Shown here piece by piece: positions 1-64,000 of a stretch of DNA of 64,000 nucleotides. Origin of the DNA: Octopus vulgaris (taxonomy: Eukaryota). Under the pieces are notes generated by a model. That model was not told where the DNA came from. It did not search any database and saw only the letters and a list, made by a program, of their open reading frames with translations. The translations under genes and the position numbers were made by a program. Within the stretch, counting starts at the first letter, position 1. Every line of letters begins with the position of its first letter. Where the stretch lies: the NCBI GenBank assembly GCA_951406725.2, contig OX597832.1:4340001-4404000 (forward strand), in the 5' to 3' direction.

Positions 1-73
1 CAATCTATTCTCTACGTACATTTAATCAAATATCATAAATGAGTTTTGTATGTATATGTATTTATGTGTGTGT

Positions 74-124
<51 letters not shown>

Positions 125-1032
125 TATATATATATTAATCAAAATGTACAGTATTATATATCCATTACAACCAACCTTACCAATTGGTTTCGCACTAGGG
201 ATTCCATGGAGTGTTAGGTAACAGCACAATTATGTAACCCTGCACTCATCAGAGGTACACATGTAGTGAAAACTGATTTCAGGATATATGTGTGTGTGTG
301 TGTGTATGTATACATACACACACACATATATGTGTGTATATACGTGCACATTGTTGTCTTCTTTTTATTTTCCCTTTTTTTTCTCGATACATTTGTGCTC
401 TGTCATTCATCTACACTTTCAAAAGTATCTTCTTCTACTGCTGCTTATGTCACCTAGGTAACAGAAGCTATGTCAACTACTTCGAATCCACCCTCTTGGT
501 CAAACTTCATCATTATGTTCAGTGTTAGCTCTCACCTTGCAGACACCACCTCTATACACAGCTTATATGATTCTCACAAGCCGTTTGTCTACACCTAGCT
601 TCCTCAACAACCACCAGATCACAGAGCAAAGGACCGTATTGAAGGTTTTCTCCAGGCCAAAAAACACAAGGTACATTGGTTTGCTTCTTGCTTAGTACTT
701 CCACAGATGTCTCAGTAGGAAAATGGCATTAGTTGCATTTATTCCTGGCACATAGCTGAATTGCAGCTCAGCTGAACTGTCTCACTTCCTAATCAACTGA
801 GATATAACCCATTCTATAATTTTCATGAAATGGCCCATTTGATACTTCTGTAATTATCCTTCTCTAAGTTTTACTCTTGTAATAGTTGGCCATGATGTTG
901 GTTAGCCAGTAATCACGTATGACACTTTCCTATACAACCTGACTGACTGTTTGAGTGACCAGCCCAGATATTTTAAGCATCTCAGATGTAACTCTTGATA
1001 GACAAGAGGTTTCATATCCTTAATTGCTTTAA

Positions 1033-1252
1033 CCCTTTCATTACCAACCCGGCTGAAACCGGCTCTGGCTCTGAGTACAAATGTCTTGTTTTCCTAAGTT
1101 TTGAATTAAAATCTTCCACCAAACATTAGTCACAATTTATGTTCCTAACATTAGCTGAATAATAGCTAAGTTATTTTACTAAATTCTTTGTTATATTTAA
1201 AGTTATTGAAAGAAACACAGAGCATCTCAAAATAAATGCAGTAACAAAAGGG
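1033..1252. mobile_element. piggyBac-like MITE
   Basis: TTAA on both sides (1029-1032, 1253-1256); imperfect TIRs CCCTTTCATTAC / GTAACAAAAGGG. Confidence 0.7.
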
Positions 1253-3893
1253 TTAATCCCTCTCTGTTGGCTCTACACTGGGGGACCCCTTTTCTCCTTA
1301 TGTGTTCTCAATATTTCATAGCCTTTCATACTAGCTCTTCCATGCCTCTTTGCAGAACCGTTAAGTGCATGTGCACCATCATCTATGTGTACACACTTCT
1401 CACTCACATTTCAACTCACTCTTGTACACTTCCTTTCAATCCAGAACATCTCACACTTCTAATGCTTATGCCAAAGAATATTGGCAAACCTCTTATTTTT
1501 TGCATCTTATCTTGTTAAAAAAAACACTTTTCCTTAGCTTTTCTTCTAGTTACCTGAAAAAGTTATCTGCTGCCTCCTTCCTTCCAAATCCTTTTAAGCC
1601 TCTCTCTTCATTTTCATGACTCTGTAACAAAGGAACGCTTCTTCATGTACTGGAAAAATAATTTATTTGTTTAATAGTAAAGATGTCCATGCAATAAATC
1701 AATGGAAACATTCATATGAAACAACTCAATATGATACATATAGAAAGTCTTTGTTACAAAGTCAACATTTGTGCTAATTTTTACATATCAAATACATATT
1801 CAGGTGCCATGGTATGTCTCCTTTGACAATCATTCCAGGCATTAGGAGAGTGTATGCCAACTCAATCTGAGACACCTTGAATCTTTGGCCCTCCATTTGG
1901 CTGTATTTGTAGGCCTTGCTGATAGAAAGTTCTAATTAGACCATTCATTGGATAAAATGGCCATTCATCAGTTAAAATCTTGGTTGTACACATGATTGAA
2001 TTGTGATTTCTATGTGGCAAAACACAGGATCAAATCCACAACATCACCCTCAGGCTATTATTTATTATTTGTATTGTCGTGTCTCTGAAGTCTATGTCTA
2101 GGTATTTACTTCTTCCATGTTTCTGAGAATAATATCCATGACATCTAGATCTTAGAATAAAAACAGTGTTTTTGCCCTTTTTCCTTTTTCTTTCCTGCCA
2201 AAATATAAAAACATTGTGATTTGAAAAGTGTCAATTGCTCTCAACTAACTGAAGCTGAGAAGATCATGTTATCTACCATTTTTCAGACAGAATGTAGAAC
2301 AAAAGATGATTTGGGATTCAGAATTTAAGTGCAGTGACAAGAAGTTTAAGGTATCTGGCTCTTTGGTGCCTTCAGCATAATCCCCTTTGCAGGGACATCA
2401 CTTAGCCCCTGCAACTCCTACAGATGCAGGTGGCCTTTGCAGTTGAGGGACCCCATGTTAAGATCAAAGTACGTAGATGAGTCATCTATTTTCTTTGGTA
2501 AAGATGTTAAACAAGAATTAAACTATGTTAATGGAAAATTTCAAGAAATAAAATGGTAATATATTGGAACTGCAAAAGTTCTTGTAAAAATATTACATTC
2601 TACCACAAACGTGTAACAGACTTTGTGGATTGTCTATGATATCTTTTGAACACAAACTTAGCTCTCAGCTTGATTATTTTGAACTGATCAATGATTTCAC
2701 GAAGTGAAAAGTGCGCTATGTTTGTCTTTGAAAGTTGCATGGATTATGAAAGTGCTCTTTTATTCATATCTGGAGGTTTTACTTATTGAAATTTGTAATA
2801 GACCTAAATAAATTTAACTTGGTGTACTTTTAAAGATGTCTTTTAGCATAAGGTGAAATATTGAACTTCAGAAAGAATAAAATAAAATATAGTTATGAAT
2901 AAAAGGTGCATAGATTATGAATTTTGATTGAAGGGATGGGGCCTTGAAACAAAAAATTGCAGGGATCCTCTAAAAGTCACGCGACAGAGCTGCCCCTTTA
3001 CTGCAAGCTGTCTATAAATAACTTTCTCCCTGTAGTAGAGCCTGAAAAGTGCCATGGGTACCATCTTTCCTCCTCTAACTAAAAATACAGAGTAGGAATA
3101 ACTGGATCTATCAACAGCAAAGAGTTCCTCTCTCTACATAAGAAAAAGATTTGATGGAAACATGCTAAAGAAGATGTATCACAATGAAACAAGAGAACTA
3201 AAGGCATAAGACCAACTATGGAAGGAAGAAGGTAAGACCCAGAATCAAGTACAAAACTTAGGTTTGCTGTGAGGAGTGAAAAATTAAATGTTTCTGACTT
3301 TTATCCTTCTTTGAAGAGAAAAGAAACATGTATGCTAGTAGCATGGTTGCTAAGGAAAAGAGAAATAGGGAGGCAATGTTAAAGGGAAAGACTAATAGGA
3401 CCCACTCCCCCATCCATCCATCCATCCTTGACAGTATGAATGGAGTGGAAAGTAGTACAAAGAAGTGAAGAGAAGAGAGGTGTGGGGGCGGGGGGGTGTT
3501 AAAGTTAGTAAGATTAACCAGGTCAGCTGAAAATAGAGCATGGTAAAGTCAAAAGAATGAACTTTGCAAAGAGAGAGAAAGAGAAAGAAAAGTGAAATAA
3601 TGAATATAATACAGGATGCACATAGATACATATCCAAGATGTGGGCAATTATTCATACACAAATGTACACACATGCACACACACACACATAACACACAGG
3701 CAATACATAGTTACAAAGAAACGAAATCAGTGTAATTCACACAAATGTATTACAGGTCTAAATAATACATAGTAATGCTTAGATTGTAAACTATAAAAGT
3801 AATTACATATTCATAAGATGTTACATTACTTGAGATAAATATAGAAGTTTGATAATACAAGAGAAATAGAACTCAAAGCATGAGTAATATATA

Positions 3894-4802
3894 CAAGGTG
3901 GTGTCAAAACAAACTAGGTATGTTTAATAAAAAATAACTTATTTATGTGAGTTTTTAACACATCTCCTTCAAAATAGTCATTCTGTGCAGCATTACACCG
4001 ATCTCAGCATTCCTGCCACTTTTGAAATCCAGCCTGGAGGTCGTTTTCCGTAAGCAAATCAAGGATCTTCTGCGATTCACTTAGGATCTCGACAATGGTG
4101 TTAAAATGGCAACCTTTGAGCTACATTTTTATCTTGGGAAGTCTGCAGGTGCTAAATTTGATGAATAGGATAGGTGGGTACAGAAGTGACACCATGTTTT
4201 TTGGTGAGAAACTCACAGTGAGGAGAACTCGGTGACAGGACACATTGTCATTGTGAAGAATCCAGTTCACTGTGCTCCACAGATCCAGTCACTTTTACTG
4301 AATGTCCTCCCTCAAACACTACAAAATGTCACAGCAGAACTCTTGATTGACAGTTTGGCCCTGGGGAATGAATTCTCAAAGCACAATACCACATTTCCAG
4401 GGGTGACGCTTGTGGCAGGTCTTCCAACTTGCTCATCATCTTCCAGGGACGTTCTTACACTTTTGAAATGCCCATGCCACTCAAAACATTGCGTACAACC
4501 AACTGCCTCATTGCCGTAAGCTTGCCGAAGTATGCTCAATATTTCTTTAGCAGACTTCCAAAATTTAATGCAAAATTTCACATTAGTTCTTTGTTCCAAC
4601 TTCCTGTCCATGACAAAAATGGCAGACTTCAGCATACATGCAATCACAAAAACAAATTTCACAACTTGCTAAGTAAACAGTGATGTCACTCGGCACACTG
4701 CCTTATGAAAGTCACTACTAGCTGTCATTGCACATGCAACCATGTGCTGCCATCTGTTGGCATACTACAGAACTAGTCAAGGAACTTTTTGATACCACCT
4801 CA
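3894..4802 (-). mobile_element. Internally deleted Tc1/mariner element
   Basis: TIRs CAAGGTGGTGTCAAAA / TTTTGATACCACCTCA flanked by TA. The minus-strand ORF MDRKLEQRTNVKFCIKFWKSAKE...AYG...FEW...SLEDD.. GRP matches a mariner N-terminal HTH. Confidence 0.85.
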
Positions 4803-6481
4803 TATACACATATGTATTTATACACACACACTAGACTTGTTATCTGGTGTTACTGAGTATGAATGGAAATCATGGTAGTTTTACATATATATATTTAATC
4901 TAACTTCTTGACTTCTTTAATTGGAAATATTCCTATAATAGTAATCTGTTAAATGCATGAATAAAATTGTGAATACGAAGGCTTTGCCTGGAAGGTTATT
5001 GACAATGCTTTCCGTATTAAAGATGTAAGACAACTGTACGTATTGGCTGCTTGAAGAAGAACGCTTTTTATGATAACATTTCTGATTGACCTGCCTTCCT
5101 ACATTTTCATTCCTTATTCCTCAGCTTAAAGCTACACACAGTTTGTTATGCTGGAAAGCTGATTTGTCAAGCTAAATTAAGACATTCTGCATCTTCATCT
5201 TCTCATATACTGAACTGAATTCTAGGAATCATGACAATGTCATTTTTGAATAATGCCAACATTGATTAGATTCTCATGCATTTCTTGTATGATCATCTGT
5301 CTTCCAATGCAAAGCCTTGGAGGATCTAAGTTTCTACTATTTTTTCTTTCTTCCACATCCTGGAGATGTGCACTCCTATCCTCTTCATTCTCTCTTTCTC
5401 TCTTTCTTACATTTCCTGACTCTATGACCATCATATCAGCTGTTTCCTCTTGTCTCCTTGACTTTGTCACTTCCCAAAATCGTTTGTGATCATCTCTTGA
5501 CCCTGTTGTCCCTCTTCTCTTTCCACATGGTATTATTACTCAGTGTGTAACTTGTGTATGTAAAATTGTATTAGGAAAAATCAAAATAAATCAACCAAAG
5601 TGATAAAAATCAAAAGAATGAATTAGAATAATGCAAACTTGAACTATATATAACATAAAATGAAACAAGCATCTAAAACATGAAATGATATACAGTCTAT
5701 GCAAAATTAAGTATCTGCGTGTGTGTGTGAGAGAGAGAGGGAGAGAGTGTGTGTGCATGCATGTGTGCATGCATGTGTGCATGCATGTGTGCATGTGTGT
5801 GCACGTGTGTGTGCATGCATGTGTGCTGTATATGTGCATGTATGAGAGAGGGTGTGTATGTGTGAGAGAGAGTGGTGAGTGTATGTGTGCCTTTTTGCAC
5901 TCACAAATTAATGAGATTGAGTTGACCTCTCTTACCTTCTCCAGTCACAGAAGGGTCAGAAAAGATATGGTGGAGAAATTCAATTCTTCTCAGTTGACTT
6001 ACCATAATTAAAAATATTATAAAAACACTAGCAAACAGCTATCTTTCTCTTCTGGTAACTCTGGTGTCAACCAAGAGCATTTGACTAGATTCTAGTTAAA
6101 GAATAATTCATGAGATTAAACTTATTGCTCTCTCTAATTATAAAGGCATTATTACTTTTTCCATCTCTCTAGCAGCTCAGTGAAGAAGCTATCTCCTACA
6201 CAGAATGAACCATGAAACCAGAATTTATTTCACTGCAACAAACAAACAACTTGTGTACACAAGCAACTTGCAACAGTTGTATAGTTCTTATATTATTGTA
6301 ATGACTAATATTATAATCAACTTAACAAGTGACCATTTTAATAACCAATCAAATATTGTTCCTTAATCATTTCTTCACAGCATTATGTCAACAAAATTTA
6401 ATCATTACATATATACATCTTGAGCCCAAGGACTCATGAGGCTGGTACCTGGTTTCTATGGCAACATAAGTAACTAGCTAA

Positions 6482-6695
6482 GGCAGTGAGCTGGCAGAAA
6501 TGTTAGTAATCTTGGCAAAATGCTTAGCGGTATTTCATCTGTCTTTACGTTCTGAGCTTGAATTTCGCTGAAGTCGACTTTGCCTTCCATTCTTTCAGGG
6601 TCAGAAAATTAAGTACCAGTTGCATACTGGGGTTGATCTAATTGACTGGCTCCCTCACCCAAAATTTCAGGCCTTGTGCCTTGAGTAGAAAAGAA
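6482..6695 (+). mobile_element. SINE family A (GGCAGTGAGCTGGCAGAA head)
   Basis: The same ~210-bp unit recurs at 10625, 10855, 12315 and 43561 (+) and at 42480, ~54985 and ~56820 (-). Confidence 0.75.
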
Positions 6696-6919
6696 TGTAA
6701 GTAGCTAACATTTCCCTGAATGGGACACTAATCCATTGCAAGGTTCAAGGTTCAATTTTGACAGAAAGTGACAAGTCAATTACATCAACTTCACTACATG
6801 ACAGATACTTTATCAAACCAAAAACAATAAAAGGCAAAGATAACCTCAGCAGGATTTGAACTTAGAATATAGAGAGTTGGAAGAAATGCCATTTTGTCCA
6901 ATGTGCTAACAATTCTGTG

Positions 6920-7080
6920 AGGCACAGGAGAGACTGTGTGGTAAGAAGCTTGTTTCCTAACCACATGGTTCTGGGTTCAGTCCCTCTATGTGATACACAA
7001 ATGTCTTCTACTATAACCTTGGGTTGACCAAAGCCTTGTGAGTGGATTTAGTAGAAGGAAACTGAAAGAAACCTGTTATA
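6920..7080 (+). mobile_element. SINE family B (tRNA-like head GGCTGTGTGGTAAG...GGTTCAGTCCC), partial
   Basis: A- and B-box-like motifs; homologous to copies at 28932 and 44729 (+) and 55955 (-). Confidence 0.7.
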
Positions 7081-8223
7081 TATATGGAGAATAATAAAGT
7101 AGTCAGAATGTTGGATGGTTATATAAATTTTTTACAGCCCCTTCCTTCTGGTTCATCTCATCCCTATATAGTATCATCCCTATATAGACCACCTCCCATT
7201 TTAGGAAACCAGGGTTCAATTTGGGATTGGTTGTATACCCTGAATAAAGCCATGACTTGTGCAGAGTCTCTAGATCTTATTGCTGCATAGAAGGAATCTA
7301 CTTTATCTGATCTACTCAAAAGATTCCCATCAAAACCTACCATACTTTCTTTTGTGTCTAAATATAATTTCTATCTCTGATCTAGACAAACCTGAACTCC
7401 ACATAGCAAAAATTAAGGCCTTATTTAGAAGAATAGGATTAATAGTGGAGTAATAGATAGCTAAGTCTAGCTGTATAACTTACTTCTCTTATTTATCTCT
7501 AGTTTCTTAAATCACCTTAAATCACAGTGATGATATAATTTTGGATTTAAGGATTGGTATTACCCTATCGATAATAATTTTGCTGATCTTTCATATATCC
7601 AAACTGGAGGAACATATCAGTCTAATTATGTTTTGATGAAATGTAAAAGTCAATATGAATGTCTGATTTTTTTTTTGTTCGATTATGATCACATGTATTT
7701 AACAATGTATTACATTTCATTTGATTTATTTATATTATTTTTTGATTCCTTATTCTTCCATTCTTGTACAATTTATTTTATTGCTTGCATAAGAATTGTT
7801 CATTATATATCTCAATTCCTGATGGAGATTAATAGAATGCCACATTTACCAAAATACATTGTTATAGAAATAAGCAGAACAGCAAATAAAAAACAAGGTA
7901 CTTTTTGAAAAGTCATCTGAGAAGATGCATTTGCACCTACAATGCGTAATTGTTTGTACAACATCTCATCTGTAAAGTATTGGTGCATGATGTGTCAAAG
8001 TGATCATAGTGATGCTGAATAAAGAGTCTCATGAATTATATTTTCTTTGTCTCTTTTTTTATAATCTTTTCAAAGACAAAGGAATTCCTGAAGTAAATCC
8101 AGTGGCATATACCTCCATACTGTTGTTGATATCAGGTAACCGAATACTGTGAACAGGCTTTAAGCAGCATACTACAAGGTGTATACCCAAATATAAAATC
8201 ATCACTTATGTAGAAATACAAAA

Positions 8224-8254
<31 letters not shown>

Positions 8255-8424
8255 CACACATATACATACATACATACATACATACATACATACATAATAC
8301 ATACATACATACATATATATGTATGTATTTGTATATCTATATATTTATATATCTAACCATCTATCTATCTATCTATCTATTTAGTAGTTAGCAACTTCAG
8401 GATCAGGGCTAAATAGCTGCCCAA

Positions 8425-8598
8425 ACAACCAGTGTGGAAAAAAAGGGTTTGAAAGCTTAAGGATCCTCTGAATGGACAATGAAAAAGAGGAGGATATAGC
8501 ATCACATAATGTGGAAGACAACCTGTTGAGGGCTACTGACCAGATCTGTGGCTGGTGCAAAGTACACTAGTGACCTAAGGTGATGTGGTGGTGGAACC
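8425..8598 (+). mobile_element. Degenerate RTE LINE fragment
   Basis: Shares ctgaccagatctgtggctggtgcaaagt...gtggtggtggaac with 13530-13590 of the RTE element. Confidence 0.7.
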
Positions 8599-9537
8599 AC
8601 GGTAGTGGTTGAATATATTCTGAAGTCCACCATTTCATCAATTGCAGCGGATTCCAAGCTTCACCACTAACTCAGTTCTCAGCTTAATAGTTTTAAAGCG
8701 GACACCTCCTCAGCTACACTTTGGCAAAAATAGTTTGAGATTTGGTTCAGGAGAAAAAAAGTTACATCAAAATATCTGCAACCTCAAGTGGGACAATTAG
8801 CATAAATTTTTAAATTATAAATTAAAAGTATACTTTCCTTAGGCTTAAATGATAGAAAAATGCATGAGGAATTCAGAATCCTAAATCACATGCCCATTGT
8901 ATGTAATGTCCTAGATTAGCCCTAAAAAGACTGTTTTCTGAAGGCTGGAATGTCTTTGATGATCAGTTTGCAGTATCAGGGTTGATTTGGGTTTAAATAA
9001 CAACATTATGGTAAATTTCTATACTAACACCCACACGATTTTCACTAGGAACTCCCTACCCCACCAAATTTGATTTTTTTTGCGTGGAATCAAGTACCCT
9101 GATCTCCTGATATGCTGCAAATCCCTTATTTTGGTTTGGAAAAAATGAGGTGGGTGGATAAAAACCTGGAATCATTGGAAATTTTTTTTTTTTGTTGAAT
9201 GAATTCCTGTGACCTCCTAATCTTGCAAAATTAGGTTACTTAAGGTGAGCCTGGTAACTGATGGTTTTGGGGTTTTGTTGTTTGTAACTTTTGGTGAGCC
9301 ATGGTGCAATCAACAACATGATAAAAATCCCTGCCATTAATTTGGTGTGGATGGGTAATATTAAATAATTCAATCACAACATAAATTTAAATTAAACATG
9401 AAAAAAATTGAAATATTATCATTACTTACATGGAAAAATTGAAATATTATCTTTCAGTATTTTATAAGGTAAAATCTTAAATTATTTATTGACACATTAT
9501 TAATTATTTTATAAATCAATGTCTGGAAAAATCATGG

Positions 9538-10036
9538 ATTACATGGGGAAATGCAAGCATGAAAAGTAATATTCTTAAGATTATAAACCTGGAAAATTAC
9601 AGGACAAGTTATTACACCTGTAAAATTATAGAACAAGCTATTACTTCTTACTTAAAATATTGCAGTTAAAATTAAAATTTGAATATTAAAACTTACTTTA
9701 TTATAGTTTACAAATAACACTATATTTATTTTGAGTAGAATTTGACTAATATATTACCTTAAATTCAGAAAAAAGTGACTAATTAGACAAACTTACAAAT
9801 TAGCTGTACAGTTTTGTACAATAAATTTAAAAGATGAGAACTGAAAAGAGTGATAAATTAGAAGAACTGGCATTCTTTGCTGCAATATTTTAAGTAAAAT
9901 GTTTCTTATTCTTTACTTTACTAGAAGTAATAGCTTGTCCTATACTTTTCCTGGTGTAATAATAACTTGTCCTGTACTTTTCCAGGTTTATAATCTTAAG
10001 AATATTACTTTTCATGCTTGCATTTTTTCATGTAAT
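9538..10036. mobile_element. Foldback/MITE-like element with ~110-bp terminal inverted repeats
   Basis: 9540-9648 (aaatgcaagcatgaaaagtaatattcttaagattataaacctggaaaa...) is the near-perfect reverse complement of 9923-10034. Confidence 0.7.
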
Positions 10037-10624
10037 ATAATGTATGCATAATTGCAATGAATTTGTAACTGGGGCTACACGAATGAAAACTACACAAATA
10101 TATGGTACAAATATATTATTTGAATTATGAAGTTGAGAGACAATGAGGAATCTCCAAGCTGCATTTAAGGCAACTTGTCTAGGAGAGCAGGAACTCTGAA
10201 TCATTTCATACAAAGTAGAGGGGTCTCTTTAGTATTTACAAGCACCGCCAGAACCAGTAGCACCTGGTCCATGCTATGATGAAGTTAGGAATGAAAAGAC
10301 ATCGAGCAGCAAAAACTATGCAAAAGAAATATATAAACAATGACAGAGATTAGGCATGTTCCTTGTATTTTGTGTGAGATGACGAGGAAGTGCAACAAAC
10401 CTGTAAAACCCAAATCAGATTTAAGTATATAATGGTGGTAGCAACAGTGGTGATGAGACCAAGGTGATCTTGAAGTTGTTGACTGACTGTTGCATTGCTT
10501 CATGTGCATATACTGGCAAGGATTGCCATTTCCATGACTCATGCAGCTTTGGTCACATGAATGATGTAAACAACAGAGATTCGTGTGATATTGGCCAGTC
10601 TCTGACTAATATTAGAACAGTCTA

Positions 10625-11073
10625 AGGCAGTGAACTGGCAGAATCATTAGCAGGCCGGGTTAAATGCTTAGCAGCATTCCGTCCATCCTTATTTTCTGAG
10701 TTTAAATTCTGCTGAGGTCAACTTTGCCTTTCAGCCTTTCAGGGTCGATAAAATAAGTTCTAGTTGAACAATGAGGTCGATGTAAATGACTTACCCCATC
10801 CCCCAAAATTACTGATCTTCTGGCGAAATTTGAAACCAGTAATTGCTGAGTCTAAGGTGGGTGAGCTGGCAGAATTGTTAGCATGCCAAGCAAAGTGCTT
10901 AGTGGCATTTCATCTGTCATTATGTTCTAAGTTCAAATTCTGCCAAGGCTAACTCTACCTTTCATCCTTTCAGAATCAATAAAATAAGTACCAGTCGAGC
11001 ATTGGGGTTGATATCATTGACTCTTCCCATCTCTCAAGCTTGCTGGCCTTGTGCCAAAATTTGAAAGCAATAT
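10625..11073 (+). mobile_element. Two head-to-tail SINE family A copies
   Basis: The unit starts at 10625 and again at 10855. Confidence 0.7.
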
Positions 11074-11444
11074 TTGCAGAGTCTGGATAGATTAAAAGTC
11101 CTCTATCAAAGCAATACCTGGCCATGTACAGATGCTATTGGTTTGCTGTATTTTGTATTTCATAATTAAAAAGAAATTAATAAATAAATAAAATGAGGAT
11201 AAATAACTGAAGTGCACTAATGGCATGGATTTAGACAAATAAGTTGAGGATCGTAGACATTATGACGTATGTGAAAAAATTGTCAATTTGTTGAAATCTC
11301 CCATTTAGTTGGTGAGAGAAAACAAAAACTTGTTTGATGACTATGAGGATATAGGAGTAAGAAATCGTTTTTTGAACTGTTAATCAAGAATTGAAACTCT
11401 AGTTTAAATTTTCCCACAAGAACTTTTCCTTTTTGCGGAGATGT

Positions 11445-11710
11445 ACTTGCATAGCAAGTTACTTGATCTGAGATCGTGTACTGAAACAAAAACAATTGCA
11501 GCATGGAAGGTACTTATAAGCCATTTAACGGTTTAACAAAAATCATTAAATTTAATTTGCCAAAATATTTTCATTGCTTTGAGCCACAACCTGTTCAGTG
11601 AACAGGTCGCGGTCTCAAAGCGATGAAAATATTTTGGCAAATTAAATCTAAAAGTTGATGTGAGCCTAATGGTTTTTATGCATTTTTAAATGGCTTATAA
11701 ACACCTTCCT
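11445..11710. mobile_element. Palindromic (hairpin) MITE; second copy at 58277-58569
   Basis: Arms aaaatattttcattgctttgag...acctgttca / tgaacaggt...ctcaaagcgatgaaaatatttt centred at ~11598; outer arms ggaagg..ttataagccattta / taaatggcttataaacaccttcc. Confidence 0.75.
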
Positions 11711-13324
11711 TTGTTTTTGGCATTAGTACTTGGAAATGTATGAGGACATCTGTCAAACTTATCTTGGTTCCTTTGTTTAAGTTAGAATTCTTCAGTCATT
11801 TAGAGGTTATCATAGATAAGACATATACTTTCCTTGGTTCTCTGACATATGTTAAGCCTGTCCAAAAGGTATAACTAGGAACCCTTAGACAACATTGACA
11901 GTCAGTATATTTTACTTCTACATGTTGTATGTCTTTCACTTTCTAGAAAGCAGCTTTTTGTAACTGACACATCCAAGGGTGCATAGGGTTCATTTTTTTT
12001 CTTTTGCTTATACCACTAAACTGCAGATTACTATTATAGCTTTGTATACTGGCCCTAGATGCAAATAAAAAACTGTATGCAATATTATTACTTTGTCTTA
12101 CAGAATTTGAGTAATTTAATGGTAACATAACTTGTTACATTTGGTGACCCCAACATGAGGAATCTTGTAGGAAAATCTAAGCTAAGGTTTCAATTCTTGG
12201 TTAACAATCCAAAGAATGGTTTCTTACATATGTGTGCATTTGTTTATGTATATTACCCCTCACCTTGGCTACAAATCCATAAACACCATTTGTCTTAACT
12301 TATTTCACTCTTTAAGGCAGTGAACTAGTATAACCATTAGCACGAAAATGCTTAGAGGCATTTCTTCTGTCTCTTTACATTCTCAGCTCAAATTTTGATT
12401 AGGTCGACTTTATTTTTCATCATTTCATGGTTGATAAAACAAGATAACTGTCAAGCATTGGAATTGGTGGAATCAACTTACTCCCTTCCCTAAAATTGCA
12501 GACCTTCTGCCAATAATGAAACCATTATTTCATCCCCTTTCATCTCTCCTAAAATCTAATAATTTTCTTGACCTCATTGTCCCATCCCCTCCCTTTTCAA
12601 CTGATTAGCTTCTTGCTGCTAACTTTCATCACCTTTCCTCTTCATTTTACTTCCTCACACCATTTCCCACCCCACTCACACTGTCTTTTCCCCTACAGTT
12701 CTCTCTTGCCATATCAGACTTTCTTATCTCTTTTACTTTCCCAACTGGTGTTGATGGCAACATACACATTCCTCCAAAGGATCTGTGACCAAGTTGTTGG
12801 ATTTTTCACTCCTCATAGCAAACTAACAATTGAACTTTATTACTTTTATCGAGACAAAGTTGACTTCAGCAGAATTTGAATTTAAAATGTAAAGACAAAA
12901 TGTTACTAAACAATTTTTTTTTCTGTCATTAGCACGTTGGGCAAAATGTTTAGCAATATTTTATCTGTTTTGTGTTCTGAGTTCAAATTCTTCTGAAGTC
13001 ATCTTTGCCTTTCATCCTTTCGGAGTCAAAGAGAGGCTTTGTTGATGTCAAGTGTAACAATATTTTTCTGTTTTTTGTCTTTTTACTTACATTCTCAATG
13101 GTAGGAGTCCATTGGGAAGTGACACATAAAAATCTCCGATAGATAGGACTCCATAAAATTTATTTTACTAAAGAAAATGAAAGATTGAAGCTGGTGATGA
13201 AGGGGATTGTGGAAACAGTAGCATAGCAAGAAGAGTAAGAAAACAGTCAACCTGAATGCAAGTGTAAAGGGGCACAAATTTTTTTATTAGTTCCAGGTGT
13301 GATGTTGTGAGGCTTTTTTTTTTT

Positions 13325-16300
13325 AAAGACACTTTAGGATCAGGACTAAGAGGGCGACTAGAAGACGACCAACATGGAGAAGAAGGGTCTGGAAGCTTAA
13401 AGCCCCTGCGAATGGACAGAGATTTAGAGATATGTTACTTGAAGCCTTCGACGAAGTGGAAGGGGGTATAGCTACACATGGGGTAGAAGACAACTGGACG
13501 TTTCTGAGGGACAACCTGCTGAAAGCCGCTGACCAGATCTGTGGCTGGTGCAAAGTCCCCTTAAGACCCAAAATAACGTGGTGGTGGAACAATATTGTTG
13601 ACAGGGCTATTAGACAAAAGAAACAGGCTTGGAAGGCCTGGAAGAACGGTGGTAGCAGGGAAGGGTATCAGACTGCCAGAAGGGAAGCTAGGAGACAGGT
13701 CTATCTAGCCAGAGGGGAAGCAGATAAGAGAAAATTTGCCAATGTCCTGCGCCGTGAGGATGAAAGACTTGAGGTATTTCGTGTTGCAAGACAGTGTGTG
13801 AGAGAGAATCGTGATGTGGTAGGAGAGAAATGTGTTCGCATGGAGGATGGTTCACTTGCGCTAAATGAGGATGCAAAGAGAGAAGCTTGGAGACGCCACT
13901 ATGAAAGGTTACTGAATGAGGAAAATGAATGGGATAAAGAGAGTCTGCCGAATGTTGACCCTACAGAGGGACCAGCTATCCGAGTTGATAGTTCCGTGGT
14001 AGCTAAGGCAATTAGAAGCATGAAGACAGGGAAAGCCCCAGGCCCATCAGGAATTACTGCAGAGATGCTCAAAATATCTGGCAGTGTCGGCTATAACCTA
14101 GTCACCCGTATAGTCAACCAGGTGATACACGAAGGAGTCATACCCAATGACTGGTGCAGCAGCATACTAGTCAACTGCTACAAAGGTAAAGGTGATGCCC
14201 TAGATACAAATAATTACAGAGGTATCAAGCTGTTGGATCAAGTAATGAAGGTTACGGAGAGGGTCATAGCCCAACTAATTAGAGAGAGAGTTAGTTTAGA
14301 TGAGATGCAGTTTGGGTTCGTGCCAGGGAAAAGTACCACTGATGCTATATTCCTGGTAAGGCAGCTGCAGGAGAAATACCTAGCCAAAGATAAGCCCCTG
14401 TACCTGGCTTTCGTTGACATGGAGAAAGCTTTTGATAGGGTCCCCCGATCCCTTATCTGGTGGTCAATGAGGAAACTAGGGATAGATGAATGGCTGGTGA
14501 GGACTGTGCAAGCCATGTACAGAGATGCCGTAAGTAAGGTTAGGGTTGGCAACATGTACACAGAAGAATTCAAAGTAGAGGTTGGGGTCCACCAGGGTTC
14601 AGTACTCAGCCCCCTCCTATTTATCATAGTACTCCAGGCAATTACGGAGGAATTCAAGACAGGCTGTCCCTGGGAGCTCCTCTACGCTGACGACCTTGCT
14701 CTTATTGCTGAGTCACTATCAGAACTGGAGGAGAAGTTCCAGGTGTGGAAGGAGGGTTTAGAATCAAGGGGCCTTTAGAGTCAACCTAGCTAAAACCAAA
14801 GTACTAATAAGTAGAAAGGTAGACAATCCACAAATATCTTCAGGAAGATGGCCCTGCTCGATCTGTAGAAAAGGTGTAGGTAGAAACTCTATAAGATGTA
14901 CCCAGTGTAAGCTATGGACACATAAGAGGTGCAGCAATGTCAAAGGTAGGCTAACTGGGAAGATAGTTTTTGTATGTGGCAGATGCTCGGGAGCATTAAC
15001 CTCCGAAAATCTGCAGAAAACAACTTCCGTCACTTTCCAGGGGGAAAAACTAGAAGTAGTTGATAGCTTCCGTTATCTAGGTGACCAAGTCAGTAGTGGG
15101 GGTGGGTGCGCTGAAAGTGTAACTGCTAGAATAAGAATAGCCTGGGCAAAGTTTAGGGAGCTCTTACCTCTGCTGGTGACTAAAGGCCTCTCGCTCAGAG
15201 TAAAAGGCAGACTGTATGATGCGTGTGTACGAACAGCCATGCTACATGGCAGCGAAACATGGGCCGTGACTGCTGAGGACATGCGTAAGCTCGTGAGGAA
15301 TGAAGCCAGTATGCTCCGATGGATGTGTAATGTCAGTGTACATACTCGACAGAGCGTTAGCACCTTGAGAGAAATGTTGTACCTAAGAAGCATCAGTTGT
15401 GGTGTGCAAGAGAGACGATTGCGCTGGTATGGTCATGTGGCGAGAATGGATGAAGATAGGTGTGTGAGAAAGTGCCAATCCCTAGCAGTTGAGGGAACCC
15501 GTGGAAGAGGTAGACCCAGGAAAACCTGGGACGAGGTGGTGAAGCACGACCTTCGAACTTTAGGCCTCACTGAGGAAATGACCAGAGACCGAGACCTTTG
15601 GAAATATTCTGTACGTGAGAAGACCAGGCAGGACAAGTGAGCCCAGCCCACTTATGAATGCCTTTCCTCCCTTGGACACAAAGACCGGTTGAGGCAAGCG
15701 AAGTCGATATAGAACCTCATCCGACGACAGACACCCATGCCAACCCCCCATGCTTGCGAAGACATGTTGGGGCAAGCGAAATCGAAATCGAAACCGAATT
15801 GAACCAGCCAGGATCCCTGGCCTGGTGGTACGTAAAAAGCACTATCCGACTCGTGGCCGTGGCACGTAAAATACTCCAATGCGACCGTACGACAGGCACC
15901 CATGCCAACCCCCTTTGCTTGTGAAGACATGTTGGGGCAAGCGAAATCGAAATCGAATTGAACCAGCCAGGATCCCTGGTCTGATGGTACGTAAAAAGCA
16001 CTATCCGACTCGTGGCCGTGGCACGTAAAATACTCCAATGCGACCGTACGACAGGCACCCTTGCCAACCCCCTTTGCTTGTGAAGACATGTTGGGGCAAG
16101 CGAAATCGAAATCGAATTGAACCAGCCAGGATCCCTGGTCTGGTGGTACGTAAAAAGCACTATCCGACTCCTGGCCGATGCCAGCACCGCCTCGACTGGC
16201 TTCCGTGCCGGTGGCACATAAAATACACCAATCTGACCGTGGCCGTTGCCAGCCCCGCCTGGCACCTGTGCAGGTGGCACGTAAAAAGCACCCACTACAC

Positions 16301-16465
16301 TCACGGAGTGGTTGGCGTTAGGAAGGGCATCCAGCTGTAGAAACATTGCCAAATTTAGACTGGAGCCTGGTGCAGCCTTCTGGCTTCCCAGAACCCCGGT
16401 CGAACCGTCCAACCCATGCTAGCATGGAGAACGGACGTTAAACGACGATGATGACGACGACGATG
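13325..16465 (+). mobile_element. RTE-clade LINE, 5'-truncated and young; RT ORF split by a single +1 frameshift at ~14775; 3' UTR with tandem repeats and a (GAT/GAC)n tail
   Basis: ORF 13432-14778 has KAPGPSG, NYRGIKLL, QFGF, FVDMEKAFD, GVHQGSVLSPLLF and LLYADD. Frame 14777-15640 continues open (RVNLAKTK...FRYLG...GSETW...RRLRWYGHV...GRPRKTW). The tail gacgatgatgacgacgacgatg is at 16444-16465. Confidence 0.95.
15724..16178 (+). repeat. ~160-bp tandem repeat (about 2.8 copies) in the RTE 3' UTR
   Basis: acgacag(a/g)caccc recurs at ~15724, ~15889 and ~16048 with near-identical units. Confidence 0.9.
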
Positions 16466-18964
16466 TTCCTTATCTATAAGCCACTTTAGGGTTTTGTGCT
16501 TGAATGTGGGAAGTAAGTAGCCATGTCAAGAAGGATGTCAGTCATTGCTTATTGCCTCTAATAGGTCCAAGGTGAAATGTATTTGTGTCAGAATTATCAG
16601 TTTAGAACTGGTAGGGTTTCAGCAAGTGTACTGACTTAGCATGTTATCTCAGGTGGTGACAGAATGATCCGCTGGGTACAGAGATGGTGATGGTTGGATA
16701 AAGGTTGAGTTTAGAGGTGAGGAACAGATCAAGCATATTTCGTGTGTTAATGTTTGCCAGGGATAGGGGGCAGAAGTTGTTATTTCCCCATCCCAGGAAG
16801 ATTAACACCCTCCTTACATCCCCATCAGTGAGACAGAATTGAAGAGTCTCCACCAGTTCAGTTATTTGGGATGTTGATATTTTGTCTATTTTGAAGATCA
16901 ATAAAGGAGTAGACAACATATTAACAAAAGCAAAGATCACAGTCAGTAGACTGTATATGTCTGTTTGCATCCATGTCCATGTGTATATACATGCATGCTG
17001 ATATATGGGTGTCTCTATTGGTATATCTTTTTTGTATGCATACATATATTTTTCTGATATATTTAGTTACTGTTTCCCAACATCTGACTATACCTATCCT
17101 TATATGTACTTTAACATTAATCTTATTCTAATTATGGGAGGAGCTTCCAAATTTCATTACCTACATACATGTTTTCTCATTGGCAATGCTTTCTTGTATA
17201 TATGCATAAATATACACTCATACCTCAGTACTACGAACCTCACTTCAATGACTTTTGGAAGCAGCAGACAAAAATCAAAGCATATCAACAACACCTCTTC
17301 ACTATTCATGGTAAGTTTGATTTTAATTAAAAATGTTGAATTATAGTATATATTTACAGCATACAGGTACTTTACACTGTAAAATTGGATAGTGTGATTG
17401 ATTAAAAGTACAGTACTGTATTTATTCTTCTGTCTTTTGTAATGTAAGTGTTGATATTAGCCACACCTAATGTAACCTAACCTTAGCGTTGGTACCTATG
17501 GACAATCAGCTTCATTGGACCAATGTTCCCATTTTTAATCCATAGTACCAAGTATGAGTGTAATTGTTTTTCTCAAATAAATAACACTTCATATTTGAAG
17601 CTCTGATGAAGCTATAAGGTGCTACTCAGGAACTCAACTATGACTCACAATATCTTATAGCAGAAACAACTGTAAGAAGTTCACAAGATACTTGTTTATC
17701 TGTTTCTCCTCTCATTTTCTTAAATATATATATATAGGAATAATATAACATGAGGATGGAAAATACCAGGTTCTAATAGCAAATCACATTTGTTTCCACA
17801 CCAGACACCAGCTGTAAGTTACATTTATATATCATATATCATTATATAAGATTATTTTTTAAAATAACTATATAATTAAATATTTTTCAGCAACAGCTGT
17901 ATGTGGTTGCTTCCTCATGTGGAATTTGATTGAATACTATCGGATTTTTATGCATTTTCTCAGGTAAAGCATGTCTGTTAATCCCCACTAATCAGTTTAT
18001 TAGCTCTGGGTGACACATTGTTGTGGTGATACAAAAGCAAAAATGAAAGCAACATTGCAATACTAGTACCAACAACAATGACAATAACTGAATAAAGGTG
18101 ACCTTAATTGTACTTATGTGATAATAATAATAATCCTTTCTACTAAAGGCATAATAATAACAAAACCAAATGTATTTAAAGTGATAGTGAAAATAAAATA
18201 AAATGCTACTAAGTGGTGAAGTGTGTCAATGGGTTAAATAAAATAAATAAATCTACCTGGGGTTGTTTTAATGCTGTGCTATCTTTTTATGATCCTAGCC
18301 ATTTCTTTTGAGTTATTTATTACCTTTATTCTCTCTCCACTGTTTGTCTTCAAGTGACCTCTATAATCTCCACTGGCCTTTCTTTACTAGATTACTGACG
18401 TATTTTCTTTCCCATATTTTATATATATCTATTTACTGCTTTTGCTTTTTAAATACACTTAACTCGCATTTTACCTTTATGTCTTCACAACAACTAAGCA
18501 ATGTCCAGTCTTCCTTTCCTTCAATGTTAGATTCTATATTGTGTGCATTTATTTAATCTACTATAAAAGAATATTCTATCTTATTTTAGCTGCACTTTCT
18601 AGCAAAAACCTAAATTTTTCTCTGGATTATTGTTGTCACATGATTCTATCTTGCATTTTCCTATTTTTGTGATCATTTCATTTCACATTCAAATGATAAA
18701 TTTGATCTGCTATCAAGATATATCAGGTTTAACTTACATTACATATTTATATTATAAGATATTGACTCATCTGTGTCCTTATGTGTGCTATATGATTTTT
18801 CTGCATTCTAGATTTATACTTTCCATAACTATACTTTATATTTGATAATATATGACTATCCCTGATTAATATACCACTTTGACGCTCTAGTTACTGTTAT
18901 ATCGTTTTAATCAATGTCATCTGGAATTCCTTATATTATTTTTTTCAAAGAACTTTTAATAAGT

Positions 18965-19340
18965 ATAACTTCAGAATGTTTATTAATTAATTTGTCCTTA
19001 CATAAAATTCTTTACAGAGTTTCCTCCAGGCATAAGTTGCACACTCTTGACTGTACATAATATGGTTTTGCGTTTCATAATACCAAATATGCTGTTGTGT
19101 AACCTATCCCTTTCCTTTTAAGTTTCCACACAAGGTCTGTGAGTGAGGTGAAATGACTCTTGAACCTATAAGAAAATGATGCAATGTGGTTTCTAAAGCA
19201 GCTTGTGAAGGTGTTGCTCATTGCACCTACATATGCATATGTATGCACACTTATTTCCACTTTACATTTATGTACAATATTCTTTCTTAAATAGTAATTC
19301 TCCAGAAGACATGCATTTTTGTCTCTGAAGATGCATTTTC
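18965..19340 (-). mobile_element. Penelope-like element relic (GIY-YIG endonuclease region)
   Basis: The minus strand reads KNIVHKCKVEISVHTYAYVGAMSNTFTSCFRNHIASF...TSLTDLVWKLK, then KPYYVQSRVCNLCLEE and LINKHSE in other frames. This matches the PLE GIY-YIG pattern YxG...F..R...H...W.LK...CxLCLxE...LNKRSE. Confidence 0.7.
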
Positions 19341-19522
19341 TAGTTTCATTTTTCGTAACCTGGTTACCTCTATTTTCATTCTTATAATAGATAATTCAAA
19401 AGGATTGTAAACAGATAGCATAGCAGTTAAAACAATTCCTTGTAAATTTATTTATTTATTATATTTTAACCCATTGACATACTTCATCTACTACTTGATA
19501 AAAGCCATCTTCAGGTTTATTT

Positions 19523-20403
19523 TATTACCTCCACTAAAGAAAGAGGTTATGTTTTCATCAGCATTGGTTTGTTTGTCTGTCCATCTGTGTGCAAAATAAC
19601 TCAAAAAGTTGTGAATGGTATTTGATGAAACTTGCAGGAAATGTTAGTAATGACACAAGGAACAGATGATGGAATTTTGGTAGTGATCTGGGAATTTTTA
19701 TCGATTCTTGGAGGATTTTTCCTTTGTTATATTTACTTTACATGAAGTATTACAATGTTACGTTCTTTGATTATCTCCCTTGAAAACACGTTCAAACACG
19801 TTGAAAACACGTGGTGTTGCTGTTTCCAAAGTTTTATTTTTGTTTCTCTATTAGTAATTTTACTCGCGTATCTATGGACTCTTGAGAGATGATTGATACT
19901 ATACTGACCAAAGAGGGATGTAAAGTAGGTAGGTAGGTTTAGTTTCGTAAGTAGACAGCTACCTCTTTTATCTTTACCAAGGAATCATCTGACCATCGTC
20001 CTTGGTGATTTCAACGTGGATCTCATTGATTCCCTTAGCCATGAGATCTTGACAAGTATGAACCAGTTTGGGTTCAACCAACTAGTCCAAAACCCACAAG
20101 TCACCATAACCGATGTTGAGTGTGTATCGCTTAAGTTTTAGGTAATTGTTGTTTCTTTTTATTTGTATGGTGAAACTAGCTTGCTGTTGTCATTGATGTA
20201 TTATAATTGCTTCAGATGATTCCTGTTTTTAAAGGGTTTTTAAAAAAAATCATATGGCTGTGTTATTTTTTTTTTAAACCCTGCCAAGGAGGTTATGTTT
20301 TTGCTGGCATTGGTTTGGGAAATTGGGCGATTTTCATCATGCATGTATATGGGGGAAAATGAGCTGCTTGGCAGAGGTCTGCACTCTCTGAGTGCTTTTC
20401 TAG
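19523..20403 (+). mobile_element. Non-autonomous Helentron (HINE/DINE-1-like) with an endonuclease remnant
   Basis: 5' TATTACCTCC...GAGGTTATGTTTTC followed by gtttgtctgt repeats. The 3' end has subterminal IR GGCAGAGGT, hairpin GCACTC-TCT-GAGTGC (20381-20395) and TTTTCTAG before a T-run. Internal frame TIVLGDFNVDL...FGFNQLVQNP starts at 19992. Confidence 0.7.
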
Positions 20404-20754
20404 TTTTTTTTATCTTTATTTCTATTCCATTATCACTATTACTTAAATACATTTAGTTTTGTTATTATCATAATCATTGCAAGTGCAATTTAGGCTACCT
20501 TTATTCTGATATTGTTATTGTTGTTGGTATTATTGTTTTAATATTACATTTGTAATTATTTTTGTTGTATCACCATAACAATATGTGTAGTTGGAATCTA
20601 ATAAACTGATTGGTGGAGAATGATGGATGTGGTATTTCTGAGGAAATGCAAAAAAAATCTGACTGTGCTTGATTGGATTCCACCTGAGGAAACACCCATA
20701 CACAGCTTGCTGAAAAATATTTAATTATATAGTAATTCTAAAGAATAATCACAG

Positions 20755-20876
20755 AGATATCACTCGGCACACTATCTCATGAAAGTCACTGCTAGCTCTC
20801 ACTGTGCACACAACTGTGTACTGCCATCTGTGGGTGCACTACAGAACTAGTCTGGGAATTTTTGATACCACCTCAT

Positions 20877-20907
<31 letters not shown>

Positions 20908-21945
20908 GGTAAAAACTTCATAATGTGCATTTAAGAGCTCTTATGTTGTTATTTGGCTACTACATGTTATGTTACAGTGGGGTATATTCCAGGGATGGAT
21001 ACATATGTAGAACTCCTCTTTGCATAAGATAATACTAGAATAATATAACACGAGGATGGAGGATATCTGGCTTTCATAGTAGATCACATTTGTTTCAACA
21101 CTGAACACCAGCTTTGAGTCACTGAGTTTACATTTATATATCATTATATAAATGATATATAAATGTTATATAAATGCTGCAGTCTGTGATTTTTTGTCAT
21201 GGTCAGCAAGTTGGAAACAAAGAGCCAATGTGAAATTTTGCATTAAACTTGGGAAGTTTGTACTGAGCATGCTTCGTCAAGCTTACAGTGATTATGTAAT
21301 GGATCATACGCACTGTTTCGAGTGGTACGGGCACTTCAAAAGTGGAAGAATGTCCCTGGAAGACAATGAGCGATCTGGAAGACAATGAGCTATCTGGAAG
21401 ACAATGAGCGATCTGGAAGACAATGAGCGATCTGGAAGACCTGCCATGAGTGTCACTCCTGGAAACGTGGAGAAAATTTGTTAGCTTGTGCATGAAGATT
21501 TTTGGAGGACAATCAATGATGTTTTGAAGGGTTTGAGGGAGGACATTCACAGAAAGCAACTGAATCAGTGGAGTGCAGACTGAATTTTTCATGATGACAA
21601 TCCACCCTGTCACTGAGCTCTTCTTTTTCTTACAAAAACAACACCGTATCACTTCTGCATCCACTTTATTCACCAGAATTAGCACCTGCAGACTTCCATC
21701 TCTTCCCCAAGATGAAAATGCAGCTCAAAGGTCACCGTTTTAATACCATTGTCAAGATAAAGAGCAAATTGCAGAAGGTCCTCAACTTGCTTATGGGAAA
21801 CAAACTCTAGGCCGGATTCCAAAAGAGACAGGAACACTGTATTGCTGCGCAAGGTGGCTATTTCAAAGGTGATGATGTTAAAACTTAGCTAAATAACTTA
21901 TTTTTTATTAAGCATAATTAGTCTAGGAACCTTGACACCACCTCA
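20755..21945 (+). mobile_element. Rearranged mariner copy (5' end inverted at 20755-20875; body 21170-21945), same family as 3894-4802
   Basis: The body encodes KQRANVKFCIKLGK...MLRQAY...FEWYGHFKSGRMSLEDNERSGR and ends ttgacaccacctca-TA. It contains a 19-bp tandem repeat (ctggaagacaatgagcgat x4, 21356-21440). Confidence 0.8.
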
Positions 21946-22017
21946 TATATATATATATATACACACATATATGTGTGTGTGTGTGTGTATGTGTGTGTAT
22001 ACATATATATATGTAAA

Positions 22018-22190
22018 AATGTAACCACATGTGAATCATTGGTGATTTTTTTTCCTCTGTCTTTCTTTTCTTTTGGACTTTCCTCTCTTCTGAAGACACC
22101 TTTTCTTTCCTTCCCTGAGCATCTGCTAATACTTTACATGTACTACGTCCTCACGTTGTTGTTTTTTGTATTTGTTCTTCGTTTTTTTGG
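22018..22190 (+). mobile_element. Penelope-type terminal repeat relic, homologous to 60700-60890 (-) but with the hammerhead core deleted
   Basis: Shares gagcatct..taatact.ta..tgt.c.acgtcctc.c.ttgttg with the reverse complement of 60710-60765. Confidence 0.55.
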
Positions 22191-22233
22191 GGGGATTTAC
22201 TCCCTCTATCTCTCTCTATATATATATACACAA

Positions 22234-22267
<34 letters not shown>

Positions 22268-22294
22268 ACAAATATATACATATATATATATATA

Positions 22295-22607
22295 CTAGTT
22301 TAAGGTGACCCACTCAATGTGCAGGTAAGAGTGTGGTTGTTACTTTCTGCTGCTTCCTTTCTGCTTTTTATCACCACATTCTCCCTCTTTGTTTCTCTCT
22401 CCTTTCTCTCACACTTTCCCACTCTCTTACTTTTCCTTTCTCTCGGACTCTCCCTCGCTTTCTCTTACTCTCCATCTTTCTCTATCTATCTCTCTCCCAT
22501 TTATAAACAGCAAAAGATCTTGAGTAAGTTGAGAAAGAAAATAGTTTGAAAGATCAATCATAAATATCAGGCAGTGACAACGGAAAGGCAGACAGCAAAA
22601 CACTAAC
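22295..22607 (-). mobile_element. Helitron 3'-end fragment (second terminus)
   Basis: The minus strand ends ...acctgcacattgagtgggtcaccttaaaCTAG|T; about 95% similar by eye to 24208-24532 and 36650-36975. Confidence 0.75.
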
Positions 22608-24207
22608 TGCCACTGTGACAACTGTCTTAAAAGCCAGTGCCAATCAAAAGTGGATAACTTGTCTACCATCAGCAGACTGACAATAATTGAGAGCACAGAT
22701 ATAGCTGTGTGGTTATGTTTGCTACATGACCATGTGGTCTCAAACTGAATCCTATTATGTGTAATCATGTGGGGGAACTGTCTTGTACCATTCCTTACAG
22801 TTGATGAATGGTAAATTAAATTTGGTAGATGGGGAATTATTTATAGAATATGTGATTATATGTACATGGCTAACACTTAGTGGCAAAAAAAAAATTGTGC
22901 TAAATGAGAATGATGATGAGTATGCATATTTCAATGGCTAAGGGTCAGGTACTTCAACCACCACCACTCCTTGCCACACATTGCAGTCATGTGTTTCACC
23001 TGTACACTTCACTAGGGTCCTCCCAGTCATCTTGATATAATTGTTTCATTTACGTCTTTGTTACTCATAAGCCTGTTTTTCATCCATTCAGCCCCTGAGA
23101 ATATGTGCCCAGAGGTTCTGAGCCTTGATAATGAGGTCAAATATAGCAATTTTTACTGTCTGACTGTTGCTACAAGTTTTTTCTTCTCATCCCATTTCTT
23201 CTAGGATCCGGCCATCCATTCAACTAATCTGCAGCACTCCCTTGTAGCATATCATCTCAAACACTAAGTCACTTAGTGTCTGCTGGCTTTAGAGCCTATC
23301 CTTCATCCATACAATGCTACAAGATAAATCAAAACTTCTAGAAGTTTCAGCTTGAAAATTCTGTCTCAGTTGCTTTCTCTTTAACTCAATTGACTTTGTC
23401 TTTTGTACTCTTCTAAGGTTGATAAAATGAGTACCAGGTGAAGCAGACTAAAACCCTTGAAAGTGGTGCTCCTGCATAATCAAAGTACATAGGTGAAAAC
23501 CAGTAAAAACAATAAAAGGGACTGATGATATGATTCAATAGTGCATTGTTCATCAGAAGTAGGAATTTGATTTGCATGTCTTCTCTATAATTATAGTGAC
23601 TAAGATTCATTCAACAACTCCAACACAATAACATTATACTCCAATTCAAGGTGTTTTCAAGATCCCAGTTCAGAGAAATTGTATATAGTTAGGTTCCATT
23701 TGGACGACAACACATGAATGAGGAACTTTAAGGAGTTTATACCTGCACAGAGGTATAGAGTTAACAACGGGGACAAAAACTGTACAAGCTGTGTTGTGTG
23801 ATGTAACCCTAGACAAGACTGAAACATTATATATCACAAAGACATAAATATTCTATTTCTTTATATATTGCAATTTGTAAACAATTGTCTTGGTTAGAGG
23901 ATTCCAATAAATCAATGACTCAATACTTTTCTAATGGTGACAGTGACAAAGGAAGTTTGTAACTTAATGCAGAACAAATATCTTAAAGGACATTATTTAC
24001 AAAGCATCATTTTCTTCTTCATTGATAGACAGAAAAGATAATACACCTACATTGTAATATCCAGTTTTTCCTACTTGCATGGGTTGGAGGGAGTTTACTG
24101 AGGGCAGATTATCTACAATCAGATGCCCTTGCTGTCACTAACACTCACCTGCTTCCCAGCAAGGAAATATTTCCTCATGGCCAGACAATTTTCCAGAATA
24201 TTGGAAA
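22605..24207 (-). repeat. Inverted duplicate of tetraspanin intron-1 segment 36976-38585
   Basis: Continuous reverse-complement match, e.g. aactgccactgtgacaactgtcttaaaagccagtg (22605) versus cactggcttttaagacagttgtcacagtggcagtt (ending 38585). Roughly 98% identity in the part compared by eye. Confidence 0.92.
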
Positions 24208-25196
24208 CTAGCTTAAGGTGACCCACTCTACGTGCAGGTAAGAGTGTGGTTATTACTTTCTGCTGCTTCCTTTCTGCTTTTTATCACTACATTCTCCCTC
24301 TTTGTTTCTCTCTCCTTTCTCTCCCACTTTCCCACTCTCTTACTCTTCCTTTCTCTCGGACTCTTCCTCGCTTTCTCTTACTCTCTATCTTTCTCTATCT
24401 ATCTCTCTCCCATTTATAAACAACAAAAGATCTTGAGTAAGTTGAGAAATAAAATATTTAGAAAGATCAATCATAAATATCAGGCAGTGACAACAGAAAG
24501 GTCTGCTTCAAGGCAGACAGCAAAACACTAACATTTAAAAGGGACAGACAAACTTGCAAGCTGAATAAAAATAAAATAATATTGGAAACCAAAGTTTGAA
24601 GGGATAGAATCTTAGGATAGTAGAGTCACCATGGCTGGCATTTCTTAACGACGGACAGCAATGTATCGACAGTTTAACGGCTGGCGTAAAATTTTGAACT
24701 TGATGTAAAAGAAAATTCCTAAACACCAAGTTTTGAAGTGATTCTTTCTCACGACAGTAGACTCACCATGGCAAGCATTCAAAACTTCTTCATCATGGAC
24801 GGCAACACATTGACGATTAAAAGGCTGGCGCAAATTTTTTAGCTTCATGTAACAGAGAATTCCTAAACACCCACTCCTGTAAATTTTAATCTCCTTTCAG
24901 CCCCATTTAGGCCCCTTTTCACATTTTGGTTAATATAACCCGATTTCATTTGGGTCTACTCGGGCCACGTTTTATAAGATGAGGAATTTTGTCCTAGAGG
25001 TCATGCCTTTCATTTGAGGGAAAAAATTGTTGCCATGCAAACTCGCCAGCACTTTTGACATAGGTGTACATATTTTCAGCTCAACCAACCACATAATGCA
25101 CACATTATATATATATGAGTGTGTGTGTGTATGTATTATATATACAAATGTATACAAATTATATATATATATATATATACATACATACATACATAC

Positions 25197-25233
<37 letters not shown>

Positions 25234-27689
25234 TGATTGATTGATTGATTCTAGTTTCAGCTTATGAGCTGTGGCCATGCTGGGGCACCGCCATTTGGTG
25301 TTGCTACTTGCTTTCACTTCATGGAGGCTTTCTACCAACTGCTATTTGGTGCATGAGAGAGTTCGATGCAGCTGCCCTCATCTGCCCCTCCTGCCGTGAA
25401 GTTGGTTCATCTGGGACACCTGACAGGAAGAGATCCAGCTTCATTTTAAAGACATCTGTATCCACCCCATGCAGGTCTCTCAGGTTCTTCGGGAGGATAT
25501 TGAAGAGCTGTGGGCCTCGGAAGCCCAGGCTATCACAGAATCTTGTCCTACATCTTGATGGCAGGTTTGGAGTCCTAGGCACCACGCAGTGGCGCCCAGT
25601 TCTGGCATTTGCGTAACTCTCGATGCCAAAGTTCAGGACACTTCCCTCCAGGATCTTCCAGATGTATATTATGGCATATCTTTCCCGCCTACGCTCCAGG
25701 GAAAATAATTTTAATCTCTTGAGTCTTTCCCAGTAGCTTACATTCTGCATAGAGGCTATCTTCTTTGTGTAGCTTCGTTGGATCGCCTCAAGTTCTGTGA
25801 TCAACTTGACACTGGATGGTGACCATAGCTGAGAGCAATAGTCAAAGTGGCTTAGGACAAGTGTCTTCCAGAGGACCATCATGGTTTCTTGTTCTCTTGT
25901 TCTAAAGGTTCTAAGAATCCATCCAGCCAGCCGTCTACATTTCATTGTCAGTTTAGCAACATGTACATGAAAGGTCGCGTCATCACTCATGTGAATACCC
26001 AGGTCACGCACTGATTGTGCCTCTGGGATTGCAATCCCTCTGGGTCCAGTGTATTCATTGGGTATTGCATTCAGTTTTGCATGCTGATAGTATAAAGCTT
26101 GAAACTTTCTAGCATTGAACTGCATGCTATTCTTTTCAGCCCACTTGTATATTTCGTCCAGCTCACATTGCAGGTGTTTAGTGTCCTCAGGGTTCTGTAT
26201 TGCCTGTGAAACTTTTGTATCATCTGCATAACTTGTGATCGTGGCTCTCTGCGTGGCTGAGGGCATGTCTGAGAGGGCCATTATGAACAGTAGTGGTCCC
26301 AGAACAGTGCCCTGCGGAACACCGCTCACTATTTGTGTGTTAATGGAGGTGGCCCCATTGGCTACTACCACCTGACTTCTATCCTTCAGAAAGTCATGAA
26401 GCCATTCTCCCAGTTTTCCAACTATGTTGAGATCACGCAGTTTGTGACATATCATTCCATGATCGACTTTATCAAAGGCCTTTGCAAAGTCGAGATATAT
26501 CACTTCCACATTTGAGTGGTTGAGCAGCCGTTTCAGCACCCAGTCATAGTGTTGTAGGAGCTGAGCTAAACAGCTTCTCCCTGGTCGGAAACCATGTTGG
26601 GTGTCGGGCAGCAAGTCATTCTCTTCAAGGAAGGTGATCAGCTTCCTTCTGACTATTCGTTCCATGACCTTGCTGATGTGTGAGGTCAGAGAGATAGGTC
26701 TATAGTTCTTGGCTTCCGCTCTGCTACCTCCTTTATGAATGGGGCATATTTTACCTTCCTTCAGTTTTCCTGGAAGTTTGCCAGCTGCAAGGAAGCTCTG
26801 AAAGAGGAACTGCAGTGGTCTTGCTAGGACTCTCTTACATGCTTTTAGGAGGATTGCCGGGAATCTATCGGGGCCAGTAGCTGAGTCTGTTTTCATTTCA
26901 TCTATAGCCTTGGTTACATCGTCTTCCTTTATATCGATGTAATCTATCGTCGCCGCCTCTGATTTTATATCTGCAGTGGTAAAAAAGTCAGTTGGATTGG
27001 TGATTTGGAGATGCCCAAGGGGTGGAGTGAAAACACTCTTGAATTGCTCATTCAGTATTTCACTTACCCTCATTGGTTTTCCTGTAAGTGTGCCATCCTT
27101 TTCGAGGAGTGGCCCTATTCTACAGTGCACTGTAGCTGTTTCTTTGGCATACCTGTAGAAAGCTCTGGGGTTAGATTTTATGTTTTCTATAGCCCAGGCT
27201 TCTTTGTCTGCTCTTTCTTTTTCATGGGAGAGTTGCAGACATTTTTCGATTTCCAACAGTTTTATTTTTAGGCGGGACTTTTCACTGCTTTCAATCTGTT
27301 TGTTTAGGCGATTTGAAAATTTCGTACGCCGTCTCATTAAAATTTTCCTCTCTCTGGGGATTTTGTTCTTGTGTACAGTGGCCTTTCTCTCTGGGACACA
27401 TTTGTAGCATATGGCTTGCATTACAGACATGAATTGTTGAAGTTTCACGTCGATGTCTGGCGAGGAGAGACATTTAGGCCAGTTTTGTTTGAGGATCTCT
27501 TTCTCAATTTGTTTCCAGTTTGCCTTATGGTAGTTCAAGCTGGAAAGATTTTGAGGGTTTCTTGTAGGCTGCATGTCCGTGCTCTCTTTTGGCCCGTACA
27601 TGGTCAGCTCTATCATGTTGTGATCCGAGAGTAGTGTCGGTGTCACTTTCACATTATGTCGGTGTCACTTTCACATATATATATATATG

Positions 27690-27748
<59 letters not shown>

Positions 27749-28304
27749 CAGATATATACACTTTGTATATATACATTATATATACATATTTATATATAGA
27801 ACACACACACACATATATATAAATTAACCCAATAAATATCTGATTCATAATATTTGTTCTCATGAATGTGTGGTGGTTGTGGTGGTGATAATAAAACTCT
27901 CTATGAATGTAGACAGACAGACGTAGAGAGAGAGAAAGAGAGGGAGGCGGTGGGGAAAAGAGGGACAGCACTGGCGAATGCACCGGGGATGGGTGGGGAG
28001 ATAGTAGTATCTGTCAAACGTCGTTATAGAGAAAAAGTGATGGGAAGGGAGGAAAGAGAGAGAGACGGAGGAAGACATGCAGATAAGAGAATGAGAGGAG
28101 ACTTGTCAAAGTGTGCGTTTTTTTGCCCTAGTAACGATATTTTTAAGATAGGGATTTCTAACCTAACCCACTTGCATCCTCACCTCATTTTACATGTCCC
28201 TGTAAATTTTGGAGTCAATCCAACGGGATCTAGTGCCCTTTAAACCATTCCAATGCCAAAACCAGACAAACAAACTTTTCACATTTCAGATTTATAGATA
28301 TTGA
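24208..28304 (-). mobile_element. Non-autonomous Helitron with a nested CR1 LINE
   Basis: Minus-strand 5' A|TCAATATCTATAAATCTG...GTTTGTTTGTCTG at ~28304; 3' hairpin plus CTAG|T at 24208-24211. The body is homologous to 35711-36975. Confidence 0.7.
25230..27676 (-). mobile_element. CR1-clade LINE, 5'-truncated, with an uninterrupted 777-aa ORF2 portion (25319-27652)
   Basis: End of the endonuclease (LSDHNMI) and RT motifs NYRPISLTS, QHGFRPGRSC, YLDFAKAFDKV, GVPQGTVLGPLLF, YADDTK, RDLG. (AATC)n 3' tail at 25230-25250; inserted in (TA)n. Confidence 0.95.
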
Positions 28305-28931
28305 TATGAATGTATGTATTTCCAGTGTGAAGTTGGAATAAGGAGTATAGCCTGGGCAGCAGTGATGTGTTAGAGATGGAGGATGAAACTAAGTCACTCA
28401 GAAGGGAATAAAAGGTTAGTAGTAGATTATTGGTGGTGGTGGGGTGTCTACGTTAGACTGAGGTTCATGTGGGAATTGTCCAGTAGATTTGTTTCTTAAT
28501 TTGCTCAATTTTCATTTTCATGTAGCTTTCCAAGAGAGAAGGCAAAATGAAGACAACTCGAGAGAGTCTGCAATTGCTACATCAATCCCTGGAAGCCAGT
28601 AGTCCTCAGGGGGGTATCAGACACAAGCCAGGAAAGAAGGATTCAAGATTATAAGCCAGCTGGTAAGTGTGCCTCTCAAGGTTTTATTCACGAGCTGTGT
28701 ACCCATCCTATCTGGTGGAGTCCCTTCTCCACCTGTACCTTCTGATAACAGTGGTACTACAAAAGGTATAAGGTATAAGGAATCATTTATTTTCAGGCCA
28801 GGGGTCTTTCAGAATTCTTGCAATAGTGTGAACCCAGGTTAGTGGGGCTAAATAGTGTGGTATGCTATGCATACCACTTGACAAATTTGTCTTGAGAAAG
28901 AAAAGTATACATTGGTTAATTATTTCTATAC

Positions 28932-29302
28932 AGGCACAGGCATGGCTATGTGGTAAGAAGCTTGCTGCCTAACAACATGGTTCTGGGTTCAGTCCCACTG
29001 CATGGCACCTTGGGCAAGTGTTTTCTACTATAGCTTTGGTCCGACCAAAGCCATGTGAGTGGATTTGATAGATGAAAAATGGAAGAAGCTCATTGTATAT
29101 GTGTGTGTGTGTGTGAGTGTGTGTGGACAACTGGTGCTAGTGTGTTTACATCTGTGTAACTTGGCAGTTCAGCTAAAGAGACCAATAGAATAAGTATCAG
29201 GCTTAAGAAAAAATAAGTGCTGGAGTTGATTCACTTGACTACAAATTCATGAAGGTGGTACTACAGCATAGCTGCAGTCTAATGACAGAAACAAGTAAAA
29301 GA
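28932..29302 (+). mobile_element. Full-length SINE family B with CR1-like 3' tail
   Basis: tRNA-like head, internal (TG)n, tail cagcatagctgcagtctaatgacagaaacaagtaaaaga. Confidence 0.75.
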
Positions 29303-29811
29303 CATTATGTCTGAACCAAAGATAGGCTGGCCATAGCTCAATTGCCTTTCAACATAGGTTATATTCAATCAGGGTTGATTCTGAGTAAAACAGCAACAAC
29401 AACTAATAACAAAACAAATTACTGACCTTTACAATACTAAGTCAGTATGAAAGTCACCAGTTTTTAACACTATATTTCCAGAAACATGCTAAGGTTTCTC
29501 AGAAGTATTTCCTATTGTCTTTGACTTGTAAATATTTAAGATAAAAAATTTTCAGCAAGGAAAAAAATCAAAGCAAATAAAATGAAATTGAGAGAATGGT
29601 GGTTAGTAATGAAAATATTTGTGTTAATTTACCAAGTAGGCAATGGGCTGAATATGCAAGTAAACAACTTCTTGAAGTGGTATTTCACTGTTAATTGGTA
29701 ATCAATAAAACAATAGCAGATGTTACCACAGTAGAATACACAGTAGAAATATCAAAATTCTACTTTCCAATATGTTCATGTAAAGAAATGTATTTACTGA
29801 GTTATTTTTTA

Positions 29812-30150
29812 TAGAGAGAGAGAAAAGCAGAGGAAGAAGAAGAAGAAGAAGAAGAAGAAGAAGAAGAAGAAGAAGAAGAAGAAGAAGAAGAAGAAGAAGA
29901 AGAAGAAGAAGAAGAAGAAGAAGAAGAAGAAGAAGAAAACGAAGAAGAAGAAAACGAAGAAGAAGAAAACGAAGAAGAAGAAGAAAAAAACGAAGAAGAA
30001 GAAGAAAACGAAGAAGAAGAAAACAAGATTGTGTGTGTGAGAGAGAGAGAAAGACAGAAAAACAGGAAGCGAGAGAGAGAGAAAGAGACAGACAAACAGA
30101 GAGACACAGACAGACAGACAGACAAACAGAGAGAGAGAGAGAGAGAAGAA
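29812..30150 (+). repeat. (GAA)n trinucleotide expansion followed by GA/GACA microsatellites
   Basis: Over 30 uninterrupted GAA units from ~29833, then GAAAAC-interrupted units to ~30022. Confidence 0.95.
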
Positions 30151-30599
30151 TGAAACACTGGAGCAAGAAATGAGGGAAGGAAAATAATAAAGGTGGAAAT
30201 TGAATACTTAATCGACAAAATAATCAGAATGTCTTTCCATATTGTTTCTAAGTTACCTAAAAATGTTTTATTGTGAAGTTCATGAACCTTAACGCATAAG
30301 TAATTAGAATAAATTTAGAGAATTGATGAGCGTTGTAACTCTAGGTCGTCACCATCTTAGCAGACTTGTGATCAAACAATATCCCAACTGTGACCATCCC
30401 GTCAATTTAGTGACATCTTGGACTACATTATCTTATGTGTTTTTTCTTTTCTTTGAGACAGTAGAGAACGATTTGAATTGCTGCCATTTCAAGCAAATCG
30501 AGCTATCACATTAAGTCTCCCTTGTTGACTCGAGAAAATTGATGATGATGGTGGTGGTGATATGAAGACGTTAACTTGTTTTAAAGATTATTTCCATTC

Positions 30600-30874
30600 A
30601 GACTTATTTTACTTAAGTAGTTGTCAGGAAAACTTAGCATCTACATTTAAAACTACTGGGAATTTATGCTGTAATTGCAGCTGCAACAAGCATCTTGCCT
30701 CAAGCTCTGGCGCATGCGTACTCTCTGCAGTCTTTTTTCTGCTTGTCTTTCTTTTTTTTTTTTTAATTGAAGGCAAACTGCTTTGCTTTACAGTCCGTAA
30801 TTTGACAGCTGGTAGTTTTGTAGGTCGGACTTCCTTTTTACTTATCTTCAGTTTACCATTTCGTTTGTTGCACA
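30600..30874 (+). promoter_or_regulatory. Putative promoter/5' UTR of the tetraspanin, with an NRF1-like palindrome GCGCATGCGT at 30710-30719
   Basis: Repeat-poor stretch directly upstream of the ATG; the motif resembles the NRF1 consensus GCGCATGCGC. The TSS cannot be determined, and a possible acceptor (tcttcag, ~30851) could indicate an upstream UTR exon. Confidence 0.35.
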
Positions 30875-30967
30875 ATGTCTAAAAATCGGATGCAGTCAGC
30901 TATGGTGTCGGCTCCAGTGGTGACTTGTATGAAAACGTTACTTATGGTTTTCAACTTCATGTTTTGG
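30875..30967 (+). CDS. Tetraspanin coding exon 1 (N-terminus, start of TM1)
   Basis: ATG at 30875, 31 codons ending FNFMFW, donor GTAAGT at 30968. Confidence 0.9.
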
Positions 30968-33953
30968 GTAAGTAACCATGATACAGACGTCTTTAATCTT
31001 ATGTTGTATCAACCAGTTTGTATCACTAAATATCAGTTTTTCATCGTTGTTGTTACTATCGATGTTGCACCTTAAAAAAAAAACCCTGCTTGTATGCTAG
31101 TGTTTAATAAACTATCAATTTATTCTAATATAGGTTCGCTCGATTGTCTTTGATTGAAACCAATTCTGAGACGTAATTTCAGAAGTATAACATAGTGCTA
31201 TAGTTCTTCATTTAGGAAAACAAATATTACTTATTAGAATAACTTTTATTTCAGAATAAATGGTTAATTTTCTTTCCAATTTACTCTATTTGAAAATTGA
31301 TATTAAATATAGATTTATTTAAAATGAAGTTACATGTCTATGTATATGAGGGTGTGTCTATGTTCATTCAAATGTGTGTGTGTGTTTCATATTCATTCAT
31401 GTTTGACATTCGTAGCCTTCACAACTGCGCTTATTTGCCGATACTGGCTGGTTTTCTCTTGTAAACGCACGTATAAATAACATTAACATAATTGTCGGAT
31501 GATATTGCTGGAAAAATGACACTTAGTTCCCTGAAACTTGTGTCTGTCAATCAGACATTTGCGCCGAATTTTTGTTTTGTTTATTCAGTCACCTGTTGTC
31601 TTGCACTTTCATTTCCGATAAATATGACAACATTATGTTATTAAATCATTATGATCGATTATGATTCGGCTGAAGGAGACACATTTTTCTTTCAGATATA
31701 TACATGTACACACACATTGTCGCATGTTTCCCTCTCAAAAGAGGGAAAGTAGCACAATTTAAGGCAAAGTACTAAAATGCATAAAGCATAATGTATGTGT
31801 TTATTTAAAAAAATACTCCTAGAAGACTAATCTGGTGTCCTTCTCTTTAGAATACTTCAAAGTACAATATATGTATACACTGGTAATTATTCTCGTTCAG
31901 TATCAAGCTCTCTTGACCCGTTTCTTTTTCTCTGTCTCATTCATTATTATTATTGTCACTAGAAGCTTCCTTTACTCTCTACTCATCTTTTACTGTTACG
32001 TCTCTTCTCATTGTAGTCTCGTCTGTGACAGTCTCTCAGCTTCACTCCATCTAAATCGCCTCGTTTCTCATTTTCCTGCATCGCCATACAGAACAACTTC
32101 CATTTTCTTTCTTTCCTTCCCCATTTTTGCTCTTCGTATTTTTTCTCTTCTTTCATCCATCTTTCGCCGCATTTCTTCTCCTTTCATTCTTTTCTCTCTC
32201 TCCTCCCATCTCTTCTTTCATTCATCCCCGCTTTCTATCATCTTCCTTCTCTTTCATCCCTCTTTCTATTTCATTTCTCGTTATCCCTCTATTTCCACGT
32301 CTTCTCTTTCACTAGTTTCTCTCTTCTCCTTCAACTTATCCATATTTTTCAATTCTTTTATCCCCCACCTCCTTAATAACCTTATCTCTGTTCTTTTATC
32401 CGTTTCTTTCCCTTTACCCATCTCTCTTTTCACTCTTTCTCTATCGCACCCTTCAGTAACCTTCTCTTTACTGCCATCACTTTTCACCAGTCTCTCTTTC
32501 TCTCTCTCCTTTCTATTCACTCTTTCTTTATCTTTCCTTCTCATCCACTACATTCTCGCTCTCTCTCTTTGTCTCTTTTTCCTTATTTCATTCTTCTCTC
32601 TTTCTTTCCGTTAACTCTTCCTTACCTACTTCTGTTCTCTCCCCACCTCGCTTTTATTCTTTCTTCCTTTCTCTACCCTTTCACTCTCTTTTTTTCTGCC
32701 CCCTTCATATTTTCTTCTATATCTCGTCTCGTCTCAGTTTCTTGATCATACTTAATTCAGTTTGTTATAATCATCTTCAGTCTTCAACTTCTCTTTTTCT
32801 TTTCTTTCTTCTCTCTGTCCTTCCCTCCTGCAGTCTTCTCTCCTTTCAAAATATAATTCAATAGGTACATATCTTTACACTAAACATATTGAAAGATAGA
32901 ATTTGATATTTGAACAGTGTGGTAACATCTGTTTATCTTCTTATTGATTATCTATTAGCAACAAAATATCACTTGAAGTTGTTTATTCAGTTACTCAGGC
33001 CTCACTTTATTTGGTAAATAATCACAAATATTTTGGTTGTTAACCACTGTGTTATCATTAGGCTCCTCTTCACCATAGCATTTTCTATCATTGACATTTT
33101 CCAAATCAAAATGAAAGTAAGCTCTTCATGGCATATAAGTGTCAATATAGTTTATCTTTGGTTAGTCTTATTGACCTGGTATAAAATAACTAGTGTAACC
33201 GTGTCATCAAATGACAGTTGTATTGATTATTGAAAATAGCACAAGTGTTCAAATGAAATTTTTTCTTTCTTTTTAAGAAAATATATTCAATATCATGTAA
33301 TATATTAAAACGAAAATGAAAGTAAAAACGTCAGAGTAGTGAGATAAACATCTCACCCTTCTGCTAGTGTTAATTTTACATCTCCAACTGTCACACACTT
33401 TCAATTTGTTGTCTAATAACCTCCTACATACAATTATCTCATTAGTGTGGTGGATGTTAATGTTATAAAGCCAGTGATGTATTTGAAATAACAAGTGAAC
33501 ATCTCACAAATGACACCTATCTAAAAAAAAAAAAAAAAGTGGGGGTACATTTGGCAATGCAAGTGTTGATATACATAAAGACAGGATAGTCATGCTGGAG
33601 TGTCTTTGAGGAAAGGTCTACAATATGATGGTTGACTTGGGGTTAAAAAGCAGCTACATACCAAAGTTATTTGTTTGGTTATTAATAAAGAGATTTTAAT
33701 CAAAATATAATCAAATGTTTTTTGTTACATATTAATTAGTGTAACAGATGTGAACAAGCATGAAATTGATTCTCAGATTTATCCATTTATTATTTACAGT
33801 TATTCACATCTCTCTTGTAATTTTCTTAATCTCTCTCTCTCTCTCTCTCTCTTCCTCCCATTTTTCCAGTATGTTTGGTAAGTGTCTTCTACTGTAGCCT
33901 CAGATCTACCAAAGCTTCAAGAGTAGATTTGGTAGATAGAAACTGAAAGAAGC

Positions 33954-33992
<39 letters not shown>

Positions 33993-36900
33993 TGGGGGGA
34001 GATTATGAGTTGAATGTACCCTTGCTCCAGTCCTCTGTGAAAAATTTGTTTGGAAATGGGGAAATATTACCTTACTTGGAAACAGGAAGGGCATCATGCA
34101 GTGTCCAACAATCTCCGACCTGTGGGCTTATGTCAAACGACTGCTGTCACGTGTGGGACGAGTCGGTTTATCAGCCGAGTCTATCGTTAATATCATCATG
34201 CCTCCTTCCTTCAAACGGGAAGGAAGAGCTATTTTTATCATACTTGTGGCTATGGCGAAAGAATGTATCTGGTGGACACAGCTGAAAGGATTAGAGACAA
34301 ACACTTTCCTCTTTGGTCAATCTCTCATCAACTTCTTCAAGTATCACTTGAAATGGAAATTGAGAGTAGAGAGGCAAGTTTTGCCTAGTGAATGTTTTAA
34401 AAAAAGATGGGTGAATGTAGCAAGGATGGCACGATGAATGACGAAGCCACCTTGAATATGATCCTATGAACCGTAAAAATTAATACAGAGAGTTGCTATT
34501 TGTAAAAAAATATAACATGTGACTTCATTGACCGAGGTTACCATGGTCTTTTCCGTAGGCTTTTCTTTCCATGGGTAAACCTCACTTGTCTTCCCCTTTA
34601 CACTTTACATTGACATTTCTGTGATAACGATCCCTATTGATCGATTTTTTCTTTTTTTTTTCTTTTGCTTTTTCTTTCCATTTATGATCCCTTTTGAATG
34701 AAAACCAACCCACCTTTTTTATCTCCAAAAAGAAAAGCTCTACCTTGTAATTTGTCCCATCTATGTGCAGCCCTGTGTGGCTAATAAAGAAACATATCTA
34801 TCTATCTATCTGTCTATCTATCTGTTTGTCTATCTGTCTGTCTGTCTATCTGTCTGTATAACTCTCCGTTTATCTGTTTATCTAACCGTCTATCTATCTA
34901 TCAATCAAGACATACAGGCAGACATCTCTTTCTCTCTGTGTTTCACATTATATTCATAAGACTTCACTTGACCCCATGTTTACAAATGCACGAGTTTATT
35001 AATGTTTATTCTTTACACTAATCATTAAAAATGAAATTATTTATGTAATCCATAATTCTATCTGCCTGTTGATATTGGAAGGTGATCACAATTTTAACAT
35101 CAATAAGTATATGAAGCAGTTGCCGCATAATTTGATTGGGATCAATAGTTGCGGGTTTGACTGGTACTTAAACAACTTACTTTACAACCATGTGATTCCA
35201 GACTGTGATCCCATTGTATTGCAGCTTAGAGAAATATCTTTCACCATAGCTTTGCGCATAGTCTGTGCATAAAATCTGGTAAATGGAAACTGTGCAGAAG
35301 ACAGTCATATGATCGTGTGTGTATTTGTGCTTGTGTATGTGTGTTTATGTCATCATCATTTAGCATCTGTTTTCCATGCTGGCATGGGTTAGATGGTTTG
35401 AATAGAACAGGTAAGCTGAAGAGCTGCACCAGGCTCTTGTCTGTTTTGGCGTGGTTTCTACAGTTGGATGCTCTTCCTAATGCCAAACACTCCACAGAGT
35501 GTATGAGTGCCTTTTACACTCTCACACACACACACACACACAAACACACTCTTATATATACAAAGTGCATTCAAAGAGTATCAGACTTTATATTTTCCCG
35601 ATGAAAACTAATGTTGTGTGGGCACATCAGTTTCTGGTTGTGTCAGTCTCGAGTACTGACATGTTATGCCTAGAGTACAGAAGTGAAGTGCTTGCTTGCC
35701 AGATTTTTGTTCCATCTCTCTCTCTTTCATCCCTTCCTTTCACTTTCTCTCTATAACGTCGTTTGACACCGTCTACTATCTTTCCCCCACTGCCTTCGCC
35801 AGCGTTGTCACACTCTCTCTCTCTCTCTCTCTACGTCTGTCTGCATTGATAGAGAGAATTATCATCGCCACCATGCCACACAATCATGAGAACAAATATT
35901 ATGAATCAGATATTTATTGGGTTTATATATGTGTGTGTGTGTGTTCTATATATAAATATGTATATATAATGTATATATACAAAGTATATATATACTTGTA
36001 TATATAATGTGTACATACACACACATATATATAATGTGTATATATGTACATATATATATTTAATGGCTATATATATATATAATGTGTGCATTATGTGGTC
36101 GGTTGAGCTGAAAATATGCACACCTATGTTAAAAGTGCTGGCGAGTTTGCATGGTAACTATTTTTTTCCTCAAATGAAAAGCTTGACCTCTAGGACAAAA
36201 TTCCTCATCTTATAAAATGTGGCCCGAGTAGACCCAAATGAAATCGGGTTATATTAACAAAAATGTGAAAAGGGGTCTAAATGGGGCTGGAAGGGGATTA
36301 AAATTTACAGGAGTAGGTGGTTAGGAATTCTTGGTTACATCAAGCTAAAAAATTTGCGCCAGCCTTTAAATCATCAATGTGTTGCTGTCCATGATGAAGT
36401 TTTGAATACTTGCCATGGTGAGTCTACTGTCGTGAGAAAGAATCACTTCAAAACTTGGTGTTTAGGAATTTTCTTTTACATCAAGTTCAAAATTTTACAC
36501 CAGCCGTTAAACTGCCACTACGTTGCTGTCCGTCTTTAAGAAGTGCCAGCTATGATGACTCTACTATACTCAGATTCTATCCCTTCAAACTTTGGTTTCC
36601 AATATTTTTTAATTTTTATTCAGCTTGCAAGTTTGTCTGTCCCTTTTAAATGTTAGTGTTTTGCTGTCTGCCTTGAAGCAGGCCTTTCCGTTGTCACTGC
36701 CTGATATTTATGATTGATCTTTCAAACTATTTCTTTCTCAACTTACTCAAAATCTTTTGTTGTTTATAAATGGGAGAGAGAGGGATAGAGAAAGATAGAG
36801 AGTAAGAAAAAGCGAGGGAGAGTCCGAGAGAAAGGAAAAGTAAGAGAGTGGGAAAGTGGGAGAGAAAGGAGAGAGAAACAAAGAGGGAGAATGTGGTGAT

Positions 36901-39900
36901 AAAAAGCAGAAAGGAAGCAACAGAAAGTAACAACCACACTCTTACCTGCGCATAGAGCGGGTCACCTTAAGCTAGTTTCCAATATGCTGGAAAATTGTCT
37001 GGCCATGAGGAAATATTTCCTTGCTGGGAAGCAGGTGAGTGTTGGTGACAGCAAGGGCATCTGATTGTAGATAATCTGCCCTCAGTAAACTCCCTCCAAC
37101 CCATGCAAGTAGGAAAAACTGGACATTACAATGTAGGTGTATTATCTTTTCTGTCTATCAATGAAGAAGAAAATGATGCTTTGTAAATAATGTCCTTTAA
37201 GATATTTGTTCTGCATTAAGTTACAAACTTCCTTTGTCACTGTCACCATTAGAAAAGTAATGAGTCATTGATTTATTGGAAAATTCTAACCAAGACAATT
37301 GTTTACAAATTGCAATATATAAAGAAATAGAATATTTATGTCTTTGTGATATATAATGTTTCAGTCTTGTCTAGGGTTACATCATACAACACAGCTTGTA
37401 CAGTTTTTGTCCACGTTGTTAACTCTATACCTCTGTGCAGGTATAAACTCCTTAAAGTTCTTCATTCATGTGTTGTCGTCCAAATATATACAATTTCTCT
37501 GAACTGGGATCTTGAAAACACCTTGAATTGGAGTATAATGATATTGTGTTGGAGTTGTTGAATGAATCTTAGTCACTATAATTATAGAGAAGACATGCAA
37601 ATCATATTCCTACTTGTGATGAACAATGCACTATTAAATCATATCATCAGTCCCTTTTATTGTTTTACTGGTTTTCACCTATGTACTTTGATTATGCAGG
37701 AGCACCACTTTCAAGGGTTTTAGTCTGCTTCACCTGGTACTCATTTTATCAACCTTAGAAGAGTACAAAAGACAAAGTCAATTGAGTTAAAGAGAAAGCA
37801 ACTGAGACAGAATTTTCAAGCTGAAACTTCTAGAAGTTTTGATTTATCTTGTAGCATTGTATGGATGAAGGATAGGCTCTAAAGCCAGCAGACACTAAGT
37901 GACTTAGTGTTTGAGATGATATGCTACAAGGGAGTGCTGCAGATTAGTTGAATGGATGGCCAGATCCTAGAAGAAATGGGATGAGAAGAAAAAACTTGTA
38001 GCAACAGTCAGACAGTAAAAATTACTATATTTGACCACATTGCTATATTTGACCACATTATCAAGGCTCAGAACCTCTGGGCACATATTCTCAGGGGCTG
38101 AATGGATGAAAAAACAGGCTTATGAGTAACAAAGACGTAAATGAAACAATTACATCAAGATGACTGGGAGGACCCTAGTGAAGTGTACAGGTGAAGCACA
38201 TGACTGCAATGTGTAGCAAGGAGTGGTGATGGTTGAAAGTACCTGACCCTTAGCCATTGAAATATGCATACTCATCATCATTCTCATTTAGCACAATTCT
38301 TTTTTTGCACTAAGTGTTAGCCATGTACATATAATCACATATTCTATAAATAATTCCCCATCTACCAAATTTAATTGACCATACATCAACTGTAAGGAAT
38401 GGTACAAGACAGTTCCCCCACATGATTACACATAATAGGATTCAGTTTGAGACCACATGGTCATGTAGCAAACATAACCACACAGCTATATCTGTGCTCT
38501 CAATCATTATCAGTCTGCTGATGGTAGACAAGTTATCCACTTTTGATTGGCACTGGCTTTTAAGACAGTTGTCACAGTGGCAGTTGTAGTAAAAATAGGG
38601 CTGCTACTCTCACCACCTTATTTATTTATCTATTTTTTCTCCTGAATTGAAGAGTTTTATTTCTATTCATCCCCATCTGAAATATTTCTGCTCCTTGAAT
38701 CCAAAGCCAACATCTGTTTTTGTCATTCCTTCTATATCAACACTGTTGATGGATATATGTTGAAACATATCCTCCCCTATTCTTTCTGTGATCTAGCTTA
38801 TTAACTCAACTTTCTTCTCCCTTACTCTGCCATTAAACTCTTTGACCCTGTAAGATCATTACCTAGTGAATGCAATCCACTTTCAAGCTGTTTTGTAACT
38901 TGCTAGAAATAACAACCAAATTTCCTTCAAATTAAACCTTATTGTTTTTAAAATGAAGGACACATTAAAATGTATTATAAAAGACTAGATGGTTGTGATT
39001 AAATAAAGTCATGCTGGGGTACCATCTTCAAGTGTTTTAGTCAGATATGTCAACCACAATTTGATAGATTCGGTAGATGGAATCTGTGAAGAAGAATATT
39101 TTGTGGGCGTGTGTTTTGTGCATGTGTGTGTGTGTGTGTGTGTTATCTTTTTGCCATGTATATTGGCAGTTTCATCAGAGCCAGCCTAGGGATAAACAAC
39201 AACTACACAACATCCTCAGCCTCTCGAACTATCTGTTGACTTCTCATCAACTTAACTGATTAGAGGTCTATTAATCCAATTATTTTTGGTAGCAAATCTA
39301 CTTTACCTCTGACCTTTTCAAAACTGAAGCATATGACTGAAATCATCACCTTTCCTTCCAATTCCACACATAAACAGAAAAATTCTATCCCAAACTGCTC
39401 TTTGTGATCTTATTTGGTGACATGCACACAATCCCCAAATGAAAATTCTTCCCCAACCTCTTCAGTACTAGACAATATTTCAATCTGAGGGGCAAGATCC
39501 CTATTAACACCCTCAAACAATGATTCTCTGATCTAACTCTTTTCTCTACTGATTTCTTTAATTATTCTTCATAGTTTTTTGAGCATTCCAACCATGCTCA
39601 TTCTATATATTCATCCTTTTAAGATAATAGGGTATAGTTTGAAGGAGATTTGACTGCTGTTTGTCATAGGCTGCTTCATTTTAAAGCATTATTAAAGTTT
39701 GTACCATCTTGTATATGTCTACTATGTTATGACAACCAGGCTTCCAATTGGTTCGATCTACTGAACAGCCTGCTCATGAAATTCACCTGCAAGTGGCTGA
39801 GCATTCCACAGTCACGCTGAATCTCATGGAGATTCAGCAGGACACAGAATGTGACAAGGCTGGCCCTTTGAAATACAGGAAAAACTCATTTTTGTCAGCT

Positions 39901-42900
39901 GAGTGGACTGGGCCTACTATGTTAAAGCCAATATGAAAGAACAAAAGCTGTTTTTGTTAAAATTAAGGTTGAGATTGACAGTTGTCTGGAATTACTTGAA
40001 TCTCATCCACAATTTCAAACTCTTCTGTCATTGAAGAGTGTTTGTGGGAATATGAAATTTGTGGCCTTGTTATCCTGTTCTGTTCAATTTGATTCAGTGA
40101 TTGATAACTTTCAAATTGTTTAAACTGCTGCCACGATAAAAAAAATCTTCAATTATAATCTTGTAATCTCTTATTATAAAAGGCAGATTTTATCTGCCTC
40201 CCTTTGTAACTTATAGAAATCTACAATATAGGATTTCTTCAATTACAATTTACCTAGCATTTTTAAGAGTAGAATGCATCGGGTTTTGCCAGGTCCAGTT
40301 TTTAAAATTTAAACTCCAATTAAGCAAAATTTACAGAAAACTCACATTCTGGTGTGTATGTCAAATGCTTTTCTTAGTCTGGTTTACAGCACACGCAAAC
40401 GCACACACACAGTGTGCAACGAATAAAGTGAAACTAGATGTAATATTTGTTTCTGTCTATCACGCTGATAGATACATGAGTAAAATGTATGGCAAGCTAA
40501 CAGATAAGAGTGAGTGAAAATGTTCTTGGAAGAGAGTAAATAGCGACAGTGATTTGAGGAAGACTAAACTGAAAGTATGAAACAGTGTTTATGTATAAAC
40601 AGACGACACTTATATAAACCCTTTCGTTACCAAACCGCCCGAATTTACCTATTCGTATTTAAATGAGAATATCAGAGTAAATCTCTTTAGTACATTCGTG
40701 AAAACACGTATTATACTTCGTAAACACTTCAAATACAGTTTTGTACAAAAGTCGAAGTGTAATTTTAATTCCGTGAATTATGGGAGATTTTTTTCCGAAA
40801 TTTGTTCCTATTGTGTTTTCAAAATTTGTAATTCTGACAAAAAATGGATACGAATTTCATTATATCAAGCAGCGAGTCAGAATTCGAAGGATTTTCTACT
40901 GAAGACCTTCATAAATCTGACTCTATGACTGAAAAAAAAAAGCATCTTTATATAAGAGTGAAGTTGTGTGTCTGTCTCCTACGATTTAGATTCGTAACTA
41001 CTCCCACATTTTGCGGTGCAGTTTAACCAAAAGCTGGTATCTTATAGTCGTGATTCATATCGAGCCCTTCTGGGTATTAGCGCGCGTCTACGATGAGTCT
41101 ACGATTTAAAAAAATTTACCATCATATTTTTCCATTTTAATGCATTTTTTCGCTTTTATATAAGGGAAGTAACTCTCTAAAAATATCTACGATGTGTCAA
41201 CGATTTTTAAAAAAAATTTACCTTAATTTTTTTTCAATTTTTAATGCATTTTTTTGCTATTTTTTGGCTATAACTCTCTAAAAATGCTTATATAGTTATT
41301 TCCCTTACAACCCGAGCAACGCCGGGCGATACTGCTAGTTAATTTATAAGAGACATATGTCATAAGTAGCCATAACTGGCATGATACCAGAAGATGATGT
41401 AAGTAGCAGAATTGTTTTTATAGATAAGTTGTTTTTATAGCAGTCATTTATATTCTTCCATCTCTACATTTTTGGGTTGCTTATTTGTTATTACTTACTC
41501 CTTTTATCATTGTTTTGTATGTGTATAAAATCTGCCCATTATTTTTCATATTGTGAAGGCACATGGCTCAGTGGTTAGAGTGTCAAGCTCACAATTATGA
41601 GGTAGTGAGTTTGATTCCCAGTTCGGGCTGTGTTGTGTTCTTCAGCAAAACACTTTGTCACATTACTCCAGTTCACTCAGCTGTAAAAATGAGTTGTGAT
41701 GTCACTGGTGTCAAGCTGTATCGACCTTTGCATTTCCCTTGGATAACATTGGTGGCATGGAGAGGGGAGGCTGGTCTGTATGGCAAACTGCTGGTCTTCC
41801 ATAAACAACTTTGCACAGACTTGTGCCTCAGAGAGTAACTTTCTAGTTGCCATCCATTGGTCATTCATGACCTAAAGAGGTCTTTATTTCTCAAATCATT
41901 CAAACAACAAAGAGATTAGGGATCTGGTATTCCTGTAAAGACACAGAGGATATCTTATCTTTTGCTTATCATTGTGCTGCAGCCATGCCGAGGTACTACC
42001 TTGAAAGGTGTTATCAAACAAATTGACTCCTGTATATATATATATATTTTTTCTTTAAGTCTGATACTTTTCTGTTGGTCACTTTTGCTGAACTGTTATG
42101 CTACAGGGAAGTAAACAAACCAACATTGGTTGTCCAGTGGTGAATAGAAGCAAACACACATACATATACAACAGACTTCCACAGAGTTTCCATCTACCAA
42201 ATTCACTTATAAGGCATTTTGTCAGCCTGGGACACTTGCCCAAGGTGCTGTGCAGTAGGATTGAATCTGAAACTACATAGTTGCAAAGCAAGCTTCTTAA
42301 CTACACAGCTATACTTGCACATGAAAGATTGAAAATAGTGATATTCTTTTAATGGTTTAAGTTGTAGGGCTGGGTCCATGCTCGAGCACTGCCTTAATCC
42401 AATTCACCAAAAATTTTCGACATGAGTCCCAGTATAAATGATTGTGTTATGACCACCAAACACAATGCTACAAATATATTAGTTTCAAATTTTGGCACAA
42501 GGCCAGAAAGTCTGGGGGATGGGGTAAGTCAATTACATTGATCCCAGTCCTCAGCTGGTACTTATTTTATTCACCCTGAAATGATGAAAGGCAAAGTCAG
42601 CTCCAGTGACATTTAAACTCACAATGTAAACACGGATGAAATGCCATTAAGCCTTTCACCCAGCATAATAATGATTCTGCTATCTCACTGCCTTACTGCT
42701 GCAAATATATTATTACCGTTCATTTCTCAATAAGCTTTTACACACAGTCATCATCCACAAACAATCTAAGCACCATAAACCATATTTGTATTTCTGTTGC
42801 AAAGAACAGAAACCATATGTGCATGTACGTGTCTTTGTGTCTACCCTTGTCTTGACAGTGAAGGCACATGGCTTAGTGGTTAAATGTATTTGACTCGGTC

Positions 42901-45108
42901 GTAAGATCTCGAGTTTGATTCCCATTGATGTGTTGTATCATTGAGCAAGACATTTTATTTTACATTGCTCCAGTTCACTCAGCTGGCAAAAATGGGTAGT
43001 ACCTGTATTTCAAAGGGCCAGCCTTGTCACACACTGTGTCACACTAAATCTTCCTGAGAACTACATTAAAGGTACATGTGTCTGTGGAATTTTCAGTCAC
43101 TTGCATGCTAATTTCATGAGCAGGCTGTTCTGTTGATCTGGTTGACTGGAACACTCGTTGTCATAAGTGAATAAGTGTCTTGACATCATGTGCTGATTGT
43201 AAAAGGGCATCACCATCATACAAGAGATGTTCATTTCAATTTTCCTGTGTGTAAAGTTCAGCCACGGGGAAACTTTTACTTTGCTAGGAAATAGGTGCAG
43301 GTTGGCATCTGGCTGTACAAAATCTGCCTCAGCATATTCCATCTGACTCATGCAAGCATGGAGAAGTAGATGTTAAATGATTATGATGGTATTCACATAC
43401 CCCACCTACCAAGATTAACCTGCAGTAAGTCCAAGCGAAACATCAGCTATACGGTTGGGAACACCCTCAAAGGCTACAGGCAAGGCCCTACTTTCTTTTT
43501 AGACTAAACAATTAGAAAGTGTTGTTTTTATAGAAAATACAAATCAATATTTTAGATTTAAGGCGCAAAGCTGGCAGAATCGTTAGCATACATTGGGCAA
43601 ACTGCTTAATGGCATTTCATTCATTGCTACATTCTGAGTTCAAATTCTACTGAGGTCAACTTTTCCATCCTTTCAGGGTTCATAAAATAAAAGTACCAGC
43701 TGAGCATTGGAGTCAATGTAATTGACTTAACCCCTTCCCACAAATTGCTGGCCTTGTGCCACAATTTGAATTCAATATATCAGATTAGATAAAAATGTGA
43801 GAGCTTTTGTGTAGTCATATAAATTGCTAAATGTAATAACCAAATCTCCCTCAAAGATGATTTTCTGATTAAACCAAGTAAACTATGTATCCATTGGTTT
43901 TTCACATTAGTTAAACCATCAGTTAGTCACAATTCCTAATAAAAGTATCAACTTTTGCAGAGATGGAGTGGAATTTGAAACTCAGCACAGATACCACAAG
44001 GCATCTCTTCCAATACTCTTACAATTCTGCTAATCCACTATCCTGGACTTTGAAAGACTGGAAAGTAAAGTTGACCGTGGCAAGATTTGAACTCAGAGTG
44101 CAGGAAGTCAGAACAAACACCACTAAGCATTCTATTCTGACTCTGCCATTTCACTGTCTTAAAATAACTTCCCCATAATCTTAAAAATAAAGACCACATT
44201 TTGTGTGTGACAGCAATCAGCTATAATATTGTAATACACATTGAATATTTCTGTCACAATGCTTTCCTTCTACTAAAATAAAAGGTTATTTCATATCATT
44301 GTTAAATTACTAAAATGATTGTAGACTATCTGTGTTGTGCTCTATAAAAACTGGAGAGTAGTTATTGCTTTAATGCCTGTTTAACATTAATAAGTTTACA
44401 TTTTATAAAATCTTTTCTATAAAATTATAAGAAGCTTTCATGCACTGATTGTCATAGAGAATGTTTTCACTTCAGCAATATTCAATTTTTGACATTATCA
44501 CCTGACCTCAAATTTAGTTGATTATAGTGATTTATCACATGACTGATACTTTATCTTATCAATCCTTGGAAAGACGGAAGGTAAAGCACTGTCAGTAAGA
44601 TTTGATCTCAGAACGTAAAAGAATGTAACTAAATACCAAGAGGTATTTTGCTCATTACTCTATCAATCTCTCATTCTGCCAACCTTTCAGTAAAGTTGTA
44701 ACTTTAAAAAACATTACATATTACATATAGGCGCAGGCATGGCTGTGTGGTAAGAAGCTTGCTTCTCAACCTTATGATTCTGAGTTCAGTCCCACTGCAT
44801 GACACCTTGGCTGACCAAAGCCTTGTGAGTGGATTTGGTAGATGGAAACTAAAAGAAACTGGTCGTATAAAATTTTCCATAGCAGTGCCCCAGCATGGCC
44901 ACATTCAAATGACTGAAACAAGGAAAAAGTCAAAGATGTATTTTGTGTAAATGGCATATGGCTGTGTGGTGAAGAAGTTCATTTCCTACCAAGTGACTTA
45001 AGGTTCAGTTCCACTGCACAGTTCCCTGAGCTAATGTCTTCTACTATAACCCTAGTCCTTACCAAAGCCTTGTGAGTGGATTTGATAGAACTGAAAAGAA
45101 GCCTGTCA

Positions 45109-45139
<31 letters not shown>

Positions 45140-48100
45140 TAGATAGATAGAGAGAATTTCTGTCACTCATACAAAGGTCACAATGTTCACATACGATTCT
45201 GGTTGGCATTTCTCTTGCCAATCAATTGCCTGCTCACTTTGTGCCTTCAGTGTTGTATGAAATAAGAGATCCCTTAATTGAAAAACAGGTAAGGGTTAGC
45301 ATCAGGAAGGGCATCTACCTATAAAATAAATGTCTTAATAACGGATGCCCTTAACCTATACACTTGCATGATAAAACAAACATAAAACGAACAAGCAAAC
45401 AAATTTTCATCTTACTAAAAATGTTATTATTACTATTCAATATTCTAAAATATTGAGTTTAGTTACTGAATTATTTTAGGTATGTTCAGTTACAGATTTT
45501 CATTTAATGAGATTTTGTTGACAGGCAATTTGTTTTCAATAGCAATTTAATAGTAAGTAGTTTAAAAATATACTTCCTTCACACTGACAGTGTGTTGTAT
45601 TTGTCACTAAATCATTTAGCACTTGCTGGCACAGTACATCCTGATGTATTTAAGTTTCATTTAAAATGCTGTGACAATACTGTTTAATTAAAGCAAGTTT
45701 CAGTGGTTTACAGTTAAAATCAAACCATTTGTAGCTTTTTTTTTCTAAAACTGTTAGAGCTAGTCTCTTTTGAGGGGGATGTTTTGTTTTTTTTTTGTAA
45801 GATTGATTCTTTTTATTATTCATGTGAAAATAAATAGATACTGAAGGATTGATCTGCAAAAGGCCAGCAGTAGATCTACTTACACTATTGTGAGAGAATA
45901 ACTTAATAATCAAGTGGGAAGCAATGAATTTAATAATCAAGTGGGAAGCAATGAATTTAATAATCAAGTGGGAAGCAATGAATTTAATATAATTTCATAT
46001 AATAATCTCCAATTTCAGTCAACCAAAATTTCAACCACAAAGATAAAATTATGGCATTAGTGGTAGTTCTTGTCATAAGGGACAAAGAACATAAAATTTT
46101 AGACTTATATTGACAAAAAATTAAATGGATATTTTCAGTGGTGAGTGAATCTAATCTTTAGTAGTCACAGTGACAACTTTCACTTGTTTCCGTTTATCAG
46201 CCTTTTTAATCATGACTACCAAACCGTTGAAGAAGTTACAGAAGATAGAGATTTTGATTAAAAATTGCTCATTATGCGTTAAGATATTGACATTGGAAAG
46301 TTCCCCCATGGAAACCTTCTGCAAGAAGAACATATAGTTAAGTGTGGATTAACATACGTTATGTAGGAAACCAAGGAGAATTTTTGATAAATTGAAATTA
46401 CATTTGAATTATCCATGCAATGAATGAACAGAAACTCTTAGGGAAAATTGTTTTTAAAATGCAACATACTGGAACTAGTTTTTTAGCCAGCTGGGTATGT
46501 TTCACTTTTATTAGACCTCCTCAGTAAAGACTATTCTTGTCATTTCACGAGACTTAGAACAGAAAGAATATAGTGACACCTGATTATGAATATGAACAAT
46601 ATTGCTAAGGGAAAATACATGGGAGGAACATTATGGATACTAAATAAAAAATATAGTGTAGTTTTACATTTGTAATACAGTGAAATGAAAAATTGTGATT
46701 AACTGAGTGTATCCATGCGAGCTGCAGACAAAATTTTCTCTAGGTATGCTTCAGATGTAAAAACAAGTAAAGGAGATAACTCCAATAAAATTAAAATTTG
46801 AACATAATGAGCATCACAGTATTTTTATACCTTTATTCCTGTAAATATTGATTAGTCTTAGTTTTGTCAGTGAGTAGAATATACTTTGCTGAAAAGATCA
46901 AATAAGATTGAATCAGTCGGCTTTAAAAAGCAGATTTACTTCCTTACTTTGTTTTCTGTTAAAAAAAAATCTGCATTCAATTTCAAGGCTACCAAAAACC
47001 AAATTACTCTCCTACTTAGTGTAATGCTTAGGAGATCTAAAGTTGAAGACACTGGTTTTTTATCATTCTACAACACCATAACTCTGTAAGGGGACTTTAA
47101 TTCACATGTTCCTGTTATTCGAAAATTAAATATAGAAATAAAAAGTGAGTGGGTGACCAGAACAGTGTTCTGAGGCTGGTTTACTTTGGTGCTTTTGCCC
47201 AGCTGTCAAAGGATATTGTCAGGCTAAGAGCCTTGAAAATAAAGCTTTGCTTCTTGCAAACAGTGCTCCAGGTTACCCATCTAATTTGAATGACCTGAGA
47301 GATAATGTTTAACTCATTTTTCTGCCTCCAAACACAGCCAACTTAATTCTACATACAGACCAAGGGGCTACTTCTACATTGTGCCTACTATTTACAGTAC
47401 ACCTTCAAGCAATTGATTAAATTCTTTGATGGGGAAATTAAACCAACAGTAAAGGGACATTAGCATGGTTATCATATCATGAATGCTATTGAACATCTGA
47501 CTATGGCCGAGCAACAAGTGAAAGCAACCATAATGATTTTTGTCTGAGAGTTAAGATCCATCTTTACTGCATTGCAGACTTTCTGGTTTATGAAGAACCA
47601 ATACAAAATGTTAATCAGGAAATCATCTCAACAGATGGCAGACCAGGTTTAATTTAATGAAATAAACCAAGATGTAGTGGAGTTACTTAAATCTCATAGT
47701 GAAGAAATATCTAATAAGGACCTCATAAAGATTGAGTAACACCATACTGAAGATGATTGAAAGAGGATGCAGAACCTCACAAATTTTAATGATTAAAAAT
47801 TTGTGTTTAATGTTTTCCAATACTTAAATAAAGCTATGACCATCCCCCCCCCCAAAAAAATAATAATAATTAATAAATAAATAAAAGACTCCCAAAGAGA
47901 GTTTAAAAGCAAGTTAATAATGTGTGGATACTTTATGGATTTACCCAAATCTGTGAAAAATAGTGCATGACCACAAATTTGAGACTTATTACTCCAAGTA
48001 AATAATAATTGTATTGGTTTTTATTATTTAATAATTTCTTCAATATTTATAACTGGAAATATGATGAATCTTTTTTCAGAAGTTTGCTGATGTTTTTGTT

Positions 48101-49785
48101 GACTATGAAAATACTGTAAAAGTATATCAGAAGGATGTAGTTCTTGTTTTTATCATTGAGCCGCTGGTAAACTTAGTTTCACTTTACTTCATTTCATTTA
48201 AAATCCCACATAAATGATGTCAAAGGAGGACTGACTGTGCAGAGCATTTTTTTTTTTTCTGCTGAATTTCAATTCCTGATATTTAAGTCAGTTCTATACT
48301 CAGTATGCCTTATCAGAATAGCTACCTTGACTCACTTGATCCACACGGCAGTTTAATGCATTTAACCACCATATTTACCTGTAGAAAATGATGTCTATCA
48401 GCTCTTTGTACATATTGATCTTCTGTTAACCTTGACTGCATATTCAACAATATTAATTGATCATGTAAATAATTAATTCTGTCCTATTCAGTTCACATAC
48501 TCTGAAAAATCTTTATGAATTGCATAGTTACCCTTGCTAAGAAGTCAAAATGACCACAACTGTGGCCTGCAGACTAAAAATTAAAGATTGTAATGAAAAG
48601 TAAAAAAGAAAGATACTATTGATTTTGCAATGATAATATTTCATGTTGAATCAACACTCATTCCTTCATTATTGTAATAATAGCATGAGAAAGCAAAATG
48701 CTTTCAATTCTGTCAGTATACAAGTGACCCTCAAAAACTTTTTGTGATTAAAGTGGCCCACAATGTAACTCGAGTTGGCCAGGCCTTTGCAAGGTTTCGT
48801 TATATTTCTGGGAATAATGATTTATTCTAAACGACCCAGATCAGCAAGATCTTTAAGTATGAATATAAAATTTTTTTGAAAATTTAATAAATTGCTCTCT
48901 CATCTAAGGAAAAATTCATTTTAAATTTACTTCAAACCACTAATCCAGATTATAGAACTAACCCCCTGTTGTTTGATTAAAGAACTTCCTTCTATAAATG
49001 TAACTCAAACTCTGACATCATTCACTGATATGCTCCCTTCTGTATTTCTTCACTCCATAATTCCTCATATATAAAATCTTGATAATGAACACTTTCTCTC
49101 CTCTCAATAATAAAAAAAATCACTTGAGTTTTCCTAACTCATCTGCCAGCTTCCAGATCTGTCTACAAACTTCACATGTTGTAGTTACACTTCAAACCAT
49201 TTTACACATCATTTCCTTCTTTTTACCATGGATATAATAATTCACTTCACTATTATGGTTTCTTAGCTCTAAAATATTTCTTTAACTGCTGTCATGATAC
49301 TTTTCTTTATTTGATAAACTCATCCTCATTTTAAACTGCTTCATTGGTGAATTCTACCATCAGATTAACAGATTCCATATTCAATATTAACTTCAACGGC
49401 ATTTCTGTCAACTTCACCAGTAGCATTGCACATATGAGCCTAAGAGTGAGTGTCTATGTAGACATTTAACCTGCTAGAATTAGTTGCCAGTTCTCTCTCA
49501 AAAATCAATGTCATCTTAAAGGAAGGTTATTTTGGAAAATGTCAAGAAGATTGAAAATATAAACTGCATAGTTACGTCAATATATGTTATTCATTATTAA
49601 CAGTATCAATTGTAAATAACTTTTTTAATTATCAAATGAAATTCGATATCATTACAGCTATTTGTAACTATAGCCAACAATCAATGGATTGATTCTGAAG
49701 TATATGTCATTTTCTAAACATAACAATTTTAATATATTTTTTAACCATATAATACAAATCTTCTGGAGTTTTTTCATTCTATTTT

Positions 49786-49835
<50 letters not shown>

Positions 49836-50105
49836 GGAGTGTTTTGGAAATTCCTTGATACAGTTATAATATCTGGAGAGAAGATTTTTTTTTCAAAGGT
49901 TTAAGATTGAGAAAAAACCCTTTTTAGAAAGGCACTATGTGTGTGTGTGTTCATGTGTATGTATATATATATATATATGTGTGTGTACATGTATGTATAT
50001 GTGTACATTCATATATATATATATATGTGTACATGTATGTATATATATGTGTACATGTATGTATATATACATGTACATGTATGAATATATACATGTGCAT
50101 GCACG

Positions 50106-50136
<31 letters not shown>

Positions 50137-53100
50137 ATATAAATAAAATACAAATATATGCATATACACATATGTATATGTACATACCTACATCTATATG
50201 TATATATACATGAATATATATGGGTACAGGACATCAACAAAAAAATCGTTGAACACAATGAGAAACGAAAACATAAAAACAAAATCATGGAAACGAACTT
50301 TTTTTTCAAACAACGAAAAAACAGAGTACATGACATACAACACAAGGAATATTTCCCTTCTTCAGTTGTCCCTCTTTCGTCTACTCTGCATTTCGAAGGT
50401 AAGGACAAGACGCAACTTCATTGAAACAGTTCTTCCCGCAAAGCAAATTAAATAAAATTTTGGTGTTTTTGTGGAGGGGTAAAAGTGGTAACAAGAACAG
50501 GACAGTAAGAACAAAACAAGACAGTAAAAACAATAAAAAAGTAAAAACAGTAAAAGACAGAACAAAGAGAATAGCACAGTAAAAACAAATGATGAGAGCT
50601 GTTAAGCCAAGACAATGGAAAAATTATTCTGAATACTTAAGGAGATAGCTTATGAGAGAGACAGGATAAGCAGTCTATGTATAAATAAATAAATGGAGTT
50701 AAATACAGGTGTTATTCAAATTCTTTTACTTCTAACACATGTTTCAAAGATATCACTGATATTATTCCAAAGGAATAAAATGGTGTAAAACCATGTAATC
50801 TTCTCTTCAGGGAAATGAAGAAATAAAACTCGTCAATGAGACATTTTAACAGAAAATGATGGATATGTATAGTGATGAACTGAATGCTATTGATATTAGT
50901 CTGTTAAATAAGAATCCATTTACTAATACTAACATTAATGTCTTTTAGTGTTCAATCTAAAGCTTCAAGAGCTCCTTTGTGTGCCAAAGTGCATTCATCC
51001 CACACAGTGAGCTGACACCTCAGCACTTTTATGTTGTCTGAGCTCTTACTGATGTGGCAAGTAGGTATGCTAGATCTTGTCATGGCATATATATTTTATA
51101 TGTTCAAATCCTGCCAAGATCATCTTTATACATATATTAACTTAGGGCCTTTATTAAAAAGACTCCTGAAAGAAAAGGGAAATCGAGATGCTATGAATAA
51201 TTTTTCTAGAATCTTTCAGTTCATTTTGAATTTATGTTGTTACCAGAATCAGCAACTCAGTTTTTATATATGGAAGCCACCCTCTGCGTTAACTTCTCCA
51301 TTGCATTAGTATCTCTTGTTGCTATTACATGTGTTTCTTGTCTTATACATGTCACAGACCATTTTGTTTTCTTCCATTTTAGCAAATACATTATTTCTTA
51401 AGCTCTGTCTTAATTGCATAAATCTTACTCATCTTTATGTAATTTTTTGTGAAAAGAGAAACAACTTTCTTTTGTTTATTCCAGTGATACAGCTGCTATT
51501 TTTTAATTATGTGGTTTAACCCTTAAGCCGTATCCAGCTCAAATATTCTACATATTTTATGTTAAAACTGACCAGATCCATCTCCTCATACCTACCCTAT
51601 TGAAATCTTGAAACTACAAGATAATCTGGGATTAATTCAAAACAATGTCAATAAATATGCATTACATTTGACAAAGAAATGCAAATGCTAAAGAGCTAAA
51701 ATATGAGTATATTTCGGTTGTTTACTATTCAAAGTGCCATACTTGCTACAGTGGAAAATTATTAGAATCATTACAGCATTAAATAAACTGCTTTATGATA
51801 TTTTGTTCAAGCAGTGATGTGTATAAATGCAATGTTATTGCCACCATTTGTCTTCAGCGAGAAATTTTCTCCTTAACAAAATGACTTTGCCATATCCTGA
51901 ACGCCTTACTTCCTTGGGCATAGACACATTGAAACTCCGACGTCTGGCAGCTGACTTGGCAGACACCCATAAAATTATCAACCATCATACAAACAATAAC
52001 TTCGAGCACCTTTTCAAACTCCACCCATCTAACACCCGTGGACATATTTACAAAGTCAGAAAACAGCACAGCTCCCATGACTTCAGGAAACATTTTTTCA
52101 CGCTGAGAGTTGCTGAAGCATCGAACAAACTGCCAGCATCAGTTGTTAGTTGTCGGAGCACTACATCCTTCAAAACTTCCATGCTTTCTGAGATTCGCCA
52201 ACTCTACACCTGATTTTCTCCCCTCCATACACACACAGGCATGTATCTGACTCATACATTGTTCGCTTTCCAGACATTTTTACATTACTGCATGTAATTT
52301 ATATGCACTTTCTGACAAGTTGTGGTGCACCTGAGCACTGTATACAATTATTATTATTATGAGTTTGAACATTCCTCAAGCATATTTGAACTGGTGATAA
52401 CATGGCATATATTTTATATGTTCAAATCTTGCCAAGATCATCTTTACTTTCGATTGTTCTGAGAATTACTAAAAATATAGAGCCAATTCAAGTTGATGCA
52501 TTCGTGTAAGAGCGTTTGGAGTAAAGTGCATCACAGTATATTGTTCTAAGTGGAAGCGCATGGCTTAGTGTTGGACTCCTGATCATAAGATTGTGGTTTT
52601 GATTCCTAGACTGGGCAATGAGTTGTGTTCTTGGACAGAGCACTTCATTTCATGTTGCTCCAGTTCGCTTAGTTAGTAAAAATGAGTAATCCTGTGGAGG
52701 ACCAATGTTCTATCCAGGGAGAATTATATACACCAGAGAAACTGAGGAACTGGCCCTATGCTTTTTTCAGAGTAATCTGGACAAACCCCCATCTTGTTCT
52801 GAGTAGCCAGGTAGTATAGTAAAGTAGTTTGTATTTGGCTAATAAGTATTGAAAAATACTTGAAGGAAGCAATGTAAACCATCTTTATCTTCTCCCATTA
52901 AAATTATGATAAGCATACAACAGTTGACAAGTAAGTCTCCAAGGGCCATTGATGATCTGACAGTATAACAAAGAAAAACTACGCTTGCTTCAGAAAAAAT
53001 TTGATATTATTAAAAGGAAATGCTACTTTGAAAAAAAATAAACATATGAACCAGTTGTTATTTGTTTTTTACAACTATTTTGTGCTGAAAATTCTTGTCT

Positions 53101-53586
53101 AATGCATATAAAGAAATATGAAAAGGAAAAAAAAACTGTTATTTATTTTTTAGTTTAATTTTATTTATTTATTTTTACATCGTTGATAGAAGAAACATAT
53201 CTGCTAAACCTCATATTTTTGTTTATAATTTACAGATTACTGGCATTACCATTCTTGCTATTGGGATATGGACAAAAGTACAGTTATATCTCTACATGGA
53301 ATTGTCCACATTGTATTATAAAGAAGCTCCTTATGTTCTCATTGGAGTTGGTGCTGTCATTGTCCTTGTTGGATCCATTGGTTGTTGCTGTACTGTTAAA
53401 GGAAATTCCTGTTTGCTTTACATTGTAAGTATTCTATCAGCATTCTAGACATCTTAATGTTATGGTTGTGAATATACTAATTAACAATGTTAAAATTTCA
53501 TGTATATTAATAGGTGCTTTCAACCATGTGAGTGGATTTAGTAAACAGAAACTGAAAGAAGCCCATTGTGTGTGTGTGTATATATA

Positions 53587-53651
<65 letters not shown>

Positions 53652-56162
53652 GTGTGTGTCTGTGTCTGCATTCATCCCTCACCATCACTTGAAAATTTTA
53701 TATTTCATACTGTCTATAGCCCAGGCTCCTTTGTCTGCTCTTACTTTTACATGGGAGGGTTGCTGATTTTTTAAAATCTCCAGCAGTTGTATTTTCAGGT
53801 GGGATTTTTCACTGCTTTCAACTTGTTTGTTTAGATGATTTGAAATTTTTGTATGAAGTCTAAGAATTTTCCTCTCCCTGGGGATTTTGTTCTTGTGTAA
53901 AGTGGCCTTTCTCTCCAGGACACATTCATATATATATATATATATATACACTCATAACCCATTTTATATGTTCATAATCCATATTGTGCTGGTATTTTAG
54001 TTATTACTTTTCATCAAAGGTGATTTTGTTTAGTTATATGCCTGACTTAAACAGTTAAAGCTACCTTACATCAATTACAACTGGGTTTTTTTAATGAATA
54101 TTATTTGTTACTTTGATTCAATTTTCAGTATGCTGGATTTTTGGTGGTTGTCTTCGTGGTTGAACTCAGTACTGGAATTGCAGGCTTTATCTTCAAGAAT
54201 AAGGTAAATTTGCTAATCTTGTTCTTTTTGTAATGTTACATTTCATAACCTAAATCTCACTCAATATAGATAGTTTCTCTTTTATGGTTTTATTTATTAT
54301 GATGTCTTAGTAAAATATAAATTTCTTCACAGTCCATCATATACCTCAGTAATTCTCAACCAGGGTCTATATGGCCGGGGGGGGGGGGGCATATAAGATT
54401 TTTTTGTTAAAAATTTATATACAATAAATTGATCATACTTCTACAATACGCAAAATATTTTAGAAATTTTCTTATACAGTTCCTGATAATATTTAATTAT
54501 AAAAATATATAAAAGGATTTTTTAAAAATTGAATGGCATTGAAGATCAGACCTGAGTAAAATTGGAACCAAAGGAGTCCATAGGCATGTTTAAGAACTAC
54601 TGATTTAGCTCACTGTGGGTAAGGGTTGGATGGGGAGTGGATGGATGTGGGCTGGGTGGAGGTGATGGAAATGGGGGAAGAGGAAGTGAGAGCAGGTGTT
54701 TAAGTGGACTAAGAAAGGAGAGTGGGAGATGTGGGAATAGATACACGGGCAGAAACATTTACACACACACACACATCTGTTGTAATAAGATATGTGTTCC
54801 GAAAGGAAATAAAATGTTGTACAACTTCTGTTAATTAAACTCGTCACACATATGCTCAATAATAATTTCTAAGTTAGACAGGCCTGAAATTTAGAGGTAG
54901 GATAAGTCTATAAATTCAACTCAGAACTTGACTGATTCTTTATTTTATCAACACTACAAGGATGAAAGTTGTACATAAATTTTTCTAATTTTTGGCACAA
55001 GGCCAGCAATTTTAGAAGAAGGAACCAATTGATTACATCGACCCCAGTGCTTGACTAATACTTATATTACCGGCCCCAAAAGGATTAAAGGCAAAGTCAA
55101 CCTAGGTGAAATTTGAACTCAAAATCAAAGAGCAACCAGTCTTTGCAAAGATCATAGATCCTCTTCTGGTAAAATTAACACCAACTCAAACACTTTAAAA
55201 AGTACTCACAACAAAATTACAAATAATAATAATAATAATAATAATATAACAACAAAAGTGCTGGAAGAAATGTCATAAAACATTTTGTCCAATTTGCTAA
55301 CTGTTCTGCTGGTTTTCTGCCTTAGAAGTTTTACATAATAATGATAATGCAGACTTGCTCTAGATGCATCAATACACTAATATGCTTCTGCTGCAAGCAA
55401 CTGGAATAAATAAAATTCAAGTGTCTGTACTCTTAGTGTTTTGTTATTTTGAATGTCTTAATATGGTACCAGAATTTAACCATAACCATAGAGCAGCTTG
55501 AACATGAAGAATCAAATAGAAAGATAGATAGATTGTAGGCTAAGTGGAATAATATTAGTGAGCATAGTTTAAGAAGCTGTGCACTGCAAAGAATATTCTT
55601 TTAGTTATTAGAAGCTCCATATTTGATATGTCCCCATTTACAAGATTATTTCTTGATCCACCATATTCTGTCATTATGGCCACACAGTTCAATGGCACTA
55701 CAATCCTAATATTCACAAGGACATACACATACATACACAACTGCAGCTGAGACAACACAGACAGAAATGGAGATATCAGCATGCTTATATATGGAACTAA
55801 ATTATAGCTGTCACATGCTAGATATCACAAAGTCTCAAAAGGCTGTATCCCAACAGACTGATGACTCAAATAGGATTGGTAACAGTCAATGTCATTCAGA
55901 TACAACAACAACATCAAACACAAAACTATCAGCAAAAACTTATATGCTCTTTGCTCTTTTGCTTGTTTCAGTCATTTGACTGTGGCCATGCTGGAGCACT
56001 GCCTTTAGTCGATCAAATCGACCCCAGGACTTATTCTTTGTAAGCAGAGTACTTATTCTATCGGTCTCTTGCCAAACTGCTAAGTTACGGGAACGAAAAT
56101 ACTCCAGCATCGGTTGTCAAGCGATGTTGGGGGGACAAACACAGGCACACAAACATATACAT

Positions 56163-56217
<55 letters not shown>

Positions 56218-57437
56218 TACGACGGGCTTCTTTCAGTTTCCGTCTACCAAATCCACTGACAAGGCTTTGGTCAGCCTGAGGCTATAGTAGAAGACACTTG
56301 CCCAAGGTGCCAAGCAGTGGGACTGAACCTGGAACTATGTGGTTGGTAAGCAAGCTGTAAATTCTTTCACATCAGCATTCCCTAAGTCTGCCCACTGAAG
56401 GCTCAACATTTCTTTGCTGTATGAAAAGAAAAAAAGATGGGGAAGATTTGTTAGTCATAGATTACATCTACCAAAAACCATCCCACAAATGTTCAAATGA
56501 TTAAGAAACAATAGACAGAGCATCACTGTTGACTTAAGATATTGAATTTCACTTAAACTTTGTGAGAAGGACATAGCATAACACAATCTTTTGTAAAACT
56601 GCAAATAAAACTATGACAGCAACAGCTGGTCCACTAATCCTAGGTCGTCCAATTTGCCATATGTTGGTTTAGTCACTTTAAGCTATTTACTGATAGTTCA
56701 GATAAATAAATCACAATAAATAGTTCCTGATTAACTGTAGGCAGTATGCAAAAACAAAGATTCTTTCAGAATACCATGATATATATTTACAGACATCAAA
56801 TGTTTCAAAGGAATCTACTCATCAATCTCAAAGGATGAAAGGTAAAGTTGACCTTGTTGGAATTTGAACTCTGTGCATAAAGAGTCAAAAGTGCCTCAAA
56901 GCACTTTGTCTGGTGCATTAATAATTCTACCAAGAAATATTTTTACAGAAACATTCCAGTCACTTTGTCCTTCCATAGTGCAGAGAATAAATGGATTTTA
57001 TTAATGCAACCATTGTCACTTTAGACTCAAGTTATCTTCAAGATACAACTGTACAACTGCCCGTGATATAGGAGTAATTAACAAGGGAGACAACTTCCAT
57101 ATCGTTCTTACTCGGAAGATAATCCAAGTCCCATTTGTTCATTTAAAGATCTAACTGAAATTGGCCTAAAATGTACAAACTCATTTGATGCCTGATGTTG
57201 TAAAATTACTATAATGTTATACATAACTATAAGATAGTGAAGCTTTGTGTTTTACAACACATTAATAATTTTTTAAAATTATATTTACATAATTTTTTAA
57301 ATATTATTCACTAATTAATTGAACAAATGAAATTGTTTTCAATTTCTGCAGCATCCTCTTTGATTTAAGATTTCAAACTTGTGTTTCAACTAATTTCAGA
57401 ATAAAAATTTAATAAATTTTAATTTAATCTTTTATAT

Positions 57438-57472
<35 letters not shown>

Positions 57473-60400
57473 TATTAATAATAACAATAATATAAGTAGT
57501 CAGCAAGCATTAAAACCAATAAAGAGCAAATCCATAAATTTTATAATTGATAATTATAATTGAGAGTACACGAGGCACCAACGTTGCTGTAAATAAGAGT
57601 AAAAAAATACTAATAAACCAACATTTCACCGAAGGCACAAGCTGGCAAAAACTGGGGGACAAGTAAAGAAATTAACTTGCCATTGCAGGTGATAGTCACA
57701 AATGAGGCAAGAGATATCCCTATATCATATGATTTTGAGCTTTTAGCTCTTATTTCTCATCAGCATATTCTCTGGGAATGTACAAAAACCCTTTTCAGAA
57801 TTATTTACTTTGAACTGTTATTATCTCATATCTGATTAGCCTGTTATTACATAACATGCTTCACGATTTTAGTATACATACCTTATAGTATTTCTTCCTC
57901 AGTTCTATATACCCTGGGAATGCATTAGGGCCCTTTTCAGGGCTACTTTATTTGAATTCTTACTATTGGTTAACTAATTTCATGTTATTACATAACAGAC
58001 TTCATAATTTGGGTATTCACAACTTATTTGGAATTCCTAAAAACAAGATCTTGTGTAAGACAGTTCGGTATTCTCTATAAATGCACAAAAACCATTTTAA
58101 GGGCTACATACTTTGTATTGTTGTTATTGGATTAGCAAAACAATTATGAGAACAGAACCAAGGGATAAGCCCTGCTTTCCCGGGATTTACTGGGTACAAC
58201 AGCTAGTATACATATATTTGCACATCATATGATTTTATATTATATGAAAACATATACATATATATTACAAAGATCTACTTGCATAGCAAGTGACTTGATC
58301 TGAGATTGTGTGCTGAAACAAAAACAATTGCAACATGGAAGGTGTTTATAAGCCATTTAAAAACACAAAAACAATTAGATTCACTTCAACATTTAAATTT
58401 AATTTGTCAAAATATTTTTGTCGCCTTGAAGCTGCGACCTGTTCACTCATGGAATTTTGTCAGTGAACAGGTCATGGTTTCAAAGTGACGAAAATATTTT
58501 GATGAACTGAATTTAAATGTTGAAGTGAATCTAATTTGTGTGTATAAACACCTTCCATGCAGCAATTGTATACATATATATGTTCTTACATTCTTATTTT
58601 TACATAATTTATTCTCAGCTTGAAAAGGGATTCCAAGTTGGTTTACGTACTGCTTTAGATCACTATGAGGACAAGGACTATGCTCCCAGCAGTAATGCAA
58701 TTGATGGTTTGCAGAAGACCGTGAGTATTCAGAATTTTTTTTTAATGATTTCCCAGCGAGGGAGTTTTGTTTCATGGATTTTTTTTCCTTTTCCAGGCTA
58801 TTTTGCATGCTTTAAACGAATGTGACATCAGAATCACACATAAACAGCTCCTTTCCCTGGAAAAGGAAAGATTTGGCTGCTATTTCTTTCATACCCTGCT
58901 ACTACATAACAGGTATTTCGGGTCCTGTATCACAAATAGCTGTCACGTGGTAGCACGGCGTATTAGAAATAGCAGCCAAATCTTTGGAACTAAGATATGT
59001 TGAATGCACTCGAAAAATTTTTGTAATGGTATTCCTTTGGGGCAATCTTTTGTTTTGACTCTCAGAACTGTCGCTTTGACTCTTAGAACTCTCATCCAGA
59101 TCAGCTGGTTTTGATAATTAATTTCTATAAAAAATGTTATTTATTTGCTTTTGTTTTAAAGTGAAAGAGAGGGGAACATGAAAAATGTATGAACAGGTGT
59201 ATGAAATGGACGTTTATGTGTGTGTGTGAGAGGGAGAATACTGCTTACACATACATGAGAACACACACACATTCAATCACTCCCACACATGCACTCACAC
59301 ACATGAACACGTACATACAAAAAAGATGTACACACATGTATTGATGTATGTACATATACATGACAACAGACCCTTTCACTCTCTCTCTCTCTCTCTTACA
59401 CACACATATCCATTTCGTATACACATACATATATCTTTCACTTTCTCCTCTCTTTCACTTTGAAATAAAAGTAAATAAATAAAAACATTTTGTGGAAATT
59501 AATGACTTGAAAAATAATTAAAAAAGAACATTAAAATATTGTCTGTTTAAAGAAAGCTAAAATATAAATACTTACTGTACAAACAACTTACATTTTTGAA
59601 ATCACATTCAGTTCAAAATATTTCTAAAGGATTGTGTACATTAAGAAGTCAACATTTTTTTTTACTTAGCATGAAGGTTATGTGTGTGTATATGTCACAA
59701 ATAACAGATGTGTTTGTGTTGATTCACATGCCATGACATTCATTATATGTGTGTGTATTCTGTATATGTGTATGTGTTGACGTTATGAGTAAACACAAAA
59801 ATTGTGTTGACTTGTTTTCATTAATAAATATAGTTCTAAATGTCACAAAAATTTGTACTGCACTGCCAAAGGTAAGTATGAAAATAAATATGCAAAAAAA
59901 GATAAAATGTACTATTTCTGAGATATTTCAGGTACACACAAACATCCCTAGAACTTTAGTATTATTAAGATAGATACCTACTTATATTTATTGAATAGCT
60001 AAATTATATTTTTGATAAGATATTGTTTCTTATATTAGTAAAGGTAAAGGAAGACATACAAATGCGCATACATGTGTGTATGTGTGTCTGCATTTATGCT
60101 TATTGATGTGAGAGCCAGTGTTGTGTCAAAAGTAAGTTAACCTTTCAATAAATATAGACTGGTAAAAATAAGTACCAGGTTTGAAGTAATCCCTGGAGTC
60201 TATAAGATTACTTATACATCTGCATGCATACATAAATGCATGCACACTTGCAGGAACTCTGAATAAGAATTGATTCAGAGTGTCAACTCATCAGACCCAT
60301 GTCTACATAGGAAATTAAATGTAAAATGAAGACAGTGAACATGGCCTAGTGGTTAGGGTATTTGGCTCACAATCATAATGTTCAATTCTTAGGCCTGGTG

Positions 60401-63400
60401 CCACATTATGTCTGTGAGCAAAACACTTCTTTCATGTTGCTCTAGTTTACTCAGCTGAAAATAAATACCAGCCATGTGGTAATGCAGTTCTCTCTCTCTC
60501 TCTCCCTCCCTCCCTCTGGCTATCTCATTCTGTATGTGTTGATGAGTAAAAGGATGGAACAGATGAGAGGATGTCTATGTCAGTGCACAACTACATAAAC
60601 ACCTAAAACAATTAGCAAAAACATGGTACATGTTACGAAGCCATATTCGTTTTTTGGTGATGACTGGCTCTTTAATATATATATAAATATATATATATAT
60701 AAAGTTAATGAAAACACAACAATGCGAGGACGTGGAACAAATATAGTATTATTAGATGCTCAAGCAAGAAGGGAAGAAGGAGGGTTTTACGTTTCGAGCG
60801 GAGCTCTTCATCAGAAACATAGGAAAAGGAAAGATCCAGAGAAGGAAAGACGGAGGAAAGAAAATCGCCAACGGAACACACGTGGTCACATACACACACA
60901 CACACACATATATGTATAATCTAAACTAATATAAAAATATTTTTTAAAAAATAAAGTAATTTTCAGTTTTGTCTTCTATTTTACTACATCATTAAAATTG
61001 TTAACTTGGGGCCTGTCTATTTTTTGCTTCTCTTTAGCTGGACTGCTGTGGTATTAATAGCTATGAAGACTGGCTAAAAACAAAATGGAGCCAAGCAAAC
61101 CCTGATACCGTGCCAAAAAGCTGCTGTCGTAACCATGATAAATGTGATAATCGGATACCACGTGATAACTCGAGTGACATATTTCAGCAGGTATCTGCAA
61201 CTTTTTCCTTTTCAATATTTTAAAATAATTTAGCAACAAGTTTTGACTGGTTTATATATAATTAGTTATTCTTGACATCCTAAAGCAATATTATATGATT
61301 AACCCTTTAGCATTTAAACTGGCCATAGCCAGCCAAAATATTCTACCTGCTTAATGTCCAAACTGGTCAGATGTGAACTCCCACACCAATCCTACAATAT
61401 TATTTTAAAACTTAAGTTACCTCATCAAAATCTCAAAGCCACAAGATAATGCCTGATTAATTCAAAACAATTTGACTAAATAAGCATTACCTTTGACTTT
61501 GAGTCTGTCTTTAGATTTAAAATGGCTAACCTTGAAGTAATTGAGCCCCACCAAGGTTTATTTATACTTAGGAATTACTTGTCAATTCCTAAGCTATTGT
61601 ATTTCTGGGAGTTAGTCCCTCTTATAGATTCCTGATGTCCCTCCAATACTTTGATGACTTAATCTTCAGGAAACTCAAATGGTTGGTCAATATCAAACGC
61701 TCCCCAGACTCCAGTGACCAAGCTGCTCCACCCAAACAGTTTGGGGGTCTAGGCTTGCACAAGTGTTCATTTTCATCTCTTCCCTGTTTTCTTTCCTCCA
61801 TCCACACTTGCTCCTATTTGGTAGGCAACATCCTCTCCAACATGGACTAATTCCAACAGGGAGATGGATGAAGCTTTATCACAGTGGAGAGAGCTGGGTT
61901 TGTCAGTTCTGGTTGCAGTGGAGAATAGACAGGAAAAAGAGAGTATTTGACAATCTGCATTCAGGTACCACTTTCAACTCTCTCTTTGATCAATCTGATC
62001 AATTTTCAAGGTGTCACCTATTTTCTGCTAGTGCAAAATTCTCAGGGGACTGGATTGATGCCCTGCCTGTAGCCAACATTGGAGGTCTACTCAGTTTAGA
62101 CAAACTCCGCAACTCCATCACACTCAGAGTGAGAGCTGACATCTATAGATGACTGAGATGCTGCTGTGGTAGGCCTCTCAACCCAACAGGTCTTCATAGT
62201 CTGTTTAAATGCTGGTCTCTTTGCTCATCACACCAAGCTAAACCTAATCATTAAGCAGGCCCTAGCTCGGATTAATATTCCCTCAGTTCTGAAGCCATTG
62301 GGATTATCCAGATGTGATGGAAAGAGACCAGACGGTCTTACCCTCTGTCCCTGGTTTAGAGGTAGGTGCTTTATTTGGGATACCACAGTCTGCGACTCAT
62401 TTGCTCCTTCCCACATCCTCGATGCTGCAGTTAATGGGAGGGCCATTGCTTTTGTAGTCAAATGGAAAAAAAAACCCAGAAGTATTGGGACCTGACAGTG
62501 AAATGTCTCTTCCATCCTGTGGCGTTTGAGATGTTCAGAGGGACTTGGCCACTTACTGTGAAGTTCTTGTCAACGTTGGCAGCTTGCCTAACTGAGGTGA
62601 CAGTTGATGCCCGTGAGGATACTTGGCCTTCCCAATGCCTTAGCCATACCATCACCCATGACAGTGCAGTGAGCATACTGGCTTGCTTCAGTAGGTCCCG
62701 TTAAACCTTGTGGTGTGCAACCAATTGCTGTGATAAAAAAATTCTCCACAAATGGTTTCAATACAGTTTTAACAGAAAGATTTGGAAGTATTAGATGAAA
62801 GTTCTCTGGTAATTTTCTTTCATGTAAATATATGTTTAAGTTAATATAAAAAAAAATCAAATTGTTAATGTTCGTTGAGTTATTGAAGTTGACCTAGTTT
62901 AAGTTACTGTAAATTCTTTAACCTCAAGTGTACACTGGCTTTAATTTTTTATTGAAATTCAAAAAAATTAAATATTATTTGCTCACAATCTATTGTTCAT
63001 ATACTATAATATGTTATGGCAAAATGAAACACTTCTTGTAAACTAAAAAAAAAATCATTGAAATTCTCTCTCAAAGATTGTAAAAAGAGCACATTCAAAT
63101 GAAGAATGTTCAAATTAACTTCTACAGTTGCAATATATCAACACATCACTCTGTAAAGTGATTGGCATTAGGAAGGACTTCCAGCCATAGAAATTATGCC
63201 AAGGCTGATAATGGAGCCTGGTGCAGTTCTCTAACATTGCCAGCTCTTGTAGGTTGTCCAACCCATGCCGGCATGGAAGATGTTAAATGATGATAATGTT
63301 TCAAGTGTCAACATCCTGTAGCTACATGTCTAATGATTACATATAGCAAGTAACATTTGAACTAGTGAAGATCATTACTTAGATCATTACTTAGATCCAA

Positions 63401-63820
63401 GTTAAATTTATATATTGTAGTTTACTATTGTTTATTATTATTATTATTATTGATACCAAATCTGTCACAAAAAGAGAAAAAATAGAAACTACATGTTTCC
63501 AGAATTACATTAGGGGACAGGAAGATCAATACGAAGATGGAATTTTACCATAATTGAATTAACCCAAATCAAAGTACTAAACCTGTGTGTTTGTGATAGC
63601 CTCTTGTCCAATCCTCTAACCCCATGTCAAAACTAACTGGAGCCATGTATCAATTTTTCAAAATATTTACATCTTGACAATTCTGTTTGTATTAATTATA
63701 ATAATTATGATTTTTTTCCCCCTCCACTTTTAATAGGGTTGTTATCGGAAAGTGGTTGATTTCATGAATGGCAATCTTGGATTGATTGGCGGAGTCATTC
63801 TAGGAATATCCTTTTTTCAG
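30875..63820 (+). CDS. Tetraspanin, TSPAN6/7-like, spliced; exons 30875-30967, 53236-53424, 54129-54203, 58619-58720, 61038-61190, 63737-63820; final exon (rest of TM4 and C-terminal tail) lies beyond the window
   Basis: The joined exons give one open frame: [31 protein letters not shown]|[15 protein letters not shown]...[33 protein letters not shown]|[25 protein letters not shown]|LEKGF...AIDGLQKT|LDCCG...VPKSCC...C...IFQQ|GCYRKV...ILGISFFQ. It carries the tetraspanin CCG, PxSCC and GC motifs, and every junction is GT-AG. From recall it resembles TSPAN7 (PVITCLKTLL, APYVLIG). Orthology is not proven, so no symbol is given. Confidence 0.93.
32090..32850 (+). repeat. Long polypyrimidine (CT-rich) low-complexity tract in intron 1
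   Basis: About 750 bp dominated by C/T on the + strand. Confidence 0.85.
34095..34792 (+). mobile_element. L1/Tx1-like LINE 3' fragment
   Basis: [16 protein letters not shown]...[10 protein letters not shown]...FKKRW resembles the post-CCHC C-terminus of Tx1/L1 ORF2. T-rich 3' UTR, AATAAA at 34783, then (TATC)n. Confidence 0.65.
35349..35505 (-). mobile_element. Short element carrying the RTE 3' tail
   Basis: Reverse complement of ttggc.ttaggaag.gcatcca.ctgtagaaac...gagcctggtgcagc...aacccatgc.agcatgga...gatgatga, as at 16310-16455. Another copy is at 63160-63297 (+). Confidence 0.7.
35711..36975 (+). mobile_element. Non-autonomous Helitron, 5'-truncated, same family as 24208-28304 and lacking the CR1 insert
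   Basis: 3' hairpin ACCTGC-GCATAGA-GCGGGT, then caccttaagCTAG|T at 36972-36975. The body matches 27770-28070 and 24208-25110 in reverse. Confidence 0.75.
40167..41338 (+). mobile_element. Composite non-autonomous Helitron (second family)
   Basis: 5' A|TCTCTTATTATAAAA at 40167; internal second 5'-like end A|TCTTTATATAAGAG...TGTGTGTCTGT at 40945; 3' hairpin CCCG-AGCAACGC-CGGG plus CTAG|T at 41335-41338. CpG-rich, so likely young. Confidence 0.75.
41557..45110. mobile_element. Cluster of SINEs in both orientations (approximately 41557-41883 +, 41966-42320 -, 42480-42695 -, 42860-43170 +, 43561-43777 +, 44729-44930 +, 44952-45110 +)
   Basis: tRNA-like heads (GGCACATGGCTCAGTGGTTAG; GGCTGTGTGGTAAG) and family A/B bodies seen elsewhere in the window. 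Confidence 0.7.
45903..45988 (+). repeat. 27-bp tandem repeat x3
   Basis: ttaataatcaagtgggaagcaatgaat repeated three times perfectly. Confidence 0.95.
47140..48237 (+). mobile_element. Tigger/pogo transposase relic
   Basis: Broken frames read [29 protein letters not shown]...[13 protein letters not shown] (DDE_1 motifs). Possible right TIR GAGGACTGACTG at ~48226-48237. Confidence 0.65.
51520..51695. mobile_element. TTAA-type MITE; related truncated copy at 61303-61498
   Basis: ttaa-CCCTT...aatgctaaagag-ctaa; the body is shared with ttaaccctttagcattt... at 61299. Confidence 0.55.
51878..52360 (+). mobile_element. CR1-clade LINE 3' fragment (second family)
   Basis: [24 protein letters not shown]...TRGHIYKV...RKHFFTLRV...NKLP is a typical CR1 ORF2 C-terminus; (TTA)n tail at 52347-52360. 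Confidence 0.85.
53236..53424 (+). CDS. Tetraspanin coding exon 2 (end of TM1, small extracellular loop, TM2)
   Basis: Acceptor tttacag, 189 nt [10 protein letters not shown]...[15 protein letters not shown], donor GTAAGT. Confidence 0.93.
53688..53925 (-). mobile_element. Internal fragment of the CR1 family found at 25230-27676
   Basis: [18 protein letters not shown]...RADKGAWAI matches the 777-aa ORF; homologous to 27165-27402. Confidence 0.85.
54129..54203 (+). CDS. Tetraspanin coding exon 3 (TM3)
   Basis: Acceptor ttttcag, 75 nt [25 protein letters not shown] with the conserved TM3 Glu, donor GTAAAT. Confidence 0.93.
54347..54602. mobile_element. hAT (Charlie-like) MITE
   Basis: Imperfect TIRs CAGTAATTCTCAACC / GTTTAAGAACTACTG; the 8-bp TSD is only partly conserved. 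Confidence 0.5.
55955..56356 (-). mobile_element. SINE family B, well conserved, with CR1-like tail
   Basis: The reverse complement reads cttgcttaccaaccacatagttccaggttcagtcccactg...gtgctccagcatggccacagtcaaatgactgaaacaag. Confidence 0.8.
57428..58206 (+). mobile_element. Probable Helitron (third family) with internal ~150-bp degenerate tandem units
   Basis: 5' A|TCTTTTATATATT; 3' hairpin CCCGG-GATTTA-CTGGG plus CTAG|T at 58203-58206. Units aatg.ac.aaaacc.ttt..ag..ta at ~57775, ~57918 and ~58080. Confidence 0.55.
58277..58569. mobile_element. Palindromic MITE, homolog of 11445-11710
   Basis: Arms acaattgc..catggaaggtgtttata (58324-58350) / tataaacaccttccatg..gcaattgt (58543-58569); inner arms acctgttcact / agtgaacaggt. 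Confidence 0.8.
58619..58720 (+). CDS. Tetraspanin coding exon 4 (large extracellular loop helices)
   Basis: Acceptor ttctcag, 102 nt [34 protein letters not shown], donor GTGAGT. Confidence 0.9.
60784..60818 (-). ncRNA. Minimal type I hammerhead ribozyme motif within a Penelope-type terminal repeat (~60700-60890)
   Basis: Minus strand: GTTT-CTGATGA-A-GAGC-TCC-GCTC-GAAA-CG-TA-AAAC. It has core boxes CUGAUGA and GAAA, stem I GTTT/AAAC, stem II GAGC/GCTC, a palindromic ACGT stem III and a GUA cleavage triplet. Confidence 0.65.
61038..61190 (+). CDS. Tetraspanin coding exon 5 (CCG/PxSCC variable loop)
   Basis: Acceptor tctttag, 153 nt [12 protein letters not shown]...[12 protein letters not shown]...IFQQ, donor GTATCT. 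Confidence 0.95.
61600..62703 (+). mobile_element. Relic of a CRE-like non-LTR retrotransposon with restriction-like endonuclease
   Basis: Broken frames read GGLGL; [14 protein letters not shown]; [57 protein letters not shown]; KYWDL...[13 protein letters not shown]. These are RLE motifs (RPD, WD.T, K..KY, P.A.E). Confidence 0.75.
63737..63820 (+). CDS. Tetraspanin coding exon 6 (GC motif, start of TM4)
   Basis: Acceptor ttaatag, 84 nt [28 protein letters not shown], donor GTAAAT. Confidence 0.93.
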
Positions 63821-64000
63821 GTAAATTTTTAAATAAATTTCTTCTAAAAATAATGAGGTAAATTCATAAAATTTTACTCTTATTTTTCAATAAAAAAAAA
63901 GAAGCTATGAAAATTTAGAAAATGAATTAATAGTGAAGATCTATACACAATACTTAGAAGTAATGAACTGTTAGTTTAAAATTAATAGTGACAAACAGCA

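Follow-up and report, generated by a model that had tools for sequence, protein, structure and literature searches.

Structure of the locus

The window is a 64,000-nt stretch of the Octopus vulgaris genome (contig OX597832.1), numbered here from its first letter. Two copies of a ~1.65-kb non-autonomous Helitron, which come from different sub-lineages, lie in it in opposite orientation: Helitron X on the minus strand and a truncated copy, Helitron I, in an intron of a tetraspanin gene. Their CTAGs are 12.8 kb apart, and each is followed by the same 1.6 kb of other DNA. Behind Helitron X this DNA (1,603 bp of non-Helitron sequence, 24207->22605 on the minus strand) runs into a further Helitron 3' end. 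We refer to the first 3' end of Helitron X as M, to the last end as T, to the intronic segment as b and to its counterpart behind Helitron X as b'. The features are as follows.

22217..22294, minus strand: imperfect (TA)n tract read from the sequence, the 3' flank after the last CTAG
22295..22607, minus strand: third Helitron end (T), 313 bp, with a 12-bp deletion and a CTAG ending at 22295
22605..22607, minus strand: GTT microhomology of 3 nt, joining b' to Helitron position about -325
22605..24207, minus strand: b', the derived copy of 1.6 kb of intron DNA, matching 36976-38585
24208..24224, minus strand: switch window, the final 17 nt, identical in end M and Helitron I
24208..25230, minus strand: Helitron X body and first 3' end (M), with a decayed hairpin and a CTAG ending at 24208
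25231..27674, minus strand: LINE, 5'-truncated, with an (AATC)5 tail, inside the TA tract of Helitron X
27675..28304, minus strand: 5' part of the non-autonomous Helitron X, with its A/TC end, a pyrimidine-rich segment and an internal TA tract
30875..30967, plus strand: first coding exon found of the tetraspanin gene, 31 codons with a phase 0 donor, from its translation
35711..36975, plus strand: intronic Helitron I, without the first ~235 bp and the 5' TC; its CTAG ends at 36975
36976..38585, plus strand: donor b, 1.6 kb, which continues into unrelated sequence

The preliminary description had placed the A/TC start at 28304, the first CTAG at 24208, the copied DNA at 24207->22605, the second end at 22607->22295 and the donor at 36976-38585. 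All of these coordinates hold, as does the claim that the second joint shares AAC alone (GTT on the other strand, 3 nt). It reported neither the LINE in the "body" of Helitron X nor the missing 5' part of Helitron I. Its placement of the copy "upstream of the gene" and of the donor in "intron 1" stands only with 30875-30967, the first coding exon found, as the reference point, since coding exons alone were examined. That exon by itself has no Pfam match and is in phase with the exon at 53236, which matches positions 14-76 of the Pfam Tetraspanin model.

The copied 1.6 kb is intronic, has no reading frame and shows no sign of function. The first ~155 bp of donor b come from an old repeat (77-82%), namely its right half, and the left half was not seen beside the 5' flanks of Helitron X or Helitron I among the matches listed. 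The outer flanks of the composite read ...cattcata / tatata..., and TATATATA comes after 33 of 103 family ends; an empty site was not seen.

The LINE (27674->25231) is 2.44 kb long and has a 781-aa reverse-transcriptase frame (RVT_1, E=1.5e-30). All 39 other scored copies are listed at 100% over 759 bp. The LINE is very young, landed after the duplication and lies outside the mechanism discussed below; dating Helitron X by it was rejected, as it is too young to inform.

The Helitron family

The family has ~2,500 copies. A first look at it gave 1,591 candidates, and the search for siblings of Helitron X covered the 40 best-scored of 2,666 candidates; the family sample is biased toward copies near the window's own. 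In 17 of 19 family loci the element begins at the same point, with TCAATATC after an A. Helitron X too has its 5' TC after an A, and this end is absent in the truncated Helitron I. At the 3' end, CTAG followed by T is present in 25 of 28 family loci and in all three window ends. A short hairpin with a 6-bp stem lies ~10 nt before the end. It reaches -6.7 kcal/mol in the intact copy L013 (z -1.46, not significant from shuffles alone) and has decayed in all three window ends, which retain -2.8 to -3.7 kcal/mol after CpG decay (end M, -3.7).

Helitron X and Helitron I are 3.7-3.8% from the family majority, with a sample median of 3.1%, and one pair of family copies out of 3,655 is only 1.72% apart. 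Among 86 unique copies the nearest relative of Helitron X is L131, at 3.84%. The five sub-lineage markers of end M are common to L131 and L167 and absent from Helitron I. The 40 best-scored of 2,666 candidates include no young sibling of Helitron X near 98%; the best of them match at 94-96%.

Tandem units are common: another family piece follows 18 of 78 ends, with an exact CTAG/TC joint in 7 of 72. L058, L079 and L124 have internal deletions whose end lies at a comparable point. Within 10 kb of the window, on both sides, there are no family pieces, and the three solo 3' ends checked for parallel composites all lack a family piece in the 8 kb upstream.

The duplication and its direction

The genome assembly holds two full copies of the 1.6-kb piece. 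The preliminary description had named a normal place in the family consensus as grounds for rejecting a capture, and had proposed a search with this piece for further composites. The 1.6 kb is not the family's normal sequence, since only these two matches are full, the others being short old repeats at 67-89%, and no further composite came to light. In the independent run X1, depth is 32-36 on b and 18 beyond it, a contig breaks exactly at 38585, a bubble holds both copy types, and one contig crosses the M-b joint with 53 and 47 letters per side. Run X20, which carries another organism label, contains the b-T joint with one substitution (27-28 letters on the T side, against a bar of 31). These data show that the duplication is not a misassembly and bear out the earlier proposal of a local duplication in which donor and product are both preserved, with two copies, depth of ~2:1 in run X1 and a branch at the breakpoint. 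Run X20 has almost no cover past 38585 at 96% likeness, and a contig of run X15 extends 1,142 letters past 22605 and is unlike end T. The b-T joint is not listed for organisms B and D, where contigs cannot show absence, and depth in run X2 is uneven (201 vs 124).

Single contigs in runs X2 and X18 run from b past 38585 into the intron continuation, and in run X18 the Helitron end on b differs from Helitron I at two positions over 36945-37005 (31 and 30 letters per side, just below the bar). Because of these crossing contigs and this I-like end, the intron is the donor and the upstream copy is derived. Later replacement of Helitron I by another family copy was also considered and rejected, as an M-type end would show four differences in run X18. 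An inversion with staggered breaks was rejected by reasoning: it requires a chance joint exactly at the CTAG and clashes with the native continuation of b in runs X2 and X18.

Divergence on the two sides of the CTAG

The two copies of the flank, b and b', differ by 25 substitutions in 1588 columns (1.6%), in line with the ~2% previously estimated by eye. The Helitron parts, X body and end M against Helitron I, show 52 differences in 890 (5.8%). The three ends differ pairwise at 12/311, 14/312 and 17/323 positions, and this range of 3.9-5.3% agrees with the ~4-5% first claimed. Identity is not uniform, as the check proposed in the preliminary description reveals: divergence drops from 5.8% to 1.6% at the CTAG (52/890 vs 25/1588, Fisher p = 2e-8; p = 6e-6 without CpG sites, the CpG masks being slightly different on the two sides). 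The final difference between end M and Helitron I is at 24225/36958, 17 nt before the CTAG, and the switch window beside the cleavage site makes up 1-2% of the shared length. In the 570-bp body, Helitron I and M have no non-CpG derived base in common. The step does not come from a faster Helitron clock, since end M in run X20 differs at only 1 of 139 nt (P = 0.008 if it ran at 5.8%). On these figures b' is about one third as old as the Helitron ends.

Origin of the third end

End T has 13 derived bases, eight of which are common to I or M, while 74 other copies share at most four. Five derived bases are common to T and I, and I and M share three; these shared bases require some conversion or chance, and the three ends have more derived bases in common than chance would give. 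M and T differ by 4.5% and share five bases, which is within the range of 12 neighbour pairs (2.0-10.4%, 0-8 shared). Two origins come into question, the stump of a pre-existing tandem unit and a mosaic copied back during the event. Neither origin fits end T cleanly: M's markers at columns 676 and 688 are missing from it, and its divergence (11/312, P = 0.02) is too high for a mosaic copy. We lean to the stump, at a little better than even, with the mosaic a serious but less probable second. Descent of T from a deletion subfamily was rejected: L107 has the 12-bp deletion and 0 of T's 13 substitutions, and the run X20 contig appears without the deletion.

Probable repair of a break from the neighbouring Helitron

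The reading that we favour, with a probability of roughly 0.6, is that a break at the 3' end of Helitron X was repaired from the intronic copy when both were already resident, as in gap-filling or duplication-dependent strand annealing (DDSA), in which a break is mended from another copy of the repeat. From dating only, we infer that Helitron X was resident before the capture. Helitron X and Helitron I were likely inserted in a family burst, to judge from their distances to the majority. A break likely followed at or just behind the CTAG of Helitron X, within either a TA tract or a second unit arranged in tandem. The broken end would have paired with Helitron I over ~1.2 kb of 94% identity, and any unpaired tail would have been trimmed back to the CTAG, where likeness stops, and synthesis would have started there. 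Trimming to the end of the likeness predicts a step within the final 17 nt, as observed. Synthesis would then have copied the 1.6 kb, now inverted, and rejoined at GTT, at a Helitron position ~325 bp before an end. The last end would be either the stump of a tandem unit that was present beforehand or a mosaic made on the return. The composite has been immobile since, and the young LINE arrived inside it later; both points can be seen at the locus.

The preliminary description had suggested a template switch between two resident copies at the terminus, and this part of it fares well: the switch lies in the last 17 nt, between copies of different sub-lineages. Repair further accounts for a single derived copy, a donor nearby in cis and microhomology at both joints (17 and 3 nt), with the qualification that 3 nt alone could be chance and that the 17 nt lie within 94% likeness. 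The left joint is terminal and the right joint internal. Gap-filling breakpoints are described as leaning internal, as a tendency and not a rule (PMC8277862). Re-invasion scars are not required in a 1.6-kb tract, and none was seen in b', the two larger indels being the intron copy's or shared with related organisms. Some observations count against this reading. One family pair is only 1.72% apart and 178 recently active Helitron insertions are described for O. vulgaris (PMC13282606), so transposase may have been present; and the decayed hairpins in all three ends would favour bypass.

Alternative explanations

The event could instead have been triggered by transposase, with RepHel nicking at the CTAG of Helitron X and the 3'-OH either priming on Helitron I or being joined directly to the flank of Helitron I, itself cut at its own CTAG, all in place. 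The CTAG end of Helitron X would thus be handed to its neighbour's flank, an end exchange that leaves the outer termini intact and involves no transposition. A switch no more than 17 nt from the cleavage site is what such a nick would give; Helraiser is described as cutting precisely at its ends, with a 3'-OH that primes synthesis (PMC4778049), exact head-to-tail joints are present in the family, and recent activity is described for some Helitrons (PMC13282606). Ordinary repair with trimming of the tail would give this joint as well, however, and the least distance from the majority among the 86 unique copies is 1.69%, against about 0.8% per lineage for b. We therefore regard a transposase trigger as unlikely, and the end exchange itself as similarly doubtful. 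The bond nicked at the CTAG of Helitron X would also be the 5' nick site of any tandem unit behind it.

A single transposition, as the preliminary description had proposed, would start at the 5' TC, bypass the terminator, carry the 1.6 kb to a new end and land in a fresh A/T site. The canonical outer ends (A/TC ... CTAG/T) and the decayed hairpins suit it, and about 12% of Helraiser events, or 36% without the hairpin, are reported to carry along flank DNA of 1.6 kb (PMC4778049). One peeled molecule would nevertheless leave M about 1.7% from I, and the observed 52/890 departs far from this (P = 1e-13): Helitron X is not a copy of Helitron I, from which it differs by 5.8% and by its sub-lineage markers. 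As donor, Helitron I lacks the 5' TC that Helraiser needs, and landing 13 kb away would be improbable without local hopping, which Helraiser is reported to lack (PMC4778049). The model also needs a chimeric donor that existed beforehand and has since been lost. The new end, moreover, is not the downstream terminus of the donor flank, as bypass would have it; it is internal Helitron sequence, not next to b in the donor, reached through a microhomology joint. We consider this course distinctly improbable.

Equally slim is the chance that the capture is old, from the time of the burst, and that later gene conversion kept the b copies alike as the Helitron parts drifted. At 37323, 37650 and 38083 both window copies share a base that is absent in runs X2, X18 and X20, which points to some conversion or polishing, and the excess of derived bases common to the three ends is in keeping with this. 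Yet conversion would have to span all 1.6 kb and halt at the CTAG despite 94% likeness beyond it, and I and M carry different lineage markers and share no non-CpG derived base in the body. In addition, b' keeps outgroup bases at 23770, 23556 and 22892, where b agrees with related organisms, and thus was not recently reset. An assembly artefact, with two haplotypes of one locus placed in tandem, is largely refuted: 1.6% is near the level at which individuals or related organisms differ here (about 1-2%), but the depth, break, bubble and M-b contig of run X1 and the b-T joint of run X20, with its short T side, stand against it.

Relation to known systems and implications

DNAREP1 of Drosophila is a Helitron-type family. 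Young Drosophila duplicates flanked by it resemble our case, as described, in having a largely inactive repeat at their breakpoints and in posing the choice of recombination vs transposition; those duplicates carry genes, whereas here intron DNA without a frame was copied (PMC2211543). Pack-TIRs formed by gap-filling are likewise described as single copies with a cis donor and microhomology, not transposed further and with a capture later than the insertion, as is probable here too; here, in contrast, the host is a Helitron and one joint is terminal and uses a second copy of the element (PMC8277862). In DDSA a broken repeat is repaired on an ectopic copy and the adjacent DNA is duplicated, with one breakpoint at the repeat and the other at microhomology, as here (PMC3276153). 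Our case differs from the DDSA events described there in its lack of re-invasion scars and in a far end that rejoins a Helitron end, so that the product looks like an intact composite. In the filler-DNA model, too, host DNA enters Helitrons when breaks are repaired, and its joints to the source locus are short, but the filler described there is internal and amplified, while this DNA lies after a complete CTAG and has not spread (PMC6544945). Helraiser end-bypass products have the same order of 5' TC, body, hairpin-CTAG, flank and new end, and a decayed hairpin; unlike those described, the element and flank here come from different copies and times, the donor is 5'-less, and at the new end a microhomology joins the flank to Helitron DNA (PMC4778049). 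In the literature covered, mostly open-access main texts, we found no example in which a switch between two copies at a Helitron CTAG had been dated.

Whether Helitrons take up host DNA by end bypass or by repair filling is still debated, mostly on the evidence of old products that have lost their donors. At this locus donor, recipient and both joints are preserved and open to dating, and a layout like that of read-through joins parts of different age and origin. This is a caution for surveys that score CTAG-flank-new-end structures as bypass, and it suggests a cheap genome-wide test, the comparison of divergence on either side of the first CTAG. If the end exchange were true, it would stand next to end bypass and internal filler DNA as a third route by which Helitrons capture DNA, one that could recruit even the flanks of dead, 5'-less copies.

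Structure of the duplicated segment

The window corresponds to G000:C19:4340001-4404000; the duplication and the other elements in it are as follows.

28304-24208, minus strand: X, the upstream non-autonomous Helitron; M is its body and CTAG end
25231-27674, minus strand: very young LINE inside X
24207-22605, minus strand: derived copy of b, 1.6 kb of non-Helitron DNA
22607-22295, minus strand: T, a third Helitron end
35711-36975: I, the intronic Helitron copy, with CTAG ending at 36975
36976-38585: donor copy of b in the tetraspanin intron
13327-15640, plus strand: second LINE; a frame change divides its reverse transcriptase (RVT_1, E=3e-27) into frames of 483 and 292 aa
29830-30025: (GAA)n tract, ~190 bp, with GAAAAC variants, ~850 bp upstream of the first tetraspanin coding exon

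Self-BLAST of the window gave a single inverted match of 2,659 columns (22605-25227 versus 38585-35947), and T matched both M and I (two matches, 326 columns each). In the alignment of the inverted match, M and I differ at 35/571 positions in the Helitron body and 17/326 in its last part, whereas the two b copies differ at 25/1588. This step in divergence is significant with CpG sites (p = 2e-8) and without them (p = 6e-6). The final M/I difference lies 17 nt upstream of the CTAG end, and the right joint, b to T, has only GTT in common. The 2.8-Gb genome assembly holds two full b copies among the candidates scored (best 40 of 2,025 and best 40 of 81). The coordinates and figures of the preliminary description agree with the self-BLAST and alignment; it had overlooked the 2.44-kb LINE within X and the absence of the first ~235 bp of I.

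The LINE in X is identical over 759 bp to 39 other scored copies, the best of 2,033 candidates, while its 3' kilobase drew just 184 candidates (96-100%), so its halves differ in copy number. The LINE's (AATC)n tail lies at an AATC within the Helitron TA tract, and its initial ~20 nt occur in duplicate. The intronic copy I sits in an old repeat (35711 and 36976-37130) whose left half is gone, as are the first ~235 bp of I, a pattern suggesting that the intron later underwent a deletion.

The Helitron family

The family consists of non-autonomous Helitrons of ~1.65 kb, for which the main searches gave 1,591-2,732 first-look candidates; each search scored its best 40, and the sample leans to copies near the window's own. 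The 5' start reads TC after a flanking A at 17/19 loci, and the 3' CTAG is followed by T at 25/28. Excluding the window loci, duplicates and shorter hits leaves 86 unique copies with alignments of 700 bp or more; these lie at a minimum of 1.69% and a median of 3.07% from the family majority; the closest of their 3,655 pairs is 1.72% apart. Tandem units are frequent. Another family piece follows 18 of the 78 ends whose available flank extended to 1 kb, and an exact head-to-tail joint follows 7/72. Four loci (L134, G000:C7:105715500-105725499; L074, L089, L098) are head-to-tail arrays in which CTAG runs exactly into TCAATAT, and the units of one such array are 2-10% apart. A sub-lineage (L131, L184, L186, L188 and eight more hits), which includes the closest pair, carries a 240-320-bp retroelement-tail insertion ~85 bp upstream of CTAG; the insertion, an 88% match to window 16148-16465, was copied along with the element.

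Independent sequencing runs

We compared contigs from 5 of 24 listed sequencing runs with the window, taking 31 letters on each side of a joint as the bar. In run X1 (organism A), depth is 32-36 over b and 18 past it, a contig stops exactly at 38585, a bubble holds both copy types, and one contig spans the M-b joint (53 and 47 letters per side). Two joints in run X20 (organism E) fall below the 31-letter bar: b to T, altered by one substitution and reaching 27-28 letters into T, and an M-type end attached to b, showing 1 difference over 139 nt and reaching 28 letters into b. The duplication is thus common to at least two organism labels. In runs X2 and X18 (organisms B and D), b passes into the intron continuation within single contigs, and a Helitron end joined to b in X18 differs from I at 2 positions (31 and 30 letters per side); the intron arrangement is therefore the donor. 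Run X15 (organism C, ~6% away) has zero depth in two bins wholly inside Helitron ends (22490-22551 and 24226-24287), which hints weakly at a family younger than the organism C split.

Across organisms A, B, D and E the indels at 37484 and 38032-38065 are unevenly distributed: 11 bp are deleted from the window intron as well as from X2 and X18, and 14 bp from X2, X18 and X20, a pattern that suggests old polymorphism sorted among close relatives.

Relative ages of X, I and b

Five non-CpG markers in M are common to family copies L131 and L167 and absent from I; M's nearest relative among the 86 copies is L131 (3.84%), not I; and in the variable 5' segment I and X are 75-78% alike, where other copies reach 87-92%. 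These differences show that X was not copied from I. Both Helitrons are ~3-4 times older than the b-copy split. Had the Helitron simply mutated faster, ~7 differences would be expected in the M end of X20, where 1 was seen (P = 0.008). At 0.0036 substitutions per million years, the rate adopted in PMC13282606, the b copies would have split very roughly 2-2.5 million years ago and the Helitrons would date to 7-8.5. At three sites (37323, 37650, 38083; partners 23860, 23522, 23106) both window b copies have a base absent in X2, X18 and X20, which suggests either polishing of the assembly or slight gene conversion across the inverted pair; with these sites added, b divergence is 1.8%.

Origin of the third end

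Among T's 39 other scored hits, I comes second and M third. T shares five derived bases with I and five with M, 8/13 in all; 74 other copies share at most four with I or M, and 3/2,701 background pairs share five or more. The last 70 bp of T have 5/6 of M's derived bases, and the first 240 bp have 0/6 of M's and 2/8 of I's. On one reading, the event produced T as a mosaic, with I copied first and X next, although T's 11 differences in 312 exceed the 1.7% predicted (P = 0.02). On the other, T is what remains of a tandem unit that already followed X: among 12 same-strand neighbour pairs, divergence runs from 2.0 to 10.4% and shared bases number 0-8, and the family has internal deletions with similar end points. 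However, T has neither of the two M lineage markers that fall within its range, and the bases shared with I would then require conversion or chance. T also has a 12-bp deletion between GCC repeats (22587-22588), found independently in L107 on another contig.

Repair or Helitron end bypass

Repair on an ectopic repeat copy, as outlined in accounts of DDSA, break repair off another copy of a repeat (PMC3276153), gap-filling capture (PMC8277862) and Helitron filler DNA (PMC6544945), predicts that the copy will be single, its donor near, its joints short and the insert younger. All four are present here. Tail trimming to the end of likeness is established repair behaviour, and a break just outside X, with its unpaired tail trimmed in this way, would place the switch exactly at CTAG. 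The locus behaves like single-copy gap-filling capture in its main features, with residence before capture seen by dating only.

A transposase nick at X's CTAG bond would leave the same joint by transposase-driven end exchange; the family pair just 1.72% apart and the recently active Helitrons of O. vulgaris reported in PMC13282606 favor it, yet we consider it unlikely. The preliminary description had proposed read-through capture, an interpretation supported in part: the duplicated b structure is real and its donor preserved, but the three defining features of end bypass that we tested are absent, placing the locus outside that class. In end bypass, as PMC4778049 describes it, one strand is peeled off one donor having a 5' end; element and flank should therefore be of the same age, and a stretch farther along the donor should supply the new end. 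Neither holds here. The strongest argument for bypass is the decay of the hairpins at all three window ends (M, I and T). The literature covered, outside which most subscription papers fell, offered mechanism models and no dated switch at a Helitron terminus.

Break repair is our best reading: with a probability of roughly 0.6, the locus is a well-preserved duplication of 1.6 kb, made by repair between two old Helitron copies, and resembles read-through capture. The duplication is probably neutral.
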